Positions 1 through 64,000 of a DNA stretch of 64,000 nt are shown here, piece by piece. The position numbers and the translations under genes were made by a program. Source of the DNA: Thermoflexus hugenholtzii JAD2. Its GTDB lineage: Bacteria; Chloroflexota; Dehalococcoidia; UBA2979. The notes under the pieces were generated by a model that did no database searches, was not told where the DNA came from, and was given only the letters and a program-made list of their open reading frames with translations. The DNA lies in NCBI GenBank assembly GCA_945903275.1, contig CAMDNW010000008.1, positions 5,895 to 69,894 on the forward strand. Reading direction: 5' to 3'. Each line of letters begins with the position of its first letter. Position 1 is the stretch's first letter.

Positions 1-1114
1 GCTGAATCAACTTCGGCTCGACAAACTCCGACATCAGCTCGTCAAGCACAGTTCCCCACGAGGCGCCCGCTGCGGCCTCGACGCCACGCTCGCGAGCGAT
101 GACGCGGAGGTCGTCCACCTCACGGTGCTGCGTGTAATCGATGCCGGTGTGCTCTAGGAGCGCTTCGCGGTACGTCGTGCGCCGCCATGGGGCTTCGAGG
201 TCGATAACGTGCTCACCGAACGGCAGTTGCAGTGTCCCGGCTACCTCGCGCGCCACGAAGCGGTAGAGGTCTTCGACCATGCGGGCGACATCCATGTAGT
301 CGGCGTACGCCTCGTAGGATTCAAGGAGCGTGAACTCAGGGTTATGTCGCCTATCGATGCCCTCGTTGCGGAAGACGCGACCCAGTTCAAAGACCTTGTC
401 GAAACCGCCGACGAGCAGGCGCTTCAGGTGCAGTTCGAGAGAGATGCGCAGAAAGAGCGCGCGGTCGAGGGCGTTGTGGTGCGTCACGAACGGGCGCGCC
501 GCTGCCCCGCCCGCGTGTTCTTGGAGCACCGGCGTCTCGACCTCCAAGAAACCGCGATCGGCGAAGAACTCCCGCACCGAAGCGACCACCCGTGCGCGTG
601 CGCGTGCAATTTCGCGCGACCGTTCGTTGGCGATGAGGTCAAGGTAGCGCTGGCGGTAACGCGACTCGACGTCGGTCATGCCGTGCCATTTCTCCGGCAG
701 CGGGCGGAGCGCCTTTGTGATGACCGCCCACGCCTCAACACCCACAGTGATCTCGCCAGTGCGGGTGCGGAAGAGCCGGCCGCTGGCCTGCACGAAGTCG
801 CCGATGTCGAGCAACGAGAGGCGTTCGAACGCCTCGAGAAGTACGTCTTGGCGCAATTGCAGTTGGATGCGACCGGAGCCGTCGCGGACGTCGAGGAACG
901 CGACGCGGCCCATAACGCGCTGCGCCGTGACACGCCCGGTGACCGCAACGGCGATATCCGTGGGTTGACCGGCTGCCTCGGCAGCTGCGAATGCAGCGAC
1001 CGCCGCCGCGGTCTCATGGGTGCGTTCGACGCGCGCGGGGTACGGGTCACCCTCCGCACGCAGGCGCGCACGCTTGTCGAGCCGCTGCGCGAACAGTTCT
1101 TCTTCGGTCGGCAT
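1..1114 (-). CDS. lysS: lysyl-tRNA synthetase, class II (partial; C-terminus runs off the left edge)
   Basis: Reverse-strand translation from ATG at 1114 (GAGGA a few nt upstream) reads MPTEEELFAQRLDKRARLRAEGDPYPARV...GRVAFLDVRDGSGRIQLQL...RYRQRYLDLI...FLEVETPVLQ...FVTHHNALD...LKRLLVGGFDKVFELGRVFRNEGIDRRHNPEFTLLESYEAYADY. This gives an OB-fold region plus the class II LysRS motifs. It is absent from the ORF track because no stop lies inside the window. The + ORF 209..1162 is its antisense shadow. Confidence 0.9.
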   Translation of the reverse strand, partial: MPTEEELFAQRLDKRARLRAEGDPYPARVERTHETAAAVAAFAAAEAAGQPTDIAVAVTGRVTAQRVMGRVAFLDVRDGSGRIQLQLRQDVLLEAFERLSLLDIGDFVQASGRLFRTRTGEITVGVEAWAVITKALRPLPEKWHGMTDVESRYRQRYLDLIANERSREIARARARVVASVREFFADRGFLEVETPVLQEHAGGAAARPFVTHHNALDRALFLRISLELHLKRLLVGGFDKVFELGRVFRNEGIDRRHNPEFTLLESYEAYADYMDVARMVEDLYRFVAREVAGTLQLPFGEHVIDLEAPWRRTTYREALLEHTGIDYTQHREVDDLRVIARERGVEAAAGASWGTVLDELMSEFVEPKLIQ

Positions 1115-1133
1115 TACATCCTCGGTAACAGGA

Positions 1134-1154
1134 CGGGCGGGGATTCCCCCGCCC
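1134..1154 (-). terminator. GC-rich hairpin between greA stop and lysS start (possible terminator or processing/attenuation hairpin)
   Basis: Perfect 9-bp stem CGGGCGGGG / CCCCGCCCG with a 3-nt loop, about 30 nt after the greA stop and 20 nt before the lysS ATG. No U-tract follows, so terminator function is uncertain. Confidence 0.3.
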
Positions 1155-1184
1155 GTTGCTGATTGTTCTCTCCGGCCGTCGCGG

Positions 1185-1658
1185 CTACGAGACGGAGACG
1201 ATCGTCATTGCGACAAGTCCGGCAGGAGCCGTTACCTGCACTTTGTCACCGCGCTTCTTGCCGAGCAATGCCCGGCCGACTGGCGACTCGTGACTGATGC
1301 GGCCCTCGCCGGGGGATGCCTCAGCCGGCCCGACGACCTGATACTCGCGCCGCTTGCCATCTGAGGTGCGCAGTGTCACTGAGGAGCCGACGCGCACCTC
1401 TTTCGAGCCGTGCGCGGCTTCTTCATCGATGATCTGGGCACGCTCCAGCATGCTCTCAATTTCGATGATGCGGCCTTCGAGAAACGCCTGTTGGTTCTTC
1501 GCTTCCTCGTACTGGCCATCCACCTGGGCCATGCCGAGTTCCTGTGCCTCACGGATAGAGAGCGCGACTTCCGCGCGTTTCACGGTGCGCAGTTCGAGCA
1601 ACTCGTCTTCGAGGCGCTTTAACCCGGCTTTGGTCAGTAATACTGGCTGTGCGGTCAT
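1185..1658 (-). CDS. greA: transcription elongation factor GreA
   Basis: The ORF track protein contains MTAQPVLLTKAGLKRLEDELLELR...QELGMAQVDGQYEEAKNQQAFLEGRIIEIE...VTLRTSDGKRREYQVVG..EASPGEGRISHESPVGRALLGKKRGDKV. I chose the internal ATG (1658) preceded by GAGGA, which gives the typical ~157 aa length. Confidence 0.9.
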   Translation of the reverse strand: MTAQPVLLTKAGLKRLEDELLELRTVKRAEVALSIREAQELGMAQVDGQYEEAKNQQAFLEGRIIEIESMLERAQIIDEEAAHGSKEVRVGSSVTLRTSDGKRREYQVVGPAEASPGEGRISHESPVGRALLGKKRGDKVQVTAPAGLVAMTIVSVS

Positions 1659-1934
1659 CGTGTCCTCTGGCTCTCGCCAATTGATAAGGTGCGTACGCGA
1701 AAAGCGAAACGGACTCGCCACCGGGGCCAGTCCGTCGAATCGTCTCGTCGCGTTCGTTAGTCTAATCTTAGCCGACAGGGGCCATCTCTCGCAATATCAC
1801 CCTGACATCTGCGGACCGCGTGGCGAAGCGGGGGCCGATGGTAAAATCGATACCACGCTAAGCCGAACACCTGTAAGCCGAAGGGAGCCGAGGCCATCCG
1901 CAGCGCCGTATTCGTCTCCGCTCTTGTATCGCTC

Positions 1935-2969
1935 GTGCTGGGCCTCGTCGGGGGCCTAGGAGGCGGCTACTTGGCCAGCAGGGCTGTCGAGTCGCAGACC
2001 GCCCCGGAAGCGAGCAGCAGCGGGAGATCGGTGCTCGACACGCAGGCTCGCATTCGGAGCGCCGTGGATCGCGTGCTGCCCAACGTCGTGCTCGTCCTCG
2101 CGGACACTGAGGAGCGCCGAAATGTGGGTTCCGGTGTAGTCGTCAGCCCGAACGGGCACATTCTGACCAACTCGCACGTCGTCCGGGGGGCTACCGAGGT
2201 CAGCATCGTGCTGGCGAACGGCAACGAACGTCCGGCGCGGCTGATCGCCGACGATTGGCCGTATACGGACTCGGCGATGCTTCAAGTCGCGCCGCAAAAC
2301 CTGCGGCAGGTCGCCTTCGGGTCATCGGCCGCTCTCAAGCCTGGCGACCTCGTGATCAGCGTCTCGGGCGGCACCGGGGCGTTCGGGGGCGGGAACGCGG
2401 TCAGCCTCGGCGTTGTCTCGGGCATCAACCGATATCTGCCGCGCGCTGGCCATACGCTGGAAGACCTGATCCAGACTGACGCCGCGGTGAACAACGGCGA
2501 CTCCGGCGGTGCGTTGATCAATCTCAGCGGCGAGTTTGTGGGTCTAACCACCACTCTCATCCGCGAAGGGCCGGGAGGCGTTGAGATCACCAATGTCGGC
2601 TTCGCACAGGCCGCCGACGCACTCCGGCCCATCGCCGGCGGGATGATCAGCAACGGGACATTCCCACGCAACCGCCCCGGCATCGAGATGCCCGACGAGC
2701 AGCACCTTGAGATATCCCCCGAACTCGCCGCGCGCCGTCAGTTGCCGGTGCAAGCCGGCGCGCTCATCGTGGCGCCAGCACCGAATAGCCCCGCCGCCCG
2801 CGCTGGGATAGTCGCAGGCGACATTGTGACCGGATTGAACGGCGTGGCCATTTCCTTCGACCTGCCGCTAGTTAACATTCTGAAGCGCGTCCCGCGCGGC
2901 CAACGGCTCGACCTAGCCATCATCCGCGACGGACGCACTCTGACCGTGCAGATCGCACCGGGGAACTGA
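1935..2969 (+). CDS. HtrA/DegP-family trypsin-like serine protease with C-terminal PDZ domain
   Basis: N-terminal hydrophobic segment, then GSGVVVSPNGHILTNSHVV (His) and DAAVNNGDSGGALINLSGEFVGL (Ser). A C-terminal PDZ-like region reads AARAGIVAGDIVTGLNGVAI. GTG 1935 is the first start after the in-frame TAA at 1842. Confidence 0.85.
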   Translation: MLGLVGGLGGGYLASRAVESQTAPEASSSGRSVLDTQARIRSAVDRVLPNVVLVLADTEERRNVGSGVVVSPNGHILTNSHVVRGATEVSIVLANGNERPARLIADDWPYTDSAMLQVAPQNLRQVAFGSSAALKPGDLVISVSGGTGAFGGGNAVSLGVVSGINRYLPRAGHTLEDLIQTDAAVNNGDSGGALINLSGEFVGLTTTLIREGPGGVEITNVGFAQAADALRPIAGGMISNGTFPRNRPGIEMPDEQHLEISPELAARRQLPVQAGALIVAPAPNSPAARAGIVAGDIVTGLNGVAISFDLPLVNILKRVPRGQRLDLAIIRDGRTLTVQIAPGN

Positions 2970-2971
2970 CT

Positions 2972-4891
2972 ATGCGTGACAAAGACCCCCGAGACCCGCG
3001 CGAGCCTCTCGACCCGTTCCCCGAGCGGCCGATCCCGATCCGCGACGAAGCGCACGACGACGACGAACCCGGCGACGATGAGTTCGAGGACTTCGACGAA
3101 GCAACGGAAGCGCCGCAGCACCTCCGAGGCGGTGGCGATGGCGATGGCGGCGGCAGCCGCTTTGGCGTAGGGAATGAGCCGGGCCTGTTCGGCCTCGGGA
3201 GACGCGAGTGGCGCGTGATCGGTGTGATCGTTGCGCTTGGTGTTGTGCTGGCGGTACTGCTATTGCCGCCGGTTTCGCTGCTCAGCCGCGGCGGAGGCAA
3301 CAGCAGCGCCGGCGAAAACATCGTCACCCGCCCGCGCAGTTCGATGCCCACCCTGCCGTCCGGGGTGGAGGCAGCCAGTGCGCTGTACGACATCGAAGGC
3401 AATCGCGACCTGCCTGGGCCGGTGACGCTCACCGTGCGGCTGACCAAGAGCACGCCAGACACACGCAGCCTAGCGTTCTACACGTACGCAAACAACGAGT
3501 GGCGGCGCATCGCCTCAGTGAGCGCGACGGACGAGGGCAAGGCGGTACGGGGCGATGTCGCCATTATTCCCTCAAACATCGCTGTGCTGCGGCGTGCAGC
3601 GCTCGCGCACCCGTTTGCGGCGATCATCCACGCGAGCGAAACGCCCGATCCGGCAAGCGAAACAGCCTCGATCCTGAGTGTGCTCGCGGGTGAGCCAACG
3701 ACGGGCGACGACGGCCTCTTACTCTCCGATCGCCTGGGCGGCACATTGCAGGGCCGGTATCTCGGGCTGACGACCAGCACGGCCACAGCGGCGTCGGCGA
3801 TCAACCGCATCTTGGCGGATCCCGTGGCGACGCGGCGGCACGCGGACGCGATTGTGGCGGCAGCGAACGCGACGCAGGCGGCGGGCATACACATCGACTA
3901 CCTCGGGATCGAATCGACGCGACGGATGGCGTTCAGCACATTCGTGCAGCAACTCGGGGAGCGGTTGAAGCAGGCGAACCGCGGGCTCGCCGTGACCGTC
4001 GCCGCGCCGCGTGGCGCTGATACCGGCGCCTACGACTGGAACGCACTCGCGTCGGTGACCAGCGCTATCTGGCTACGACCGCCCGCCGATCCGAGTGCGT
4101 ACTACGACACGTTGGAGCCGGGGCTGCGCGCGGTACGCGAATCTGGTGTGGACATTTCGAAGGTGTCGCTGGTGATCGATCGCCGCTCGCGGGAACGCTC
4201 GGGTGACCTGATCCGCGCGATCTCGCTACGGGACGCACTGACAGCAGCGAGTACCGTCCGCACGCGCCTCGATCAGGGCATTGCGCCGGGAGACGCCGTC
4301 ACATTGAGAGGGGCGAACATCGACCAGACCGAGGGCAACAGCGGTCTGCGCTGGGATGAGCGCTCACGGATGGTGATGTACGCACACGCCAGCCGCATAG
4401 GACCGCGCACGGTATGGATCGAGAACCGCTTCTCCGCCGCGTTCCGGCTCGACCTCGCACGCCGCTATGGATTGAGCGGCATTGTGGTCGAGGCTGCCAC
4501 AAATGATGCGGCGCTGCCGGACATCTGGGACACGGTGCTGGCATATGTGGGCGACAACCAGTTATTCCTCGAACTGCCGTACGGCCCATACCTCCAGCCG
4601 TCGTGGATGGCGACCGAGGGACAGATCGAGGCGGCCGCCGCCAGTGGCGCGGCGATCTGGCGCGCACCATCTCGCACCGGCACCTATGAGATCACGCTGG
4701 TGGTCTCGGACGGTGTGGTATTCGTCGGGCAGCGGTTGCCGCTCAGCGTGACACCCAACGGCGGGCGGACCCCGACACCGACAGCCTCGCCAGCAACCGC
4801 CACACCGACCGCAGCGGCTACTGCTACCACAGCCCGCACGCCGACAGCCACTGCAAGGCCCGCGACGCCTACGCCGAACCCGGTACGGTAA
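2972..4891 (+). CDS. membrane-anchored protein with degenerate GH18/YaaH-like domain and Pro/Thr-rich tail
   Basis: ATG lies 2 nt after the protease stop. The protein has an acidic N-terminus, one hydrophobic span (VIGVIVALGVVLAVLLLPPV) and a central region resembling a GH18 TIM barrel (AAGIHIDYLGIE ... AYDWNALASV). The DxxDxDxE acid motif is not intact. The C-terminus is PTPTASPATATPTAAATATTARTPTATARPATPTPNP. Confidence 0.6.
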   Translation: MRDKDPRDPREPLDPFPERPIPIRDEAHDDDEPGDDEFEDFDEATEAPQHLRGGGDGDGGGSRFGVGNEPGLFGLGRREWRVIGVIVALGVVLAVLLLPPVSLLSRGGGNSSAGENIVTRPRSSMPTLPSGVEAASALYDIEGNRDLPGPVTLTVRLTKSTPDTRSLAFYTYANNEWRRIASVSATDEGKAVRGDVAIIPSNIAVLRRAALAHPFAAIIHASETPDPASETASILSVLAGEPTTGDDGLLLSDRLGGTLQGRYLGLTTSTATAASAINRILADPVATRRHADAIVAAANATQAAGIHIDYLGIESTRRMAFSTFVQQLGERLKQANRGLAVTVAAPRGADTGAYDWNALASVTSAIWLRPPADPSAYYDTLEPGLRAVRESGVDISKVSLVIDRRSRERSGDLIRAISLRDALTAASTVRTRLDQGIAPGDAVTLRGANIDQTEGNSGLRWDERSRMVMYAHASRIGPRTVWIENRFSAAFRLDLARRYGLSGIVVEAATNDAALPDIWDTVLAYVGDNQLFLELPYGPYLQPSWMATEGQIEAAAASGAAIWRAPSRTGTYEITLVVSDGVVFVGQRLPLSVTPNGGRTPTPTASPATATPTAAATATTARTPTATARPATPTPNPVR

Positions 4892-4893
4892 AT

Positions 4894-5454
4894 ATGCCAC
4901 GCGTGATCGCCGGCTCCGCCCGCGGGATCATGCTCCGCCAGCCGCCCGGACGAGGCACCCGTCCCACCTCGGGGCGGCTGCGTGAGGCGATGTTCTCGAT
5001 GCTGGAGGCGACGGACGCGGACTTCGCAGAAGTGCTGGACCTCTACGCGGGGACGGGTGCGCTGGGTATCGAGGCGCTCTCGCGCGGTGAGGGGCGCTGC
5101 ACGTTCGTCGAGTCTGACCCGCAGGTATCCAACCTGCTCCGCGAGAACCTCGAACGGGCCCGGATGGCCGACCGGGGGCGCACGATCACGGCGCAAGTCG
5201 GGCGCTGGCGGCCTCCGGCGGGTGTGGCCTACACGCTTGTAACGGCTGATCCGCCGTATGATGACACCGAGGCGTGGGCTGCGGTCGCCGCTACGTTGAG
5301 CGGCGCACTCGCCCCCCACGCGCTGGTCGCAGTCGAGCACTCGGCGCGCATCGCAGCGCCCGAGAGCATCGGCGGTTTCGTGCTCTGGCGCGACCGCCGG
5401 CAGGGCGACGGCTCGGCAGCGATTTATCGAGCAGCGGGATGGGAGGCAGCATGA
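4894..5454 (+). CDS. rsmD: 16S rRNA (guanine966-N2)-methyltransferase RsmD
   Basis: MPRVIAGSARGIMLRQPPGRGTRPTSGRLREAMFSML...LDLYAGTGALGIEALSRG...ADPPYDD matches the RsmD signature pattern. The rsmD-coaD pairing is typical. Confidence 0.85.
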   Translation: MPRVIAGSARGIMLRQPPGRGTRPTSGRLREAMFSMLEATDADFAEVLDLYAGTGALGIEALSRGEGRCTFVESDPQVSNLLRENLERARMADRGRTITAQVGRWRPPAGVAYTLVTADPPYDDTEAWAAVAATLSGALAPHALVAVEHSARIAAPESIGGFVLWRDRRQGDGSAAIYRAAGWEAA

Positions 5455-5933
5455 CGGTCGCCATGTACCCAGGCCGCTTCGACCCGGTCACGAACGGCCA
5501 CATGGACATTGTCCGGCGGGCGACCGAGATCTTCGAATCGGTGGTGGTCGCCGTCTTCGAGACGAAGTCGACGCTGTTTACCACCGAAGAGCGCATCAGC
5601 CTGTTCCGCGAAGCGATAGCGGAGGCAGAGATACCGAACGTCCGCGTGCTCTCACTCAGCGGCCTGACGGTGAACAAAGCACATGAAGAGGGCGCGCATG
5701 TACTGGTGCGCGGGCTGCGCGCAATCACCGACTTCTCAGTCGAGTTCGACATGGCGATGATGAACGCCAAGATGGCGCCGGACATTGAGTCCGTGTACCT
5801 GATGACCGCGCTGGAGCATCTGTTCATCAGCGGCACCCGCATCCGCGAGGTCGCCGCACTTGGCTACAACATCGACGCCCTCGTCCCCATGGCCGTCGCC
5901 GCCGCGCTGAAGGTGAAGTTCAACCACTCGTAG
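5451..5933 (+). CDS. coaD: phosphopantetheine adenylyltransferase
   Basis: MTVAMYPGRFDPVTNGHMDIVRRA... (T/HxGH nucleotidyltransferase motif). The ATG at 5451 overlaps the rsmD TGA (ATGA). About 160 aa. The longer track ORF from 5274 overlaps rsmD and is rejected. Confidence 0.92.
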   Translation: MTVAMYPGRFDPVTNGHMDIVRRATEIFESVVVAVFETKSTLFTTEERISLFREAIAEAEIPNVRVLSLSGLTVNKAHEEGAHVLVRGLRAITDFSVEFDMAMMNAKMAPDIESVYLMTALEHLFISGTRIREVAALGYNIDALVPMAVAAALKVKFNHS

Positions 5934-5952
5934 CCGCCCGGGGAGGCGCACC

Positions 5953-6747
5953 ATGGATCTACTCGCACTCGTCGACCGCCTTGAAGAACTCGTAGGCACC
6001 GCGCAGAAGATGCCGATCGGATCGAGAGCCATCGTGGATCGGCGGCGGCTGCTCGACATGGTCGACCAGATGCGGGTCGCGATCCCGCAGGAGGTGCGCG
6101 ACGCGCAGGAGATGGTCGCCAGCCGCGACTCCCATCGCCGTGAGGCCGAGGAAGAGGCGGGCCTGGTGATCGCCCGCGCCGAGGATCGCGCTGCGCGAAT
6201 GGTGGAGGCACACGAATTGACCGAGGCCGCACGCAAGCGCGCCGCGGAGGTCGCCCGGGAAGCGGAACGCCGCCTTGAGGAGCGCATTCAGCAGGCGAAC
6301 TCGGACATCGAACAGCGCATTGCGGAGTCGCGCCGCCTGGCGAGCCAGCAGATGGATGCAGCCGACGAGTACGCGCGCGAGCTGCTGGAGCGGCTCGACC
6401 GCCAGTTGCAGTCCTTCGTGCGCTCAGTTGAGGCGGGCATCGCACAACTCGACACGAACGAAAGCAGCCGCCACCCGCTGCCGGAGTCGCCTGCGCCGGA
6501 GCCTACCGAGGCGTACACCCGCTCCATGCCGACTCCCTTACGGCGCGACGACGGGAATGACGAGAGGAGCGGCGAACCGACGTCCGCCTCCGAAGGGTTG
6601 CAGAACCTGCTGCGTCGCCGCCCCCGCGCCGTCGAGGTGGACAGGCGCGACCGCGGCGACGAGGCATCGGTGGTCATCAACGACTTCGACATGCCGGAAC
6701 TCGACGATGAGCCGTCGCGTATCCGCGAGGATAAGCCTCTCCAGTAG
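5953..6747 (+). CDS. coiled-coil protein of unknown function (ATP-synthase-b/DivIVA-like heptad region, acidic tail)
   Basis: 264-aa ORF with long E/R/A-rich helical repeats (AEEEAGLVIARAEDRAARMVEAHELTEAARKRAAEVAREAERRLEERIQQ). No catalytic motif was recognised. Confidence 0.65.
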   Translation: MDLLALVDRLEELVGTAQKMPIGSRAIVDRRRLLDMVDQMRVAIPQEVRDAQEMVASRDSHRREAEEEAGLVIARAEDRAARMVEAHELTEAARKRAAEVAREAERRLEERIQQANSDIEQRIAESRRLASQQMDAADEYARELLERLDRQLQSFVRSVEAGIAQLDTNESSRHPLPESPAPEPTEAYTRSMPTPLRRDDGNDERSGEPTSASEGLQNLLRRRPRAVEVDRRDRGDEASVVINDFDMPELDDEPSRIREDKPLQ

Positions 6748-6774
6748 ACCGTTCGTCCGTTGCCTACCGTCGTG

Positions 6775-9255
6775 CTATCGCAAGACGATATTGAGCAGCC
6801 GTCCCGGCACATAGACCACTCGCGCGACCTGCTGCCCCGCGAGTTGCTCGGCGATGCGCGGCTGCGCCTCGGCGAGGGCGCGCACTTCAGCCTCGGTGGC
6901 TTCGGCGGGCACCTCGATGCGCTCGCGGACGCGGCCGTTCACCTGGACGGGAATCTCGACAGTCTCGCGGCGGACGAGGGCCGGGTCGGCCTGCGGCCAT
7001 GCCTGCTGGTGTACTGAGTACGGGTGGCCAGTGCGCTCCCATGTCTCCTCGGCGGTATGCGGGCAGAAGGGCGCCATCATCAGCGCGAGTATCGCGATCG
7101 CCTCATCCCATGCGGTGCGGTCGCATTCGCCGGCGTCGCGGATACGTTGGAGGGCGTTGGTCATCTCCATCAGCGCGGCGATCGACGTGTTCATGCGGTA
7201 ACGCTCGATGTCCTCCGTGACTTTCGCAAGCGTGCGGTGGGTGAGGCCGCGCAGTTCGCGTGCCTCGGTGCCGTCGGGGGCATCGATGAGCCTCGGCGGC
7301 TCGGTGACGGCCGCCCAGACACGGTTCAGCCAGCGCGAGACGCCGACTATGCCATCGACGTCGTAGGGGCCGCCCTGCTCCCAAGGGCCGAGGAACATCA
7401 GGTAAGCGCGGAAAGTGTCCGCGCCCCAGCGTTCGACTTGGGCATCGGGGGCTACCACGTTGCCGCGCGACTTCGACATGCGCCGCCCGTCGGGGCCGAG
7501 GATCACGCCCTGCGCCAAGTAGCGCGTGAACGGCTCGTCGCCAGACACGAGACCAGCGTCGCGCGCGACCTTGTAGAAGTAGCGCGCGTACAGCATGTGC
7601 ATCGTCGCGTGCTCGGCACCGCCGGTGTACTGGTCGACGGGCAGCCATGCGGCAGCGGCCTCGGGGGAAAGCGGCGCCGAGGTGTTGCGCACGTCCGGAT
7701 AGCGCATGAAGTACCACGATGAGCACATGAAGGTATCCATCGTGTCGGTCTCACGACGTGCGGGCTTGCCGCACTGCGGGCAATCGACGCGCACAAAGTC
7801 CTCAGAACGCGCCAGCGGCGACTCGCCGGTCGGCAGGAACTCAACGTCGTAGGGGAGCCTCACAGGTAGTTGGTCTTCGGGCACCGGGACGATGCCGCAC
7901 GTCTCGCAATACACGATGGGAATGGGCGCGCCCCAGTAGCGCTGACGGGAGACGAGCCAGTCGCGCAGGCGGTAGACGATGCTCGCGCTGCCCCAGCCTT
8001 GTGCTTCGAGGTGCGCCGTGATCATGCGCTTGGCTTCGGTGCTTGGGATGCCGTCGAACTGCGCCGAGGCGACCATCGTGCCGGGGTCGGTGTAGGCGGC
8101 ATCGAGAGGCGCGCCGTCGTAATCAGGCGGCGCGATGACGACCTCGATGGACAGGCCGTACTGCTTCGCGAACGCGAAGTCGCGCTCGTCGTGGGCGGGG
8201 ACGGCCATCACCGCGCCGGTGCCGTAGGTGAAAAGCACGTAGTCGGCGATCCAGATCGGGACACGCTTTCCGTTCAGGCGATTGATGCAGTAGGCACCAG
8301 CAAAGACGCCGGTCTTCACGCGTTCCGTCGATTGCCGCTCGATCTCCGTCGTCTTCGAGGCCGCCTCGACGTACGCCTCGACGGCGGCGCGCTGTTCGGG
8401 CGTCGTCACCTGCGCGACGAGCGGGTGCTCGGGGGCGAGCACCATGAAGGTGACGCCGTAGAGCGTGTCGGGGCGCGTCGTGAAGACACGCACCTCGGAA
8501 ATACCGTCGGGGGTCAGGGCTTCGAGGCCGAATGCGACTTCGGCTCCCTCGGAGCGGCCGATCCAGTTGCGCTGCATCAGTTTGACGTGGTCAGGCCAAT
8601 CGAGCGCCTCGTTGTGCAGCAGTTCCTCGGCGTACTGCGTGGTCTTGAAGAACCACTGCTCCATGAAGCGCTGCACAACCGGCGTGTCGCACCGCTCGCA
8701 GAGGCCGTCGATGACCTGCTCATTCGCGAGCACAGTCTGGCAGGACGGGCACCAGTTCGCTGTCGCCGCCTTGCGGTAGGCGAGGCCCATCTTGAACATC
8801 TGCAGGAACCACCACTGCGTCCAGCGGTAGTACTCCGGCGTGGACGTGTTCACCTCGCGCGTCCAGTCGAACATCGTGCCCATCGTCCGGAGCTGGCCGC
8901 GCATACGCTCGATGTTCGCGTCGGTCCAGTCTTTGGGGTGCAAGCCGCCCTTGATAGCGGCGTTCTCGGCGGGCAGGCCGAATGCATCGAAACCCATCGG
9001 GAAGAGCACGTTGTAGCCGCGCATGCGCTTGAAGCGGGCGAGCGCGTCGGACGGGGTCATGGCGAACCAGTGGCCGACGTGGAGGTCGCCCGAGGGGTAC
9101 GGGAACATGGTGAGCGCGTACCAGTTCTCGCGGCCGGGAACCTGGTCAGGTGTGGTGTATAGGTTGGTCTCGGCCCAGTGCTGCTGCCAGCGCTGCTCGA
9201 TCGGGCGGGGGTCATAGCGGCTATCGGTACGCTCCGCGCGCTGCTCAGTGGTCAT
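6775..9255 (-). CDS. leuS: leucyl-tRNA synthetase
   Basis: MTTEQRAERTDSRYDPRPIEQRWQQHWAETNLY, PYPSGDLHVGH (HIGH) and RMSKSRGNV (KMSKS). Start placed at the ATG at 9255 (MTTEQ) rather than the upstream ATG at 9291. Confidence 0.95.
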   Translation of the reverse strand: MTTEQRAERTDSRYDPRPIEQRWQQHWAETNLYTTPDQVPGRENWYALTMFPYPSGDLHVGHWFAMTPSDALARFKRMRGYNVLFPMGFDAFGLPAENAAIKGGLHPKDWTDANIERMRGQLRTMGTMFDWTREVNTSTPEYYRWTQWWFLQMFKMGLAYRKAATANWCPSCQTVLANEQVIDGLCERCDTPVVQRFMEQWFFKTTQYAEELLHNEALDWPDHVKLMQRNWIGRSEGAEVAFGLEALTPDGISEVRVFTTRPDTLYGVTFMVLAPEHPLVAQVTTPEQRAAVEAYVEAASKTTEIERQSTERVKTGVFAGAYCINRLNGKRVPIWIADYVLFTYGTGAVMAVPAHDERDFAFAKQYGLSIEVVIAPPDYDGAPLDAAYTDPGTMVASAQFDGIPSTEAKRMITAHLEAQGWGSASIVYRLRDWLVSRQRYWGAPIPIVYCETCGIVPVPEDQLPVRLPYDVEFLPTGESPLARSEDFVRVDCPQCGKPARRETDTMDTFMCSSWYFMRYPDVRNTSAPLSPEAAAAWLPVDQYTGGAEHATMHMLYARYFYKVARDAGLVSGDEPFTRYLAQGVILGPDGRRMSKSRGNVVAPDAQVERWGADTFRAYLMFLGPWEQGGPYDVDGIVGVSRWLNRVWAAVTEPPRLIDAPDGTEARELRGLTHRTLAKVTEDIERYRMNTSIAALMEMTNALQRIRDAGECDRTAWDEAIAILALMMAPFCPHTAEETWERTGHPYSVHQQAWPQADPALVRRETVEIPVQVNGRVRERIEVPAEATEAEVRALAEAQPRIAEQLAGQQVARVVYVPGRLLNIVLR

Positions 9256-9379
9256 GGTGTATCGCCTTACCTGTAGCGCCCGCGCCTGCATCGAGGCGTA
9301 GGCGAGTGTGCCGATGGGCTGGCCGTAATCGGCGACGCCGCGCTATTCAGCGCCGCGCCGCCCAGGTAAGGGCGAGGAT

Positions 9380-9660
9380 CGGGAGTCCGTGCGAGGTAAC
9401 CATCGGGATGAGTATCGGAAGCACTCCGGAACCCGTCAACTCAGGAGCCGAGGCTAAGATGCAACACTCGCGGCCCCGCGGCCGGTCACGAACAACGAAC
9501 TGGTGCAGGCGCTCGGCCGCGCGCTGCACCGCCCGACGCTGCTTCCGACGCCCTCGTTCGCGCTGCGCCTGCTGCTCGGCGAGATGGCAGGTGAGTTGCT
9601 GTTCTACAGTCAGCGTGTGACCCCGAAGCGGCTACTGGATGCCGTCATCCCTTGCTCCGC
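9380..9660 (+). pseudogene. relic of a YfcH/TIGR01777-type epimerase (DUF1731 C-terminal part only)
   Basis: The frame opening at 9458 reads DATLAAPRPVTNNELVQALGRALHRPTLLPTPSFALRLLLGEMAGELLFYSQRVTPKRLLDA. As I remember the family, this is the conserved C-terminus of these epimerases. It is preceded in-frame by TAA (9455..9457). Weaker similarity (ALRNPSTQEP) lies in another frame upstream. There is no room for the N-terminal Rossmann domain, because leuS starts at 9255. Confidence 0.5.
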
Positions 9661-9698
9661 ATGGAGCCTCGTTTCAATCCGATCTCATAGAGTCTGCG

Positions 9699-11135
9699 TT
9701 ACCCCCCGCGCTCGTGGCGGTTAGTCCAGTAGCGCTCCACGCGGTTGAAAGCGTGGGCGGCGCGCTCGAAGGACGGGTAGACGGGGTAGCCACGCTTGAT
9801 CAGCGCCGACCGCGTCTCGTTGTATGTCTCGGCGTTGGTACCGGGGTGGACGACCATCAACAGGGGCTTCTTCCACGAGCCGTCGCGCCACGCGTCGATG
9901 GTGTCGAGCATGCGTGTCTGGCGCTCGGGGTCGCGGTTCGGCCCGCCGCCCGCGCCCAGTTCGTAGATCGCGGCGTCGAGGTTTCCGTCGGCGCTGAGGA
10001 TGTCGAGAATCTTCTGGAGGTTGCTCTCCTGGCCGCGTACTGAGTTGCCGCCGATGGTGCCGCCCATATCGAACGGGTTGAAGTACGAGCCGCCGATGGT
10101 GTTGAAGAAGCCCTTCAGCGATTCGTAGGACTCAGCGCTCAGACGGGGCATGTTAAGGCCGGCACGGCCTGCCGAGTCGGAGATGGCGACAGACTGGCCA
10201 CCACTGCCGGCGAGCAGCGCCATGCGCCGTCCCGAAGGCGGCGGGATCCGCACCAGCGCGGCCAGCGTGTCGATGAGTTCGTCGCGACTGACAACCGGGA
10301 TGGCGCCGGCCTGCCGCACCATTGCCTCCCAGAGGGCTGTCGGGGTGGCGAGCGAGGTGGTGTGCGTGCGGGCAGCGCTGGCGCCGTTCTCGGTGGTGCC
10401 GCCCTTAAAGATCACGACTGGCTTGACCTTGGTGACCTCGCGCAGTTTGTCGAAGAAGCGGCGGCCATCACGCGGGCCTTCGATGTAGATGGCGATGTAC
10501 TTCGTGTCCGGGTCGTCGGCGAGGTACTCGATGTAATCCGCCTCGTTGAGGATCGCCGCGTTGCCCATCGAGATGGTGCGCGTGACCTCGAGGCCCACAT
10601 ATTGCGCCTCATTGGTGATGCCGCCGGCGTGTGAGCCGGACTGCGACATCACGCCGATATTGCCACCCTCGGCGTGGATCATCTCCGCGCCAAAGCGGAT
10701 GCCGAGGCGGCGGTTATAGATGCCCATGCAGTTGGGGCCGACGATCGGCATGCCGACCTCGTTGGCCATCTGCACAATCTGATCCTGTAACTGGATGCCG
10801 AGTTCTTCCTGTGTCTCCGCGAACCCGGCGGTGTACATGGCGATCCCGCCAATGTTGCGGGCGACGGCGTCCTTCACGATGCGCGGAACGACCTGACGCG
10901 GCACTGCGCAGATCAGGAGATCGATCTCACCGGGAATCTCCGCAAGGCTCTTGAAGTTACGGAACCCGAGCTCCTCAATACCTTTAATCTCATTCTCATC
11001 GACCTGCACTGAATAGAGTTCGCCAGGGAACTCTTTCTGGTTTGTCAACCACTGATAGTTCGGCCCTTTGTCCCCGACGACGACGATCGTCTTCGGGTTG
11101 AGGACGCGGTGCAGACGCTGCTGGTCAACAGGCAT
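9699..11135 (-). CDS. ADP-forming acyl/acetyl-CoA synthetase, alpha subunit (CoA-binding + CoA-ligase domains)
   Basis: KTIVVVGDK, VGPNCMGIYN and GVMSQSGSHAGG match the succinyl-CoA-synthetase-alpha-like NDP-forming acyl-CoA synthetase pattern. Confidence 0.85.
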   Translation of the reverse strand: MPVDQQRLHRVLNPKTIVVVGDKGPNYQWLTNQKEFPGELYSVQVDENEIKGIEELGFRNFKSLAEIPGEIDLLICAVPRQVVPRIVKDAVARNIGGIAMYTAGFAETQEELGIQLQDQIVQMANEVGMPIVGPNCMGIYNRRLGIRFGAEMIHAEGGNIGVMSQSGSHAGGITNEAQYVGLEVTRTISMGNAAILNEADYIEYLADDPDTKYIAIYIEGPRDGRRFFDKLREVTKVKPVVIFKGGTTENGASAARTHTTSLATPTALWEAMVRQAGAIPVVSRDELIDTLAALVRIPPPSGRRMALLAGSGGQSVAISDSAGRAGLNMPRLSAESYESLKGFFNTIGGSYFNPFDMGGTIGGNSVRGQESNLQKILDILSADGNLDAAIYELGAGGGPNRDPERQTRMLDTIDAWRDGSWKKPLLMVVHPGTNAETYNETRSALIKRGYPVYPSFERAAHAFNRVERYWTNRHERGG

Positions 11136-11173
11136 CGGGAGTTCCTTCCGGCTCGGCTCGCTCGGTACCGTTA

Positions 11174-11869
11174 CTAGGATACGGGGGCGAGGACGACGCG
11201 GGCATCGACACCCAGCGCGCCATCGGGATAGGCGAAAACCGGGTTCAGGTCGATCTCCTGTACCTCGGGATGCGCGGCAGCGAATTCGGAGACCTTCAGC
11301 ACGAAAGATTCGAGCGCCGCAATATCGGCGCCGGGACGTCCGCGGACGCCTTCGAGCACCGGGTAGCCTTTGATCTCGCGCACCAGTTGCTTCGCGTCGC
11401 GCGGCTCCAGCGGCACGATGCGGAACGCAACGTCCTTGAGCACCTCGACCATGATGCCGCCGAGACCGAACATCATCACAGGGCCGAACTGCGGGTCGGT
11501 AGTCATACCGACGATCACCTCGATGCCCTGCTTCGCCATCGGTTGCACCGAGACACCATCGACCTTCGCACCGGGGGAGGCCTGCTTGACGCTGGCCATG
11601 ATGCGGTCATACGCGGCGTGCACTGCCGCCGCGTCCGCGAGGCCGAGTTCGACACCGCCGACATCGGACTTATGCGAGATGTCCCCGGACAGCACTTTCA
11701 GCACCACCGGGAAGCCGATCTCCGCGGCGACCTTCGCCGCTTCGTCAGCTGAGGTGGCCAGGCGCGTCGGGGTCACCGGGATCCCGACCGAGGCCAGCAG
11801 TTCCTTCGATTCCACTTCGGTCAGGAGCGTCCGCCCAGCGGCGCGCGCCGCAGCAATGGGGTCTGGCAT
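11174..11869 (-). CDS. ADP-forming acyl/acetyl-CoA synthetase, beta subunit (ATP-grasp)
   Basis: LTEVESKELLASVGIPVTPTRLATSADEAAKVAAEIGFPVVLKVLSGDISHKSDVGGVELGL. Start taken at the ATG at 11869, which is preceded by GGAAGGAAG. Confidence 0.85.
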   Translation of the reverse strand: MPDPIAAARAAGRTLLTEVESKELLASVGIPVTPTRLATSADEAAKVAAEIGFPVVLKVLSGDISHKSDVGGVELGLADAAAVHAAYDRIMASVKQASPGAKVDGVSVQPMAKQGIEVIVGMTTDPQFGPVMMFGLGGIMVEVLKDVAFRIVPLEPRDAKQLVREIKGYPVLEGVRGRPGADIAALESFVLKVSEFAAAHPEVQEIDLNPVFAYPDGALGVDARVVLAPVS

Positions 11870-12075
11870 GGCACTTCCTTCCAGCCCGAATCGTGCGCCT
11901 GCTCCCGTCCGGGCACAGGGCGGCGCAATCATAGTCGCGCGTCATAACCCTCGCAACGCACGTAATGGCAACGTAAGGCAGGCACCAAGGCGGTCCCGGT
12001 GTGCCCGCACCAGCCTCCCGCGTTAGGATTGCGCCAGATGCATGAGCGGGCCGACACACGCACTGGGACCCCTGA

Positions 12076-13794
12076 ATGATCCGGAGTGGGTTTGCAACCG
12101 TGCACATGCACTGGCCGCTGCTGCCGGTGATCGCGGCCTTCGCCGCCGCAGCCTGCTGCATCGTCCCCGTGCTTGCGGCGGTGGCGATCAGCGACGATTG
12201 GGTCTACACGCGCTCAGTCGAGGTGCTGGCCAGCGAAGGACGTCTCTGGATCTCGCCGATCGCCACGGCGCACCTCGTGTTCCAAGTGCTGTGGGCGGGG
12301 CTATTCGCCGCAGTGCTCACTCCCGCATTCGACATCCTGGGTGTCGTGCGGCTCTCGATAGTGGCGCTCTGGGGTCTCAGCGGCATCGCCCTCTACGGCC
12401 TTACGTGGGAACTGACGCATCACCGGGCGCTGAGCGCACTGGCCGCCACCGCATATCTCTTCAACCCGCTCGGTTACGTGCTCGCTTTCACGTTCATGAC
12501 CGACGCGCCGTTCACCGCGGTCTTCGTGATCGCGGCGTACTGCTTCGTGCGCGGGCTGCGAGGCGAGCCGCAAGCCTCGTGGATCGTCGCAGGCGCGGTG
12601 GCTTCGGCAGCAGGTGTCCTGATCCGGCAGCCGGGGCTGCTTATCCCGGCCGGCGTGCTCACCGCGCTGCTGGTATCGGGGCGCCTCGGGGTCAACCGCG
12701 CGAGCGTACGCTTCGTCATCGATGCTGCCGCGCTCCCGCTGCTCACATACGCCGTGTATTACGTGTGGCTGACGCAGATCAACGGCGTGCCCGTCACACA
12801 GACCTTGATGCGGGACCAACTGCTCGAAGGCGGCTGGACAGGCTTCGTCCGCCACGCCCAGCAACTTGCCGTCATCGAGGTCACGTACGCGGGATTGTTC
12901 GTACTGCCGATCGCCCTCGCCGCGCTACCTGCGGCACGAGGCATGTTCCGGTCGCTGTCGTGGCTTGGCCGCGCCGGAGTTGGCCTGTGGATGCTGCTGG
13001 TCGCATCGGGTACAGGGTGGATCATCATGACCGGGCATCGCATGCCGCAGATTCCGCACTTCCTATCGCGCGCGGGCCTCGGCCCCAACGACCTGATTGT
13101 TGCCCGCGCGCCAGTCACAAACTTGTCAGTGCTCTGGGCGATCACGGCGCTCTGCATCCTCGCTGCGCTGATCGGAGGCGTGCTGCTGATCCGTGCGCTC
13201 ACCGCCCGCGATACCGACCGCCGAGGCATCACAGTCGTCCTCAGTTTGCTCGCCTATCAGGTCGTCGGGGTATTTGTCGTCTCGGTGCATTTCCGCTTCT
13301 GGGTGATCGACAGCCTCAGCGCGCCGAGCCTCGACCGCTACTTGCTGCCGATCATGCCGCTGACGATCGTCGCGGTGGCCTGGGCGCTGCGAGACGCACG
13401 CACCTCGCTACCGCTCGGCTGGGCGGCCGTGCTGCTGCTGGGAGCGTTCGCCGTCGTTGGCACCCGCGACAACATCGCGTTCCACGAGGCGCAATGGAGT
13501 CTGGCGCGCGCCGCCAACGGGGCGGGCATCGGCAACCTACACCTCGATGCAGGGGCCTCTTGGGACGGATACTACGTAGGTGAATACTCATATGAGGTAG
13601 TCGGGCTACCAAGGCCGCAGAATCGCCCATGGTGGCTGCAATTGTTCGCACCGGCAATCGACCCGCACTACACCATTGCGATGCAGCCGGTACCGGGCAA
13701 TACCGTTGTGATGGAGCAGTCTGCGAGACTCTGGCTCGATCCGGACGCGCGGCTCTATCTGCTGCGGCGCGGTGACATACCCGGCCCGCCCTAG
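12076..13794 (+). CDS. polytopic GT-C-type glycosyltransferase (ArnT/PMT-like)
   Basis: 572 aa with many hydrophobic spans and an early acidic loop motif (ISDDWVYTRS), as in ArnT/PMT-family enzymes. Followed by GtrA-like and methyltransferase genes. Confidence 0.65.
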   Translation: MIRSGFATVHMHWPLLPVIAAFAAAACCIVPVLAAVAISDDWVYTRSVEVLASEGRLWISPIATAHLVFQVLWAGLFAAVLTPAFDILGVVRLSIVALWGLSGIALYGLTWELTHHRALSALAATAYLFNPLGYVLAFTFMTDAPFTAVFVIAAYCFVRGLRGEPQASWIVAGAVASAAGVLIRQPGLLIPAGVLTALLVSGRLGVNRASVRFVIDAAALPLLTYAVYYVWLTQINGVPVTQTLMRDQLLEGGWTGFVRHAQQLAVIEVTYAGLFVLPIALAALPAARGMFRSLSWLGRAGVGLWMLLVASGTGWIIMTGHRMPQIPHFLSRAGLGPNDLIVARAPVTNLSVLWAITALCILAALIGGVLLIRALTARDTDRRGITVVLSLLAYQVVGVFVVSVHFRFWVIDSLSAPSLDRYLLPIMPLTIVAVAWALRDARTSLPLGWAAVLLLGAFAVVGTRDNIAFHEAQWSLARAANGAGIGNLHLDAGASWDGYYVGEYSYEVVGLPRPQNRPWWLQLFAPAIDPHYTIAMQPVPGNTVVMEQSARLWLDPDARLYLLRRGDIPGPP

Positions 13795-13851
13795 GTCAGC
13801 CCCAGACGACCGCCCTTCTGCTAGGCGCGCCCCCCGGCATACGATGGCTAC

Positions 13852-14334
13852 ATGCTTACCTTGCTCCAGCGGCTCCGATCCCGGTCACTGGGCCGATTCG
13901 CGGCTGTCGGCATTGTTGCCGCATGCATCGACTTCACGAGTTTCAACGTCGTGCTGCTAGCGCTCGGCCCGTCGAAGGCGAATGTGATTCTGGCGAACAC
14001 TATCGCGTTCACGCTGGCGACGAGCGTCTCGTTCATAATAAACGCCCGCTACACCTTCGGCGCCGCGCGCACGCGCCGCTCGTTCACACGTTATGTTGTA
14101 ATCGCGATCGTGGCTGTCCTCATCTACAACGCGACGCTGCTACTGCTGCTCACCCGCGTTGACCACAGTGACATACTGCTCACGAACCTAGCGAAGGTCA
14201 TCGCAGTCGGACCGTCGGCGACTTGGAACTTCCTCGGTTTCGCACTGTTCGCCTTCGGCGACCGCACCGCCGCCGCGCCGGTCGCGACCATCGAGGCTGC
14301 CCCGTCGGCCCCCGCCGGGCCTCGGACGCACTGA
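13852..14334 (+). CDS. GtrA-family membrane protein
   Basis: FAAVGIVAACIDFTSFNVVLLALG...ANTIAFTLATSVSFIINARYTFG is the typical GtrA-like four-helix pattern. Confidence 0.8.
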   Translation: MLTLLQRLRSRSLGRFAAVGIVAACIDFTSFNVVLLALGPSKANVILANTIAFTLATSVSFIINARYTFGAARTRRSFTRYVVIAIVAVLIYNATLLLLLTRVDHSDILLTNLAKVIAVGPSATWNFLGFALFAFGDRTAAAPVATIEAAPSAPAGPRTH

Positions 14335-14340
14335 GGCACG

Positions 14341-15090
14341 ATGGACGCCACAGAGATCGCACGACTGGCCGACTACGAAGACTGGTACTGGTGGCACCGT
14401 GCCCGCCGCACCATCATCCACCAGTTGCTGCGGCACGCCGTCACCGGTAGCGACTACCTGATCCTCGATGTCGGCGGCGGCACCGGCGCGACCTCGATCT
14501 CACTGCGCCAGTTCGGGCGCGTGATTGCCACCGACCTCAGCCCGGAAGCCACGGTGATCGCGCGCGGGCGCGGCCTTGAGGCGGCCCGCATGGACGCGGG
14601 CAACCTAGCCGTCGCCAGTCAGTCGATCGACATCGTGGTGGTGCTCGATGTCATCGAGCACCTCGAAGACGAACGCGCGCTGGTGCGCGAGTTGATGCGC
14701 GTGCTGAAGCCGGGCGGCGTATTGCTGGCGACGGTGCCCGCGTACAAGTGGCTGTGGAGCAGCCACGACGTCGCGAATCAGCACTTCCGCCGCTACCGCC
14801 GCCGAGAACTCGCGCGCCTACTGCGCACCGGCGGCTTCGATGTCGAGGTCTGCTCGTACGTGATGATGAGCATGTTGTTCCCTGCCGCTGCCTACCGGCT
14901 GCTGGAACGGCTCCCCGGCCGGCGGGTCACGGAGGCCGATGCCGAAGTCCATTTCACGCAGGTGCCGCCGCTGCTCAACTCGATCCTCGCGCACGTCGCC
15001 TCGTGGGGCGGACACCTCGCGGGACGCGTCTGGCTGCCGTTCGGGTTGAGTATCGCCGCCGTGGCGCGGCGGCCGGAGAAGCCCTCGTGA
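14341..15090 (+). CDS. class I SAM-dependent methyltransferase
   Basis: ILDVGGGTGATS (motif I), DIVVVLDVIEHLED and VLKPGGVLLATVP. Confidence 0.85.
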   Translation: MDATEIARLADYEDWYWWHRARRTIIHQLLRHAVTGSDYLILDVGGGTGATSISLRQFGRVIATDLSPEATVIARGRGLEAARMDAGNLAVASQSIDIVVVLDVIEHLEDERALVRELMRVLKPGGVLLATVPAYKWLWSSHDVANQHFRRYRRRELARLLRTGGFDVEVCSYVMMSMLFPAAAYRLLERLPGRRVTEADAEVHFTQVPPLLNSILAHVASWGGHLAGRVWLPFGLSIAAVARRPEKPS

Positions 15091-15707
15091 CTTCCGAGGT
15101 GACCTCAGGCGTAACGCCTACCTTCCCAGTGCTGATCGTCGGCTTCGGCAACCCGGGCAACGAGTACGCCTCGACGCGCCACAACGTGGGTATCTGGTGC
15201 ATCCGCGCGCTCGGGCAGCGCTATCGCGCTCAGTTCGAGCGCACCGGCAAGATGGAGAACGCCCATGCCGACATCGAGGGCCGTGAGGTACACCTCGCGC
15301 GGCCACGCACCTACGTGAACGAGAGCGGCCCGCCGATTGCGGCGGAGATCCGCCGGCTGAAACTGGCACCGTCGCAGTTGCTGGTGATCTACGACGAACT
15401 CGACCTACCAGTGGGGCAAGTACGCATCCGCTTGCAGGGCGGGCACGGCGGCCACAATGGGATGCGCTCGCTGGTCGGGGTGATCGGCAACGACTTCCCG
15501 CGTATCCGTGTCGGCATCGACCGTCCCTATGACGACGGCAAACCGGTGCGTAGCCCCGACCGGATCGCGGACTGGGTGCTGAACCGGCCATCGGGAGTTG
15601 AACGCGAGCGCATCGAAGCCGCCGTGGAGCAGGCCGCCGACGCCGTGGTGCTGGCAGTGACATCAGGCGTGGAACTGGCGATGAGCCGCTTCAACCCAGC
15701 CAGTTAG
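15087..15707 (+). CDS. pth: peptidyl-tRNA hydrolase
   Basis: LIVGFGNPGNEYASTRHNVG...GGHNGMRS. The start is uncertain: GTG at 15087 (GTGA overlap with the methyltransferase stop) or the in-frame GTG at 15129, which gives the canonical MLIVGFGNPG N-terminus. Confidence 0.88.
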   Translation: MTSEVTSGVTPTFPVLIVGFGNPGNEYASTRHNVGIWCIRALGQRYRAQFERTGKMENAHADIEGREVHLARPRTYVNESGPPIAAEIRRLKLAPSQLLVIYDELDLPVGQVRIRLQGGHGGHNGMRSLVGVIGNDFPRIRVGIDRPYDDGKPVRSPDRIADWVLNRPSGVERERIEAAVEQAADAVVLAVTSGVELAMSRFNPAS

Positions 15708-16228
15708 CGACCGAGGTACGTTTCGCGGTCGAACGGCGGCGCGTGCCGTGCCGCGAGGCCAAGGAGCGTGGTGGCCGCCTCGGTGGCGCGGGCGACGAGG
15801 TCCGGCGGGTACGCGAACCTCGTGATGTGTGCGACGAACTCGTCCTCGTCGACGATCTGCGGACTGCCGTCGGTCACGATCACATCGAGATCGAGATCCA
15901 CCCAGCGCAGCGTCTCACCGTCGAACTCGGCGGGCGTCGAGATGTTCGCGTACGAAAGCATGGCCGTACCGGAGCGGCCTCGCCACGCCTCGTGGTTGTG
16001 CTCCACATTCCACCAGCAATCGGCACCCGGCCAGTAGAGCGCCGTGAAGGTGACGCGCGACGGGTAGTCGCCGCGGTAGGAGCGGATGAGTGTGCCCCGG
16101 GGCACTAGCAACCGCATCGGCGCGCCGGAAGCGGGATCGCCTGCGTCGAGCAGCTCCGCCATGTAGTCGTTATGCGGCGAGCCGTCGTACTTGGTCGAGA
16201 GGATGCGGACGGAGCACGTGGTAGTCAC
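15704..16228 (-). CDS. DUF402-family protein (Ntdp/FomD-like nucleotide phosphatase fold)
   Basis: ILSTKYDGSPHNDY...ALYWPGADCWWNVEHN...WVDLDLDVIV resembles DUF402 proteins as I remember them. Confidence 0.7.
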   Translation of the reverse strand: MTTTCSVRILSTKYDGSPHNDYMAELLDAGDPASGAPMRLLVPRGTLIRSYRGDYPSRVTFTALYWPGADCWWNVEHNHEAWRGRSGTAMLSYANISTPAEFDGETLRWVDLDLDVIVTDGSPQIVDEDEFVAHITRFAYPPDLVARATEAATTLLGLAARHAPPFDRETYLGR

Positions 16229-16362
16229 ATATCCTCCTGCACCACCATACGAAAGGCCGCCGCCTCCGTGCGAGGCGATCTACACTGCATTGCACGATTT
16301 CTAGGGCCATCCCAACCGGGACGGCCCTGTTTTGGCGTGCGCCACCACGAAAGGTAGACTAC

Positions 16363-19300
16363 GTGCCGATCGACCTGAATGGGTTGCTGGTTGACCTCGC
16401 AGCGGTGGCCCCGCTGCGCGATCTCTACGCACGCCTCGATGCTGGGGGGCGTGTCACTGTCGGCACCATTGACGCCGGCAAGCCCGCCACGGCCGCGCTG
16501 CTCTGGCGGCACGTGCGCGCCCCATTGCTACTGGTCGTGCCTCGCGAGACGGACGCCGAGGCGATGCTGGATCAGATCCGTGGCTGGGCGCCAGACGACG
16601 CGGTGCTCTTCCCTTCGCGCGGGACGCTCCCATACGCCCGTGAAGCGCCGCGTCCCGAGGTCACCGCCACACGACTCGCGGTATTGTCGCGGCTGGCCCA
16701 CGCCTCCAGCGGTGGCCGCCCACCACTCGTCGTCGCTTCGGTCGCGGCGCTGGGCGAGCACACGCTCGCGCCCGCCGACCTCGGCCGCGGTCTGGGGACG
16801 ATCGAGGTTGGCCAGCGGCTTGCGATCGAGACACTCGCGCTGCGCCTCGTAGAAGCAGGCTACACCGTCGGGCCGCTCGTGCAGGAGGCGGGTGAGGCCG
16901 CACGGCGCGGCGGGCTGCTGGATGTCTTCCCGCCCGACCGGGCAACGCCGGTACGCATCGAGTGGTTCGGCGACACCGTCGATTCCATCCGCGCGTTCGA
17001 CCCTGAGACGCAACGCACCAGCGAGCGCCTAGAACGCATCGACATCGGCCCAGCGAGTGAGTGGTTCTCGGGGCAGAACGACCGTGTGCTGCTCGCCAGC
17101 CGCCTCCGAGGCGTGCGCGGCGCGCAGGTCGAGGATGAGATGCGCGCCCTTGCCCGCGGGGCGCTGCCGGTACCCTCGCGCTACGGGCCAATGACGGTCT
17201 CAAGCACGTTGCTCGACCACCTGTCCGGCCGCGCCGTACTGCTCCTCGACGAACGCGAGGCCATCGAGGCTGCCGCGCTCGACCACGACGCGCTGGCCGG
17301 CGAGCGGCGCGCGGAACTGGTCACGCACGGCGAACTCACGGCCGATGCTCCGTTGCCGCACGCGAGCCGCGACACTCTGGATGTCGCATTCGACCGGCAC
17401 CGGCCACGCGCCGACTTCGCGCGCTGGGCGACGGGGCGTGAGATCGATGCGTTCCGCCTCCCGTTCGCGCCGCACGACGCTTACGCGGGCCGGCTACCGG
17501 CCGCCGCCAGCGACATCGCCCGCGGCATCATGCGCGGCGACCGCATCGTAATCGTCTCGCAGCAGGCACAGCGCTTCCGGGAGGTACTCGGCGAGCAGGG
17601 CGTCGCGCTGCCGGATGTCGTCGAGGCCGTCCCTGCGCGCCGCCAGTCGGACTCGATAGCACTGTTGCATGGAGCACTCGCCCAAGGTTGGACGTTGCCG
17701 GCGCCGTCCGGCGTGATCGCACTCGTCACCGATCGCGAGCTCTTCGGGTTCGTGAAGCGCCGCCGCACGCTGCGCCGGGCTGCCTCGCAACGCTCGAAGT
17801 TCCTCGCGGAGGTAGTACCGGGCGACTTCGTGGTACACGCTGACCACGGTATCGCACGCTTTTCGGGCATCGTGCGCCGCACGGTGGCCGACGGCGAGCG
17901 CGACTACATGGAGTTGCGCTACGCGGGCGACGACCGCCTCTACGTGCCGATCGAGCAAGTGGACAAGGTCACGCGCTACCTCGCGCCCTCCGACCACATC
18001 CCGAGACTCACCCGGCTCGGCACGCAGGAGTGGACAAACGCACGCAACCGCGTCAAGCAGGCAGTCACCATCGTGGCCGCCGATCTGCTGCGGCTCTACG
18101 CCGCACGCCAGATGCTGCAAGGCCATGCCTTCCGGCCGGATACCCAGTGGCAGCAGGAACTCGAAGCAGCCTTCCCCTACGAGGAGACCGAGGATCAACT
18201 GCGCGCGATTGCCGAGGTGAAGGGCGACATGGAGTCGAAGCGGCCCATGGATCGCTTGATCTGTGGCGACGTGGGTTTCGGCAAGACCGAAGTGGCGCTG
18301 CGGGCAGCATTCAAAGCGGTGATGGACGGAATGCAGGTCGCGGTGCTCGTCCCGACCACTGTGCTGGCGCAGCAGCACCAGCGCACCTTCCGCGAGCGCC
18401 TCGCAGCCTTCCCGACACGCATCGAGGTGCTATCGCGCTTCCGTTCGGATTCTGAGGCGGCCGAGGTGATCGCCGGGCTGCGCTCGGGTGAGGTAGACAT
18501 TGTGATCGGTACACACCAACTGCTGCAGCCGGGGATTGAGTTCGGAAACCTCGGGCTGGTGATCATCGACGAAGAGCAGCGGTTCGGCGTCGCGCATAAA
18601 GAGCGGCTAAAGCGGATGCGGCTCGAAGTAGACGTCCTATCGCTCTCGGCCACGCCGATCCCGCGCACGCTGCATATGTCGCTGACCGGCATCCGCGACA
18701 TGTCGACCATCGACACCGCCCCGGTCGACCGACAGCCGGTACAGACCTACGTCGCGGAGTGGGACGACGCGCTCGCGCGGGAGGCAATCCTGCATGAGAT
18801 CGAACGGGGAGGGCAGACCTACGTCGTCCACAACCGTGTGCACTCCATCGACATCCTCGCGGATCGTATCCGGGCGCTCGTGCCGGAGGCGAAGGTGGTC
18901 GTCGGACACGGGCAGATACCGAAGACCGTGCTCGAACGGGTGATGGAGCGTTTTGGGGAGGGCGAATTCGACGTGCTCGTGTGCACGACAATCATCGAGT
19001 CAGGCATCGACATCCCAAACGTGAATACGCTGATCATCGACCACGCGGACATGTTCGGCCTCTCGCAGTTGTACCAGTTGCGCGGGCGCGTCGGCCGCTC
19101 GGCGCACCAGGCTTTCGCGTACTTGTTCCACTCGCGGGATCGCGTGCTGTCCGAGGTCGCACAACAGCGGCTTTCGACAATCTTCGAGGCCAACGAACTT
19201 GGCGCGGGATTTCAGGTGGCCATGCGCGACCTCGAAATCCGCGGTGCGGGCAATCTGCTGGGATCGGAGCAGTCCGGGCAGATCGCCACGGTGGGCTTCG

Positions 19301-19857
19301 ACCTCTACACGACAATGCTCGCGGACGCTGTCGAATCGATGCGCGAGGTCGCGAACATCCGCACCGAGGCCCATGTGAGCAAACCCTCACCGTTACAGCG
19401 GCCGCACGCTCGCCCGGTCGCGCTCGACCTACCAGCCTCGGCGTTTATCCCGGAGTCGTACATCCCGGAGATCGAGGCCCGCCTTGCTCTCTACCAGCGC
19501 ATCGCCGCGCTCACGAGCATCGAGGAGACCGAGGTCCTGAAGACCGAAACCTCCGACCGCCTCGGGCCGCTACCGGCGACGCTAGAACAACTCTTTGCGC
19601 TGGTGCGCATCCGGCTGGCGGCCACGGCAGCCGAGGTCGCCGCGGTACGCCTCGAAGAGGGCGATGTGGTGCTCACGTCGCGCGACGACCGTGCCTTCGG
19701 ATCGCGGTCGCTGCCAAGCCTGCCACGCGGCGTGCGGGTCGGCCGCACACAGTTGCGTGTGGGCCGTGCCGACCTCGGCGAGCGATGGCTGGAGGCGATC
19801 GAGGCACTGTTGTGGCTGCTGGGGCACGCCCAGACAGGCATGCCCCCAGCGCGGTAG
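16363..19857 (+). CDS. mfd: transcription-repair coupling factor
   Basis: 1164 aa with a CarD-like segment (GDFVVHADHGIARF), the helicase motifs GDVGFGKTEVA and DEEQRFGV, and a C-terminal TRCF domain. Confidence 0.95.
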   Translation: MPIDLNGLLVDLAAVAPLRDLYARLDAGGRVTVGTIDAGKPATAALLWRHVRAPLLLVVPRETDAEAMLDQIRGWAPDDAVLFPSRGTLPYAREAPRPEVTATRLAVLSRLAHASSGGRPPLVVASVAALGEHTLAPADLGRGLGTIEVGQRLAIETLALRLVEAGYTVGPLVQEAGEAARRGGLLDVFPPDRATPVRIEWFGDTVDSIRAFDPETQRTSERLERIDIGPASEWFSGQNDRVLLASRLRGVRGAQVEDEMRALARGALPVPSRYGPMTVSSTLLDHLSGRAVLLLDEREAIEAAALDHDALAGERRAELVTHGELTADAPLPHASRDTLDVAFDRHRPRADFARWATGREIDAFRLPFAPHDAYAGRLPAAASDIARGIMRGDRIVIVSQQAQRFREVLGEQGVALPDVVEAVPARRQSDSIALLHGALAQGWTLPAPSGVIALVTDRELFGFVKRRRTLRRAASQRSKFLAEVVPGDFVVHADHGIARFSGIVRRTVADGERDYMELRYAGDDRLYVPIEQVDKVTRYLAPSDHIPRLTRLGTQEWTNARNRVKQAVTIVAADLLRLYAARQMLQGHAFRPDTQWQQELEAAFPYEETEDQLRAIAEVKGDMESKRPMDRLICGDVGFGKTEVALRAAFKAVMDGMQVAVLVPTTVLAQQHQRTFRERLAAFPTRIEVLSRFRSDSEAAEVIAGLRSGEVDIVIGTHQLLQPGIEFGNLGLVIIDEEQRFGVAHKERLKRMRLEVDVLSLSATPIPRTLHMSLTGIRDMSTIDTAPVDRQPVQTYVAEWDDALAREAILHEIERGGQTYVVHNRVHSIDILADRIRALVPEAKVVVGHGQIPKTVLERVMERFGEGEFDVLVCTTIIESGIDIPNVNTLIIDHADMFGLSQLYQLRGRVGRSAHQAFAYLFHSRDRVLSEVAQQRLSTIFEANELGAGFQVAMRDLEIRGAGNLLGSEQSGQIATVGFDLYTTMLADAVESMREVANIRTEAHVSKPSPLQRPHARPVALDLPASAFIPESYIPEIEARLALYQRIAALTSIEETEVLKTETSDRLGPLPATLEQLFALVRIRLAATAAEVAAVRLEEGDVVLTSRDDRAFGSRSLPSLPRGVRVGRTQLRVGRADLGERWLEAIEALLWLLGHAQTGMPPAR

Positions 19858-19866
19858 TGTGAGGTT

Positions 19867-20334
19867 ATGCCGAAGTTCGTCGTCATCACCATCAGCACCG
19901 CCGACGAGATGCGCAAAGCGCTCGCGATCCGCACGCGCGTCTTTGTCGAGGAACAGCGCGTCCCAGTCGCCGAGGAGATCGACGGCTATGACGAGGCAGA
20001 CCCCACGGGGAACCCGCGCGCCATCCACTTCCTTGGCCGCCTCGACGGCATGCCCATTGCGGCCGCGCGGTTGCTCACCGACGTGCACGACGGCGAATTG
20101 CCGCACATCGGGCGCGTTGCGGTGCTCGCGGAGCATCGAGGGCACGGCTACGGCGCGGCGACCATGCGAGCCGTCCACACCGAGGCACATGCACGCGGCT
20201 TCGCGGGTGTCACGCTCGCGGCACAGCTACACGCCCTGGGGTTCTACGAACGCCTCGGGTATCTCGCGCGCGGGCTGGTGTTCCTCGACGCAGGCATCCA
20301 ACACCGGGACATGGACTTGCGGTTCGGCGGCTAG
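19867..20334 (+). CDS. GNAT-family N-acetyltransferase
   Basis: IRTRVFVEEQRVP...IGRVAVLAEHRGHGYGAATM...FYERLGY. Confidence 0.85.
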   Translation: MPKFVVITISTADEMRKALAIRTRVFVEEQRVPVAEEIDGYDEADPTGNPRAIHFLGRLDGMPIAAARLLTDVHDGELPHIGRVAVLAEHRGHGYGAATMRAVHTEAHARGFAGVTLAAQLHALGFYERLGYLARGLVFLDAGIQHRDMDLRFGG

Positions 20335-21419
20335 TGCACCGCCGCCTGCATCGATGCCGGGAAGAACCGGTGCTGCGCCCAGAGGGAGACGTACACCAGC
20401 GCCACGAGTGCAGGAACCTCAATCAGCGGGCCGACGACGCCAGCGAGCGCCTGTCCTGACGTCACGCCGAAGGTACCGATCGCGACCGCGATGGCGAGTT
20501 CGAAGTTGTTGCCTGCCGCCGTGAAAGCGAGCGTCGCCGTCTTCTCATAGTTCAGTCCCTGCAGCCGCCCCCACCCGAATGAAGTCGTCCACATCACAGC
20601 GAAGTAGACGAGCAACGGTAGCGCGATCCGCACCACATCGAGTGGCTGCGAGGTGATCGACTCGCCCTGAATGGCGAACAGCAGCACGATCGTGAACAGC
20701 AGCGAGTAGAGCGCGAACGGGCCAATACGCGGCAAGAACTCGCCCTCGTACCAAGCGTCGCCCTTACTGCTTCGGCCGATCGTGCTCGTCAGATAACCCG
20801 CGACCAGCGGAATACCGAGAAAGATCAGCACCGACCGTGCGATGTCCCAGAGCGCAAACTGCACTGATAGCTGCTCAAGACCCAACCAGCCCGGCAACGT
20901 TGCTAGGTAGAAATAGCCAAGCACTGAGTACGCCATCACTTGGAACACCGAGTTCAGCACAACCAGCACCGCAGCGGCTTCATTGTCCCCGCAAGCCAGC
21001 GTGTTCCAGATCAGCACCATCGCGATGCAGCGCGCGAGGCCAACGAGAATCAGCCCGGTGCGGAACTCCGGCAGATCCGGCAGGAATATCCATGCGAGCG
21101 CGAACATGAACGCGGGGCCAAGCACCCAGTTGAGCAACAGTGACGACACCACCAGCGGCCGGTCGGCAGCCACATCGCTCATCCGTGAATACCGCACCTT
21201 TGCCAGCACTGGATACATCATCCCGAGAAGACCAATCGCGATCGGCAGCGAGATCGTACCGACCGTCATGGCATCGAGGATGGCATTGAGGCCAGGAAAT
21301 ACACGCCCGAGTAGCAGGCCGAGTGCCATCGCTAGGCCGATCCAGACGGGCAAGAATCGGTCGAGCGTCGATAGCTGACGGAGCACAGACCCTTGCGCGG
21401 GTGCACTCATCACGGTCAT
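20331..21419 (-). CDS. acr3: ACR3-family arsenite efflux transporter
   Basis: LSTLDRFLPVWIGLAMALGLLLG...ARCIAMVLIW...NNFELAIAVA, located downstream of arsC. Confidence 0.9.
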   Translation of the reverse strand: MTVMSAPAQGSVLRQLSTLDRFLPVWIGLAMALGLLLGRVFPGLNAILDAMTVGTISLPIAIGLLGMMYPVLAKVRYSRMSDVAADRPLVVSSLLLNWVLGPAFMFALAWIFLPDLPEFRTGLILVGLARCIAMVLIWNTLACGDNEAAAVLVVLNSVFQVMAYSVLGYFYLATLPGWLGLEQLSVQFALWDIARSVLIFLGIPLVAGYLTSTIGRSSKGDAWYEGEFLPRIGPFALYSLLFTIVLLFAIQGESITSQPLDVVRIALPLLVYFAVMWTTSFGWGRLQGLNYEKTATLAFTAAGNNFELAIAVAIGTFGVTSGQALAGVVGPLIEVPALVALVYVSLWAQHRFFPASMQAAVH

Positions 21420-21427
21420 TAGTCCTC

Positions 21428-21850
21428 CTAGCGGATGGCTGTCACGGAGACCTCGCTCTGTATGAGCAACGTCTCCACTCGTCCCCGAATCTCATCTCGG
21501 ATGCGGCGCACAACTTCGATGGGCTGCCCCTTCGGGTCGTCCACTACCCAATCCTCATATCGCTTGCCGGGATACACCGGACACACATCACCACAGCCCA
21601 TCGTGATCACGACATCTGAGGCCTGTACCGCCTCATCCGTCAGCACCTTTGGCATCTCGTAGGCAATGTCGCAGCCGGCCTCACGCATCGCCTCGACGAC
21701 GACCAAGTTCGTGGTGGACGCGGGCATCGAGCCGGCAGAGCGGACGCGCACGACGTCGCCACCGAGCATTGAGCACCATGCCGCCGCCATCTGCGAGCGG
21801 CCTGCATTGTGGATACACACAAACAACACACTCAGCGGCTTGCCCGGCAT
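21428..21850 (-). CDS. arsC: arsenate reductase, low-molecular-weight phosphatase type
   Basis: LSVLFVCIHNAGRSQMAAAW (CX5R-S loop) and MGCGDVCP. The ATG at 21850 overlaps the TGA of the upstream gene (TGATG). The track start at 21862 is the alternative. Confidence 0.88.
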   Translation of the reverse strand: MPGKPLSVLFVCIHNAGRSQMAAAWCSMLGGDVVRVRSAGSMPASTTNLVVVEAMREAGCDIAYEMPKVLTDEAVQASDVVITMGCGDVCPVYPGKRYEDWVVDDPKGQPIEVVRRIRDEIRGRVETLLIQSEVSVTAIR

Positions 21851-22566
21851 CACGCGGCCCACGTAAACATCAGGGCTGCCGAATCTATCCGCTGCTGCAA
21901 GGTGGCAAATACCCGCGTAAACGCCGAAACCGTGCCTCCCACAGCCGGGTCGGGCACCGACCAGTGCAGTGCATCGACGTGCTCCTTACCTGTCAGTTCC
22001 TCGTGCGCGCGCTCGCATAACGTGACGACGACATCGGGCGTCTCGACAACCTCGGCGAGCGAACGGGGATGCGCGGCCGAGAGGCCGAGAGGCCGAGAGG
22101 CCGAGAGGCCGAGGCCGTATTGCACCGTCGTGGTTACTGCGAGCGGATGAACGCGCGCAGCGGGGTGCGTCCCTGCGACCTCAACATGCCCAGGCGTGGA
22201 AGCGTTCCAGATCGCCGCGGCCAGTTGCGGACGCGCCGAGTTCTCCGTGCAGACGAAGAGCACCGAGGACACCACTGCATGCGGTGCGGCCTCACATCTG
22301 GCAAGCGCCTCGCAGACGAGCTTGAGGTAGCGTCGGCGGCCGTCGCCGGACGAGCGGACGCGCTCGACGACCCCGGCGCATGCGAGCACGTCGAGATGGT
22401 GGGCGAGCAGGTTCGACTCGATGCCGATGACCGCGGCGAGTTCGGAGTGGGAGCGGTCGGAGAGTACGAGTGCATCGACAGTCGCGAGTCGGTATTCGTA
22501 GCCAGGCGCCGCGTGGACAGCAGCACGCCCGGAGAGCGTGACAGGAGCGACAGATGAGGTGGTCAC
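21850..22566 (-). CDS. ArsR-family HTH regulator fused to an LMW-phosphatase/ArsC-like domain
   Basis: The N-terminus LSDRSHSELAAVIGIESNLLAHHLDVLACAGVVERVRSSGDGRRRYLKL is an ArsR-type wHTH. The C-terminus VLFVCTENSARPQLAAAIWN...HWSVPDP is LMWP-like, with CX5R kept but followed by Pro. First gene of the ars operon. Confidence 0.8.
   Translation of the reverse strand: MTTSSVAPVTLSGRAAVHAAPGYEYRLATVDALVLSDRSHSELAAVIGIESNLLAHHLDVLACAGVVERVRSSGDGRRRYLKLVCEALARCEAAPHAVVSSVLFVCTENSARPQLAAAIWNASTPGHVEVAGTHPAARVHPLAVTTTVQYGLGLSASRPLGLSAAHPRSLAEVVETPDVVVTLCERAHEELTGKEHVDALHWSVPDPAVGGTVSAFTRVFATLQQRIDSAALMFTWAA
22075..22114. repeat. 8-bp tandem repeat GGCCGAGA, 4 perfect copies plus a fifth 7/8 copy, inside the ArsR-LMWP CDS
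   Basis: Read directly: ggccgaga ggccgaga ggccgaga ggccgaga ggccgagg. On the coding strand it encodes LGLSASRPLGLSA. Confidence 0.9.
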
Positions 22567-22631
22567 TCACCTATCGTGTAGTTCAATATCTATCGAGTCA
22601 ATACTGGGGTGACGGCTCCGACAGGGTACTG

Positions 22632-22662
22632 TTGACCGTGAAGCAAGTTGAAGGTCTAGGGT
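22632..22662 (+). promoter_or_regulatory. MerR-type promoter candidate: TTGACC - 19 bp spacer with dyad - TAGGGT
   Basis: TTGACC (22632..22637), a 19-nt spacer and TAGGGT (22657..22662). An imperfect dyad ACCgTgAAgcaagTTgAaGGT spans 22635..22655. The ATG of the merR-like relic lies 7 nt after the -10, which would give a leaderless transcript. Confidence 0.4.
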
Positions 22663-22668
22663 GACAAC

Positions 22669-22936
22669 ATGAAGGCTCCGAACTAGAAGCGTACTGGCGT
22701 AGCCACCAGTGCCATCCGGTTCTACGAGGCACAGGGCGTGACCCCGCAGGCATCCCGCACCACCCTCATACTACCCCAGATACGACGAGGCAGACTTCTG
22801 CCGGGTGCATGTGCTCGCCTCGCTCCGCTCGCTCGGACGCGACCTCCATGAAGCGTGCCGACTCGCCACCCTATGCAGCGACGAGCGCTGCGAGGAGATG
22901 GCCACTACAGCGTGTGCGGGTACTATCGCTGCATGA
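22669..22936 (+). pseudogene. decayed MerR-family regulator
   Basis: MKAPN*KRTGVATSAIRFYEAQGVTPQASRTT (TAG at codon 6). After a +1 frame change near 22770 it continues PRYDEADFCRVHVLASLRSLGRDLHEACRLATLCSDERCEEM...*. This is the MerR HTH plus dimerisation helix pattern. Its TGA overlaps the ATG of the next gene (ATGA). Confidence 0.55.
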
Positions 22937-23640
22937 CCAAACCACCGTTGTGCGCTGTGCTCTTCGACTTTGATGGCACACTCGGGTACTACCTCCCGAC
23001 ACATCTCGAGTTGTACGTGCAGGCGGCGGCCACGCACGGCATCGCAGTGACGACCGAGGCGCTGGCGAGCGCCGTCGATGCCGCCTGGGGGCCGTGGGAG
23101 ACCGTGTATGGCGTTAACCACTCGGCGCACTCCGGAGACGAGGCGTCCTACCTCGCGATCCGTGCGCTGCTGCATCGAGGCCGGTTCGAGGCCGCGGGTG
23201 TCCGCACCGATGACGCGACAATGCAGGCGATGACCGCGTTCCTCTGCATCTCGGAACAAGAGCCGATCCACTTCGCTCTTTACGACGACGCCATCCCCGC
23301 CCTTGAGCGCGTACGCGCCGCGGGCACCCCCGCGTACATCGTCTCCAACCACATCTGGCGGCTACCCGAAGTGATCGAGGCGCTTGGCCTCAGCCAATAC
23401 ATCGCTGCGACACTCACGAGTGCCCGCGTCGGTTACCGCAAGCCGCACCCGAAGATATTTGAGGCCGCGATCGCCGTCGCGAGGGGCGAGGCAACCTCGA
23501 TGCTGTACGTAGGCGATAATCCAACGCACGATGTCCTTGGTGCGCGCGCGGCCGGTATGCGCGCCGTGCTAATCGACCGGCGCGGCTCAAGCGGCGACGC
23601 AACCGCCATCCGCTCACTCATGGAGGTGCCGTTGTGGTAG
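22933..23640 (+). CDS. HAD-superfamily hydrolase
   Basis: MTKPPLCAVLFDFDGTLG (DxD motif I), IVSNH and YVGDNPTHDVLGARAAGM (motif IV). The longer track ORF from 22855 is rejected. Confidence 0.85.
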   Translation: MTKPPLCAVLFDFDGTLGYYLPTHLELYVQAAATHGIAVTTEALASAVDAAWGPWETVYGVNHSAHSGDEASYLAIRALLHRGRFEAAGVRTDDATMQAMTAFLCISEQEPIHFALYDDAIPALERVRAAGTPAYIVSNHIWRLPEVIEALGLSQYIAATLTSARVGYRKPHPKIFEAAIAVARGEATSMLYVGDNPTHDVLGARAAGMRAVLIDRRGSSGDATAIRSLMEVPLW

Positions 23641-24098
23641 TGGCGTTCGGGCTCGTAACCGTGCAGAGCGACGAACTCAACCAGCTCTTTGAGATGTTCG
23701 AGGCGTACCGCAAAGAGACTGAACGGTTCGATCCGATTCCATTCGAGCCGGGCAGCCCGATGGAGGCGCGCCAGTTGATGCTGATCGGCATTGAGGACGA
23801 GGAGTGGCTCTGGATCACGATGGACGGCGAGCGTCGCGGCTTTGTGATGTCGCGCGTCTACTACGACGACCCGCTGCCGGAACAGCAGACGACCGAAATC
23901 CTGGAGTGCTACGTGACGCCTGACTCGCGCCGCCTGGGCCTCGCCAAGCTGGCAGTGGATGCGATCCTCGCCCGGGAACGGGAAAGGGGGACGGCGCTGG
24001 TGGAGGCCGGGGTGCTGCGCGACAATGCAGAGGCACTGGAGTTCTGGGAAGCCTTGGGCTTTCAGGTGCGCGCGCTACGGACCGCCCGCCGGCCGTAA
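23634..24098 (+). CDS. GNAT-family acetyltransferase
   Basis: ECYVTPDSRRLGLAKLAVDAIL...NAEALEFWEALGFQV. The GTG start overlaps the HAD stop. Confidence 0.7.
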   Translation: MVVAFGLVTVQSDELNQLFEMFEAYRKETERFDPIPFEPGSPMEARQLMLIGIEDEEWLWITMDGERRGFVMSRVYYDDPLPEQQTTEILECYVTPDSRRLGLAKLAVDAILARERERGTALVEAGVLRDNAEALEFWEALGFQVRALRTARRP

Positions 24099-24110
24099 GA
24101 GGGGTACCAC

Positions 24111-24998
24111 ATGATCTGGGACGTCCACTGCCATTTCCCCCGCAACTTCATGGCCGCGCAGGGCGAGCCTGATGACCCGGCGAAGAACATCGATGAGCGC
24201 GCCGGCGCGCTCCGCGCCGCCGGGGTGACGCGCGCCTCGCTGCTTTCAGGTGGCGGACGCACAGGCGAACTCACCTACGAGGACTGCCTCACCTATGCGA
24301 AGCGGCACGAGGATCTCTTCGTCCCGGTCGCCGTCGTGCCCGTCGATGAATCGAGCGGGCACGACGTGCGGCGTGTGCATGGCCTCGGCTACCGCGGGCT
24401 AAAGATCATTGGCTCAAAGCATGACTATGACTACCACGGTTACTGGAGCATCTATGCCGCTGCCGAAGCACTGAACATGCCCATCCTGTTCCACATGGGC
24501 GTCATCGGCGGAGGCGTGGACTACTCGATCACGCACCCGCGCCGCGACCCGAAGGCCGTCGAGAACCTAGAGCGCATGCGCCAGTTCCGCGGGGCACCTC
24601 GTGACGTCTCGGCGATCCGGATGCGGCCGTTTCACCTGGATACCATCGCAAACAACTTCCCCAACCTGAAGTTGATCGGCGCACACATGGGTGGCACCGG
24701 CAACTACGAGGAGGCGGCCTCGGTCGCTCGCTGGCGGCACCACGTCCATTTCGACCTCTCCGGTGGCGACACGATCGAACGGCACGCCGAGGAGCGCGGC
24801 CTCATCGGCAAAGAGATCGGCGTCGAGAAACTCGTCTGGGGCTCCGACTGCCGCAGCGACGAGATTGCTGACCACGTCAGTAACCTCCACGCGATCATGG
24901 ATCGCCTCGGCCTCGCCGAGGATGAGCGCGAGCGCATCTGGTACCGCAACGCCGCCGAGATGTTCGGCGAGGCGGAGCCGCAACTCGCGAAGGAATGA
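24111..24998 (+). CDS. amidohydrolase-2/TIM-barrel metal-dependent hydrolase
   Basis: MIWDVHCHFP (HxH metal motif at the N-terminus), ILFHMG and VWGSDC. Confidence 0.75.
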   Translation: MIWDVHCHFPRNFMAAQGEPDDPAKNIDERAGALRAAGVTRASLLSGGGRTGELTYEDCLTYAKRHEDLFVPVAVVPVDESSGHDVRRVHGLGYRGLKIIGSKHDYDYHGYWSIYAAAEALNMPILFHMGVIGGGVDYSITHPRRDPKAVENLERMRQFRGAPRDVSAIRMRPFHLDTIANNFPNLKLIGAHMGGTGNYEEAASVARWRHHVHFDLSGGDTIERHAEERGLIGKEIGVEKLVWGSDCRSDEIADHVSNLHAIMDRLGLAEDERERIWYRNAAEMFGEAEPQLAKE

Positions 24999-25011
24999 TG
25001 GGGGTTGCCGC

Positions 25012-25839
25012 ATGACGTTCGCTGAGGGCGCCACCGACCAGCCTCGCACCTTGTTGCGCCTGTCCGGATTTGGCGTCCCGCTTACCACAGAGACCGTGAT
25101 CCTTACGGCGGTGATGACGCTTACATTCCTACTGTTCCTGCTCATCGAGCCGACCCCACGCTGGCTCGCGCTGCTGGGCGCGCTGATCGCTGCGCTCGCC
25201 ACCGATGGCATCCTACGCCACGTACGCAGCGAGATATTCGAAGCAGGCGCGGACAGCACGCCCTACCTCTTCCTGCCCACGCTGCTCGCGCTCACCGTCC
25301 CGGTCTTTGCCGAGTACAACGTGCGCGGTTACTGGGACATTCTGGTCGCGGCCGGCGGTGGCCTCGTGTTCGGCCTCGTGGTGCTAGCCGAAATCACGTC
25401 CGTGCGCGCTACCGACCCGCTGCACACGGTCGCGCGTTTCGTCGCGGCCGCTGCGACCTACTTTGTCGTCTTCGCGCTGTTGGCCCTTGGGTATGCATTC
25501 GACCTCGGCCTCCGCGAGTCGATCGCGGCAATTGCGCTGATCTCGATGCTGTGCGCCGTCGAGTTACTGCGCGATGACCAACTCGACCCAATCGAGACGC
25601 TCGTCTTCTCCTGCATCACCGGCCTGGTGGTCGCCGAGGCGCGCTGGGTGATGCAGTATCTGCCCATCGATGGCTATCTCGCGGCGCTCGCGCTGCTGCT
25701 GGTCTTCTATTTCAGCACCGGCGTCGTCCACGCCTACATCACGCGCCAGTTGAACCTTGTGGTCACGGGCGAGTACGCGGCCGTGGCGGCCGCGGGCATC
25801 GCGCTGGTGGCCGCGGCACGCATCGCGGGTCTCGCGTAG
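25012..25839 (+). CDS. polytopic membrane protein, unknown function
   Basis: From the ATG at 25012 there are several hydrophobic spans (TAVMTLTFLLFLLI, LALLGALIAALA, LVFGLVVLAEI ...). The upstream part of track ORF 24691.. overlaps the amidohydrolase and is rejected. Confidence 0.6.
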   Translation: MTFAEGATDQPRTLLRLSGFGVPLTTETVILTAVMTLTFLLFLLIEPTPRWLALLGALIAALATDGILRHVRSEIFEAGADSTPYLFLPTLLALTVPVFAEYNVRGYWDILVAAGGGLVFGLVVLAEITSVRATDPLHTVARFVAAAATYFVVFALLALGYAFDLGLRESIAAIALISMLCAVELLRDDQLDPIETLVFSCITGLVVAEARWVMQYLPIDGYLAALALLLVFYFSTGVVHAYITRQLNLVVTGEYAAVAAAGIALVAAARIAGLA

Positions 25840-25894
25840 CCCCGTACGTCTCGCGTGCCCCGAGCGGGATGCTCTGCTAGCATCGAATCACGGT

Positions 25895-25971
25895 CGGGGA
25901 GTGGCGCAGCCTGGTAGCGCACTTGACTGGGGGTCAAGAGGCCGCACGTTCAAATCGTGTCTCCCCGACCA
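25895..25971 (+). tRNA. tRNA-Pro (anticodon GGG), CCA encoded
   Basis: Manual cloverleaf: acceptor CGGGGAG/CTCCCCG, D arm GCGC..GCGC, anticodon stem CTTGA/TCAAG with loop CTGGGGG, T arm GCACG-TTCAAAT-CGTGT, then discriminator A and CCA. Confidence 0.92.
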
Positions 25972-25972
25972 G
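25947..25972 (+). repeat. left copy of 26-nt direct repeat (tRNA-Pro T-arm/acceptor 3' end)
   Basis: cgttcaaatcgtgtctccccgaccag, compared with 26848..26873 cgttgaaatcgtgtcttaccgatcag: 22 of 26 identical by eye. Confidence 0.6.
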
Positions 25973-26317
25973 ATAATGTTCAGCCATGCTTCACGCTTGC
26001 GGCCGACGGTTAAGCGGCCGAAGCCGAACATCAATTAATGGCCCAGTCTCTACACAAGGGGCCACTCACGCGCCGGATGGACGTGACCGCTGCGATCACT
26101 GCGGACATGGTGCTTAGCAGCAATCCGGCGTAGTGAATTATCCCGTCTTGCCGCGATGACCGTGGGTCGACAGACGCGATATCGCGGCTCATTATGTATT
26201 AAGCGCATGGTGCATCCCTCAATCAGAGGATTCCCGATCACGCCTTCGGTCGCCGTGCACGTGCACCACAGCGTCCCGATCCCGCGTTCTGCAGGCGGCA
26301 CCACTCGTGAACGCGAA

Positions 26318-26737
26318 CTGTCATTGATGGGCGCCTTTGGACTCTCAGCCGGAGCCATCCCCCTGCTGCTCCCCGGAGGGGCGCAGCGTCTACTCGCATT
26401 CGTCGCACTACAAGATCGTCCAACGACCCGTTCCACAGTGGCAGCAGCATTGTGGCAGAATCTGCCGACCTTGCAAGCCAACGCCAGTCTGCGTTCGGCC
26501 ACCTAGCGGTTAGAGAAGATCACGAACGAGGCGATGCAGGTCGACGTCATTGACCTTGAACTCAGCGATGGAGTGGCGGTGGATATCCATGAGTCCAAGG
26601 CATTGGTTCACCGGCTCCTGATCGTGGACACCGAACCATCGGCTGCAGATATGAGTGCTGCCGCAATCGCGGTGCTGGCATCTGATCTGCTACCAGATTG
26701 GCATGACGACTGGGTTATTCTTGAAGCAGAGGATTGA
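26318..26737 (+). pseudogene. SARP/BTAD-like winged-helix regulator, interrupted by TAG and C-terminally decayed
   Basis: LSLMGAFGLSAGAIPLLLPGGAQRLLAFVALQDRPTTRSTVAAALWQNLPTLQANASLRSAT*RLEKIT...LASDLLPDWHDDWVILEAED*. Homologues as I remember them read NLRSALWRLRK, so the TAG (26504..26506) replaces a Trp TGG. Both track ORFs (26156.. and 26534..) are in the same frame. Similarity (QQLR) continues past the TGA at 26735. Confidence 0.6.
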
Positions 26738-26847
26738 CAGCAACTCCGGTCTGCTTTCATAGGTCACAAGTCTCCGAGTACGAGCGATATTGTGAGTTCG
26801 TGATCACTCTCGTCACAGCACCATGGAATTGATATCTGGAGACGGCC

Positions 26848-26873
26848 CGTTGAAATCGTGTCTTACCGATCAG
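26848..26873 (+). repeat. right, degenerate copy of the tRNA-Pro 3'-end repeat
   Basis: See 25947..25972; 22/26 identity. Lies just before the ATG of the next GNAT gene. Confidence 0.6.
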
Positions 26874-26884
26874 CCGCACACAAG

Positions 26885-27487
26885 ATGATCGCGCCTGCTG
26901 ACAAGAGAGCCATCCGCAAGGCCGTACTTGCCGATGCCGACCGCATCGGCACGATGCTCGCACGGGCGTTCGACGACGACCCGTTCATCAACTTTCTGAT
27001 GAAGCAGGATCGCACACGCACATGCCGCATCGCGTCATGGGCGCAGGATGCTGCGACGGTCAGCATCGACCTGAGCGAGACGTATGTGACGGAGGACTAC
27101 AGCGGCGCGGCGCTCTGGACGCCGCCGGAGCAGGCTCACCATCTCGGCCGCTTCGCGCGGTACCGGCGCATCAGCCGGTTCGCGGGACCGATCGGCGCGC
27201 TGCGGCTATCGCGTGCGCTCGACATGGTCGACGCGTGTGATCCGGTGTTGCCGCACTTCTACCTGCGCATCATCGGCGTAGAGCCAGACCAGCAGCGCCG
27301 AGGCATTGCCTCAAGGCTCATGCAGCCTGTACTCGCGCGCTGCGACGCCGAGCGCATTCCCGCTTACCTATTCAGCACGAAGGTCTCAAACCTACCGCTG
27401 TACGAGCGGCACGGCTTCGCGGTGACAGAGCGCCTCGACCTCCCAGACGGGCCGGCGGTCTGGACGATGTGGCGGGAGCCTCGATAA
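26885..27487 (+). CDS. GNAT-family N-acetyltransferase
   Basis: MIAPADKRAIRKAVLADADRIGTMLARAF...VEPDQQRRGIASRLMQPVL...LYERHGFAV. ATG 26885 is preferred over GTG 26858, which lies inside the repeat. Confidence 0.8.
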   Translation: MIAPADKRAIRKAVLADADRIGTMLARAFDDDPFINFLMKQDRTRTCRIASWAQDAATVSIDLSETYVTEDYSGAALWTPPEQAHHLGRFARYRRISRFAGPIGALRLSRALDMVDACDPVLPHFYLRIIGVEPDQQRRGIASRLMQPVLARCDAERIPAYLFSTKVSNLPLYERHGFAVTERLDLPDGPAVWTMWREPR

Positions 27488-27499
27488 GCCGCACGGGGG

Positions 27500-28195
27500 C
27501 TAGACACGCGCGCCGGCCTCCTGCGCGATCACGTGGGCAGTCCAGTAGTGGTACGTCTTCGTCACAACGGTGATCACGCTCTTCACCTCGTCCTTTAGCC
27601 GGAACGACTTTGAGGCGGGCACGAGCAGCCGATTGTCCTCGAACCGCGCCGCGACGTTCTCAAGGATGATTGAGGCGGCCAGCCAGACTGCCATCGCCTG
27701 CGACCGGCAGGAGATCACGAGCCAGCCAGGTTCTTCGGCCTCCTCGGAATAGAGTCCCGTGGTTTCCCAGATGCCGCGCCGCAACTCCTCGATGGCATCG
27801 AAATCAGCGTCGCCCGGTTCACCCCACGAGTTTGGCGCCTGAAGGGTCGAGTTCGGCCCCCGATGAGGCGGGCCGCCGTACAGCGCGAGGTCGCAGAACG
27901 ACTCCCAAATTGCTCGCCAATTCGGGCGGCCATCTGGCAGGTAGGCGAAGTCCGCAGAGAACATGGAGGCGAGCGATGGCGGCGTGGGGACGATCATCTC
28001 AATCGGGTCGTCACCAGGCGAGGGCTCCGCACCGATACGCGCAGCGAGCAATTGCTCGGGTCGCGCGAACACGACCTCGACCGGCGCGCTGATGAAGTTC
28101 GCGAACGAGCGCGCGAGTTCCCGACAGTCTTGGAATTGCTCAAACGGCAGGGCTTTGTCTGCCACGATCAACATCCGTGCGTCCATCGGCTGCAC
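27500..28195 (-). CDS. hypothetical protein (231 aa), no family recognised
   Basis: Long ORF with ordinary amino-acid composition, unlike the Arg/Pro-rich shadow ORFs that overlap it. No motif was recognised. Confidence 0.5.
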   Translation of the reverse strand: MQPMDARMLIVADKALPFEQFQDCRELARSFANFISAPVEVVFARPEQLLAARIGAEPSPGDDPIEMIVPTPPSLASMFSADFAYLPDGRPNWRAIWESFCDLALYGGPPHRGPNSTLQAPNSWGEPGDADFDAIEELRRGIWETTGLYSEEAEEPGWLVISCRSQAMAVWLAASIILENVAARFEDNRLLVPASKSFRLKDEVKSVITVVTKTYHYWTAHVIAQEAGARV

Positions 28196-28334
28196 CTCCG
28201 GTCATCCCAGTCCTATGGTACGACGCCGTCCTGCGTAGACTGAGTTGCATACTTCGGAGGACTGCCATGGCCGCCAGCAACCCGCACCATGCATCACACC
28301 CAGACAACGCGTTGAAGGCGAGGCGACCGCCGGC

Positions 28335-29258
28335 ATGATCCGCGAGCAGGCCATCGCCGTCGACGGCATGTGGGCGGGCCTCGTGCGCACCCGACCGGGG
28401 ACGGCCACCCGCTGGCATCACCACGGCGCGTACGAGACCTCGATCTATGTCGCGAGCGGGCGCATCGTGATGGAGTCCGGCCCCGCGGGTGGCGCGTTCA
28501 TCGAAGCCGGCCCGGGCGACTTCCTACACGTCCCGCCGGGCGCGATCCAGCGCGAGGCGAACCCTGATCCCGAAGAGAGACAGATCGTGGTCGTCCGCGC
28601 CGGACACAGCCCGGCCGTGATCAACGTGGACGGCCAACCCCAAGCTGATTCCTGCCCTCCGGCGTATCATCCGCACATGAACTTCTGCCCTCGCTGCGGC
28701 ACTGCTCTGATTCCAAGGCTCGACGGTGGCCGGCACCGGCCGGCCTGCCCCAACGAGGGTTGCGGCTTCACCCATTACGGTGATCACTCCATCGGCACCG
28801 GGGCGGTCGTCTTCCGCGACGACCGCATCCTGCTTATCGAGCGCCGCGTCCGCGAACGCCGCTTCTGGCAGATTCCCGGCGGTTACGTAGAGGTGGACGA
28901 ACCTATCGATAGCGCCATCGAGCGCGAGGTACTTGAGGAGACCGGTGTCACGGCGCGCGTACTTGACTGCCTCGGCTTCCGCCACGCCGCCGGAGTGAAC
29001 GCGGAACGGCCAGCCTCGAACATCTATGTCGTCTTTCGCCTCGAAGACACCGGCGGCGATCCGCGCCCGGACGGTGAAGAATCGTTCGATGCGCGCTTCT
29101 TCACCCGCGCGGAGGTCGCAGACCTCGCGGATGTGACTTCAACCTCGCTCTGGGCCATCGACCAGGCAGCCCCCGTCGAGACAGGCCACGGCTTCCTGCG
29201 CCTCGCGCATCGAGACGGGCTGCACCGGCCCGGTCACACGATCTTCGGCCTGACCTAG
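28335..29258 (+). CDS. cupin - zinc-ribbon - Nudix hydrolase fusion protein
   Basis: The cupin part is TRWHHHGAYETSIYVASGRIVMESG...GDFLHVPPGAIQRE. A CxxC...CxxxxC ribbon follows: CPRCGTALIPRLDGGRHRPACPNEGCGF. The Nudix box is GGYVEVDEPIDSAIEREVLEETGV. ATG 28335 is preceded by GAAGGCGAGG; the track start 28245 is possible. Confidence 0.8.
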   Translation: MIREQAIAVDGMWAGLVRTRPGTATRWHHHGAYETSIYVASGRIVMESGPAGGAFIEAGPGDFLHVPPGAIQREANPDPEERQIVVVRAGHSPAVINVDGQPQADSCPPAYHPHMNFCPRCGTALIPRLDGGRHRPACPNEGCGFTHYGDHSIGTGAVVFRDDRILLIERRVRERRFWQIPGGYVEVDEPIDSAIEREVLEETGVTARVLDCLGFRHAAGVNAERPASNIYVVFRLEDTGGDPRPDGEESFDARFFTRAEVADLADVTSTSLWAIDQAAPVETGHGFLRLAHRDGLHRPGHTIFGLT

Positions 29259-30100
29259 GCCCTTCCAGCCGCCGCGCGCACTGCATCCACAATCTTCAAC
29301 GCGTCGGCGATCTCTGGCACGTCGTGGACGCGCACTACGTGCACGCCCGCCCACGCCGCGAGCGAGTTGAACGCCACGGTTGCTTCCAGCAGCCCATCGG
29401 AGTCCTGCCGGTCACCTTGGCCTATCAACTCGCTAAGGAAGCCTTTACGCGAGGCGGACACGAGCACCGGGCGGCCGGTCGCGACCAGCGCCGGAAGCCC
29501 GTGCAATAGCCGCACATTGTCCACAGCCGACTTCGCGAACCCGAAGCCGGGGTCGAGCCACACCTGCCCCACGCCTGCCGCTTCGAGAGCTTCCGCGCGG
29601 TCAACGAGGAACGCCTGCACCTCGGTAGCGATGTCGCCATAGGTCTGGTCGACATCGCGGTGATGCTGTGGCCGTCCGCGCATGTGCATGACGATCGAGG
29701 GCAGCGCGAACTCGCTCGCTACCGCCACCATGCCTGCGTTGGTGAAGCCGCTCACGTCGTTCAGCACGTCCACTCCAGCCTCGGCTGCCGCGCGGGCGAC
29801 TTCGGGCTGCCAAGTGTCCACCGAGGTCACCACGCCTTCCGTGCGTAGCGCCGCGATCACCGGACAGACACGCTCAATCTCTTCCTGCGCCGTTAGTTCC
29901 CGCGCGAACGCCCGCGTAGACTGCGCGCCGACATCGATGATCGAGGCCCCCGCGCGCACGAGTTCCAGCGCGCGGTCGCGTGCCTCTGTCGGCGCGACGA
30001 TCGACCGCGCCACGGGCGAATCCCACGAGACGTTGACGATGCCCATAACGAGCGTGCGCCCGGTGCAGTTGATAGTGCGGTCCCGCAGCCGAAGTTCCAT
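29255..30100 (-). CDS. folP: dihydropteroate synthase
   Basis: LVMGIVNVSWDSP...IIDVGAQSTR...DPGFGFAK...VSASRKGF matches the pterin-binding DHPS pattern. Confidence 0.9.
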   Translation of the reverse strand: MELRLRDRTINCTGRTLVMGIVNVSWDSPVARSIVAPTEARDRALELVRAGASIIDVGAQSTRAFARELTAQEEIERVCPVIAALRTEGVVTSVDTWQPEVARAAAEAGVDVLNDVSGFTNAGMVAVASEFALPSIVMHMRGRPQHHRDVDQTYGDIATEVQAFLVDRAEALEAAGVGQVWLDPGFGFAKSAVDNVRLLHGLPALVATGRPVLVSASRKGFLSELIGQGDRQDSDGLLEATVAFNSLAAWAGVHVVRVHDVPEIADALKIVDAVRAAAGRA

Positions 30101-30115
30101 GCGCCCAGTGTCCGG

Positions 30116-30982
30116 CTACGTGTCCGGAGCGTCGAGGAGTGCGTACAGCCGCTCGGACACCTCGGATGTATGGCCGAGCGGCAGCCGCAGCAGTTCGCCC
30201 GCCAGCCGCCGGTAGAGGTCTTGCAGCGCGGGGTCGGCCGAGAGCGCCACGAGGTGCCGCTCGACAGTGCCGATGTCGCCGCGCGCCAATGGGCCGGTCA
30301 GCGCCTCGGTCAGTTCTCGCGTCGCCACGTTGCCCGCGACGCCGAGCAACAGCGGGCCAAGCGCCGCGCGGGCCGCTTCGCGCGGCAGCCCGGCAAGCGT
30401 CCACGCGCGCGTCGCCGCCGCCGCCAGCGCTACCACATCGTTGCTCGCGAGGATCGCCGAGGCGTGGTACAACGCGCGGTCGACGCCATCCAGTCGCACC
30501 ACATTCGCCCCCAGCGCGCACGCCACCGCCTCCAGCCGCCCGCCAAGGTCACCGTCGCCCTCGACACCAAACGTGATCCCTAGGAACCGGCCTGCGTCCG
30601 CGGCACCGCGCGGGAATGATTGGAGTGGGTGCAGGCATCCGGCTAGCGCACCCGCCTCGCGGGCTGCCGCGAGCGCGTCGAGACTCAGCACGCCGCTGCA
30701 ATGCACCGCCGCCTGTCCCGGCCGCCAGCGAATACCACTACATACCTCGGCGACCACGCCATCCGCTGTCGTGATCAGCACCACGTCTGCCACATCAGCC
30801 ACCGCCTGCGGCGAGGTCTCTGCGGCAGCCCCGGTGAGCATCGCGATCGCCTCGGCTGCATCGAGGCGGCGGCTGGACACTGCGACGACCTCGTAGCCCG
30901 CGGCGTGCAGCCCAACGGCCAGTGCGCCGCCTAGGCGTCCAGCCCCTGCAATCCCGAACCGCATGCCTGATTGTTGTGTCAT
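30116..30982 (-). CDS. Rossmann-like / DUF2520 domain protein (ProC-like NADP-binding)
   Basis: MTQQSGMRFGIAGAGRLGGALAVGL...HASAILASN...LTGPLARGDIGTVERHL. The 519-aa track ORF extends antisense over the next gene, so I truncated it to the ATG at 30982 (or 30964). Confidence 0.78.
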   Translation of the reverse strand: MTQQSGMRFGIAGAGRLGGALAVGLHAAGYEVVAVSSRRLDAAEAIAMLTGAAAETSPQAVADVADVVLITTADGVVAEVCSGIRWRPGQAAVHCSGVLSLDALAAAREAGALAGCLHPLQSFPRGAADAGRFLGITFGVEGDGDLGGRLEAVACALGANVVRLDGVDRALYHASAILASNDVVALAAAATRAWTLAGLPREAARAALGPLLLGVAGNVATRELTEALTGPLARGDIGTVERHLVALSADPALQDLYRRLAGELLRLPLGHTSEVSERLYALLDAPDT

Positions 30983-31064
30983 ACCACCAAGCATACCGCG
31001 CGCTCCGGCGGAGGCGCTTTGCGCCACGCGCGCTGCCCCCCGTACAGTCGCAGCCGGAGGCCGC

Positions 31065-31847
31065 ATGCCCGATACCGCCGAACAAGCCGTCCTCGTAGGC
31101 GTCGACTTCACCGCCGACCGCCTGCGCATCCTGCTCACCGACGAGCGTGGCGCGCATGTCGCCGATAGCGACTGGCCACTGCCAGAACTCGAGGAAGAAG
31201 AGGCGTGGGTGTGGGAGGTTGGCGGGCGCATTGCCGCACTCTTCGCCACCGAGGGCCAGCGCCGCTCTGCCCTCGCGATCGTCGTCGCCGCGCCCGGCAG
31301 CGTAGAGCCGGCAACCGGGCGGCTGATCCACTGCCCTACGCACGACCATTGGGATGGCCTTGCGATGGTCGATGCGCTCCGCCGGCACATCGGTGCGCCG
31401 ATCGGTGCGGAGAACCGCACCATCGCTGCACTGCTCGCGGAGACATGGCAGGGCGCTGCCCCGGGCGTCGACGATGCCCTGTATGTCTCGCTCCGTAGCA
31501 TCCCTACCGCAGCGGTGCTCGTCGCGGGCCGCGTCGCGCGGGGCGCGCGCTTCGCGGCGGGCGCGCTGCCCGCCGTGCCAACTGCGGACGGGCCGTATGA
31601 CCAGATTGACCTCGAACAGTTCGCGGGCATCCTCGCCGACTCCGCCGCACTGCTCGACTCCGAGGCGGTCGTCATCGATGGCGAAATTGAAGACCTCGAC
31701 CGCCTCGTCCCGCTGCTACAGGGCGTACTCGACGAGGTTGCACCGGGGCCGCAGGTGCTCCGCGCCGCCCTCGGCGACCGCGCGCCGCTCGTGGGAGCGA
31801 TCCGCCTCGCCCGCTCACTCGCCTTCGAAGGGAGCCGCCGCCCGTGA
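31065..31847 (+). CDS. divergent ROK/ASKHA-like protein
   Basis: MPDTAEQAVLVGVDFTADRLRILLTDERG...AIVVAAPGSVEPATGRL...APIGAENRTIAALLAETWQGAAPG follows ROK order, but the usual ENDAN and GE.GH motifs are altered. GGAGG lies 5 nt before the ATG at 31065. Confidence 0.55.
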   Translation: MPDTAEQAVLVGVDFTADRLRILLTDERGAHVADSDWPLPELEEEEAWVWEVGGRIAALFATEGQRRSALAIVVAAPGSVEPATGRLIHCPTHDHWDGLAMVDALRRHIGAPIGAENRTIAALLAETWQGAAPGVDDALYVSLRSIPTAAVLVAGRVARGARFAAGALPAVPTADGPYDQIDLEQFAGILADSAALLDSEAVVIDGEIEDLDRLVPLLQGVLDEVAPGPQVLRAALGDRAPLVGAIRLARSLAFEGSRRP

Positions 31848-32218
31848 CCGCCAATCGCCCTCGCGCCTCAAAGCCCTACGCGATCCGCTACGACGCTGAA
31901 GCCGTCGGCACGTTGCTCGGCGCGCTGACATGGGTCATGGGCGGCCTCGCGATCCTCAAGGATCGCGGCCACGCCTCCGGCGACGAGCAGTTCCATGAGC
32001 TCGCCGACGCGCTCACGCCTGAACTCGAACGCCTCGTGCTCGAACTCAGCAGCACCCGCCTCGCCGCCGGGAATGACCCTGCACGTGAGGCCGCCGTCGA
32101 GGCCGCCTACGCGCGTGTCCGCGAGGCCTTCGAGACGTGGGTACAGGTCACGGCAGCAGACACGCTCCAGGCCGCCCTTGGCCACCGCCTGCAACACGAG
32201 GACAAACCGATCGGGTAG
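31844..32218 (+). CDS. hypothetical protein (124 aa), translationally coupled to the ROK-like gene
   Basis: The GTG at 31844 overlaps the upstream TGA (GTGA). No motif was recognised. Confidence 0.45.
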   Translation: MTANRPRASKPYAIRYDAEAVGTLLGALTWVMGGLAILKDRGHASGDEQFHELADALTPELERLVLELSSTRLAAGNDPAREAAVEAAYARVREAFETWVQVTAADTLQAALGHRLQHEDKPIG

Positions 32219-32463
32219 CGCTTCGTGCAAGCCGGAGTAGGCTTTGCCTATGTTCCGACTGACGCTTCCCAACTGGCTATGGTCAACACTGTGCGGCCTT
32301 GCTGTGACCGTTGGAGTGCTCATTGCACTCACCCGCCTGCTCACGTCCGTTGTACCGGAATAGCTCCTCAACGCGGCACTGCTTATCTGCTCGTGCCGGT
32401 GGCTGCCGCCGCGTGTGGGTACCACCTCGATCCAATCGAGGCGACTACGGACAACAATGCTCG

Positions 32464-34182
32464 CTAATACCCGCGGTACTTTGAGGCGAGCGGCAGTCGC
32501 CGGTCGCGTCCGAACGCGCGCGGCGTGATCTTCACGCCGGGTGGGGCTTGCCGGCGTTTGTATTCGTTACGCGTCACCATATCGATCACCCGACGCGCGA
32601 TCGCCTCGTCATACCCTGCTGCAACGATGGCATCGAGTGGCAGGTCGTCCTCGACGAACGCCTCGATGATCGGGTCGAGCACCTCGTAAGGCGGGAGTGA
32701 ATCGGTATCTTTCTGATCGGGGCGCAGTTCCGCTGATGGCGGCTTGGTCAGCGAGGCTTCCGGGATCACTTCGGAGACGCTGTTACGGTAGTGCGCCAGC
32801 GTGTACACCAACGTCTTCGGAACGTCCTTGATCACCGCGAAGCCGCCCACCATGTCGCCGTACAGCGTCGCGTAGCCGCAGGCGTACTCGGACTTGTTGC
32901 CGGTGGTCAGCACGATCGCGCCGGACTTATTCGATAGTGCCATCATCAGCAGCCCGCGGATGCGCGACTGCACGTTCTCCTCAGCCGTACTCGGCTGCGT
33001 ACCTTCGAACGGCTGTGCTAGCGTGTCCAGCGCCGCCTGGTGCACCGCCTCGATCGGCAGGGTGAGCAACTCGATGCCGAGACGACTCGCCAGATCCTGG
33101 GCGTCGGCGATCGAGCCTTCCGAGGAATACCGCGACGGCAGCGCCACCCCGCGCACGTGCTCTGCGCCCAGCGCGTCCACAGCGATCGCGCCTACGATGG
33201 CGGAGTCGATGCCGCCCGAGAGCGCCACGAGCGCGTCGGAGAACCCGGTCTTACCCAGGTAGTCGCGTGTCGCCACCACCAGCGCGCGGTATGTCTCTGC
33301 GACCGGATCGGGCGATGCTAGCCTCGGTGCAGGCAACGCGTGGCGCTCGCCTTGCGGGTCACTCGTCACGAAGACCGGCTCGCGCATATCCTCAGGGCGC
33401 CGCTCGCGCCGCAGCCGTGCATCGTGCAACTGCCGCTGCAGCACCTGGCCAACCGGGATGTCGACGACCACGAGGTCTTCTTCCATCGACGCCCCGCGCG
33501 CGATGATCTCGCCGCCTGGGCCGATCACCAGTGAGTTGCCGTCGAAGACTAGTTCGTCCTGCCCACCCACCTGATTTACGTAGGCGATCGCCACTGTGTT
33601 GTCCGAGGCGCGCGTTGCGACCATCCGCTCGCGCTCGGCCGTCTTACCCGAGTGGAACGGCGAGGCATTGATATTCACCACCACCTGCGCGCCGGCCAGC
33701 GCCTCTGCGCGCAGCGGCCCGCCGGGATACCAGATGTCCTCGCAGATTGTGATGCCGACCTCGACGCCGCCCACCAGGAAGATCGGCGCGTCGCTCCCCG
33801 GCTGAAAGTAGCGGTACTCGTCGAAGACGCCGTAGTTCGGCAGCGAGTGCTTACGGTACGTCGCCACCACGCGCCCGCCGTGAACCACCGCCGCCGCGTT
33901 GAACAACTGCCGGTCGAACTCGATGCACCCAACCACCAGCGGCGGCAGCCCCTCGGCACGCGCGGCGAGCTCTCGTAGTGCTTGCGAGGCGTCCTCGATG
34001 AACGGTGCGCGTACGAGCAGATCTTCCGGCGGATAGCCCGTCAACGCCAGTTCGGGAAATGCCACGAGGTCGGCCCCGAGGGCCGCCGCCTGCCGGGCAG
34101 CCTCAAGAATGCGGTTGCTGTTCCCCGCTAGGTCGCCGACCGTGGTGTTGATCTGTGCCAGTGCAACCCGCAGCGCCTGCAT
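32464..34182 (-). CDS. nadE: glutamine-dependent NAD+ synthetase
   Basis: MQALRVALAQINTTVGDLAGN...AFPELALTGYPPEDLL (nitrilase/CN-hydrolase domain), then LSGGIDS (PP-loop) in the C-terminal synthetase domain. The ATG at 34182 is preceded by GGTGGGAG. Confidence 0.93.
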   Translation of the reverse strand: MQALRVALAQINTTVGDLAGNSNRILEAARQAAALGADLVAFPELALTGYPPEDLLVRAPFIEDASQALRELAARAEGLPPLVVGCIEFDRQLFNAAAVVHGGRVVATYRKHSLPNYGVFDEYRYFQPGSDAPIFLVGGVEVGITICEDIWYPGGPLRAEALAGAQVVVNINASPFHSGKTAERERMVATRASDNTVAIAYVNQVGGQDELVFDGNSLVIGPGGEIIARGASMEEDLVVVDIPVGQVLQRQLHDARLRRERRPEDMREPVFVTSDPQGERHALPAPRLASPDPVAETYRALVVATRDYLGKTGFSDALVALSGGIDSAIVGAIAVDALGAEHVRGVALPSRYSSEGSIADAQDLASRLGIELLTLPIEAVHQAALDTLAQPFEGTQPSTAEENVQSRIRGLLMMALSNKSGAIVLTTGNKSEYACGYATLYGDMVGGFAVIKDVPKTLVYTLAHYRNSVSEVIPEASLTKPPSAELRPDQKDTDSLPPYEVLDPIIEAFVEDDLPLDAIVAAGYDEAIARRVIDMVTRNEYKRRQAPPGVKITPRAFGRDRRLPLASKYRGY

Positions 34183-34200
34183 ACTTGCTCCCACCGCTAG

Positions 34201-34219
34201 TTGCGTATTATATACGCAA
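34201..34219 (-). promoter_or_regulatory. perfect palindrome TTGCGTAT-TAT-ATACGCAA containing TATAAT, upstream of nadE
   Basis: 8-bp arms and a 3-nt spacer. On the nadE strand it reads TTGCGTATATAATACGCAA, with TATAAT about 25 nt before the ATG. Confidence 0.4.
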
Positions 34220-34355
34220 AGTCTGCCATAGATGCTACCCTCCGATTCACCAGCAGGTCAACCTGAGCGACTTAAGTTACAACGAGCCGCGCGACCGGCT
34301 CTGCCGTCAGCGCCGCCAGCGTCGCATGATGGACATACGATGACCTGGCACGCAC

Positions 34356-35297
34356 ATGCTGACTGTTAATCTCGCTCGCGTCACTACTGAGACGCGGTTA
34401 CCCGATCATGTCCTGCCCGACGGCCGCAACATCTGGACGATCTGGCCGCTCGACCCGATCATTCTCATCCCACTGGCGTTGATCGCCGTCTTCTACGCGG
34501 CCGGCCTCGGCCGCTGGCCCGACCGCAGCCGAGAGCACCCGTGGTGGCGCACAGCACTCTTCTACACAGGCCTCGCGATCACCGCGCTGTCCGTCGCCTC
34601 ACCACTACACGCGCTCGCCGAGCGGCACTTCTCGATGCATATGGTGCAGCACATGCTGATCATCATGGCCGGGGTGCCGCTGACCTTGCTCGGCGCACCA
34701 ACCACGCCGGTACTCCGAGGCATGCCACGCTGGCTCCGCCATGGCCTCGTCCGTCCGCTGAGTGGGGACCCAGCGGTGCGTGCGGCCTTCCGCGGCCTGC
34801 TCCACCCGATGACCGCACTGGTGCTGTTCAGTGTCGTCCTCTGGGGCTGGCATCTCGCCCCCGGCTGGTACGACGCTGCCACCGCCGATGAGACCTTGCA
34901 CGCGGTTCAACACTTCTCGTTCACGCTGACCTCCACCCTGTTCTGGTGGAACGTGATTAGCCCGGCACCGCTGCACGCCTCGATGAGCTATCTGCTGCGG
35001 ATGGTCTATCTGGTGGTGCAGGGCACCGTGCAGTCAATCCTCGCGGCGTTCATCACCATGAATCCGGAGCCGCTGTACGACTATTACGTGCGCGTCGACA
35101 AGGTCTTCCCGATCAGCGTGTTGAACGACCAGCAGCTCGGCGGACTGATCATGTGGATCGCCCCCGGCTCGCTCATCAACCTCGCGGCTATCGGTGTCCT
35201 GTTCGCCATCTGGTTTGCCGAGAGTGAACGCAGGCAACAAGCAATCGAGACGGCCGATGGCTGCCTCGATTGCGGGCGTTCTCGCGCAGAAGGCTAG
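34356..35297 (+). CDS. ctaG: cytochrome c oxidase (caa3) assembly factor CtaG-type membrane protein
   Basis: HFSMHMVQHMLIIMAGVPLTLLGAP...LHAVQHFSF, a polytopic protein adjacent to the cta operon. Confidence 0.78.
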   Translation: MLTVNLARVTTETRLPDHVLPDGRNIWTIWPLDPIILIPLALIAVFYAAGLGRWPDRSREHPWWRTALFYTGLAITALSVASPLHALAERHFSMHMVQHMLIIMAGVPLTLLGAPTTPVLRGMPRWLRHGLVRPLSGDPAVRAAFRGLLHPMTALVLFSVVLWGWHLAPGWYDAATADETLHAVQHFSFTLTSTLFWWNVISPAPLHASMSYLLRMVYLVVQGTVQSILAAFITMNPEPLYDYYVRVDKVFPISVLNDQQLGGLIMWIAPGSLINLAAIGVLFAIWFAESERRQQAIETADGCLDCGRSRAEG

Positions 35298-35677
35298 TGT
35301 GCCTTGGCAGGAGCCGAGGCGGGCGGCGGCGCGGTCTCACCCGGCGGGATGCGGTTTGCGCGGATGCCGGTGGCCAAGTCACCCCAGAACAGCGCCAGCA
35401 ACGCAAACATGATCAGCGCCGCCAGCACAAAGCTACCGGCGAAGAGTTTGGTCATCAAGCTGGATTCGAAGCGCAAATGCATGAAATACGCGACAACCAC
35501 CACGAACTTCACTGCCGACAAAATCATCAGTGTCCCTACCAGCAGGCCATACGGCATCCCGCTGTAGGACACCCACAACTCCACGAGGGTGATGAGCGTC
35601 AGCGCCAGCCCGATCAGCAGGTATTGGCGCGGTTGGAGTCCGTGTTGTTCTGCCTCGTGACCGCTCGAATGTGCCAT
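35294..35677 (-). CDS. ctaF: cytochrome c oxidase subunit IV (bacterial CtaF/CoxIV family)
   Basis: MAHSSGHEAEQHGLQPRQYLLIGLALTLITLVE...KFVVVVAYFMHLRFE. GGAGG precedes the ATG at 35677. Confidence 0.8.
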   Translation of the reverse strand: MAHSSGHEAEQHGLQPRQYLLIGLALTLITLVELWVSYSGMPYGLLVGTLMILSAVKFVVVVAYFMHLRFESSLMTKLFAGSFVLAALIMFALLALFWGDLATGIRANRIPPGETAPPPASAPAKAH

Positions 35678-35696
35678 GAGAGCCTCCGGCCTCAAA

Positions 35697-36341
35697 TCAC
35701 CCGGGAATCAGGTAAATAATAGTGAAGATCACGATCCAGACGATATCGACGAAGTGCCAGTACAGGCCGGCGATTTCGACATGGTGCCCAGCCTCGGGGC
35801 CAAGGCCCGTGCGCCGGAACGACCCCGCCAGCAGGCACGCGAGGTAGAGCACACCAATGCCGACGTGCGTGCCGTGGAAGCCCGTCAGCACGAAGAACGT
35901 TGCACCGAACAGGTTCGTCCCAAGGTTCAGTCCTTCCGCCCCGAAGGTGCGGAATTCAAAAACCTGAAATCCGAGGAAGCCGATTCCGAGGATGATCGTC
36001 GCGAGCAACGCTAGCTTCATCATCTTCGGCAAGCGCTGCTGTGCGCCATAGACGGCGAACACCATCGTCACGCTGCTCATCAGCAGTACGAACGTACTCA
36101 CCGACGTGAGCGGAATATCCAGTACGCCGTGCTGCTCTTCACCGCCGATGACGACAAGATGCGCAAACGGCCCAACACCGCGAGCGATCACGTCGTTCTT
36201 GAAGATCAAGTAACTGGCAATCAGCGACCCGAAGAACAGGCACTCGGAACCGAGGAACATCCACATGAGGAGCTTCCGGTTGTCCGTACCTGTCGAGGTC
36301 TGATGTCTGCCGCTATGTACCACGGCCGGTGCGTGTGCCAT
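35697..36341 (-). CDS. ctaE: cytochrome c oxidase subunit III
   Basis: LMWMFLGSECLFFGSLIASY...FFVLTGFHGTHVGIGV...YWHFVDIVWI. Confidence 0.9.
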   Translation of the reverse strand: MAHAPAVVHSGRHQTSTGTDNRKLLMWMFLGSECLFFGSLIASYLIFKNDVIARGVGPFAHLVVIGGEEQHGVLDIPLTSVSTFVLLMSSVTMVFAVYGAQQRLPKMMKLALLATIILGIGFLGFQVFEFRTFGAEGLNLGTNLFGATFFVLTGFHGTHVGIGVLYLACLLAGSFRRTGLGPEAGHHVEIAGLYWHFVDIVWIVIFTIIYLIPG

Positions 36342-36364
36342 CTCGCTGTGCTCCTCGGCCGCTT

Positions 36365-38161
36365 CTACTCAGTGGGTTCTAGAGCCCAGCCCCAGATGCC
36401 GTACACGATGATCGGAACCGCCAGCACCGTCATTGCCAGATGCGTCAGCGGCGCAACGGTGAGCAGCAGGATGCCGGTCGCGATCAAGATCGGGTAGTAC
36501 GACGGCGGAGGCAGGTGAATGTGCTCTCCGGTCGGTTGAGGCGCCTCGATGCCGTGATCGCGGTCATACCACAGCGGATCGCGGGCGCGAACCGTCGGGA
36601 TAACATCGAAGTCGTGCTCAGGCGGCGGCGAAGTGGTCGCCCACTCCAGCGTCGGCGCGCCCCAGGGGTTGTTCGGCGCCGTTGGCTCTTTGCGCATCGT
36701 CGTGAAGAAGTTCCACAGGAATGCCAAGACGCTCGCGGCCAGTACGAATGAACCGATAGTCTCGAACATGTTCCAGAACTCGAAGTTCAGCCCGGGGTCA
36801 TAGGTGTAGATGCGGCGCGGCATGCCGATCAGGCCGAGGTAGTGCATCGGGAAGAACGTCATGTTCACGCCGATGAACCACAGCCAGAACTGCACCATGC
36901 CCAGTTTCTCGTCGAGGAAGCGTCCCGTCATCTTCGGGAACCAGTAGTAGATGCCAGAGAAGATACCCGTCATGGCCCCGCCGACCAGCACGTAGTGGAG
37001 GTGCGCCACGACGAAGTACGTGTCCTGGTGCTGCGTGTCCACCGGTGGCGAAGCATGCATCACACCTGAGATGCCACCGATCGTGAACAGCGCGATGAAC
37101 GAGACGGCGTACGACATCGACACGTTAAACCTAATCGAACCGCCGTACATCGTCCCGAGCCAGTTGAAGATTTTGATGCCCGTCGGAATACCGATGATCA
37201 TCGTGTTTGCGGCGAAGATCGTGCGCGGCACCGCCCCCATGCCCGTGGTGAACATATGGTGGCTCCACACCGCCCACCCGAGGAACGCGATCGCGATTCC
37301 GGAGAAGACAATCGCCGGATAGCCGAACAGCGGCTTCCGCGAGAACACTGGCAGCACCTCGGACACGATGCCCATTGCCGGCAGGATAAGGATGTAGACC
37401 TCGGGGTGGCCAAACACCCAGAACAGGTGCTGCCACAGGATGGGGTCGCCACCTTCGGCTGCGTTGAAGAAGTGCGTACCGAACTGCCGGTCGAACAGCA
37501 ACTGGATCAGCGCCACCGTTAGCGGAGGCAGCGCCAAGATGAGCAGGAACGAGATGATGAGCGTCATCCAGATGAACACAGGTAGGCGCATCATCGTGAG
37601 GCCCGGCGCCCGCAGGTTGAGAATCGTGACGGCAAAGTTCAACGCCGCCATCAGTGACGAGACGCCCAGAGTCAGCAGCCCGACCACATAGAAATCGATG
37701 CCGAGATCAGGGGCGTACTGCGTGCTCGACAACGGGGCGTAGTTGAACCAGCCACCCCGAGGCGGTTGGCCAAAGAGGAATGAACTCGATAACACCAGAC
37801 CGCCCGCGAGGAAAGTCCAGTATGAGAGTGCGTTCAGCCTCGGAAATGCGACATCACGCGCACCGATCATCAACGGCGTGAGGAAGTTAAAGAATGAAGC
37901 TCCGAGCGGCATAATCGCCAGAAAGATCATGGTGAGCGCGTGCATCGTGAACAGGCCGTTGTACGTGCCGGCATCCACCACGTTGCCATAGGGCACCGCG
38001 AGTTGAGTGCGGATGATCAGTGCCTGCACACCACCCCAGCAGAAGAACGTAAATGCCGTCACTCCGTAGAGCACGCCGATGCGCTTGTGGTCGACCGTGG
38101 TAATCCACGACCAGACGCCCGTATTCGCCTGGTGTGCGAGCGTGCCTGCTACGGTCGCCAT
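36365..38161 (-). CDS. ctaD: cytochrome c oxidase subunit I
   Basis: TTVDHKRIG, WFFGHPEVYILILP and HHMF/VAHLHYV, the heme-copper oxidase His ligand pattern. Confidence 0.95.
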   Translation of the reverse strand: MATVAGTLAHQANTGVWSWITTVDHKRIGVLYGVTAFTFFCWGGVQALIIRTQLAVPYGNVVDAGTYNGLFTMHALTMIFLAIMPLGASFFNFLTPLMIGARDVAFPRLNALSYWTFLAGGLVLSSSFLFGQPPRGGWFNYAPLSSTQYAPDLGIDFYVVGLLTLGVSSLMAALNFAVTILNLRAPGLTMMRLPVFIWMTLIISFLLILALPPLTVALIQLLFDRQFGTHFFNAAEGGDPILWQHLFWVFGHPEVYILILPAMGIVSEVLPVFSRKPLFGYPAIVFSGIAIAFLGWAVWSHHMFTTGMGAVPRTIFAANTMIIGIPTGIKIFNWLGTMYGGSIRFNVSMSYAVSFIALFTIGGISGVMHASPPVDTQHQDTYFVVAHLHYVLVGGAMTGIFSGIYYWFPKMTGRFLDEKLGMVQFWLWFIGVNMTFFPMHYLGLIGMPRRIYTYDPGLNFEFWNMFETIGSFVLAASVLAFLWNFFTTMRKEPTAPNNPWGAPTLEWATTSPPPEHDFDVIPTVRARDPLWYDRDHGIEAPQPTGEHIHLPPPSYYPILIATGILLLTVAPLTHLAMTVLAVPIIVYGIWGWALEPTE

Positions 38162-38231
38162 CTCATTGCCTCCGCTTGCCGCCGCGAGTTACCCCGCATG
38201 CGCGCTTTGTCTCTCTACACCGCCCGCGCCG

Positions 38232-39311
38232 CTATTTGAGCGACAGCAGATACGCCGATACAGCCCGAATCTCGTCATCACTCAATGCACCGCCCGCTGA
38301 CTGCCCCATCGGCGGCATCAGCGAACCCGGCTTGATCGCGGCCGAGTTATTGATCCATCGAAACAGATTATCGGCCGTGTTCGGGATGGTGCCCGACGCG
38401 ATAGTCGTGCGCTGACCGAGCAGTGTCAGGTTGGGCCCGACGATGCCCGCCGCAGTCGTGCCCTGAATCGTGTGGCAGCCGATGCACGCACTGCGCTGGA
38501 ACACTTCTTGCCCCTGCCGCGCGAGACTATCTGAAGGCGCCGGGGTAGCAGATTTCACCTTCTGCGCCCAGGAGTTGAAGTCCTCCGGGGTGTCGACGAA
38601 CACTCGGAACCGCATGTTGGCGTGGCTCAAGCCGCACAACTCGGCGCACTGGCCTAGATACGGCTCCGGCCGCGCCACTGTGCCCGCAAACCAGATGCTG
38701 TTCACATGGCCTGGCATCATGTCGATCTTGCCAGCCAATTGCGGGACCCAGAACGAGTGAATCACATCGTTCGAACGTATCTCGAACGCGATCGGCTTGT
38801 TGACCGGAATGTGCAGTTCGTTCGCCGTGTTGATCTTCAGGTCTGGGTACTGGAACTCGAACCACCACTGGTGCCCGATGGCGATGACCTTAATCGCGTC
38901 AGCAGGCGGCCCCTGTGCCTCGCGCTGGATGCTGGTGATGGTCGGCACAGCCATGACCACCACGATCGCGACCGGGATCAGCGTCCACAGCACCTCGAGT
39001 TTGGTGTTTCCATGGATTTGTTGGGCGGACACGCCCGGCCGCTCTCGGAACCGGATCGAGATCCACAGCGTCAGCAGCATCACCACCACGAACACGAGAC
39101 CAGCAAGCCAGAAAATGACCCGGTACGAGTTCCAGACCTCAGCGTTGTGCGTACCGGCGATGACTGTGGTGCTCTGAGCCGTGTCCAACTGGCACCCCGT
39201 CAGCAACGCTACGAGGAACACTAACGAACAGAGAGGCAGCCACCGCCGCGCGAACGCCCGGCTCTTGCGCGTCACGTGCACCGTCTCCCCCTGTCGGCCT
39301 GTCGCCGTCAT
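38232..39311 (-). CDS. ctaC: cytochrome c oxidase subunit II with fused C-terminal cytochrome c (caa3 type)
   Basis: CuA site CAELCGLSHANM, heme c site CIGCHTIQG and lipobox-like LLTGC. Start taken at the ATG at 39311 (MTATGRQ); the longer N-terminus in the track is implausible. Confidence 0.9.
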   Translation of the reverse strand: MTATGRQGETVHVTRKSRAFARRWLPLCSLVFLVALLTGCQLDTAQSTTVIAGTHNAEVWNSYRVIFWLAGLVFVVVMLLTLWISIRFRERPGVSAQQIHGNTKLEVLWTLIPVAIVVVMAVPTITSIQREAQGPPADAIKVIAIGHQWWFEFQYPDLKINTANELHIPVNKPIAFEIRSNDVIHSFWVPQLAGKIDMMPGHVNSIWFAGTVARPEPYLGQCAELCGLSHANMRFRVFVDTPEDFNSWAQKVKSATPAPSDSLARQGQEVFQRSACIGCHTIQGTTAAGIVGPNLTLLGQRTTIASGTIPNTADNLFRWINNSAAIKPGSLMPPMGQSAGGALSDDEIRAVSAYLLSLK

Positions 39312-39488
39312 CTTCCAAGCCCTAGCTCCGCACAGCGGTATCGACTGCGCAGACCGCAAGTAGCAGTACCATCGGCCCTGCTTCCGGTCAAGCAATAGAG
39401 CCATTTCCGGGCATATGCAAACCCTCCACAAGCCTCACCACGCCTGCGTATTGATCCCCTCCCACCTCCAAGCTAGCCTCGATGCGCG

Positions 39489-40037
39489 ATGGGCCTCACC
39501 GGCGGCACAGCAGTTCTCCAGCGCCGAATCGTCGTCGCCGCTGCTGGCGTGTTCCTAGCGGCTCTCCTCGCCGTCCTCGCCGTTGCCCTGACCCGGGGCC
39601 GCACCGAGATTCCGGGCATCTCCGGCCAAGCTCCTGCCATCTCCGCCCGCACGTTCGACGGTGCTGCTTTCTCGCTCGATGACCGTAACGGGCCAGTGTT
39701 CATCTACTTCTGGGCCTCCTGGTGCGTTCCCTGCGAGGCCGAGGCACCCGTCATCCAGCGGCTCTGGGGGGAGCGCTACCGCGACCGCGGTTACACCTTC
39801 ATTGGGGTGAACATGTGGGACGCCGACACCGACGCCCGCGCCTTCGCTGACCGCTACCGCCTCACGTTCCCGCTTATTCGCGACGAGGGCGGTAAGGTCT
39901 ATCTGGCCTACGGCGTGGAGCGCCTCCCGATGGCGTTCTTCATCCGCCCGGGCCTTGAGATCGACCGCCGCTACCTCGGCGTGCTCGACGAGGCAGACTT
40001 GCGCGAGATGCTTGACCGGCTGGAGCCACGCTCATGA
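39489..40037 (+). CDS. TlpA/ResA/CcmG-like periplasmic thiol-disulfide oxidoreductase
   Basis: N-terminal membrane anchor, then FIYFWASWCVPCEAEAP (thioredoxin CxxC). First gene of the ccm operon. Confidence 0.82.
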   Translation: MGLTGGTAVLQRRIVVAAAGVFLAALLAVLAVALTRGRTEIPGISGQAPAISARTFDGAAFSLDDRNGPVFIYFWASWCVPCEAEAPVIQRLWGERYRDRGYTFIGVNMWDADTDARAFADRYRLTFPLIRDEGGKVYLAYGVERLPMAFFIRPGLEIDRRYLGVLDEADLREMLDRLEPRS

Positions 40038-40453
40038 CCCGTATCCTCGCTGGCCGCCGCGCGAGACTCGTCGCTCTGCTCGTAATGGCAACCGTCGCCA
40101 TCACCGCCCTCACCGTCTCGGCGGCTGGATCGTCGCTCTCCTATTACGCGACACCTGAGGAGTTCGCCCAGAAACTCGAGTCATCCGGGCAGCGCTGGCG
40201 CGTTGGCGGCCGCGTCGTTGACGGCACCGTCGCGGAAGAACGAGACCGCCCGGTCTCGTTCACCATTCAGGGCGAGCACGGCGAGCGCATGGATATCGCC
40301 TACAGCGGCATGAAGCCGAACCTGTTCGGCCCCGGCGCGTTTGTCGTCGTAGAGGGCACAGCGGACGGCCCGGGCCGCCTGAAGGCGTCCTCCGTGATCA
40401 TTAAGCACGAGAACGAGTTCCTCACGGCGACGGCGACGCCGCCCGCACCGTGA
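40034..40453 (+). CDS. ccmE: cytochrome c maturation heme chaperone CcmE
   Basis: RVGGRVVDGTV...FVVVEGT...ASSVIIKHENEF (heme-binding His context). ATGA overlap with tlpA. Confidence 0.85.
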   Translation: MTRILAGRRARLVALLVMATVAITALTVSAAGSSLSYYATPEEFAQKLESSGQRWRVGGRVVDGTVAEERDRPVSFTIQGEHGERMDIAYSGMKPNLFGPGAFVVVEGTADGPGRLKASSVIIKHENEFLTATATPPAP

Positions 40454-42480
40454 ACCTCGCCGACGCCGCCGGGACAATGAACCCGCTGGCGACCATCGGC
40501 GCAGCCTCGCTACTCACCGCGCTTGCCACCGCGCTTTTCGCCACGTTCGCCGCGCCCATCGCGCACCTCACGAGGCGTCCGGTGCTCGGCCTTGCCGCGC
40601 GGCGGGCGCTGATCGTGACCGCGCTGTTCACCACCGCCGGGATCGCCACGCTCGGCATCGCGCTACTGCGTAACGACTTCTCGCTCGCGTACGTCGCCGG
40701 CGTCTCCTCGCGCGGCATGCAGGCGCCGATGAAGTGGGCCTCGCTGTACAGTCAGCAACCCGGCTCACTGCTCTACTGGACGTGGGCGATGTCCGCGCTC
40801 ATGGCCGTGTTCGCCTGGCGCACGCTACCAAGGATCCCCTGGGGCGCGGGCCACGCGACCGCCATCTGCGGCGCGACGCTCACCGGCTTCCTGATCGCAT
40901 TGGTTCTTCTCGCCTCACCGTTCCACGTCAGTCCGGTGACGCCCGAGGACGGCGTGGGGCTGAACCCGCTGCTCGTGGATCCGGGAATGCTCATCCACCC
41001 GCCGTTCCTGCTCACCGGGCTGGTGAGCACCGCGATCCCGTTTGCGCTTGGCCTTGCCGCGTTAATCGCGGGCCGCCTCGACCTCGCATGGCTACGCGCG
41101 GTGCGATCGTGGGCGCTGTTCTCATGGCTCGTACTGAGCATCGGCAACGTCCTCGGCGGTTGGTGGGCCTACACGGTGCTCGGCTGGGGCGGCTACTGGG
41201 GCTGGGATCCCGTCGAGAACTCGGCCATCCTCCCGCTGCTCCCTATGACCGCATTCCTCCACTCCGCGATGGTGCAGGAGCGTCGAGGCATGCTGAAACA
41301 GTGGAATCTCGCGCTCGTGGTCGCTGCCTTTGCGCTCGCGGTCTTCGGCACCTTCAACGTCCGCAGCGGCCTGGTGGACTCCGTTCACTCCTTTGCGCAG
41401 TCGGAGGTCGGTTCGTACTTTCTGATCCTGCTCGCCATCGCACTCGCCGCCTCGGTAGGACTGATGCTCTGGCGACTCCCCTATCTGCGTGCTGACCACG
41501 ACTTCGAGTCGCTGCTCTCGCGTGAGAGCGCACTGATCGTGAACAATTACCTGTTCACCGCCATCGCGCTCGTCATCCTCGGTGGCACGCTGTTCCCAGT
41601 TTTCTCCGAGTTGTTCGTCGACGAGCGCATCACCGTCGGGCCGCCGTTCTTCAACCGCGTCGTCGGGCCGCTACTGATCGCGCTCGTTGCGCTCGTCGCC
41701 ATCGGCACCGTTCTCCCGTGGCGGCGCGCCGCGAACGAGACGCTCGCGAGGCGTTTCCGCGACCCTGCGATCCTCACGCTCATCTCGGCAGCCGCACTGT
41801 TTGCGCTCGGTATCCGCGAGCCCCGCGCGCTGGTGGCCATCGTCGCGGCGGTCGTGCTCATCGCCGTCACGTTGCGCGAGTTCGTCCTCGGCGCTCGCGG
41901 CCTGCACGCAGCAGGTCACGCGTGGCCTGCCACGGTCATGGCATTGTTCGCGCGCGACCAGCGTCGCTACGGCGGCTACCTCGTGCATATCGGCGTCGCG
42001 GTGATGGCGGTCGCTGTGGTTGGCTCGACGATCTACCAACAGCAGTTCCGCGTCGCCGTCGCGCCGGGCGAGTCATTCGAGGCGGGCGGGCGCACGCTGC
42101 ACTACGACGGCCTTCGCGAACACACCGGCCTGCAGAATGGCATCGAGCGCGAACTGGTCGCACCGCTGGTCGTCACACAGGAAGGGCTCACCGTCGGCCA
42201 CATGGCCCCCGGCCGCCGCCTGTTCGCCAACTTCCCGCAGCAGCCGACGGCGATCGTCGCACTCGACACCTCATTCCGCGACGACCTCTATGTCTTCGTA
42301 CAGGGCTGGGACGACGACCAGGTCGCTGAGTTCCACGTCTTCGTAAATCCGCTCATGTTCTGGCTCTGGCTCGGTGCCGGCGTCTATGTCGCAGGCGGCC
42401 TTCTCGCATGGGCTCCGCTCACCTCACCACTGCCAGTCTCCGAAGCGGCCCGCACGGCCACGCAGACACAGCGCGCGTAG
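40450..42480 (+). CDS. ccmF: cytochrome c heme lyase subunit CcmF
   Basis: WGGYWGWDPVENSAILP (WWD motif) in a 676-aa polytopic protein. GTGA overlap with ccmE. Confidence 0.92.
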   Translation: MNLADAAGTMNPLATIGAASLLTALATALFATFAAPIAHLTRRPVLGLAARRALIVTALFTTAGIATLGIALLRNDFSLAYVAGVSSRGMQAPMKWASLYSQQPGSLLYWTWAMSALMAVFAWRTLPRIPWGAGHATAICGATLTGFLIALVLLASPFHVSPVTPEDGVGLNPLLVDPGMLIHPPFLLTGLVSTAIPFALGLAALIAGRLDLAWLRAVRSWALFSWLVLSIGNVLGGWWAYTVLGWGGYWGWDPVENSAILPLLPMTAFLHSAMVQERRGMLKQWNLALVVAAFALAVFGTFNVRSGLVDSVHSFAQSEVGSYFLILLAIALAASVGLMLWRLPYLRADHDFESLLSRESALIVNNYLFTAIALVILGGTLFPVFSELFVDERITVGPPFFNRVVGPLLIALVALVAIGTVLPWRRAANETLARRFRDPAILTLISAAALFALGIREPRALVAIVAAVVLIAVTLREFVLGARGLHAAGHAWPATVMALFARDQRRYGGYLVHIGVAVMAVAVVGSTIYQQQFRVAVAPGESFEAGGRTLHYDGLREHTGLQNGIERELVAPLVVTQEGLTVGHMAPGRRLFANFPQQPTAIVALDTSFRDDLYVFVQGWDDDQVAEFHVFVNPLMFWLWLGAGVYVAGGLLAWAPLTSPLPVSEAARTATQTQRA

Positions 42481-42489
42481 AATCACCAT

Positions 42490-42984
42490 ATGCGTATACC
42501 TGCACGTCGCACGCTCATCGTCGTAATCATCGCGATCCTTGCTGGCGTGCTCGTGGCAATGCCCGTTGGGCGAGCCTCGGCGCAAACCCCGGATATCGAG
42601 GTCCGCGCACTCGCCATTGAGCGCACGCTGCTTTGCCCGCAGTGCACCAACCTCCGCCTCGATGTCTGCGACACCCAGTTGTGCTCCGACATGCGCGCCG
42701 AGATCCGCGAACGCCTCTCGCGTGGCGAGTCCACACAGCAGATCACAGACTCATTCACCGAGCGGTACGGCGTCCGCGTGCTCGCCGACGTGCCCCCCAC
42801 CGGCTTCAATCGGCTGCTCTTCGTCTGGGTGGGCGGCTCACTGTTGCTCGTGGCCGCGGTGGGCGGCTTCGTCCTTGTCCGCCTGCGCCGCACCGCCTCG
42901 CCTGCCCCCGAGATCCAGGCCAGCGATACAGCCGATGACGCATGGCTCGATGACCAACTCGCCGCTGACCGCGAGGCGCGTTGA
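42490..42984 (+). CDS. ccmH: cytochrome c maturation protein CcmH/NrfF
   Basis: Signal sequence, LLCPQCTN (CxxC), ITDSFTERYGVRVL and a C-terminal TM span. Confidence 0.85.
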   Translation: MRIPARRTLIVVIIAILAGVLVAMPVGRASAQTPDIEVRALAIERTLLCPQCTNLRLDVCDTQLCSDMRAEIRERLSRGESTQQITDSFTERYGVRVLADVPPTGFNRLLFVWVGGSLLLVAAVGGFVLVRLRRTASPAPEIQASDTADDAWLDDQLAADREAR

Positions 42985-42994
42985 TACTGCCCTG

Positions 42995-43267
42995 ATGGAA
43001 TGGATCGTCCTCGTCGCATTCGCGCTGGTCGCCGCCGCACTCGTCGCCATGCCGGCACGCGGCTCGGCGTCCGCTGCGCCGCCGGATGACACCGCCACAC
43101 TCATCGAGGAGCGCCGTACGCTACTGGCCGAACTCCGCGAACTGGATGAAGACGCTCAAGCTGGCCGAATCTCTGCCGATGACCGCCAGTCCGGCCGTCG
43201 TGCCCTCGCCCCTCGCCTTCGCGCCGTCACCGAGGCGCTCCGCGATCGCGGTGAATCCACCGAATGA
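42995..43267 (+). CDS. CcmI-like N-terminal module only (TM + charged helix, no TPR domain)
   Basis: MEWIVLVAFALVAAALVAMPARG...IEERRTLLAELRELDEDAQAGRISADDRQSGRRALAPRL resembles the N-terminal part of CcmI/CycH. 90 aa. Found by reading the internal ATG of track ORF 42539..43267. Confidence 0.5.
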   Translation: MEWIVLVAFALVAAALVAMPARGSASAAPPDDTATLIEERRTLLAELRELDEDAQAGRISADDRQSGRRALAPRLRAVTEALRDRGESTE

Positions 43268-44295
43268 CACGCCTCACAACCCTCGTCGCGCTGCTGCTCG
43301 CGATGTCCGCGATCGCATCGGGTGTCGAGGCGCAAGCACCACCGCCGACGGGCACGATCGCTGGCACCATCCGCAACGGCACGGCGGGTGCCTCGACACC
43401 GACGCTCACCGTGCAGTTGATCGCGATACCGCGCTCTGGCCCAGTGACGTCGCAACAGGTTGTGACCGCCGGTGGCCGCTTCCGATTCGAAGCATCCGCC
43501 GATGCGAACCTCACCTATCTCCTCCGCACGGAATACGCAGGGGTCCCGTACCTCGACGACGCCCCGGTGCTGATCTCTCCAGAACTACCAACCGTACAGC
43601 GCGAGATCACCGTCTGGGAGACGACGGCTGAGCGCCCCGCCCTCCGCATCGACACCACCACCGTCACCATCGAGGGCATCGAACGGGATCGGGGCGCCTT
43701 GACTGTTCAGCGCGAAGACCAAGTGCTGAACCCCTCAGACCGCGTCTACATCGGCGGCCAAGACCGCATCACCTACCGCGCCCCCGCCCCCACCAACACG
43801 CTGGCCGTCCAGGCTGCCGAGACCTTCGACGGCAAGACCGCCGTCGAAGGTCAGACCATCACCTCGACACGCCCGATGCGCCCCGGTGTGACGTCCATCG
43901 TCACCACTGCGGTCGTCGGCTACGATCGCGCCGCCGGGTCATATCGCCTGCGTGTGACCGCCCCACTGCCCACTGCGCTCACGGAGGTCTGGGTGCCCGA
44001 GCGCTTTGCCCGCAACTTACGCACCGAGTCCGGTGCACGTCGCGAGAGCCGCGAGCGCGGCGGCGAACGCTCGCATATCGCCCGCGCGACCGTCGCCGTC
44101 CGCGAAGGTGAGAGCCTGCTTATGACCCTTGAAGATCTCTCCGGCATGAATCCCGCGAACCAGCTCACCTCGGAACGCGGCGCGGCCATCGCCGCTGGAC
44201 TCGCGCTCGCGGTGCTCGCCGGCGGCGTCACACTGCTCGTGCGCGCACGTACACGCGTGGACACCGAAGCTACCACTGACGAGTCAGCCTCGTGA
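43264..44295 (+). CDS. uncharacterised exported, C-terminally anchored protein embedded in the ccm operon
   Basis: Signal peptide MTRLTTLVALLLAMSAIASGVEAQA, a CarboxypepD_reg-like beta segment (GTIAGTIRNGTAG...GGRFRFE) and a C-terminal TM span (AAIAAGLALAVLAGGVTLLV). ATGA overlap upstream and GTGA overlap downstream. Confidence 0.6.
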   Translation: MTRLTTLVALLLAMSAIASGVEAQAPPPTGTIAGTIRNGTAGASTPTLTVQLIAIPRSGPVTSQQVVTAGGRFRFEASADANLTYLLRTEYAGVPYLDDAPVLISPELPTVQREITVWETTAERPALRIDTTTVTIEGIERDRGALTVQREDQVLNPSDRVYIGGQDRITYRAPAPTNTLAVQAAETFDGKTAVEGQTITSTRPMRPGVTSIVTTAVVGYDRAAGSYRLRVTAPLPTALTEVWVPERFARNLRTESGARRESRERGGERSHIARATVAVREGESLLMTLEDLSGMNPANQLTSERGAAIAAGLALAVLAGGVTLLVRARTRVDTEATTDESAS

Positions 44296-44957
44296 CTCCT
44301 AACGCGGCCATCGAGGCCAATAACCTCACAAAGAAATACGGCGGCTCACTCGTCCTCGATGGGGTTGCATTCGCCCTGCCGCCCGGCTCGAAGACCGCGC
44401 TCACCGGCGCGAACGGCGCGGGAAAATCGACTCTGCTGCACGTCCTCGCGACGCTCGTCTCGCCTACCTCGGGTACCGCCACGATCGCGGGTTATTCCAT
44501 CACCGAGGCCCTGCCCGCCCTGCGCGGTACCATTGGCATGCTCACCCACAGCCCGATGGTCTACGAGGAACTCAGCCCCCTCGAAAACCTGCGCTTCTTC
44601 GCCCGTCTCTACGGCGTCCCCAACCCGGACGCGCGTATCGAGGCACTGCTGCGCGCTGTCGGTCTCTGGCAGCGCCGCGATGAGCTGACTGGGCTGCTCT
44701 CCCGAGGTACGCACCAGCGCCTTGCCATCGCCCGGGCGCTCGTCCACACGCCATCGGTGTTGCTCCTCGACGAGCCTGAGACTGGGCTCGACTCCGACGG
44801 CATCGCGGTGCTGGACGCGCTGATGCTGCGCGCGCCCCACCTCACCGTGCTCGCCGCCACGCACTTACTCGCGCGCATCGACGCATGGGCAGACTCCCGC
44901 CTCCACCTCGCCCGTGGCCGTGTCGCCGCCGAGGCATCTCCCGTGATGGTGCGCTAA
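44292..44957 (+). CDS. ccmA: heme exporter ATP-binding protein CcmA
   Basis: GANGAGKSTLL (Walker A), LSRGTHQRLAIA (signature-like) and LLLDEP (Walker B). Precedes ccmB and ccmC. Confidence 0.85.
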   Translation: MTPNAAIEANNLTKKYGGSLVLDGVAFALPPGSKTALTGANGAGKSTLLHVLATLVSPTSGTATIAGYSITEALPALRGTIGMLTHSPMVYEELSPLENLRFFARLYGVPNPDARIEALLRAVGLWQRRDELTGLLSRGTHQRLAIARALVHTPSVLLLDEPETGLDSDGIAVLDALMLRAPHLTVLAATHLLARIDAWADSRLHLARGRVAAEASPVMVR

Positions 44958-45613
44958 TGGACGCCATCGGCGCGGTGCTCGCGAAGGATCTCCGACTGCT
45001 CTGGCGGCAGCGCACCGGCTGGCTCTCCGCATTCACCTTTGCTGCGATCTCCGTGCTCACCTACGCATTTGCGTTCGACCTTGTCACCGACGATGTCCGC
45101 CCACTGCTCCCCGGCGTGCTGTGGGTCACATTCCTCTTCGCCGGCACGATCGCGTGCAGCCGCTCCTTCAGTGATGAGGTGGAGCAGGGCACCTTCGACG
45201 CGCTATTGCTTGCGCCAGTCCCGCGCACGGCGATCTACTTTGGCAAAGTGCTCGCGAACTGCATCGCACTCTTTTCCGTCGAGGTGGCGGTAATGCTGCT
45301 GGCGACTATCCTGTTCAATACACCGTTGCTGACGGTGGAATTAGCGCTGATCGCGGGCGTGGGGACGGTCGGGTATGTGAGTCTAACCACGCTCCTAGCC
45401 ACGCTTGGCGCGCGCGTACAGTCTCGCGAGGTGCTGCTGCCCGTGCTGGCACTCCCGCTACTGGTGCCACTACTGATTGCAGGGGTGCGCGCGACCGGCG
45501 CCGCACTCGACCTGCCGCAGGGAGACGCTCCGTGGTTGATGTTGCTGGCGGTGTTCACGGTCTGGAGCGCGCTGGGCGGGGCGCTGCTCTTCCCTCTGGC
45601 GGTCGAGCGATGA
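44957..45613 (+). CDS. ccmB: heme exporter permease CcmB
   Basis: MDAIGAVLAKDLRLLWRQRTGWLSAFTFAAI..., a polytopic protein. TAATG overlap with ccmA. Confidence 0.85.
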   Translation: MDAIGAVLAKDLRLLWRQRTGWLSAFTFAAISVLTYAFAFDLVTDDVRPLLPGVLWVTFLFAGTIACSRSFSDEVEQGTFDALLLAPVPRTAIYFGKVLANCIALFSVEVAVMLLATILFNTPLLTVELALIAGVGTVGYVSLTTLLATLGARVQSREVLLPVLALPLLVPLLIAGVRATGAALDLPQGDAPWLMLLAVFTVWSALGGALLFPLAVER

Positions 45614-46338
45614 GCGCCGTGCTCCACCTCATGCAGGCCATCTACGCGACCCGCTGGGTTGTGTTGCCGCCGCTCGTCGGCGTCTCGATGCTCGCGATGA
45701 TCATCGGCGCAGTGATCGTCGCGCCTCGTGAGGCCGTCGAAGGTGAAGTGCAGCGGCTATTTTACATCCACGCGCCGAGCGCGACTGCCATGTATATGGC
45801 GTTCGGCATCACCTCGCTGGCCTCGCTCGCGCTGCTCTGGACGCGCGACATCCGCTTCGATGCCGTCGCACGAGCCGCCGCTACCGTCGGTGTGCTGTTC
45901 ACCGGCCTGACGCTCGCGACCGGCGCGATCTGGGGCCACCCGATATGGGGTACCTGGTGGGCATGGGACGCGAGACTTACTAGCACGCTCATCCTCTTCC
46001 TGCTCTACACCGGCTACCTGCTCGCGCGCAGCCTCGCCGACGAGACTGACGAGCACGCCGCGCGCTTCGCCGCCGTGTTCGCGATCATCGCGGCACTCGA
46101 CATCCCGATCATCCAGATGTCCGTGCGCTGGTGGCGCACGCTCCACCCGCAGCCGATCGTGATGCGCCTCCCCGGCGAGCAGGCCCTCCCGCCTGACATG
46201 CTCGCCGTCTTCGGTCTTGGCATGGTCGCCATCCTGCTACTCGCGCTCTGGTTCATCGTGCTCCGCGCGGAGACCGAGCGCCTTGCGCTCCGCGCCGCAG
46301 AACTCCGTGCCGCCCTAGATAGACGTGAGGCCCGCTGA
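45610..46338 (+). CDS. ccmC: heme exporter/handling protein CcmC
   Basis: RLFYIHAPSA and WGTWWAWDARLTS (WWD motif). ATGA overlap with ccmB. Confidence 0.9.
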   Translation: MSAVLHLMQAIYATRWVVLPPLVGVSMLAMIIGAVIVAPREAVEGEVQRLFYIHAPSATAMYMAFGITSLASLALLWTRDIRFDAVARAAATVGVLFTGLTLATGAIWGHPIWGTWWAWDARLTSTLILFLLYTGYLLARSLADETDEHAARFAAVFAIIAALDIPIIQMSVRWWRTLHPQPIVMRLPGEQALPPDMLAVFGLGMVAILLLALWFIVLRAETERLALRAAELRAALDRREAR

Positions 46339-46526
46339 TGGATCACCTCGAATACCTCTTCGCCGGCTTCGCGGTCTTCTGGGCCGCGCTCTTCGCCTAC
46401 ATCCTGTGGCTACAGGCTCGCCTGCGTTCCGCCATCCGCCAACTCGATCGTTTGGAGGAACGCCTCACGGAGTCCGCCCATCACGATCCCGGGGTATCCG
46501 GTGAGCACAGCGCCCACACGAGATAG
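46338..46526 (+). CDS. ccmD: CcmD-like small membrane protein
   Basis: 62 aa with a single TM span (FAGFAVFWAALFAYILWL) followed by a basic stretch. TGATG overlap with ccmC; position typical for ccmD. Confidence 0.6.
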   Translation: MDHLEYLFAGFAVFWAALFAYILWLQARLRSAIRQLDRLEERLTESAHHDPGVSGEHSAHTR

Positions 46527-46535
46527 CATGTCGAC

Positions 46536-47513
46536 GTGACCTCCCGCATGACCCGCTTCCAGAAGCTCGCCGCCACAACCGTCATCGCGACACTCGTGCT
46601 GATCGCCATCGGTTCACTGGTGCGCACCACCGGCTCCGGTCTCGGCTGCCCTGACTGGCCCCTCTGCCACGGCAACTGGTACCCACCCCTCGAGCGCACC
46701 GCAATCATCGAGTACTCCCACCGCACCGCCGCAGCCATCGTCGGCCTGCTCATCGTCGCCGTAGCCGTCGTCGTCGCCACGCGGCATCGAGGCGACCGTG
46801 CGCTCCGCCTGCTCGCGCTCGGCTCGCTCCCGCTGCTCGCGTTCCAGGCCTGGCTCGGCAAGGTCACCGTCGAGCACGAACTTCCGCCCTCGGTCGTCAC
46901 ACTCCACCTCGCCAACGCACTCATTCTGCTCGCGATCCTCGCCGCCCTCGCAACCTACGCATTCCTCGGCACCGGCCGCACGCGTGTCGAGGCGCGCGCC
47001 GGGATGGCGAACGTGCTCCTCGCCTGCGCCATCGTCACCTACCTCGTGCTGATCTCCGGGGCGTATGTCGTGAACGCAGGCGCGACCACCGCATGCCCAT
47101 CGTGGCCGGGTTGCATCGCCGCACGCGTTCCGTTCCTCGAAGGTGGCTTTGAACAGCACGTTCACTGGCTCCACCGCATCACCGTGCTCGTCGGCACGGG
47201 TGCGGTCGCGCTCGCCGTGCTCACGGTCTTGCAGTCACCCGGCCGTGGTGACGCTGCGGTTTCCGAGGGCCTCCGCGTCTCCGCCTGGCTGCTCGGGGCA
47301 CTCTATCTCGGGCAAATCCTGGTCGGCGCCGCCAACATCTGGATGCAGTTTGCCGAGTCCGTCCGCATTGCCCACCTCGTACTCGGCGCGGCCATATGGG
47401 TGCTGCTCGTGGTCATGGCTGTGGTCGCCCGCTACCGCGCCGCGCCTGTCGCCTCGACCGCCGGACGCCCGGTGGATGCCAGCAGTACCAATGGCGAGGC
47501 GGTGCGCGCATGA
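46536..47513 (+). CDS. ctaA: heme A synthase (COX15/CtaA)
   Basis: VRTTGSGLGCPDWPLCHG...EYSHR...HWLHR. Confidence 0.88.
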   Translation: MTSRMTRFQKLAATTVIATLVLIAIGSLVRTTGSGLGCPDWPLCHGNWYPPLERTAIIEYSHRTAAAIVGLLIVAVAVVVATRHRGDRALRLLALGSLPLLAFQAWLGKVTVEHELPPSVVTLHLANALILLAILAALATYAFLGTGRTRVEARAGMANVLLACAIVTYLVLISGAYVVNAGATTACPSWPGCIAARVPFLEGGFEQHVHWLHRITVLVGTGAVALAVLTVLQSPGRGDAAVSEGLRVSAWLLGALYLGQILVGAANIWMQFAESVRIAHLVLGAAIWVLLVVMAVVARYRAAPVASTAGRPVDASSTNGEAVRA

Positions 47514-48406
47514 TGCCGACCAGCATGCCAGCCACCTTCGCCCAGACCGCCCGCGCATACGTCGCACTCACGAAGCCGAACATCATCTGGTTGTTACTGA
47601 TCACCACCGTCCCCGCGATGGTGCTCGCCGACCAGGGCTGGCCGGAAACGACACTCGTGCTCGCGACGCTCTTCGGCGGCGCGCTAGCCGCAGGCAGCGC
47701 GAACTCAATCAACCAGTACGCCGATCGTGACATCGACCAGCTCATGCGCCGCACCCGGCACCGCCCGCTCCCGCAGGGCATGGTGCCACCGATGCAGGCG
47801 ATGCGCTTCGGCCTCGCTCTCGGCGTACTTGCCGCAGTCTGGCTCGTGATTACGGTGAACCCGATTAGCGCGGCGCTCGCAGTCGGCGCGATTGCTTTTT
47901 ATGTCGTTATCTATACCTACTACCTGAAGCGCCACACTTGGCAGAACATCGTGATCGGTGGCGCGGCCGGAGCAGCCCCCACGCTCATCGGCTGGACGGC
48001 CGTCACCGGCGCGCTCGACAGCATCGAGCCGATCTTCTTGTTCCTCATCGTCTTCTGGTGGACGCCGCCGCATTTCTGGGCGCTCTCCCTCGTCCTCGAA
48101 GATGACTACCGAGATGCTGGCGTCCCCATGCTCCCCGTGGTGCAGGGCAAGAACGCTACCAAGGTGCAGATCGTGCTCTGGGCGATCATGACTGTCGCCC
48201 TCACCGTGCTCTTCGCGGGCGTCGCGCGCCTCGGCTGGGTCTACCTCGGTACAGCGGCCATCGGCGGCGCAGTGTTCATCGCCTACGCGCTCTATCTGCT
48301 CCGCGCCCCGGGCATCCAGGGCGCTTGGGGACTCTTCAAGTACAGCACCTACTACCTCGCGGCGCTGTTCGTAGCAATCCTCACCGACACGCTCATGTTG
48401 GCGTAG
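47510..48406 (+). CDS. ctaB: protoheme IX farnesyltransferase (heme O synthase)
   Basis: YVALTKPNIIWLLLITT...NQYADRDID..M.RT..RPL...WWTPPHFWAL. The ATG overlaps the ctaA TGA. Confidence 0.92.
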   Translation: MMPTSMPATFAQTARAYVALTKPNIIWLLLITTVPAMVLADQGWPETTLVLATLFGGALAAGSANSINQYADRDIDQLMRRTRHRPLPQGMVPPMQAMRFGLALGVLAAVWLVITVNPISAALAVGAIAFYVVIYTYYLKRHTWQNIVIGGAAGAAPTLIGWTAVTGALDSIEPIFLFLIVFWWTPPHFWALSLVLEDDYRDAGVPMLPVVQGKNATKVQIVLWAIMTVALTVLFAGVARLGWVYLGTAAIGGAVFIAYALYLLRAPGIQGAWGLFKYSTYYLAALFVAILTDTLMLA

Positions 48407-48412
48407 CGGCAC

Positions 48413-48943
48413 GTGACCGCCACCAACCTGATCGTCATCGGCCCGTCTGGTATCGGTAAGTCCATGCTGCTCGCTCGCGTCGCTGAACGTCTCGCGGGAC
48501 GCACTATCCGAGGCTTCAACAGCGCCTCGATGTGGGACGGCGACCGGCGTATCGGCTGGCGTCTTGACGCGTGCGATGGCAGCGACGGCGGCGTCTTCGC
48601 ACACCGCGACATGACATCAGAGACACGCATGGGCTCCTACGGCACGGATAGGGCGCTCTACAAACGCATCGTGCTCGCGCAGCTCGTGCCAATCGACACG
48701 AACGCCATCTACTTCATCGACGAGATCGGCTTCGGCCCTGAGTCGTCGCCCCCGGCTTACGAGGCAACCGTGGCACTCCTCGATTCACCGGCTCAGGTCA
48801 TCGCCATCGCCCGCTACCGCGACGACGGTCGGACACCCTTCGCGGAAGCGGTGAAGTGCCGCCCGGATGCCGAACTGATCGAGGTGAGCCTCGATAATCG
48901 CGAGGCGCTCGTGGACCAGATCGCCGGACGGTTCCTACACTAG
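48413..48943 (+). CDS. P-loop NTPase, THEP1/NTPase_1-like
   Basis: LIVIGPSGIGKSMLL (Walker A), IRGFNSASMWDGDRRIGWRL and FIDEIG (Walker B-like). Starts 6 nt after ctaB. Confidence 0.6.
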   Translation: MTATNLIVIGPSGIGKSMLLARVAERLAGRTIRGFNSASMWDGDRRIGWRLDACDGSDGGVFAHRDMTSETRMGSYGTDRALYKRIVLAQLVPIDTNAIYFIDEIGFGPESSPPAYEATVALLDSPAQVIAIARYRDDGRTPFAEAVKCRPDAELIEVSLDNREALVDQIAGRFLH

Positions 48944-49704
48944 CTCCGCGGCTCCCACGAGAAGTACCGCCACGCCACCAGCGCGCCTCCGATGCCCCAC
49001 AGCGCCAGCACCAAGAGGTCGGCTGCTTCAAAGCCAAGGCCGGTCTCGAAGGGGTTGAACGCCGTCTGGAGTGCGCTCGATAGATGTCGGATCGGGAAGA
49101 TATCAGCCACCGTCGTCAGCCAGGCTGGTGCACGGCCCGGCGATATGAAGATGTCCGAGATGAACAGCAGCGGCAGCACGATCGCGTTGATCACCGCCGG
49201 CGCCGCATCCGCGTTCGGCCCGATAGCCGCGACCGCGAGGCCGAGCGATGCGAAACAGGCGGCCCCCAGCACCAGCGTGACGATGAACGCAGGCATCGTG
49301 TTCGTTGGCACGCTCACACCTGAGAACAGTGCTCCAGCGGCCACCACAATCCCCACCATGCATACCGCAACGAGGCTCACCACGAGCACCCGCGCTGCGA
49401 GGTACGTCGATGCTGGGAGCGGTGTACCTCGTACTCGCTTCAGTACGCCTCGGTCGCGGGAGATCGCCGCGCCGGTCGCGAGGCCCGTAAAGCACGAGTT
49501 CACAATCGACATCGCCGCGATCGCTGGCACATAGAACGTCGAGGCGCGCGCGACACCGCCGGGTATCCGTATCTCCTCGTTGCCGAAGAGCAAATTAAAG
49601 ATGACGAAAAAGATCAGCGGAAAGATACCGCCAAAGAAAACTGCGGGCGGATTGCGCCAGAACGCCTTCCACTCGTATCCCGCCTGGTGCAGCAGCAGTC
49701 TCAC
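48940..49704 (-). CDS. ABC-2-type transporter permease
   Basis: 254 aa with six hydrophobic spans. Overlaps the upstream ATPase gene by 4 nt. Confidence 0.8.
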   Translation of the reverse strand: MRLLLHQAGYEWKAFWRNPPAVFFGGIFPLIFFVIFNLLFGNEEIRIPGGVARASTFYVPAIAAMSIVNSCFTGLATGAAISRDRGVLKRVRGTPLPASTYLAARVLVVSLVAVCMVGIVVAAGALFSGVSVPTNTMPAFIVTLVLGAACFASLGLAVAAIGPNADAAPAVINAIVLPLLFISDIFISPGRAPAWLTTVADIFPIRHLSSALQTAFNPFETGLGFEAADLLVLALWGIGGALVAWRYFSWEPRS

Positions 49705-50618
49705 GAGGCGTGCTCTTCGGCCGCACCGACGAGCGAGAGGTACACGTCCTCAAGCGATGGGCGCATGACAGTCAGCCCCGCTAGCACAGCACCGCGTTCC
49801 GTCGACCACCGCGTCAGTTCGAATAGCATCCGGGTCGGCTCGCCACTCTCGATGGTCACAAGACCGTCAGCAATGCGCGCGGCGATGCCCGGAGGCAGCG
49901 CCACACTGTCCGCAGGCAGCCAGAACTGGATCGTCGTCACATCTCGCACGTTCATCAATGACTGCGGCGTACCTTCGGCGATGATCCGGCCAGCCGTGAT
50001 AATCGCGACATGATCCGCCAGTTGCTCTGCTTCATCGAGGTAGTGCGTGGTAAGGAACACAGTCTTCCCAAGCGTACGGAGGTTGCGAATCATCTCCCAC
50101 GCCTGCCGCCGCGCACTGGGGTCGAAGCCTGTCGTCGGCTCATCGAGGAACAATAGTTCCGGGTCGCCTGCCAACCCGATCGCGACATCGAGCCGCCGCT
50201 GCTGGCCGCCCGACAACCGCCGCACTCGCGTCTGCTTCTGGTCTTCAAGGCCGACCACCGCCAGCACCTCATCCACCGGGCGTGGATGCACGTAGTAGCC
50301 ACCAAACAGCGCCACCGCCTCACCAACGCTCAGATAGGGGTCGACGCCCGTCGTTTGGAGCACGATGCCGATGCGCTCCTGGTACACCCGCTCATGTCGC
50401 GCCGGGTCGTGCCCGAGCACCGACACATCGCCACCTGTGCGTTCGCGATGTCCTTCGAGAATCTCGACGGTCGTAGTTTTCCCCGCCCCATTGGGGCCGA
50501 GCAGCGCAAACACCTCACCGCGCGCCACGCGCAAGTCGATGCCGCGGACAGCCTCATACGTCCCGTAGGTCTTGCGGAGACCCGTGACGGCGATGGCATC
50601 ACTGGCGGAAGTGGTCAT
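49701..50618 (-). CDS. ABC transporter ATP-binding protein (DrrA/ABC-2 exporter type)
   Basis: GPNGAGKTTT, LSGGQQRRLDVA and LLFLDEPT. Start taken at the ATG at 50618 (MTTSASDAIAV). Confidence 0.9.
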   Translation of the reverse strand: MTTSASDAIAVTGLRKTYGTYEAVRGIDLRVARGEVFALLGPNGAGKTTTVEILEGHRERTGGDVSVLGHDPARHERVYQERIGIVLQTTGVDPYLSVGEAVALFGGYYVHPRPVDEVLAVVGLEDQKQTRVRRLSGGQQRRLDVAIGLAGDPELLFLDEPTTGFDPSARRQAWEMIRNLRTLGKTVFLTTHYLDEAEQLADHVAIITAGRIIAEGTPQSLMNVRDVTTIQFWLPADSVALPPGIAARIADGLVTIESGEPTRMLFELTRWSTERGAVLAGLTVMRPSLEDVYLSLVGAAEEHAS

Positions 50619-50686
50619 ACGATGCAGCCTTGCACCTTGCCGAGGCGAGAGCAAACCGACGCGTACGACCGCTACCTACTGACGTG

Positions 50687-51484
50687 CTACCCGATCACCT
50701 CGAGCAGCCGGAACTCGAGCGCACCCGACGGCGCTTCGGCGGTCACCTCGTCGCCGGCGCTGCGGTTGATCACGGCCTTGCCGACGGGCGATTCGATCGA
50801 GATTTTGCTGTTCGAGGGATCCACCTCATTCGGGCTGACCAGGTGGAAGGTCTGCTCCTTGCCGTTTTTCAGGTTGAGCAACCGGATCGTGGAACCCACA
50901 TTCGCACGGCCTGCCTTCGAGTCGGCATCAATGATCACCGCGTGACGTAACTGGTACTCAATCTGCCGGATGTGCGCCTCGAGCTTGCCTTGCTCATCGC
51001 GTGCGGCATCCAATGGCGCATTCTCACGGAAGTCCTTGTCCGCCATTGCCGTACGCAATGCTTCCGCGATCACTGGACGCGTCGCCTTCAACTCTTCCAG
51101 TTCTTTTTCGAGAGCCGCAAGACCATCGATCGTCACGAAGTACGGGTCACCGTCGATCACCGCACCGGGCACCCGCCGCCCAGTAGCCCCCGTGAACCGC
51201 AGGAACGGCACCAGATCCTCATCCAGAAATGCGACGCGCGCCGAGTGCGCCAGGAACGCCCGCACCGGCTCCAGCGACTTCAGCTCCACCTCGTTGGGCA
51301 GGCGCTTCCGTTCAGCAGCCGCATACTGGCCCACGTCCGCACCCGTCAGTTCACTCAACTGCCGGTCACGCCCGAACCACTCAATGAAGCGCTCCACCCC
51401 TTCGCGGTCATCGCGGGCGCGCTCCGGCTCTATGCCCGCGAGGAAATGCGCCACTGCTTCCGCTGCCGTCTTGTTCTCTACCAA
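50687..51484 (-). CDS. GreA/GreB-family factor with ~110-aa N-terminal extension
   Basis: The C-terminal ~155 aa are TIDGLAALEKELEELKATRPVIAEALRTAMADKDFRENAPLDAARDEQGKLEAHIRQIEYQL...GSTIRLLNLKNGKEQTFHLVSP...ISIESPVGKAVINRSAGDEV, i.e. a GreA coiled coil plus globular domain. The N-terminal 110 aa are unrelated to GreA. Confidence 0.8.
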   Translation of the reverse strand: MVENKTAAEAVAHFLAGIEPERARDDREGVERFIEWFGRDRQLSELTGADVGQYAAAERKRLPNEVELKSLEPVRAFLAHSARVAFLDEDLVPFLRFTGATGRRVPGAVIDGDPYFVTIDGLAALEKELEELKATRPVIAEALRTAMADKDFRENAPLDAARDEQGKLEAHIRQIEYQLRHAVIIDADSKAGRANVGSTIRLLNLKNGKEQTFHLVSPNEVDPSNSKISIESPVGKAVINRSAGDEVTAEAPSGALEFRLLEVIG

Positions 51485-51601
51485 CGCACAGCCCTCCGCG
51501 CCCCCTGGGTCAGCCGACGCTGACGCGGGAACGCTGACTCGATACCAACCTGCGTCGGTGTTAGATGATGTATGTCTAGTCTAGGAGATCGCTGGCCGCC
51601 G

Positions 51602-52375
51602 ATGTCAACCCCGCCAACCCCGCCAACCCCGCCAACCCCGCCAACCCTCGACGTGCTCCGCGCGGAGGCCGAGCGCCTCGCGCTTCCGCTCGATACCCAG
51701 GCACTCATGCGCTTCGCTCGCTACCAGGCGCTCCTGAGAGAGTGGCACGACCGTGCCGGCCTCACCGCCATCACCGACCCCGCGGAGGTGCAGCGCCGCC
51801 ACTTCGGCGAGTCACTGGCGCTCCTCGCCGCTCTCCGCTTCGTGGGCATCCTTCTGCCCGGTGCCCAGACGCACATAGCCGACCTTGGCACTGGCGCGGG
51901 GTTCCCCGGTCTCCCCATGCATATCGCCGACCCGTCCTTACATCTCACGCTGATCGAGTCGAACAGCCGCCGCTGCCGCTTCCTTGAAGCCGTGGTCGCT
52001 GACCTCGGCCTCGATCACGTTGAGGTGATCAACCTCCGCGCGGAGGAAGCCGGCCGCGTCCCTAACCTCCGCGAGCACTTTGAGGTGGTTGTCGCCCGTG
52101 CGCTTTCAGCCATGAATGTGCTGGTGGAGTACGCACTCCCGCTACTCCGCGACGGCGGCCTCCTGGCGGCCCCCAAGGGCAGCCGTGCCCTCGATGAACT
52201 CGCCGAGGCTGCCCCCGCGATAGCCGCGCTCGGCGGTACCGCCCCGGATCCGCTCACGTTGCCTCAGCCTTCGTACGCCCCGCCACAGTACGTCATGCTC
52301 GTTCGCCGCACCGGCGCCCTCCAGGACCGCTATCCTCGAAGGCCTGGAATGCCCACCCGCCGGCCGCTCGCCTGA
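51602..52375 (+). CDS. rsmG: 16S rRNA (guanine527-N7)-methyltransferase RsmG
   Basis: LLREWHDRAGLTAITDPAEVQRRHFGESL...ADLGTGAGFPGLP. Either ATG 51602 (AGGAG 14 nt upstream) or ATG 51572 could be the start. Confidence 0.85.
   Translation: MSTPPTPPTPPTPPTLDVLRAEAERLALPLDTQALMRFARYQALLREWHDRAGLTAITDPAEVQRRHFGESLALLAALRFVGILLPGAQTHIADLGTGAGFPGLPMHIADPSLHLTLIESNSRRCRFLEAVVADLGLDHVEVINLRAEEAGRVPNLREHFEVVVARALSAMNVLVEYALPLLRDGGLLAAPKGSRALDELAEAAPAIAALGGTAPDPLTLPQPSYAPPQYVMLVRRTGALQDRYPRRPGMPTRRPLA
51607..51647. repeat. 9-bp in-frame tandem repeat AACCCCGCC x4.5 (encodes PPT repeats) at the rsmG 5' end
   Basis: Read directly: aaccccgcc aaccccgcc aaccccgcc aaccccgcc aaccc. It encodes M S T PPT PPT PPT PPT L. 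Confidence 0.9.
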
Positions 52376-52410
52376 ATCCTCGGCTGCGGGGTGTACCATC
52401 ACCCCGTTCG

Positions 52411-53040
52411 GTGACAAGGAACCCTCCGCTGCGCGTACTTACTGACCTCATCGCCCGTCTCCGATCGCTCGCGATGCCGAACGCCGTCGCGCTTCGTGGT
52501 GATGCAGCGAGCACAGAGTCCGCGCTCGTGGTCGCCGCCCTCGCGATGCTCGCGCTCGGCACCGGTGGGTGGCTCTGGTGGTGGCGTAGCGGCTTTGGCG
52601 ATCTGCAGGGCGTCTTCATCAAGAGCGTGCTCTTCGGGACGGTAGTGTCATTCGCCTGCTGGCTCGGCTGGCTCGTCGTCGTCTACGCGCTCCTCCAACG
52701 CCTTGCCACCACGGTCATCCCGATGGATCGCCTGATCCGTGAGGCTGGTCTGGCTACCGCGCCACTCGCCCTCGGTTTGCTCATGGCACTCCCGCTGCTC
52801 TCGTTCCCCATCGGCCTCGTCGCTATCGCCGCCTGGGTCGTCTCCATGCAGCAAGCCATCGAACGCGCCTCCGACCTGCGAGGCGTACCGGTCTTCCTCG
52901 CGAACCTCGCGGGCTTCGCGCTGTGGGCGGGTGTGCTCTCGCTGCTCACCACTGCCTCGCAACCCCTTGCGCCCGGCCCGTTCCTCGCGGAGTCCGTCTG
53001 GGAGGCGATCGCCCACTACAAGCCTGCTATCACGAACTGA
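52411..53040 (+). CDS. polytopic membrane protein, unknown function (Yip1-like topology possible)
   Basis: 209 aa with about five hydrophobic spans. GTG start. Confidence 0.55.
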   Translation: MTRNPPLRVLTDLIARLRSLAMPNAVALRGDAASTESALVVAALAMLALGTGGWLWWWRSGFGDLQGVFIKSVLFGTVVSFACWLGWLVVVYALLQRLATTVIPMDRLIREAGLATAPLALGLLMALPLLSFPIGLVAIAAWVVSMQQAIERASDLRGVPVFLANLAGFALWAGVLSLLTTASQPLAPGPFLAESVWEAIAHYKPAITN

Positions 53041-53070
53041 GCCTTGTGCCACTCGCGCTTCGGAAATTGA

Positions 53071-53665
53071 TCGTCCACGCGATACCATGACTGGAACGCC
53101 TACCTCGCCGTCGACGATGTGGACGCCGTCACGGCGAAGGTAGCGGCGGCAGACGGCAGGCGGCAGCATCATCGCTCCTGCGTTCGACGTGATGGAGGAA
53201 GGCCGCATGGCCGTCGCCGCCGACCCAACCGGCGGCATCATCTGCTTCTGGCAGGCGAAGAATCACCGCGGCTTCGGCCGCGTCCACGAGCACGGCGCGG
53301 TCTGTTGGGCCGAACTAGTGACAGACGACCTCGCGCGCGCTGGCACATTCTTCACCGACATCCTCGGCGTATCGACAGCGCTGATGCCGATGGGCGACGG
53401 CGTACTCTAGACACTCCTCGGCCTCCAAGGTGAGGAAGGCGCGAGCATCATGCAGAAGACGCCCGAAATGGGCCCGATGCCTAACACCTGGGCCGTCTAC
53501 TTCGAGGTCGATGACACTGACGCCACCGTCGCGCGCGCCCAGCAACTCGGCGCAGCGGTGCTCCAGCCGCCGATGGACATCATGCCCGGCCGCTTCGCCA
53601 TACTGGCCGATCCACAGGGCGCCGTCTTCGGTGTCATCAAGTCGGCGCCGATGCCTGCGAACTAA
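53071..53665 (+). pseudogene. decayed VOC (glyoxalase/bleomycin-resistance fold) two-domain protein
   Basis: WNAYLAVDDVDAVTAKVAAA is in frame 1. After a +1 shift near 53150-53165 the sequence reads GGSIIAPAFDVMEEGRMAVAADPTGGIICFWQAKNHRGFGRVHEHGAVCWAELVTDDLARAGTFFTDILG...DGVL*TLLGLQGEEGASIMQKTPEMGPMPNTWAVYFEVDDTDATVARAQQLGAAVLQPPMDIMPGRFAILADPQGAVFGVI. There is an in-frame TAG at 53408..53410. The N-terminal half of domain 1 is missing. Confidence 0.6.
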
Positions 53666-53693
53666 CCTCACGCATCCGGCATCTAGTGAACAC

Positions 53694-53725
53694 AACAAAG
53701 GCGGGCCTTGCGGCCCGCCTTTGTT
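53694..53725. terminator. bidirectional intrinsic-terminator-like hairpin
   Basis: AACAAAGGCGGGCC-TTGC-GGCCCGCCTTTGTT is a perfect 14-bp stem whose A/T-rich flanks form part of the stem. It lies between the convergent VOC relic and the SBP gene. Confidence 0.7.
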
Positions 53726-53747
53726 GATCCCGATCCAGAAGCAGCGC

Positions 53748-54839
53748 CTACTTGAGAATCCCTGCCTCACGCATCAGTTTCACCGTGCCCTGCAAGTCTT
53801 CCAGTTTGTTCAGGTCAATCGCCGGCGGCTTGATCTCCGCAATCGACTTCAGGTCGGCATTCGCCGCCACCGTCGATACCACCGGGTACTCGAACGTCTC
53901 GTCGACGAAGTACTTCTGACCGACGTCGCTCACCAAATACGCGATCAGCGCCTGCGCAGCAGGCTGGTTCTTCGACGACTTCAACACGCCAGCACCGGCC
54001 ACGTTCACCAGGCTGCCGATGTCACCAGCCGCCGTGTAGTAGTTCTTCGCGGACAGCGCTGGATCTTGCTTGCCCAACTGGTAGGCGTAGTAGTGATTGA
54101 CGAAGCCAACAGTGATCTCGCCCTTGGACACCGCCTGAACGATGGCGCCGTTGTTCGCGAACTCGACTGCGCCGTTCGTCTTGATCGCCTCCAGCCACGC
54201 CTTTGCCTTCGCATTGCCCTGCGCAACCCGCAGCGCAGTCACAAATGACTGCAATGAGGCGTTCGTCGGAGCCCAGCCGATCTTTCCCTTCCACTTCGGG
54301 TCGGTGAACTCGATAATTGACTTCGGCAGCGTCGCCGGATCCGTCGTCTTTGGGTTGTAGACCACGACGCGTGCGCGGCCCGACAGTCCCACCCACTGTC
54401 CCGCCGCCGAGCGGTATAGCGGGTTCACGCGCTCTAATGCACCCGCGTCGACCTTCGTGAACAGAGCGGCGTGCTCCACAGCGCCCAGCGCGCCACCGTC
54501 CTGAGCGATGTACACGTCCGCTGGGCTGCGATCTTTCTCCTCCAACAAGGTTGAGGCCAATGCGGTCGTGTCGCCGTAGCGCACGTTCACCTTGATCCCG
54601 GAATCCGTCGCAAATCGCTTGATGATCGGCCCAACCAGCGCCTCGTTACGGCCGGAGTAGACGGTGATCGACCCCGACGGCCGAAGGGTTGGTGTAGTCA
54701 CCGCCGTGGCTGCCGCAGTCGGTGTGGCCTCCGTTCCCGCCGCCTGCTCTCCACCCGTGCCGCAAGCGGCCGCCACAAGAAGGCCAAGCGCTAGCAGGAC
54801 ATCCGCAGCGCCTCCCCGCCAGTGATTCCCAAAACGCAT
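53748..54839 (-). CDS. ABC transporter substrate-binding lipoprotein, Fe(III)/FbpA-AfuA-like
   Basis: Lipobox LLVAAAC, then ITVYSGRNEALVGPIIKRFATDSGIKVNVRYGDT...SPADVYIAQDGGALG. Confidence 0.82.
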   Translation of the reverse strand: MRFGNHWRGGAADVLLALGLLVAAACGTGGEQAAGTEATPTAAATAVTTPTLRPSGSITVYSGRNEALVGPIIKRFATDSGIKVNVRYGDTTALASTLLEEKDRSPADVYIAQDGGALGAVEHAALFTKVDAGALERVNPLYRSAAGQWVGLSGRARVVVYNPKTTDPATLPKSIIEFTDPKWKGKIGWAPTNASLQSFVTALRVAQGNAKAKAWLEAIKTNGAVEFANNGAIVQAVSKGEITVGFVNHYYAYQLGKQDPALSAKNYYTAAGDIGSLVNVAGAGVLKSSKNQPAAQALIAYLVSDVGQKYFVDETFEYPVVSTVAANADLKSIAEIKPPAIDLNKLEDLQGTVKLMREAGILK

Positions 54840-55070
54840 ACCTCAACTCCTCAGACGGTGTCCGTACGCGTTACTACGCACAGAGTTTGTAACGGCACAT
54901 ATCTTTAGTTAGCACACACATACAAGCAATGTGTTGATACACACTTAAATCTATGTAATCCTTACTACATGCCGGAGTGTTGTAGTACGAAACATCGCTC
55001 CCCCATAGCATGTAGTCATCTCTACTCGCCCGCGCACGAGGCCGCCGTACGCCGAGGAGCCCTTAGCCAT
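54840..55070. promoter_or_regulatory. AT-rich divergent control region of the Fe-type ABC transporter, with several dyads
   Basis: Visibly lower GC than the surroundings. Dyads are ACACAT-N7-ATGTGT (54916..54934), GTGT-TGAT-ACAC (54931..54942) and TACTACA-N11-TGTAGTA (54963..54987). Confidence 0.4.
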
Positions 55071-56657
55071 ATGGCTGTTCTGATGCGAGCACGCCCGGCG
55101 CCGATGCCACCAGCAACACTCTGGGTACCAGCTCTTGCCGCCTCAGCGTTCTGCCTGATCCCATCCGTCTACCTCGCGATCCGCGCCGCCGAGGATCCAG
55201 CGGACGCCGTCGCCACGCTCACCGCGCCCGCCACGCTCGTGCTGCTTGCCCGCTCGATGCTGTTCGCCGCCGTGGTGACGCTAGTCGCGGCCTTGATCGC
55301 ACTCCCGCTGGCGTGGCTCACTACTCGCACTGACCTTCCCGGTCGCCGCTTGATCGCCTTTCTCGCGCCGATGCCGCTCGCCGTTCCGTCTTATGTCGGA
55401 GCGCTCGTCGCGATCTCGGCATTCAGCCCGCGCGGATTGCTCCAGCAGGCACTCGCTCCCTTCGGCGTCGAGGCGATCCCCTCCATCTACGGTTTCGGCG
55501 GTGCAGCGGCGGTGCTCGCCTTGGTCACCTACCCGTACCTGCTGCTGACGCTCCGCCCAGCCATCGAGGCACTCGATCCGCGGCTGGAGGAACTCTCACG
55601 CACCTTCGGATACGGGCGGTGGACGACCTTCCGCCGTGTCATCTTTCCCCACCTGCGCCCGGCGTTAGCCTCGGGTGGCTTGCTTGTAATGCTCTACGCG
55701 CTCTCCGACTTCGGCACACCATCGCTCATGCGCTTCGACTCCTTCACGCGCGTCATCTATCTCCGCTATCAGTCTTCCTTCGAGCGTGGTGAGGCTGCCG
55801 CCCTCGCCTTAGTGCTCGCCGTGCTTGCCCTCACCATCGTCGCGCTCGAGGTCGCCTCACGCGGGAATGCCCGGTATGACAGCGCACACGGCCAGCGCTG
55901 GCGGCCTGCTACCGTCGCCCTGGGCGCATGGAAGTGGGCCGCACTCGCGTTCGTTGCGGTCGTCCTCGGCCTCGCGCTCGTGCTGCCCGCCGCAGTGCTC
56001 CTGTACTGGCTCGCCCGCTCCGCCGACACCGCGGGCGTAGCCGCTGGGCTCACCGAGGCGTTCCGTGGCTCCGTGCTCGGCGCTTCGCTCGCAGCGCTCG
56101 CCGCCACCGCCGTAGCACTGCCCATCGCGCTGCTCTCTGTCCGCCATCCGCGCTGGCTGCTCACTCGCCCGATCGAGGTGCTCGCGTACACCGGCTATGC
56201 GCTCCCCGGTCTCGTGATCGCGCTCGCGCTCGTCTTTGTCTCGATCCATTTCGGCTCGCTCTACCAGTCGCTCGCCATCCTTGTCGCCGCCTACGTGCTG
56301 CTCTATCTCCCGCAAGCCATTGGCGCGGCGCGCGTCAGACTGCTCCAGGTACGCCCGTCGATGGAGGAGGCCGCCCGCGGGCTCGGGCGGCACCCGATCG
56401 CCGTACTTCGCACGATCACGCTGCCGCTCGCCGGGCGTGGCATCCTCGCCGGCTCGGCGCTGGTATTCCTCAGCACCATGAAGGAACTGCCAGTGACGCT
56501 GTTGCTAAGCCCGATCGGCTTTCGCACGCTCGCGACGCGCGTCTGGGGTGCGGCCAGCGAATCGTTCTTCGCGCAGGCCGCTCTCCCCGCGCTGCTGCTC
56601 ATCGCGCTCTCCGCCATCCCCGTCATGGTCTCGAACGCCGGCCGCAACCGTGACTAG
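55071..56657 (+). CDS. ABC transporter permease, duplicated (FbpB-like, two MetI-type domains)
   Basis: About 12 hydrophobic spans and two EAA-like loops. The ATG at 55071 is preceded by GAGGAG. The longer track ORF start at 54969 lies in the AT-rich region. Confidence 0.85.
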   Translation: MAVLMRARPAPMPPATLWVPALAASAFCLIPSVYLAIRAAEDPADAVATLTAPATLVLLARSMLFAAVVTLVAALIALPLAWLTTRTDLPGRRLIAFLAPMPLAVPSYVGALVAISAFSPRGLLQQALAPFGVEAIPSIYGFGGAAAVLALVTYPYLLLTLRPAIEALDPRLEELSRTFGYGRWTTFRRVIFPHLRPALASGGLLVMLYALSDFGTPSLMRFDSFTRVIYLRYQSSFERGEAAALALVLAVLALTIVALEVASRGNARYDSAHGQRWRPATVALGAWKWAALAFVAVVLGLALVLPAAVLLYWLARSADTAGVAAGLTEAFRGSVLGASLAALAATAVALPIALLSVRHPRWLLTRPIEVLAYTGYALPGLVIALALVFVSIHFGSLYQSLAILVAAYVLLYLPQAIGAARVRLLQVRPSMEEAARGLGRHPIAVLRTITLPLAGRGILAGSALVFLSTMKELPVTLLLSPIGFRTLATRVWGAASESFFAQAALPALLLIALSAIPVMVSNAGRNRD

Positions 56658-57675
56658 TCCTCGCTACGCCGTCGAGGCAAGCGGCGCCCGCAGGCGCTTC
56701 GCCGATGGCGGCGTCGACGATCTAACGCTCACGGTGCAACCAGGCGAACTATTTGCGCTGCTCGGGCCATCCGGCTCGGGCAAAACGACCTCGCTCCGCC
56801 TGATCGCGGGCTTCGAGCGACCCGACGCTGGCTCCCTCCGGCTCTGGGACGATGTCGTCGCAGACGCGGCACATTTTGTCCCGCCTGAGCGCCGGGGCGT
56901 CGGCATGGTCTTTCAGGACTACGCCCTCTTTCCGCACATGTCCGTCGCCGAGAACGTTGCCTATGGTCTCCCCCACGCCGCCGGCCGCCGCACGCGCGTC
57001 GCCGAGGCGCTCGACCTCGTCGGCCTCACTGGCTTCGAGGATCGGTCGGTGCACGATCTCTCCGGCGGCGAACAGCAGCGCGTTGCACTCGCCCGTGCGC
57101 TCGCTCCCGGGCCACGGCTGTTGCTGCTTGATGAACCGTTCTCAAACCTCGACGCCGCCCTACGCAGCCGGATGCGCGCCGAGGTGCGTGAGATCATGAA
57201 GCGCGCTGGAACCACCGCCATCCTGGTGACCCACGATCAGGAAGAGGCGCTCTCCGTCGCCGACCGCATCGCCTTCATGTGGCGTGGCCGGGTCGAACAG
57301 ATCGGGCCACCGGACGAGGTCTACACGCACCCCGCCACGTTGCACGTCGCCACCAGCATTGGTGACGCCAACATCCTCCGCCTGCCCGTTGCCAATGGCC
57401 TTGTTCACACCGTCTTCGGCAGTTTTGAGGCGCCAAGCGGCACAGCGGAGTGTGTGCTCGTGCTCCGTCCTGAGGACATTCAGGTGCTCCCAGGCGGCGT
57501 TGCTGGCCAAGTCATCGGCCGCGAATACTTCGGCCACGATCAAGTGTTGCGTGTCCACCTCGTCGATGGCACCGAGCTGCGCGTCCGCGTCGGCGCGCAC
57601 GAGCGACTAGGCGCAGCAGGGCCAATCGTCCTTGGCCTCCGCCGCAACCCGGCGATCTTCGCCACGGAAGATTGA
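56650..57675 (+). CDS. ABC transporter ATP-binding protein (FbpC/PotA-like)
   Basis: GPSGSGKTTSL, LSGGEQQRVALARAL and LLLDEPFSNLD. The GTG at 56650 overlaps the permease end. Confidence 0.9.
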   Translation: MTSPRYAVEASGARRRFADGGVDDLTLTVQPGELFALLGPSGSGKTTSLRLIAGFERPDAGSLRLWDDVVADAAHFVPPERRGVGMVFQDYALFPHMSVAENVAYGLPHAAGRRTRVAEALDLVGLTGFEDRSVHDLSGGEQQRVALARALAPGPRLLLLDEPFSNLDAALRSRMRAEVREIMKRAGTTAILVTHDQEEALSVADRIAFMWRGRVEQIGPPDEVYTHPATLHVATSIGDANILRLPVANGLVHTVFGSFEAPSGTAECVLVLRPEDIQVLPGGVAGQVIGREYFGHDQVLRVHLVDGTELRVRVGAHERLGAAGPIVLGLRRNPAIFATED

Positions 57676-57685
57676 CCGTCACGAT

Positions 57686-58447
57686 CTAGCGCAGCAGCAG
57701 CACCGTCGCGACCACCAGTCCGTATCCCACAATCAACCAGCGCAGGATTCGAGGATCCCAGTGCCGAGCCACTCGCACCCCGAAGTAGCCGCCAGTCACC
57801 GAACCTACCGCCATGAACGCCGCCACGCTCCATGCCACCGGCGCAAGGATCGCGAAGCAGACCAACGCTACGAAGTTGATCACCAGCGCCAACATCCCCT
57901 TGAGCGCGTTCGAGTGATGCAGCGTATCTGGCGCGACCACGCTCAGCACCGCCAGCATCATGATACCGATGCCCGCGCCGAAATACCCACCGTACACAGC
58001 GATCGCGAAGATGCTGAGGTGCGCCACGATCGGCACCTGTGTCACATCCGCTGAAATAAACCGCATTGATTGCGTCAGCTGCGTCAACCGGCTTTGCGCG
58101 GCAAGCAGCCCGCACGCGAAATAGATTAAGAACGGCACTACAGCATTGAAGGCGCTCTGCGGTGTCGACAGCAGTAGCAGCGCACCCACCAGCGCGCCCA
58201 GCACGCTCGGCGCGAACAGCAACCATAGCCGTCGCTTCCGCTCGCCAAGTTCTTGCCGGTACGCGAGCGAACCGCCCACCGATCCCGGCCAGATCGCCAC
58301 CGTATTCGTGATGTTTGCCACTTTGGCGTCGAACCCGGCCGCCATCAACGCCGGAAAACTGAGTAGCGTCCCGCCGCCCGCCACGGCGTTGATCGCCCCC
58401 GCGCACATCGAAACCGCTGTCAGAACGACTATCTGCAAGGCATCCAT
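57686..58447 (-). CDS. TauE/SafE (DUF81) family anion exporter
   Basis: SMCAGAINAVAGGGTLLSFPALM...YGGYFGAGIGIMML. Confidence 0.82.
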   Translation of the reverse strand: MDALQIVVLTAVSMCAGAINAVAGGGTLLSFPALMAAGFDAKVANITNTVAIWPGSVGGSLAYRQELGERKRRLWLLFAPSVLGALVGALLLLSTPQSAFNAVVPFLIYFACGLLAAQSRLTQLTQSMRFISADVTQVPIVAHLSIFAIAVYGGYFGAGIGIMMLAVLSVVAPDTLHHSNALKGMLALVINFVALVCFAILAPVAWSVAAFMAVGSVTGGYFGVRVARHWDPRILRWLIVGYGLVVATVLLLR

Positions 58448-58584
58448 CTGCCTATGGTCGCCGATACTCTAACCCACGAGCAAGACTGGCCCTACGCCTC
58501 CTCACAACCTGCTGGTTGTTGGCACGCTCACCCTCGCTTACGATGACACACGTACTTCCCAGTACCCTCGCGCTGTCCGCTCGT

Positions 58585-58660
58585 GGGCCTGTAGCTCAGC
58601 TGGGAGAGCATCTGACTGGCAGTCAGAAGGTCAGCGGTTCGATCCCGCTCAGGTCCACCA
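58585..58660 (+). tRNA. tRNA-Ala (anticodon GGC), CCA encoded
   Basis: Manual cloverleaf: acceptor GGGCCTG/CAGGTCC with the G3:U70 pair, D arm GCTC..GAGC, anticodon stem TCTGA/TCAGA with loop CTGGCAG, T arm AGCGG-TTCGATC-CCGCT, then ACCA. Confidence 0.92.
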
Positions 58661-58669
58661 AACTTACAC

Positions 58670-59416
58670 TCACCCCAGTAACACCCGCCCGGCACCCCAC
58701 GCGGCAAACGCCGAGGTGACGGCGAGCAGCAGCATCGACAGCAAGCCAAACCATCGCTCGGCGAGTCGAGGCCGCAACACCCGCCCAAGCAGGATGCCAG
58801 CGGCGAGCGCGGGCAGCGCCACGGCGCTGTCGCGTATGACCTGCTCCGTGAACAGGCCAGTCGGCACAGCCATCAGCGTGGCGGGGACGCCTAGCCAGAA
58901 GAAGTACGCGTAGAGCCGTCCGCGAATCCGCTCCGAGCCGCCGCCCACCCAGTGCTGGTACAACACCACCGGTGGGCCGCCCATCGAGATCGCTCCCCGC
59001 ACCACGCCGCCGATTAGCCCAACGATGCCTTGCCGCACCGGCAGGTCGAGGCGTGCCGGCGTGTCGTGAGCGCTCCGCGACGCCAGCGTCGCCGCCGCAC
59101 TCACAAACACCGCCGCCGCGACCAGCAGCCGGAGCACGGTCTCATCTACGCGCAGCAGGATTAGAATGCCCAGCGGCGTACCGATCAGCGCGCCCGCCAC
59201 GAGCGGCCCGATCGAGCGCAGCGAGGCACGTGGCCGGTGCTCGACGTACAGGCCCGATCCCATCACCGTCCCGAGGATCAGCGACATCGCCACAGCATGC
59301 CGAGGCGCCACAATCAACGCTGCGACCGGCACAAAGATCGGCGCGAACCCGAAGCCAAGCACCGCCTCGATCAGCGTGCCCACAAACACCGTCGCGACGA
59401 GTGCCCCAGTCTCCAT
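58670..59416 (-). CDS. TauE/SafE (DUF81) family membrane protein, second paralogue
   Basis: 248 aa, polytopic. LIEAVLGFGFAPIFVP...GAISMGGPPVVLY. Confidence 0.78.
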   Translation of the reverse strand: METGALVATVFVGTLIEAVLGFGFAPIFVPVAALIVAPRHAVAMSLILGTVMGSGLYVEHRPRASLRSIGPLVAGALIGTPLGILILLRVDETVLRLLVAAAVFVSAAATLASRSAHDTPARLDLPVRQGIVGLIGGVVRGAISMGGPPVVLYQHWVGGGSERIRGRLYAYFFWLGVPATLMAVPTGLFTEQVIRDSAVALPALAAGILLGRVLRPRLAERWFGLLSMLLLAVTSAFAAWGAGRVLLG

Positions 59417-59458
59417 CCCGCGAGGGTAGCGTTCGCTCGCCGTTGCCGCAGACTGCCG

Positions 59459-60895
59459 CTACTTGGCGCTTACGACTCGCAGCCCGTGCACGCGCTGGAA
59501 GCGCGTCGCCACCCGCTCGCCGTCGCGCGTCCCGGGGAGCGTGGCATGCACGACCACGGTGTCGTCCAGCCGCTCGCAGCGCACCTCGCCGGCCTCATCC
59601 GCTCCGGCCCGCTGCGCGATCAGGTCAGCCAGCGCCAGCACGGCCGAGGCACGTGCAGTGAATCGCTGGTCGTCACGCCGCAGCAGCGGTGTATACGCAG
59701 TCAGATCGTGCTTCTCGTCCTCAGTCTGTCCCACGATCGCGGCGATCAGTGCGTGGTCGCGGTGCGAAAACCCCGCGAGCCCGTGGCTGAAGATAAGTTC
59801 TTCGGTGTGCCGGTGGTAGCTGTAGTAGTCAATCTGCCGCCCGAGGTCGAGCAGCGCCGCCGCGGCCGCAAGCGCCGTTCCCGCCTCGGCTGGCCCGGCA
59901 TCGAGGCCCGCCGCCTGCGCGAGCACGGTCGCGATGCGGGCACGCCGGAACCCGATCTCGATCCGTGCAGGTACGAATCGCTCAAGCGCCCCGCGGATCG
60001 CCTCCGCACGCACCTCGGCTGCGGCTGGCAGCGTCTCCGCACACGCGGCAAGCGCGATACCCTCACGCAGCCCTTGCCCTGACACCAGGATCGCAGGGGC
60101 CGCCAGCGACTCCACAATCACCTGCGTCGCCAGTGCGCCGGCCACGATGATGTCCGCGCGATCCTCATTCAGCCCCTTGATCGCCGTCCGCTGCGCCAGT
60201 GGCCGCGCACGCACAAGGTCACCGACGGCGGCGAGGCGTGTCGCGGTCAGTTCGTAGCCGTGCATCCGCGGCAGCGGATACGCCCGGCGCGAGCGGTCGA
60301 TCTTCGCAAGGTTGCGGATCGTCCCGCCGGTGCCGACCAGTTGCTCGTCGTCACCCAGCACCGGGATCGCCGCTGCCGCCATCTGGTCAGCGACGTACTT
60401 ACGGATCGCGCGTAACTCCCGCGTCGATGGCTGATCGCCAGGCAGGAACTGTTCCGTCAGCCGCAGCGCGCCCAGAGGCAGCGTCCACGCCGCTACCGGC
60501 TCACGGTCGCGGAAGCGGGCGATCTGGGCGCTGCCGCCACCGACATCCAGCACCATGCCACTGTCCACCGGCAGGCTGTGGATCGCGCCGATCATCGCCA
60601 GCCCCGCCTCTTCCTGTCCGCTCACCACCCGCAACGCGATGCCTGTCTGCTCGTACACGCGGGCGAGCAAATCGGCGGCGTTCGTGGCGTTGCGCACCGC
60701 CGCCGTCGCCACGCCTACGATCTCATCCGCTCCAGCGTGCAATGCGATCGACCGGAAGTCATTCAACAGGGCAGCGACGTACTCGATCACCTCATCGGTG
60801 AATTGGCCGCTTGCCTGCACCTCGTGCTGGAGTCGCGGGACATCGCGCGCCTCATCGACAACTTCGAGGTAACCGTTGCCATCTACATCGATCAC
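59459..60895 (-). CDS. ppx: exopolyphosphatase, Ppx/GppA family (coordinates from the first canonical start; the conserved N-terminus extends to 60982)
   Basis: LDVGGGSAQIARF, GTGGTIRNLAK and a C-terminal HD-like region. The upstream in-frame codons encode RRIAAIDVGSNSIRVAV with no ATG/GTG/TTG (see findings). Confidence 0.85.
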   Translation of the reverse strand: MIDVDGNGYLEVVDEARDVPRLQHEVQASGQFTDEVIEYVAALLNDFRSIALHAGADEIVGVATAAVRNATNAADLLARVYEQTGIALRVVSGQEEAGLAMIGAIHSLPVDSGMVLDVGGGSAQIARFRDREPVAAWTLPLGALRLTEQFLPGDQPSTRELRAIRKYVADQMAAAAIPVLGDDEQLVGTGGTIRNLAKIDRSRRAYPLPRMHGYELTATRLAAVGDLVRARPLAQRTAIKGLNEDRADIIVAGALATQVIVESLAAPAILVSGQGLREGIALAACAETLPAAAEVRAEAIRGALERFVPARIEIGFRRARIATVLAQAAGLDAGPAEAGTALAAAAALLDLGRQIDYYSYHRHTEELIFSHGLAGFSHRDHALIAAIVGQTEDEKHDLTAYTPLLRRDDQRFTARASAVLALADLIAQRAGADEAGEVRCERLDDTVVVHATLPGTRDGERVATRFQRVHGLRVVSAK

Positions 60896-60982
60896 CGCTA
60901 CGCGGATCGAATTCGAACCGACATCGATGGCGGCAATACGCCTGCGCCTGTCTTGTGCGTGTCTCGTACAGCCCTCCCCGCG

Positions 60983-62707
60983 CTAGATGCGGCTTCGCCA
61001 GCGGCGATAGAGCCGCCACAGCGGTGTCAGTGGCGTCAGCGATTCCCGCTGCGCCGGTGACGCTGTCACAGCATTCCGGGCGCGACGCGGGGTCTTCGGG
61101 CGCGATGGCGCTTTCGGCGGCCTCGGAGGGGCCGGAATCGGGATGACGAAGCGTACCTCGCGCCAGCACCGCCGCACACGCGCGAATGCGCGAGGCCACC
61201 CCGCGCGCGCCGTTGCCATCGCCACCAGCCACCGCTCGGACAGTGCGCCCATCAGCAGCAGCGTGTCCGGCGGCAGTGCATTGCCGCGCTCCTGTGCCAA
61301 GATACGCATCCGCGCGATTGCCATCTCCGCGTCCTGATGCTCGCCCAGCAGGTCCTGCATCCCCCGGACAGCGGCCAGCAGCGCGTCCGCCTGCCGAAAC
61401 ACAGGGACAAACGGCTCCAGCGTGTAACGCAGCCGCTTCCCGCGCACCCGCACAGCGTGGTACTCCACCGCCGGGCTCTCTGAGGTCAGCGCCACACCAT
61501 CCCGCCGGAACCGCCGGTACCGCCTGCGGATCGCCAACCGCCCGAACTCGCGCGCTGCCACCGGCATTGTGGCGCTCGCCTGCGGTGGGGGGCCCGTCCG
61601 GAGCGCTTCACCGAACCCGTCCACGAGCATGGCGAAGGCGTCGCTGTCGAGCGCGTCGATGAGCCGCGCGCGCGACGCGACCCGTGACTCGTCTACGATG
61701 CCGATCAGCGGCCCCACCGCCGTGCTGTGTTCCCAGTCCGCGCCCGCCTGGAGCACGTGGAGCGTTTCCAGTTGCACGTCCATGTCGCGCACTTCACCGA
61801 GCGCCGCCGCGACCCACCGGAACTCGTCCCGCCACCGCACCATCGCCTCGGGCAGCGCAGGTGCGAAAGAACTCAGCATGGCGCGCAGCCGCCGGGTGGC
61901 CACCCGCATCTGGTGCAGCACCTCGGTGTCCTCGCCGAGCCGCGTCCCGGACTCGTGCCGCGCGAACTCCGCGAACACCCGCCGCAATACCGCGTATGCG
62001 TACGCGTCTACCGGCCCATCCGCGGATGCCTCCGTCTCACCGAAGGCTGAGCCTGCCTCTGGCGTGAGCGCCGACGCGTGTAGCCCCGACTCAAACTTCG
62101 AGGCGGTCGCTGGCGCGAGTCCGCAGGCTGCCTGCATCGCCTCGATGAACGAGCCTGCCTGAGCGAGTGCGCCCGGACGATCTTCCTCGACCTCGACGCG
62201 CCGGAGGGATTCACCCGCCGCTTCGCTGCCGATGCGTGCGTCGTCCAGCGTGAGCGTCGCCAGCGTGACCCCGCCCCGCACAAGCGCGAACGGCCGCCGC
62301 TGCGTCTCCGCGGTAAACAGCGGCCTCAAGACTCTGCGCGTACCAAGCATCAGCCGCAGCCGCTCCGTCACCGGCCCGCCGGCCAGCAGCACGTCAGCAT
62401 CTGGCGAGTCGAGCGGCTGGTTGATTTCCGTGCGGACGCGCGCGTTACCCTCGGTCGTGCCGAACGCCTTCAAGGTCGCCTCGGCGGTGTCGCCGACACG
62501 GCGCACTCGCAGCGTGTAGCGAGCGCGGTAGACCGCCCAGTCCTCGGTGTCGAAGTAGGTATCGATGTTGACGCGTTCGCGCCCTGTTGCGATCTGTACG
62601 GGCGCGTGCGCCGGCTGGCTGGCTAGCCACCGGGCCACAGCCTCAAGGTCGGGCGCATCGAACTGCTGCTCCACCTCGGTCGAGGCGCCAGCCGGCCCCA
62701 TCGTCAT
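60983..62707 (-). CDS. CYTH (triphosphate tunnel metalloenzyme) - CHAD domain protein
   Basis: EVEQQFDAPD...NIDTYFDTEDW...YTLRVR (CYTH), then LHQMRVATRRLRAMLSSF...VRVRGKRLRYTLE (CHAD). The ATG at 62707 overlaps the ppk TGA (ATGA). The track start at 62806 overlaps ppk. Confidence 0.85.
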   Translation of the reverse strand: MTMGPAGASTEVEQQFDAPDLEAVARWLASQPAHAPVQIATGRERVNIDTYFDTEDWAVYRARYTLRVRRVGDTAEATLKAFGTTEGNARVRTEINQPLDSPDADVLLAGGPVTERLRLMLGTRRVLRPLFTAETQRRPFALVRGGVTLATLTLDDARIGSEAAGESLRRVEVEEDRPGALAQAGSFIEAMQAACGLAPATASKFESGLHASALTPEAGSAFGETEASADGPVDAYAYAVLRRVFAEFARHESGTRLGEDTEVLHQMRVATRRLRAMLSSFAPALPEAMVRWRDEFRWVAAALGEVRDMDVQLETLHVLQAGADWEHSTAVGPLIGIVDESRVASRARLIDALDSDAFAMLVDGFGEALRTGPPPQASATMPVAAREFGRLAIRRRYRRFRRDGVALTSESPAVEYHAVRVRGKRLRYTLEPFVPVFRQADALLAAVRGMQDLLGEHQDAEMAIARMRILAQERGNALPPDTLLLMGALSERWLVAMATARAGWPRAFARVRRCWREVRFVIPIPAPPRPPKAPSRPKTPRRARNAVTASPAQRESLTPLTPLWRLYRRWRSRI

Positions 62708-64000
62708 CGCGACAGGTCGAACGGCGCGCGGTCGAGCAAGATCGCGTGGATCCCCGGATCCGGCGCCGCCGGGTCGCGCTGCCAGACCGTGTCGTTCAAT
62801 TCCCACGCCTGACGCCGCTCGGCGAGAGACAGGTCGAGCAACTCGCGCAGGTGCGCGGTGAGCGCCGGGTCGCGCACCGGCGTAACGACCTCAATGCGAT
62901 CGTCAAGGTTCCGCTTCATCAGGTCTGCGCTGCCAATGAAGTACTCCGGTTCGCCGCCATTCTCGAAGCAGTATACCCGCGAGTGCTCGAGGAACCGCCC
63001 GATGATGCTGACGACGCGGATGCGCTCGCTTAGCCCCGGCACTCCCGCCCGGAGCCGGCAGATGCCGCGCACAATCAGGTCAACCTGCACCCCGGCCTGG
63101 GACGCCTCGTACAGCAGCCGCGTGAACTCGGCATCCTCCAGTGCGTTCATCTTGAAGATGAGGCGCGCGGGCCGGCCTGCCTGTGCGTGGGCGATTTCCC
63201 GCTGCACTCGTTGCTTCAGTTGCGCGCGCAGGCTCGACGGGGCCACCAGCAGCCGCTTCGTCGCCAACGTATCGGAGAGGCCAGTCAGGTAGTTAAAGAC
63301 CTGGATGATGTCGGCACAGATTTCGCGATCCGCGGTGAACATTCCGAGGTCGGTGTACACGCGCGCCGTGCGCGAGTTGTAGTTCCCGGTACCGATGTGC
63401 GCGAACGTGCGCACGCCCTGCACATCGTCGCGGACGACAAGGCAGATCTTGCTGTGTATCTTCCGTTGTGGGTTGCCGTACGCGACGTGTACCCCTGCCT
63501 CTTCCAGCCGCCGCGCCCACTCGATGTTGTTCGCCTCGTCGGCGCGCGCACTCAACTCCACCAGCACTGCCACCTGCTTACCGCGCGTCGCGGCATCGAT
63601 CAGCGCCTCCAAGATCGGCGAGTCGGGCGATGTGCGATACATCGCCTGCTTGATCGCCAGCACCGACGGGTCTTCCGCCGCCTCGCGCACGAAGCGCACT
63701 ACGGTCGCGTCGAACGACTCGTAGGGGTGGTGCACCAATAGGTCGTTCCGCTGGATCGCCGAGAACAGCGCGCCGCGCCCACTCACCCGCCGGAACGTCT
63801 GCGGCGTCGCTGGCAGGTACGGTTGATAGGCTAGGTCTGGCATCTGCAGATTCGCGATCTCTGTCATGTTCGCAAGGCCGAGCGGCCCGCGCGCCGTGAC
63901 CACATCCGCTGGTTCCAGCCCCAATTCGTCCAGCAACAACGGCAGCCGGACCGGCGGCAACTCACCATCCACCTCCACCGACACCGCCGAGGCGAACCGC
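62704..64000 (-). CDS. ppk: polyphosphate kinase 1 (partial; N-terminus beyond the right edge)
   Basis: VHHPYESFDATVVRFVREAAEDPSVLAIKQAMYRTSPDSPILEALIDAA..GKQV.VLVELSARADEANNIEWARRLEEAGVHVAYG...HIGTGNYN. The frame stays open to the window edge. Confidence 0.92.
   Translation of the reverse strand, partial: RFASAVSVEVDGELPPVRLPLLLDELGLEPADVVTARGPLGLANMTEIANLQMPDLAYQPYLPATPQTFRRVSGRGALFSAIQRNDLLVHHPYESFDATVVRFVREAAEDPSVLAIKQAMYRTSPDSPILEALIDAATRGKQVAVLVELSARADEANNIEWARRLEEAGVHVAYGNPQRKIHSKICLVVRDDVQGVRTFAHIGTGNYNSRTARVYTDLGMFTADREICADIIQVFNYLTGLSDTLATKRLLVAPSSLRAQLKQRVQREIAHAQAGRPARLIFKMNALEDAEFTRLLYEASQAGVQVDLIVRGICRLRAGVPGLSERIRVVSIIGRFLEHSRVYCFENGGEPEYFIGSADLMKRNLDDRIEVVTPVRDPALTAHLRELLDLSLAERRQAWELNDTVWQRDPAAPDPGIHAILLDRAPFDLSR

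Follow-up and report, generated by a model that had tools for sequence, protein, structure and literature searches.

The ppx gene of a polyphosphate operon in the window (the whole 64,000-nucleotide stretch of DNA analysed here) has no canonical start codon ahead of its conserved N-terminal motif. Judged from its sequence, this startless ppx is either switched off or yields a trickle of Ppx through one of two near-start codons, an ACG and an ATT.

The locus is best explained as a polyphosphate (polyP) operon in which ppk, CYTH-CHAD and ppx follow one another, CYTH-CHAD and ppx being two separate, co-transcribed genes. Its members are:

62704..64000, minus strand: 3' part of ppk (polyphosphate kinase 1), with Pfam PP_kinase_C_1/PP_kinase_C and stop TGA at 62706..62704; the gene extends past the window end.
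60983..62707, minus strand: CYTH-CHAD gene (YgiF-like TTM plus polyP-binding CHAD), 574 aa, start ATG 62707..62705, stop TAG 60985..60983.
59459..60967, minus strand: ppx as proposed here, from a putative ACG start up to its terminal TAG 59461..59459; the reading frame is unbroken and matches Pfam Ppx-GppA (5.1e-53).

The complete ppk, read in the near-clonal sequence L001, encodes 699 aa, and the end of ppk overlaps the CHAD start in an ATGA. Pfam places both CYTH (7.5e-11) and CHAD (1.9e-52) in one stand-alone protein, likewise called as 574 aa in 99%-identical contigs; relatives are typically 520-626 aa long, with a range of 340-697 aa over the 120 matches listed. CHAD is a polyP-binding module frequent in polyP operons (PMC6537752). 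The closest relatives have these three genes too, in the succession ppk, CYTH-CHAD, ppx, and the arrangement resembles ppk-ppx operons that include a CHAD/phosin gene (known examples being E. coli ppk-ppx and YgiF-type CYTH/TTM-CHAD). The present operon differs from these in its CHAD-ppx spacer, 15 nt before the ACG versus 47-122 nt in relatives, and in the missing ppx start. A scan for promoters and terminators around the CHAD-ppx junction found none.

On the minus strand the CYTH-CHAD ORF terminates as ...RRWRSRI-TAG (60985..60983), and ppx continues in the identical frame. The 29 codons from this TAG to the first canonical ppx start, RGEGCTRHAQDRRRRIAAIDVGSNSIRVAV (60982..60896, minus strand), include no ATG, GTG or TTG, and that start, a GTG at 60895..60893 (minus strand), lies downstream of IAAIDVGSNS. 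The junction had been described in these terms in the original prediction; every sequence statement in that description was re-checked and is correct. A frame common to CYTH-CHAD and ppx is expected by chance in one case out of three and carries zero evidential weight. A hidden frameshift or misplaced CHAD end was considered and rejected: across the three frames no other ORF offers a start, and codon-position GC shows that GC3 remains highest in the CHAD/ppx frame. The junction contains:

60983..60985, minus strand: TAG, the true CYTH-CHAD stop, its frame match with ppx coincidental.
60972..60979, minus strand: SD-like GGGGAGGG, GGAGG core at 60977..60973, beginning 3 nt past the TAG.
60965..60967, minus strand: ACG, the candidate start favoured by position, 5 nt after the GGAGG core and 14 codons before the motif Asp.
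60947..60949, minus strand: AGG at D-8, the position of the clade's ATG; the ATG of the syntenic relative L171 aligns here.
60935..60937, minus strand: ATT (D-4), the candidate start favoured by codon identity, 34 nt from GGGGAGGG and without a usable SD.
60908..60925, minus strand: DVGSNS, the phosphate-1/Mg2+-binding loop of the ASKHA fold, upstream of every ATG, GTG or TTG.
60893..60895, minus strand: GTG, the first canonical start, used by gene callers (478-aa product); it is residue 30, inside strand beta2, and has no SD.

Comparison with relatives makes the absence of a canonical start exceptional. The original prediction had proposed looking for such a start before the DxGSNS motif elsewhere, and one is present in about 155 other Ppx loci, where it usually lies at D-8, with D-8 and D-9 together accounting for most. 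A canonical start before the motif is missing only from the near-clonal population studied here and from a single unrelated contig, L097; in the Ppx gene of L097 a stop is followed by GGGAGG, 5 nt and an ATT at D-9. The closest clade members begin M-x-x-P-V-A-A-I-D, and diverged relatives all use ATG, GTG or TTG, the non-canonical codon not being conserved beyond the near-clonal population. Three further loci that had appeared startless (P0005/L085, P0310/L168 and P0288/L170) have an ATG or GTG before the motif and are gene-caller artefacts. Because nearly all other Ppx loci keep a canonical start, its absence is shown by this comparison to be a lineage-specific loss. The start was probably lost via one base change, either ATG to ACG at 60967 or ATG to AGG at D-8; in the latter case AGG 60949..60947 may mark the ancestral start site.

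The segment thereby left upstream of the GTG is one that the protein appears unable to spare. The ppx product matches PF02541 (Ppx-GppA, 5.1e-53) and PF21447 (1.8e-07), as well as the solved structures PDB 6pc0 (7e-42), 8jgo, 1t6c and 1u6z, the PDB homologues aligning from residues 11-16. IAAIDVGSNS is encoded at 60937..60908, and its D20, G22, S23, N24 and S25 are invariant in the clade alignment; E125, D146, E153 and L305-R306-E307-G308 are invariant or near-invariant (alignment A2, window included). Counterparts in DrPPX, E114, D136, E143 and REG, have roles in the catalytic centre (PMC11234463), the residues being matched to the window by motif position and not by direct structural alignment. 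An AF2 model (mean pLDDT 93.4, pTM 0.91) has the complete fold from beta1, with beta1 at residues 14-21, the loop at 22-25 and beta2 at 26-33, and assigns the GTG to residue 30. Mg2+ is bound by the Asp of the motif, and the D7A substitution costs DrPPX its activity (PMC11234463). Taken together, the predicted beta1/GSNS loop, the starts of the PDB alignments and the role of the Mg2+-binding Asp show that the N-terminal segment upstream of the GTG is needed for Ppx.

On these grounds we consider it highly unlikely that ppx truly starts at GTG 60895 and that the 478-aa product is active in truncated form or newly purposed. The GTG is the first canonical start available, every database entry for the protein uses the 478-aa form, and Pfam Ppx-GppA, whose model begins after the motif, still matches it. 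Yet a start there, inside beta2, would give a product without beta1 and the DxGSNS loop, whose Asp binds Mg2+ and is required for activity; no SD stands ahead of the GTG; and the 14 codons upstream of it are the family's most conserved N-terminal block, kept in frame.

The TAG itself is the genuine, ordinary stop of the CYTH-CHAD gene, and the two-gene anatomy is likewise shown: a family-typical C-terminal motif directly precedes the TAG. The end of the CHAD protein comprises:

about 61022..61200, minus strand: disordered Pro/Arg-rich linker, preceding the C-terminal motif.
60986..61021, minus strand: C-terminal basic-aromatic motif LWRLYRRWRSRI; relatives end alike.

The CHAD tail, ...TPLWRLYRRWRSRI followed by the stop, matches the ends of relatives such as RYRLLRLPRFPRKP, QRPLSIFRRFFSRR and LSRMRQLFH, among others. 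TAG closes 29 of the 47 ORFs in the window (22 of the 32 that are at least 250 aa long) and also terminates ppx; as the commonest stop in the window and the stop of ppx itself, it must be efficiently read as a stop.

Two readings would nevertheless join the two ORFs, and the original prediction had offered both. In the first, the TAG is read through or suppressed to give a functional CYTH-CHAD-Ppx three-domain protein of 1082 aa. One frame with a lone stop between the two ORFs would permit it, and trace near-cognate read-through of UAG does happen in bacteria. Joining a polyP-binding CHAD to Ppx would also be biochemically sensible (PMC6537752). The locus resembles programmed UAG read-through and pyrrolysine systems in having a single in-frame UAG between two domain-bearing ORFs; it differs from them in that UAG is the main stop here, and that neither a recoding structure nor, among the relatives listed, a fused homologue was found. 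No CYTH or CHAD domain occurs in Ppx homologues among the 120 matches listed, no Ppx domain in CHAD relatives among the 120 matches listed, and no long N-terminal extension on Ppx among the best 150 cluster representatives. A normal CHAD-family C-terminal motif abuts the TAG, and the 15 codons past it are disordered (residues 1-9), unlike the corresponding region of relatives. RNA folding near the stop gave a z-score of -0.34, which is not significant and provides neither a read-through stimulator nor a bridge from the SD to the ATT; an Rfam scan of the window returned two tRNAs only and no recoding element, and the 64-kb window holds no UAG-reading suppressor tRNA. With a majority stop, a normal CHAD tail, no fused relative among those listed and no significant RNA structure, read-through finds no support here, and we judge it very unlikely.

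The second such reading, an ancestral CYTH-CHAD-Ppx fusion that a recent nonsense change at 60985..60983 broke in two, starts from the same facts of one frame and a single intervening stop, and is in our estimation extremely unlikely. Syntenic relatives all have CHAD and ppx as two genes, separated by non-coding spacers of 47, 66 and 122 nt, and in L088 and L171, the syntenic relatives whose DNA was read, the two frames differ. Many relatives instead have CHAD downstream of ppx, with the two genes pointing towards each other. The CHAD C-terminal motif lies exactly at the stop, like that of stand-alone relatives, and there are no fusions among the relatives examined. A check suggested along with this option was to ask whether orthologous loci have a sense codon in place of the TAG; no fused ORF was found there.

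The junction is a real allele, fixed in a population. Twelve sequences were compared (the window, L001, L002 and L173-L181, including NCBI MAG GCA_947445005.1), from at least 12 samples/assemblers and three assembly sources, namely ENA MEGAHIT contigs, Logan and an NCBI MAG. The strains are near-clonal, with 0-0.8% divergence, and the junction is base-for-base identical in all 12 apart from one GCC to GCG change at 60929 in L001, which is synonymous and the sole SNP within the startless segment. That a sequencing or assembly error conceals a canonical start has a practically negligible probability: the source is metagenome-assembled material, yet the 12 sequences, which do vary at other sites, agree at each of the candidate positions. 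An assembly error at the TAG or a nearby base, which the original prediction had asked about, is thus contradicted by the shared junction of 12 assemblies.

Neither ppx nor the junction contains an indel or a stop in any of the 12 strains. Their ppx SNPs comprise three nonsynonymous and one synonymous change, too few for dN/dS, and the ratios in neighbour genes are similar. One of the strains has a substitution that bears on constraint:

59729..59731, minus strand: codon GGA (Gly418) in the window haplotype; the 11 other strains (CGG) and 36 of 36 clade relatives have Arg.

Of the clade-invariant residues, none is lost in the common haplotype and only this one (R418G) in that of the window.

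The candidate starts differ in what recommends them. GGAGG stands 4-8 nt ahead of the start in other genes of the window. The octamer GGGGAGGG is not enriched in the window, where it is found 3 times versus 2.45 expected, and only its position is suggestive; a GGAGG on the same strand occurs by chance in about 4-5% of random 45-nt stretches, so that its presence is mildly unusual. A start at ACG 60967 would give a 502-aa Ppx, and the codon is one transition from ATG; its middle base mismatches the initiator anticodon. From ATT 60937 the product would be a Ppx of 492 aa with the N-terminus MAAIDVGSNS, and equally short N-termini are called in a few members of the Ppx family. An ATC is also in frame downstream of the ACG. 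The rare starts of NCBI table 11 include ATT, ATC, ATA and CTG, and ACG is not accepted; since ATT and ATC are listed, these two in-frame codons count as weak starts and not as non-starts. In E. coli, initiation relative to AUG is roughly 0.1-1% for ACG and about 1-2% for AUU/AUC, protein made from an ACG behind a strong RBS begins with Met, and at least 46 of the 64 codons, given a strong RBS, yield detectable protein (10.1101/063800). Changing AUG to ACG is a routine means of weakening a start. A second SD-plus-ACG candidate in the window, at 57141..56749 (minus strand), was rejected as an antisense shadow of an ABC-ATPase gene without a Pfam match.

With about even confidence, we propose that Ppx is made by weak near-cognate initiation, aided by the SD-like site and by coupling to CHAD termination. 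Ribosomes ending CHAD at the TAG would encounter GGGGAGGG 3 nt on, and fMet-tRNA would initiate or re-initiate at ACG 60967, tentatively our first choice, or, more doubtfully, at ATT 60937. The yield would be of the order of 0.1-3% of that of an AUG, leaving Ppx strongly down-tuned relative to Ppk and CHAD; a full-length, fold-competent Ppx would be attainable only through near-cognate initiation. That initiation occurs, at which codon, and that so low a level suffices for function are points that we infer from the sequence. Such initiation is plausible because the 5 nt between GGAGG and ACG fall in the 4-8 nt range of bona fide starts in the window, because the ATGA overlap of ppk and CHAD is a tight coupling already present in the operon, because in E. 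coli an ACG behind a strong RBS gives Met-initiated protein and AUU/AUC reach about 1-2% of AUG (10.1101/063800), and because L097 has the series GGGAGG, 5 nt, ATT. Of the ways to obtain an active Ppx, non-canonical initiation, one of the options first put forward, thus has the strongest support, given GGAGG 5 nt before ACG, ATT and ATC downstream, an intact ORF and the case of L097.

Several observations weigh against weak initiation. The ACG has its middle-base mismatch and is the codon of knock-downs, and the ATT lacks a usable SD. The arrangement is conserved in a near-clonal population only, which makes long-term maintenance by selection conjectural. A gene that had died only recently would still retain its SD for some time, and a GGAGG has its 4-5% chance of occurring anyway. 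Finally, R418G in the window haplotype fits relaxed constraint.

These points lead to the serious rival, a young null allele in which the start mutation silenced ppx, now a pseudogene at the earliest stage with ORF and SD still undecayed; we regard this as a real possibility, held with less than even confidence. It is proposed that such an allele was fixed via drift, hitch-hiking or an advantage of accumulating polyP without Ppx. A canonical start is found in none of the 12 strains, near-clonality means that the change may be very recent, AUG to ACG is a standard start-killing mutation, the window haplotype is substituted at an Arg invariant across 36 relatives, and the arrangement is kept in no diverged relative. 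The locus resembles known start-loss pseudogenes and null alleles in that a single-base change suffices, that this change has gone to fixation in a clonal lineage and relatives keep the canonical start, and that one strain is substituted at an invariant residue (R418G). The differences are that here no indels or stops are seen as secondary lesions, the SD and tight coupling are retained, and the common haplotype keeps its invariant residues. No strain has a frameshift, stop or indel in ppx or at the junction, and L097 provides an independent case of SD plus near-cognate codon in the Ppx family. A GGAGG 5 nt upstream together with CHAD coupling makes complete silence unlikely, considering the at least 46 of 64 codons in E. 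coli. A crippled or silenced ppx had also been among the options first listed: the loss of the start relative to orthologues agrees with it, and as to secondary degradation the 12 strains show no indel or stop, too few SNPs for dN/dS, and R418G in one haplotype.

Weak initiation has precedents in genes with near-cognate starts behind an SD, such as E. coli infC and pcnB (AUU). Like them, ppx has conserved N-terminal coding sequence upstream of the first ATG, GTG or TTG and an SD-like site, and a weak codon would give low expression; it differs in that the codon placed by the SD is ACG, and that no SD serves the ATT. In infC, the AUU functions in regulation and is shared among species, whereas the ppx feature described here is confined to one near-clonal population. 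A stronger version of the proposal, in which ACG 60967 is a selected, genuine bacterial start used through the strong SD and termination-reinitiation 15 nt past the CHAD stop, seems to us rather unlikely. If it were true, Ppx would reach about one hundredth of the CHAD and Ppk levels at most, polyP could accumulate, and bacteria would have a natural ACG start outside table 11; together with the GGGAGG and ATT of L097, this would hint that selection has repeatedly favoured ppx starts of very low strength.

For annotation, the consequence is immediate: database entries, which hold the 478-aa GTG form, lack the catalytic Mg/phosphate loop, and Pfam, starting past the motif, cannot reveal the truncation. 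We advise that ppx be recorded here as having a non-canonical start or as a start-loss pseudogene. Neither outcome alters a major concept, the event being of an ordinary kind. If ppx is dead, it would be a pseudogene of the usual sort at an early stage, at fixation in a population that has been sampled widely and whose taxon, judged from the named homologues, is Chloroflexota-like; a polyP-accumulating phenotype would be predicted. If the weak start is functional, the start codon alone would let the operon keep its degrading enzyme very scarce relative to its synthesising enzyme.

The junction between CYTH-CHAD and ppx, reread directly on its own strand, bears out every sequence statement of the original prediction: the TAG, the 29 codons, the SD-like site, ACG, ATT and GTG. 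The features are as follows.

Off the window edge to stop TGA 62706..62704, minus: ppk, polyP operon neighbour
From start ATG 62707, minus: CYTH-CHAD gene, 574 aa, between ppk and ppx
60985..60983, minus: end of the CYTH-CHAD ORF, ...RRWRSRI-TAG
60982..60896, minus: in-frame stretch RGEGCTRHAQDRRRRIAAIDVGSNSIRVAV, without ATG, GTG or TTG, continuing the CYTH-CHAD frame
60979..60972, minus: SD-like GGGGAGGG
60967..60965, minus: in-frame ACG, GGAGG core 5 nt upstream
60937..60935, minus: in-frame ATT
60895, minus: GTG, first canonical ppx start
After ppx, minus: two TauE/SafE genes, same neighbourhood

The end of ppk and the start of CYTH-CHAD overlap in ATGA; translation in this operon is thus tightly coupled. 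The two TauE/SafE-family transporter paralogues (57686-59416) flank a tRNA-Ala(GGC) gene that is read the other way (58585-58660, +); a syntenic relative, L171, likewise has a TauE gene downstream of ppx.

The TAG is a genuine CYTH-CHAD stop. The roughly 107 residues past the CHAD domain resemble off-frame translation, yet comparison with relatives makes them typical of the family: all carry a Pro/Arg/Ala-rich linker of 50-90 aa and then a short basic-aromatic motif at the C-terminal end (RYRLLRLPRFPRKP, QRPLSIFRRFFSRR, LSRMRQLFH, LRAVVRFVLKRRR), whose pattern the window's LWRLYRRWRSRI* matches. Off-frame translation is thereby ruled out, GC3 also being highest in the same frame, and the length of 574 aa is ordinary (relatives, 520-626 aa). 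We know of no description of this linker and motif (60986-61200, minus; proteins P0122-P0159), common to the clade's CYTH-CHAD proteins; the motif could form an amphipathic helix that binds granules or membranes. In bacteria TAG is usually the least used stop, and its majority here is unusual: within the window it ends 29 of 47 GC3-selected ORFs, a set including a few antisense shadows (TGA 14, TAA 4); among ORFs 250 aa or longer it ends 22 of 32 (examples at 5933, 6747, 6775, 13794, 19857, 59459 and 60983). Being the commonest stop, and that of ppx itself, TAG is not generally leaky or reassigned.

Read-through of this TAG into a three-domain CYTH-CHAD-Ppx protein, one option originally proposed, is accordingly very improbable. 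There is no stimulatory RNA structure near it (fold z = -0.34), no Rfam element at the junction and no suppressor tRNA within the 64-kb window. CHAD and Ppx never share a protein among the 120 Ppx and 120 CHAD relatives listed, or among the best 150 cluster representatives from a library of 1.84 billion proteins, and in every listed match the Ppx similarity starts at most about 114 residues from the target's N-terminus. The proposal that a nonsense mutation split an ancestral fusion fares even worse, since in the closest relatives with synteny CHAD and ppx are separate genes, with spacers of 47 nt (P0007), 66 nt (L088) and 122 nt (L171) and differing frames in the latter two; elsewhere, in many genomes, CHAD lies downstream of ppx in convergent orientation. 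CYTH-CHAD and ppx are thus firmly two genes, and their common frame is a one-in-three coincidence. No natural fusion with a sense codon in place of the TAG occurs among these relatives.

Other Ppx loci do have a canonical start before the DxGSNS motif. Of 75 loci from genomes, 73 from metagenomes and seven fetched one by one, all but one have an ATG, GTG or TTG in the stretch from the preceding in-frame stop to the motif Asp. That Asp stands at position 8-9 in 50 of 120 homologues listed; the closest clade reads M-x-x-P-V-A-A-I-D, and the L171 ATG, eight codons before the Asp (D-8), aligns with AGG 60949..60947 in the window. The canonical ppx start has been lost in the window's lineage, and this is the real anomaly of the junction. 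Upstream of ppx the closest clade carries a conserved non-coding block (L085:1095-1205, L086:60-143, L087:130-216; ..TAACGTAACCATC..CCCC..GCGGCAGCAGATCGGA..) that may serve in regulation or as a promoter; the window lacks it, its CHAD-ppx spacer having collapsed to 15 nt.

The start-less segment is indispensable. Alignments to solved Ppx/GppA structures begin at query residues 11-16, and in the AF2 model (mean pLDDT 93.4) disordered residues 1-9 are followed by beta1 (14-21), the GSNS loop (22-25) and beta2 (26-33). In the PPX of Deinococcus radiodurans, Mg2+ is bound by the motif Asp, D7, and polyP phosphates by T10 and N11; the D7A mutant is much less active, and the equivalent Asp9 of Helicobacter pylori is reported necessary (PMC11234463). 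Initiation at the GTG, which is residue 30, would therefore cost the protein half of beta2 along with all of beta1 and the loop. The form annotated from the GTG can hardly be the active enzyme, and a functional protein of this kind is highly implausible. All five full-length haplotypes in public databases (P0001, P0387, P0389, P0390, P0392) are nevertheless called as this 478-aa form (59459-60895, minus), without the catalytic loop. The call goes unnoticed because Pfam PF02541 begins after DxGSNS (query residue 33 is profile position 4) and domain scans raise no flag. P0005, P0288 and P0310 were likewise cut short by gene callers despite canonical starts upstream.

Sequencing error can practically be dismissed. 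The junction agrees in 12 sequences from at least 12 samples (the window, L001, L002 and L173-L181; ENA MEGAHIT contigs, Logan and one NCBI MAG), the sole difference being a synonymous GCC to GCG (Ala) at 60929 in L001, so the start-less allele is real and fixed. It may be young, the strains being near-clonal (operon divergence 0-0.8%). Relative to L173-L175 and L179, window divergence is 0-0.8% over ppk-CHAD-ppx, leaps to 6-24% between about 58950 and 57500 (a stretch holding the 3' end of the first TauE gene, the tRNA-Ala gene and the second TauE gene), returns to 0.8%, then reaches 5.6% (57000-57250); the pattern is a mosaic of tracts recombined in from a diverged lineage, beginning about 500 nt downstream of ppx.

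How, then, might ppx be translated? Full-length Ppx would be made at low yield from a near-cognate codon, ACG or ATT, and we give even chances to such weak initiation still supplying functional enzyme. GGAGG precedes the starts of several window genes by 4-8 nt, which shows SD sites in use in this organism. The ACG (502 aa), 5 nt behind such a core and one transition from ATG, is a tentative candidate; the ATT (492 aa, MAAIDVGSNS...) is intrinsically the better near-cognate codon but lies 34 nt from the SD, and is unlikely to be the one used. In Escherichia coli with a strong RBS, initiation reaches about 1-2% of the AUG level at AUU, AUC, AUA and CUG and about 0.1-1% at ACG and most other codons; GFP initiated at ACG carries Met at its N-terminus (10.1101/063800). 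AUG to ACG is a standard knock-down mutation. Since GGAGG occurs by chance in 4-5% of 45-nt stretches and the octamer GGGGAGGG shows no overall enrichment in the window, the SD is suggestive, not proof. The 10-mer GGAGGGCTGT recurs, probably by coincidence, at the junction (60968-60977, minus) and in the ribosome-binding site (51485-51502, minus) of gene 51484..50687, in which 8 nt separate GGAGG from the TTG start.

The alternative, a young null allele after start loss, is a serious rival, though with less than even prospects. Conservation of the start-less arrangement stops at the limits of a clonal population, ACG initiates poorly although it is best placed, and the window haplotype carries R418G, a two-base change in the C-terminal domain (59729-59731, minus; GGA versus CGG in 11/11 other strains) at an Arg invariant in 36/36 clade relatives. 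Against it, no strain has an interrupted ORF, every invariant residue survives in the common haplotype, the SD-like site and coupling context are present, and a parallel exists: the only other start-less locus among those compared, L097 of an unrelated lineage (354-401; JGI Ga0335082_10077821; Ppx 43% identity; a single contig). Its TGA-GGG-TGG-GAG-GGT-CTC-ATT-CCG... places GGGAGG 5 nt before an ATT at D-9, on its sequence an independent, textbook pairing of SD and putative near-cognate start in the Ppx family. Of the original options, a non-canonical start is thus favoured and a crippled ppx stays in contention. Both are known kinds of event, and the significance of the junction would be modest unless ACG initiation is true.
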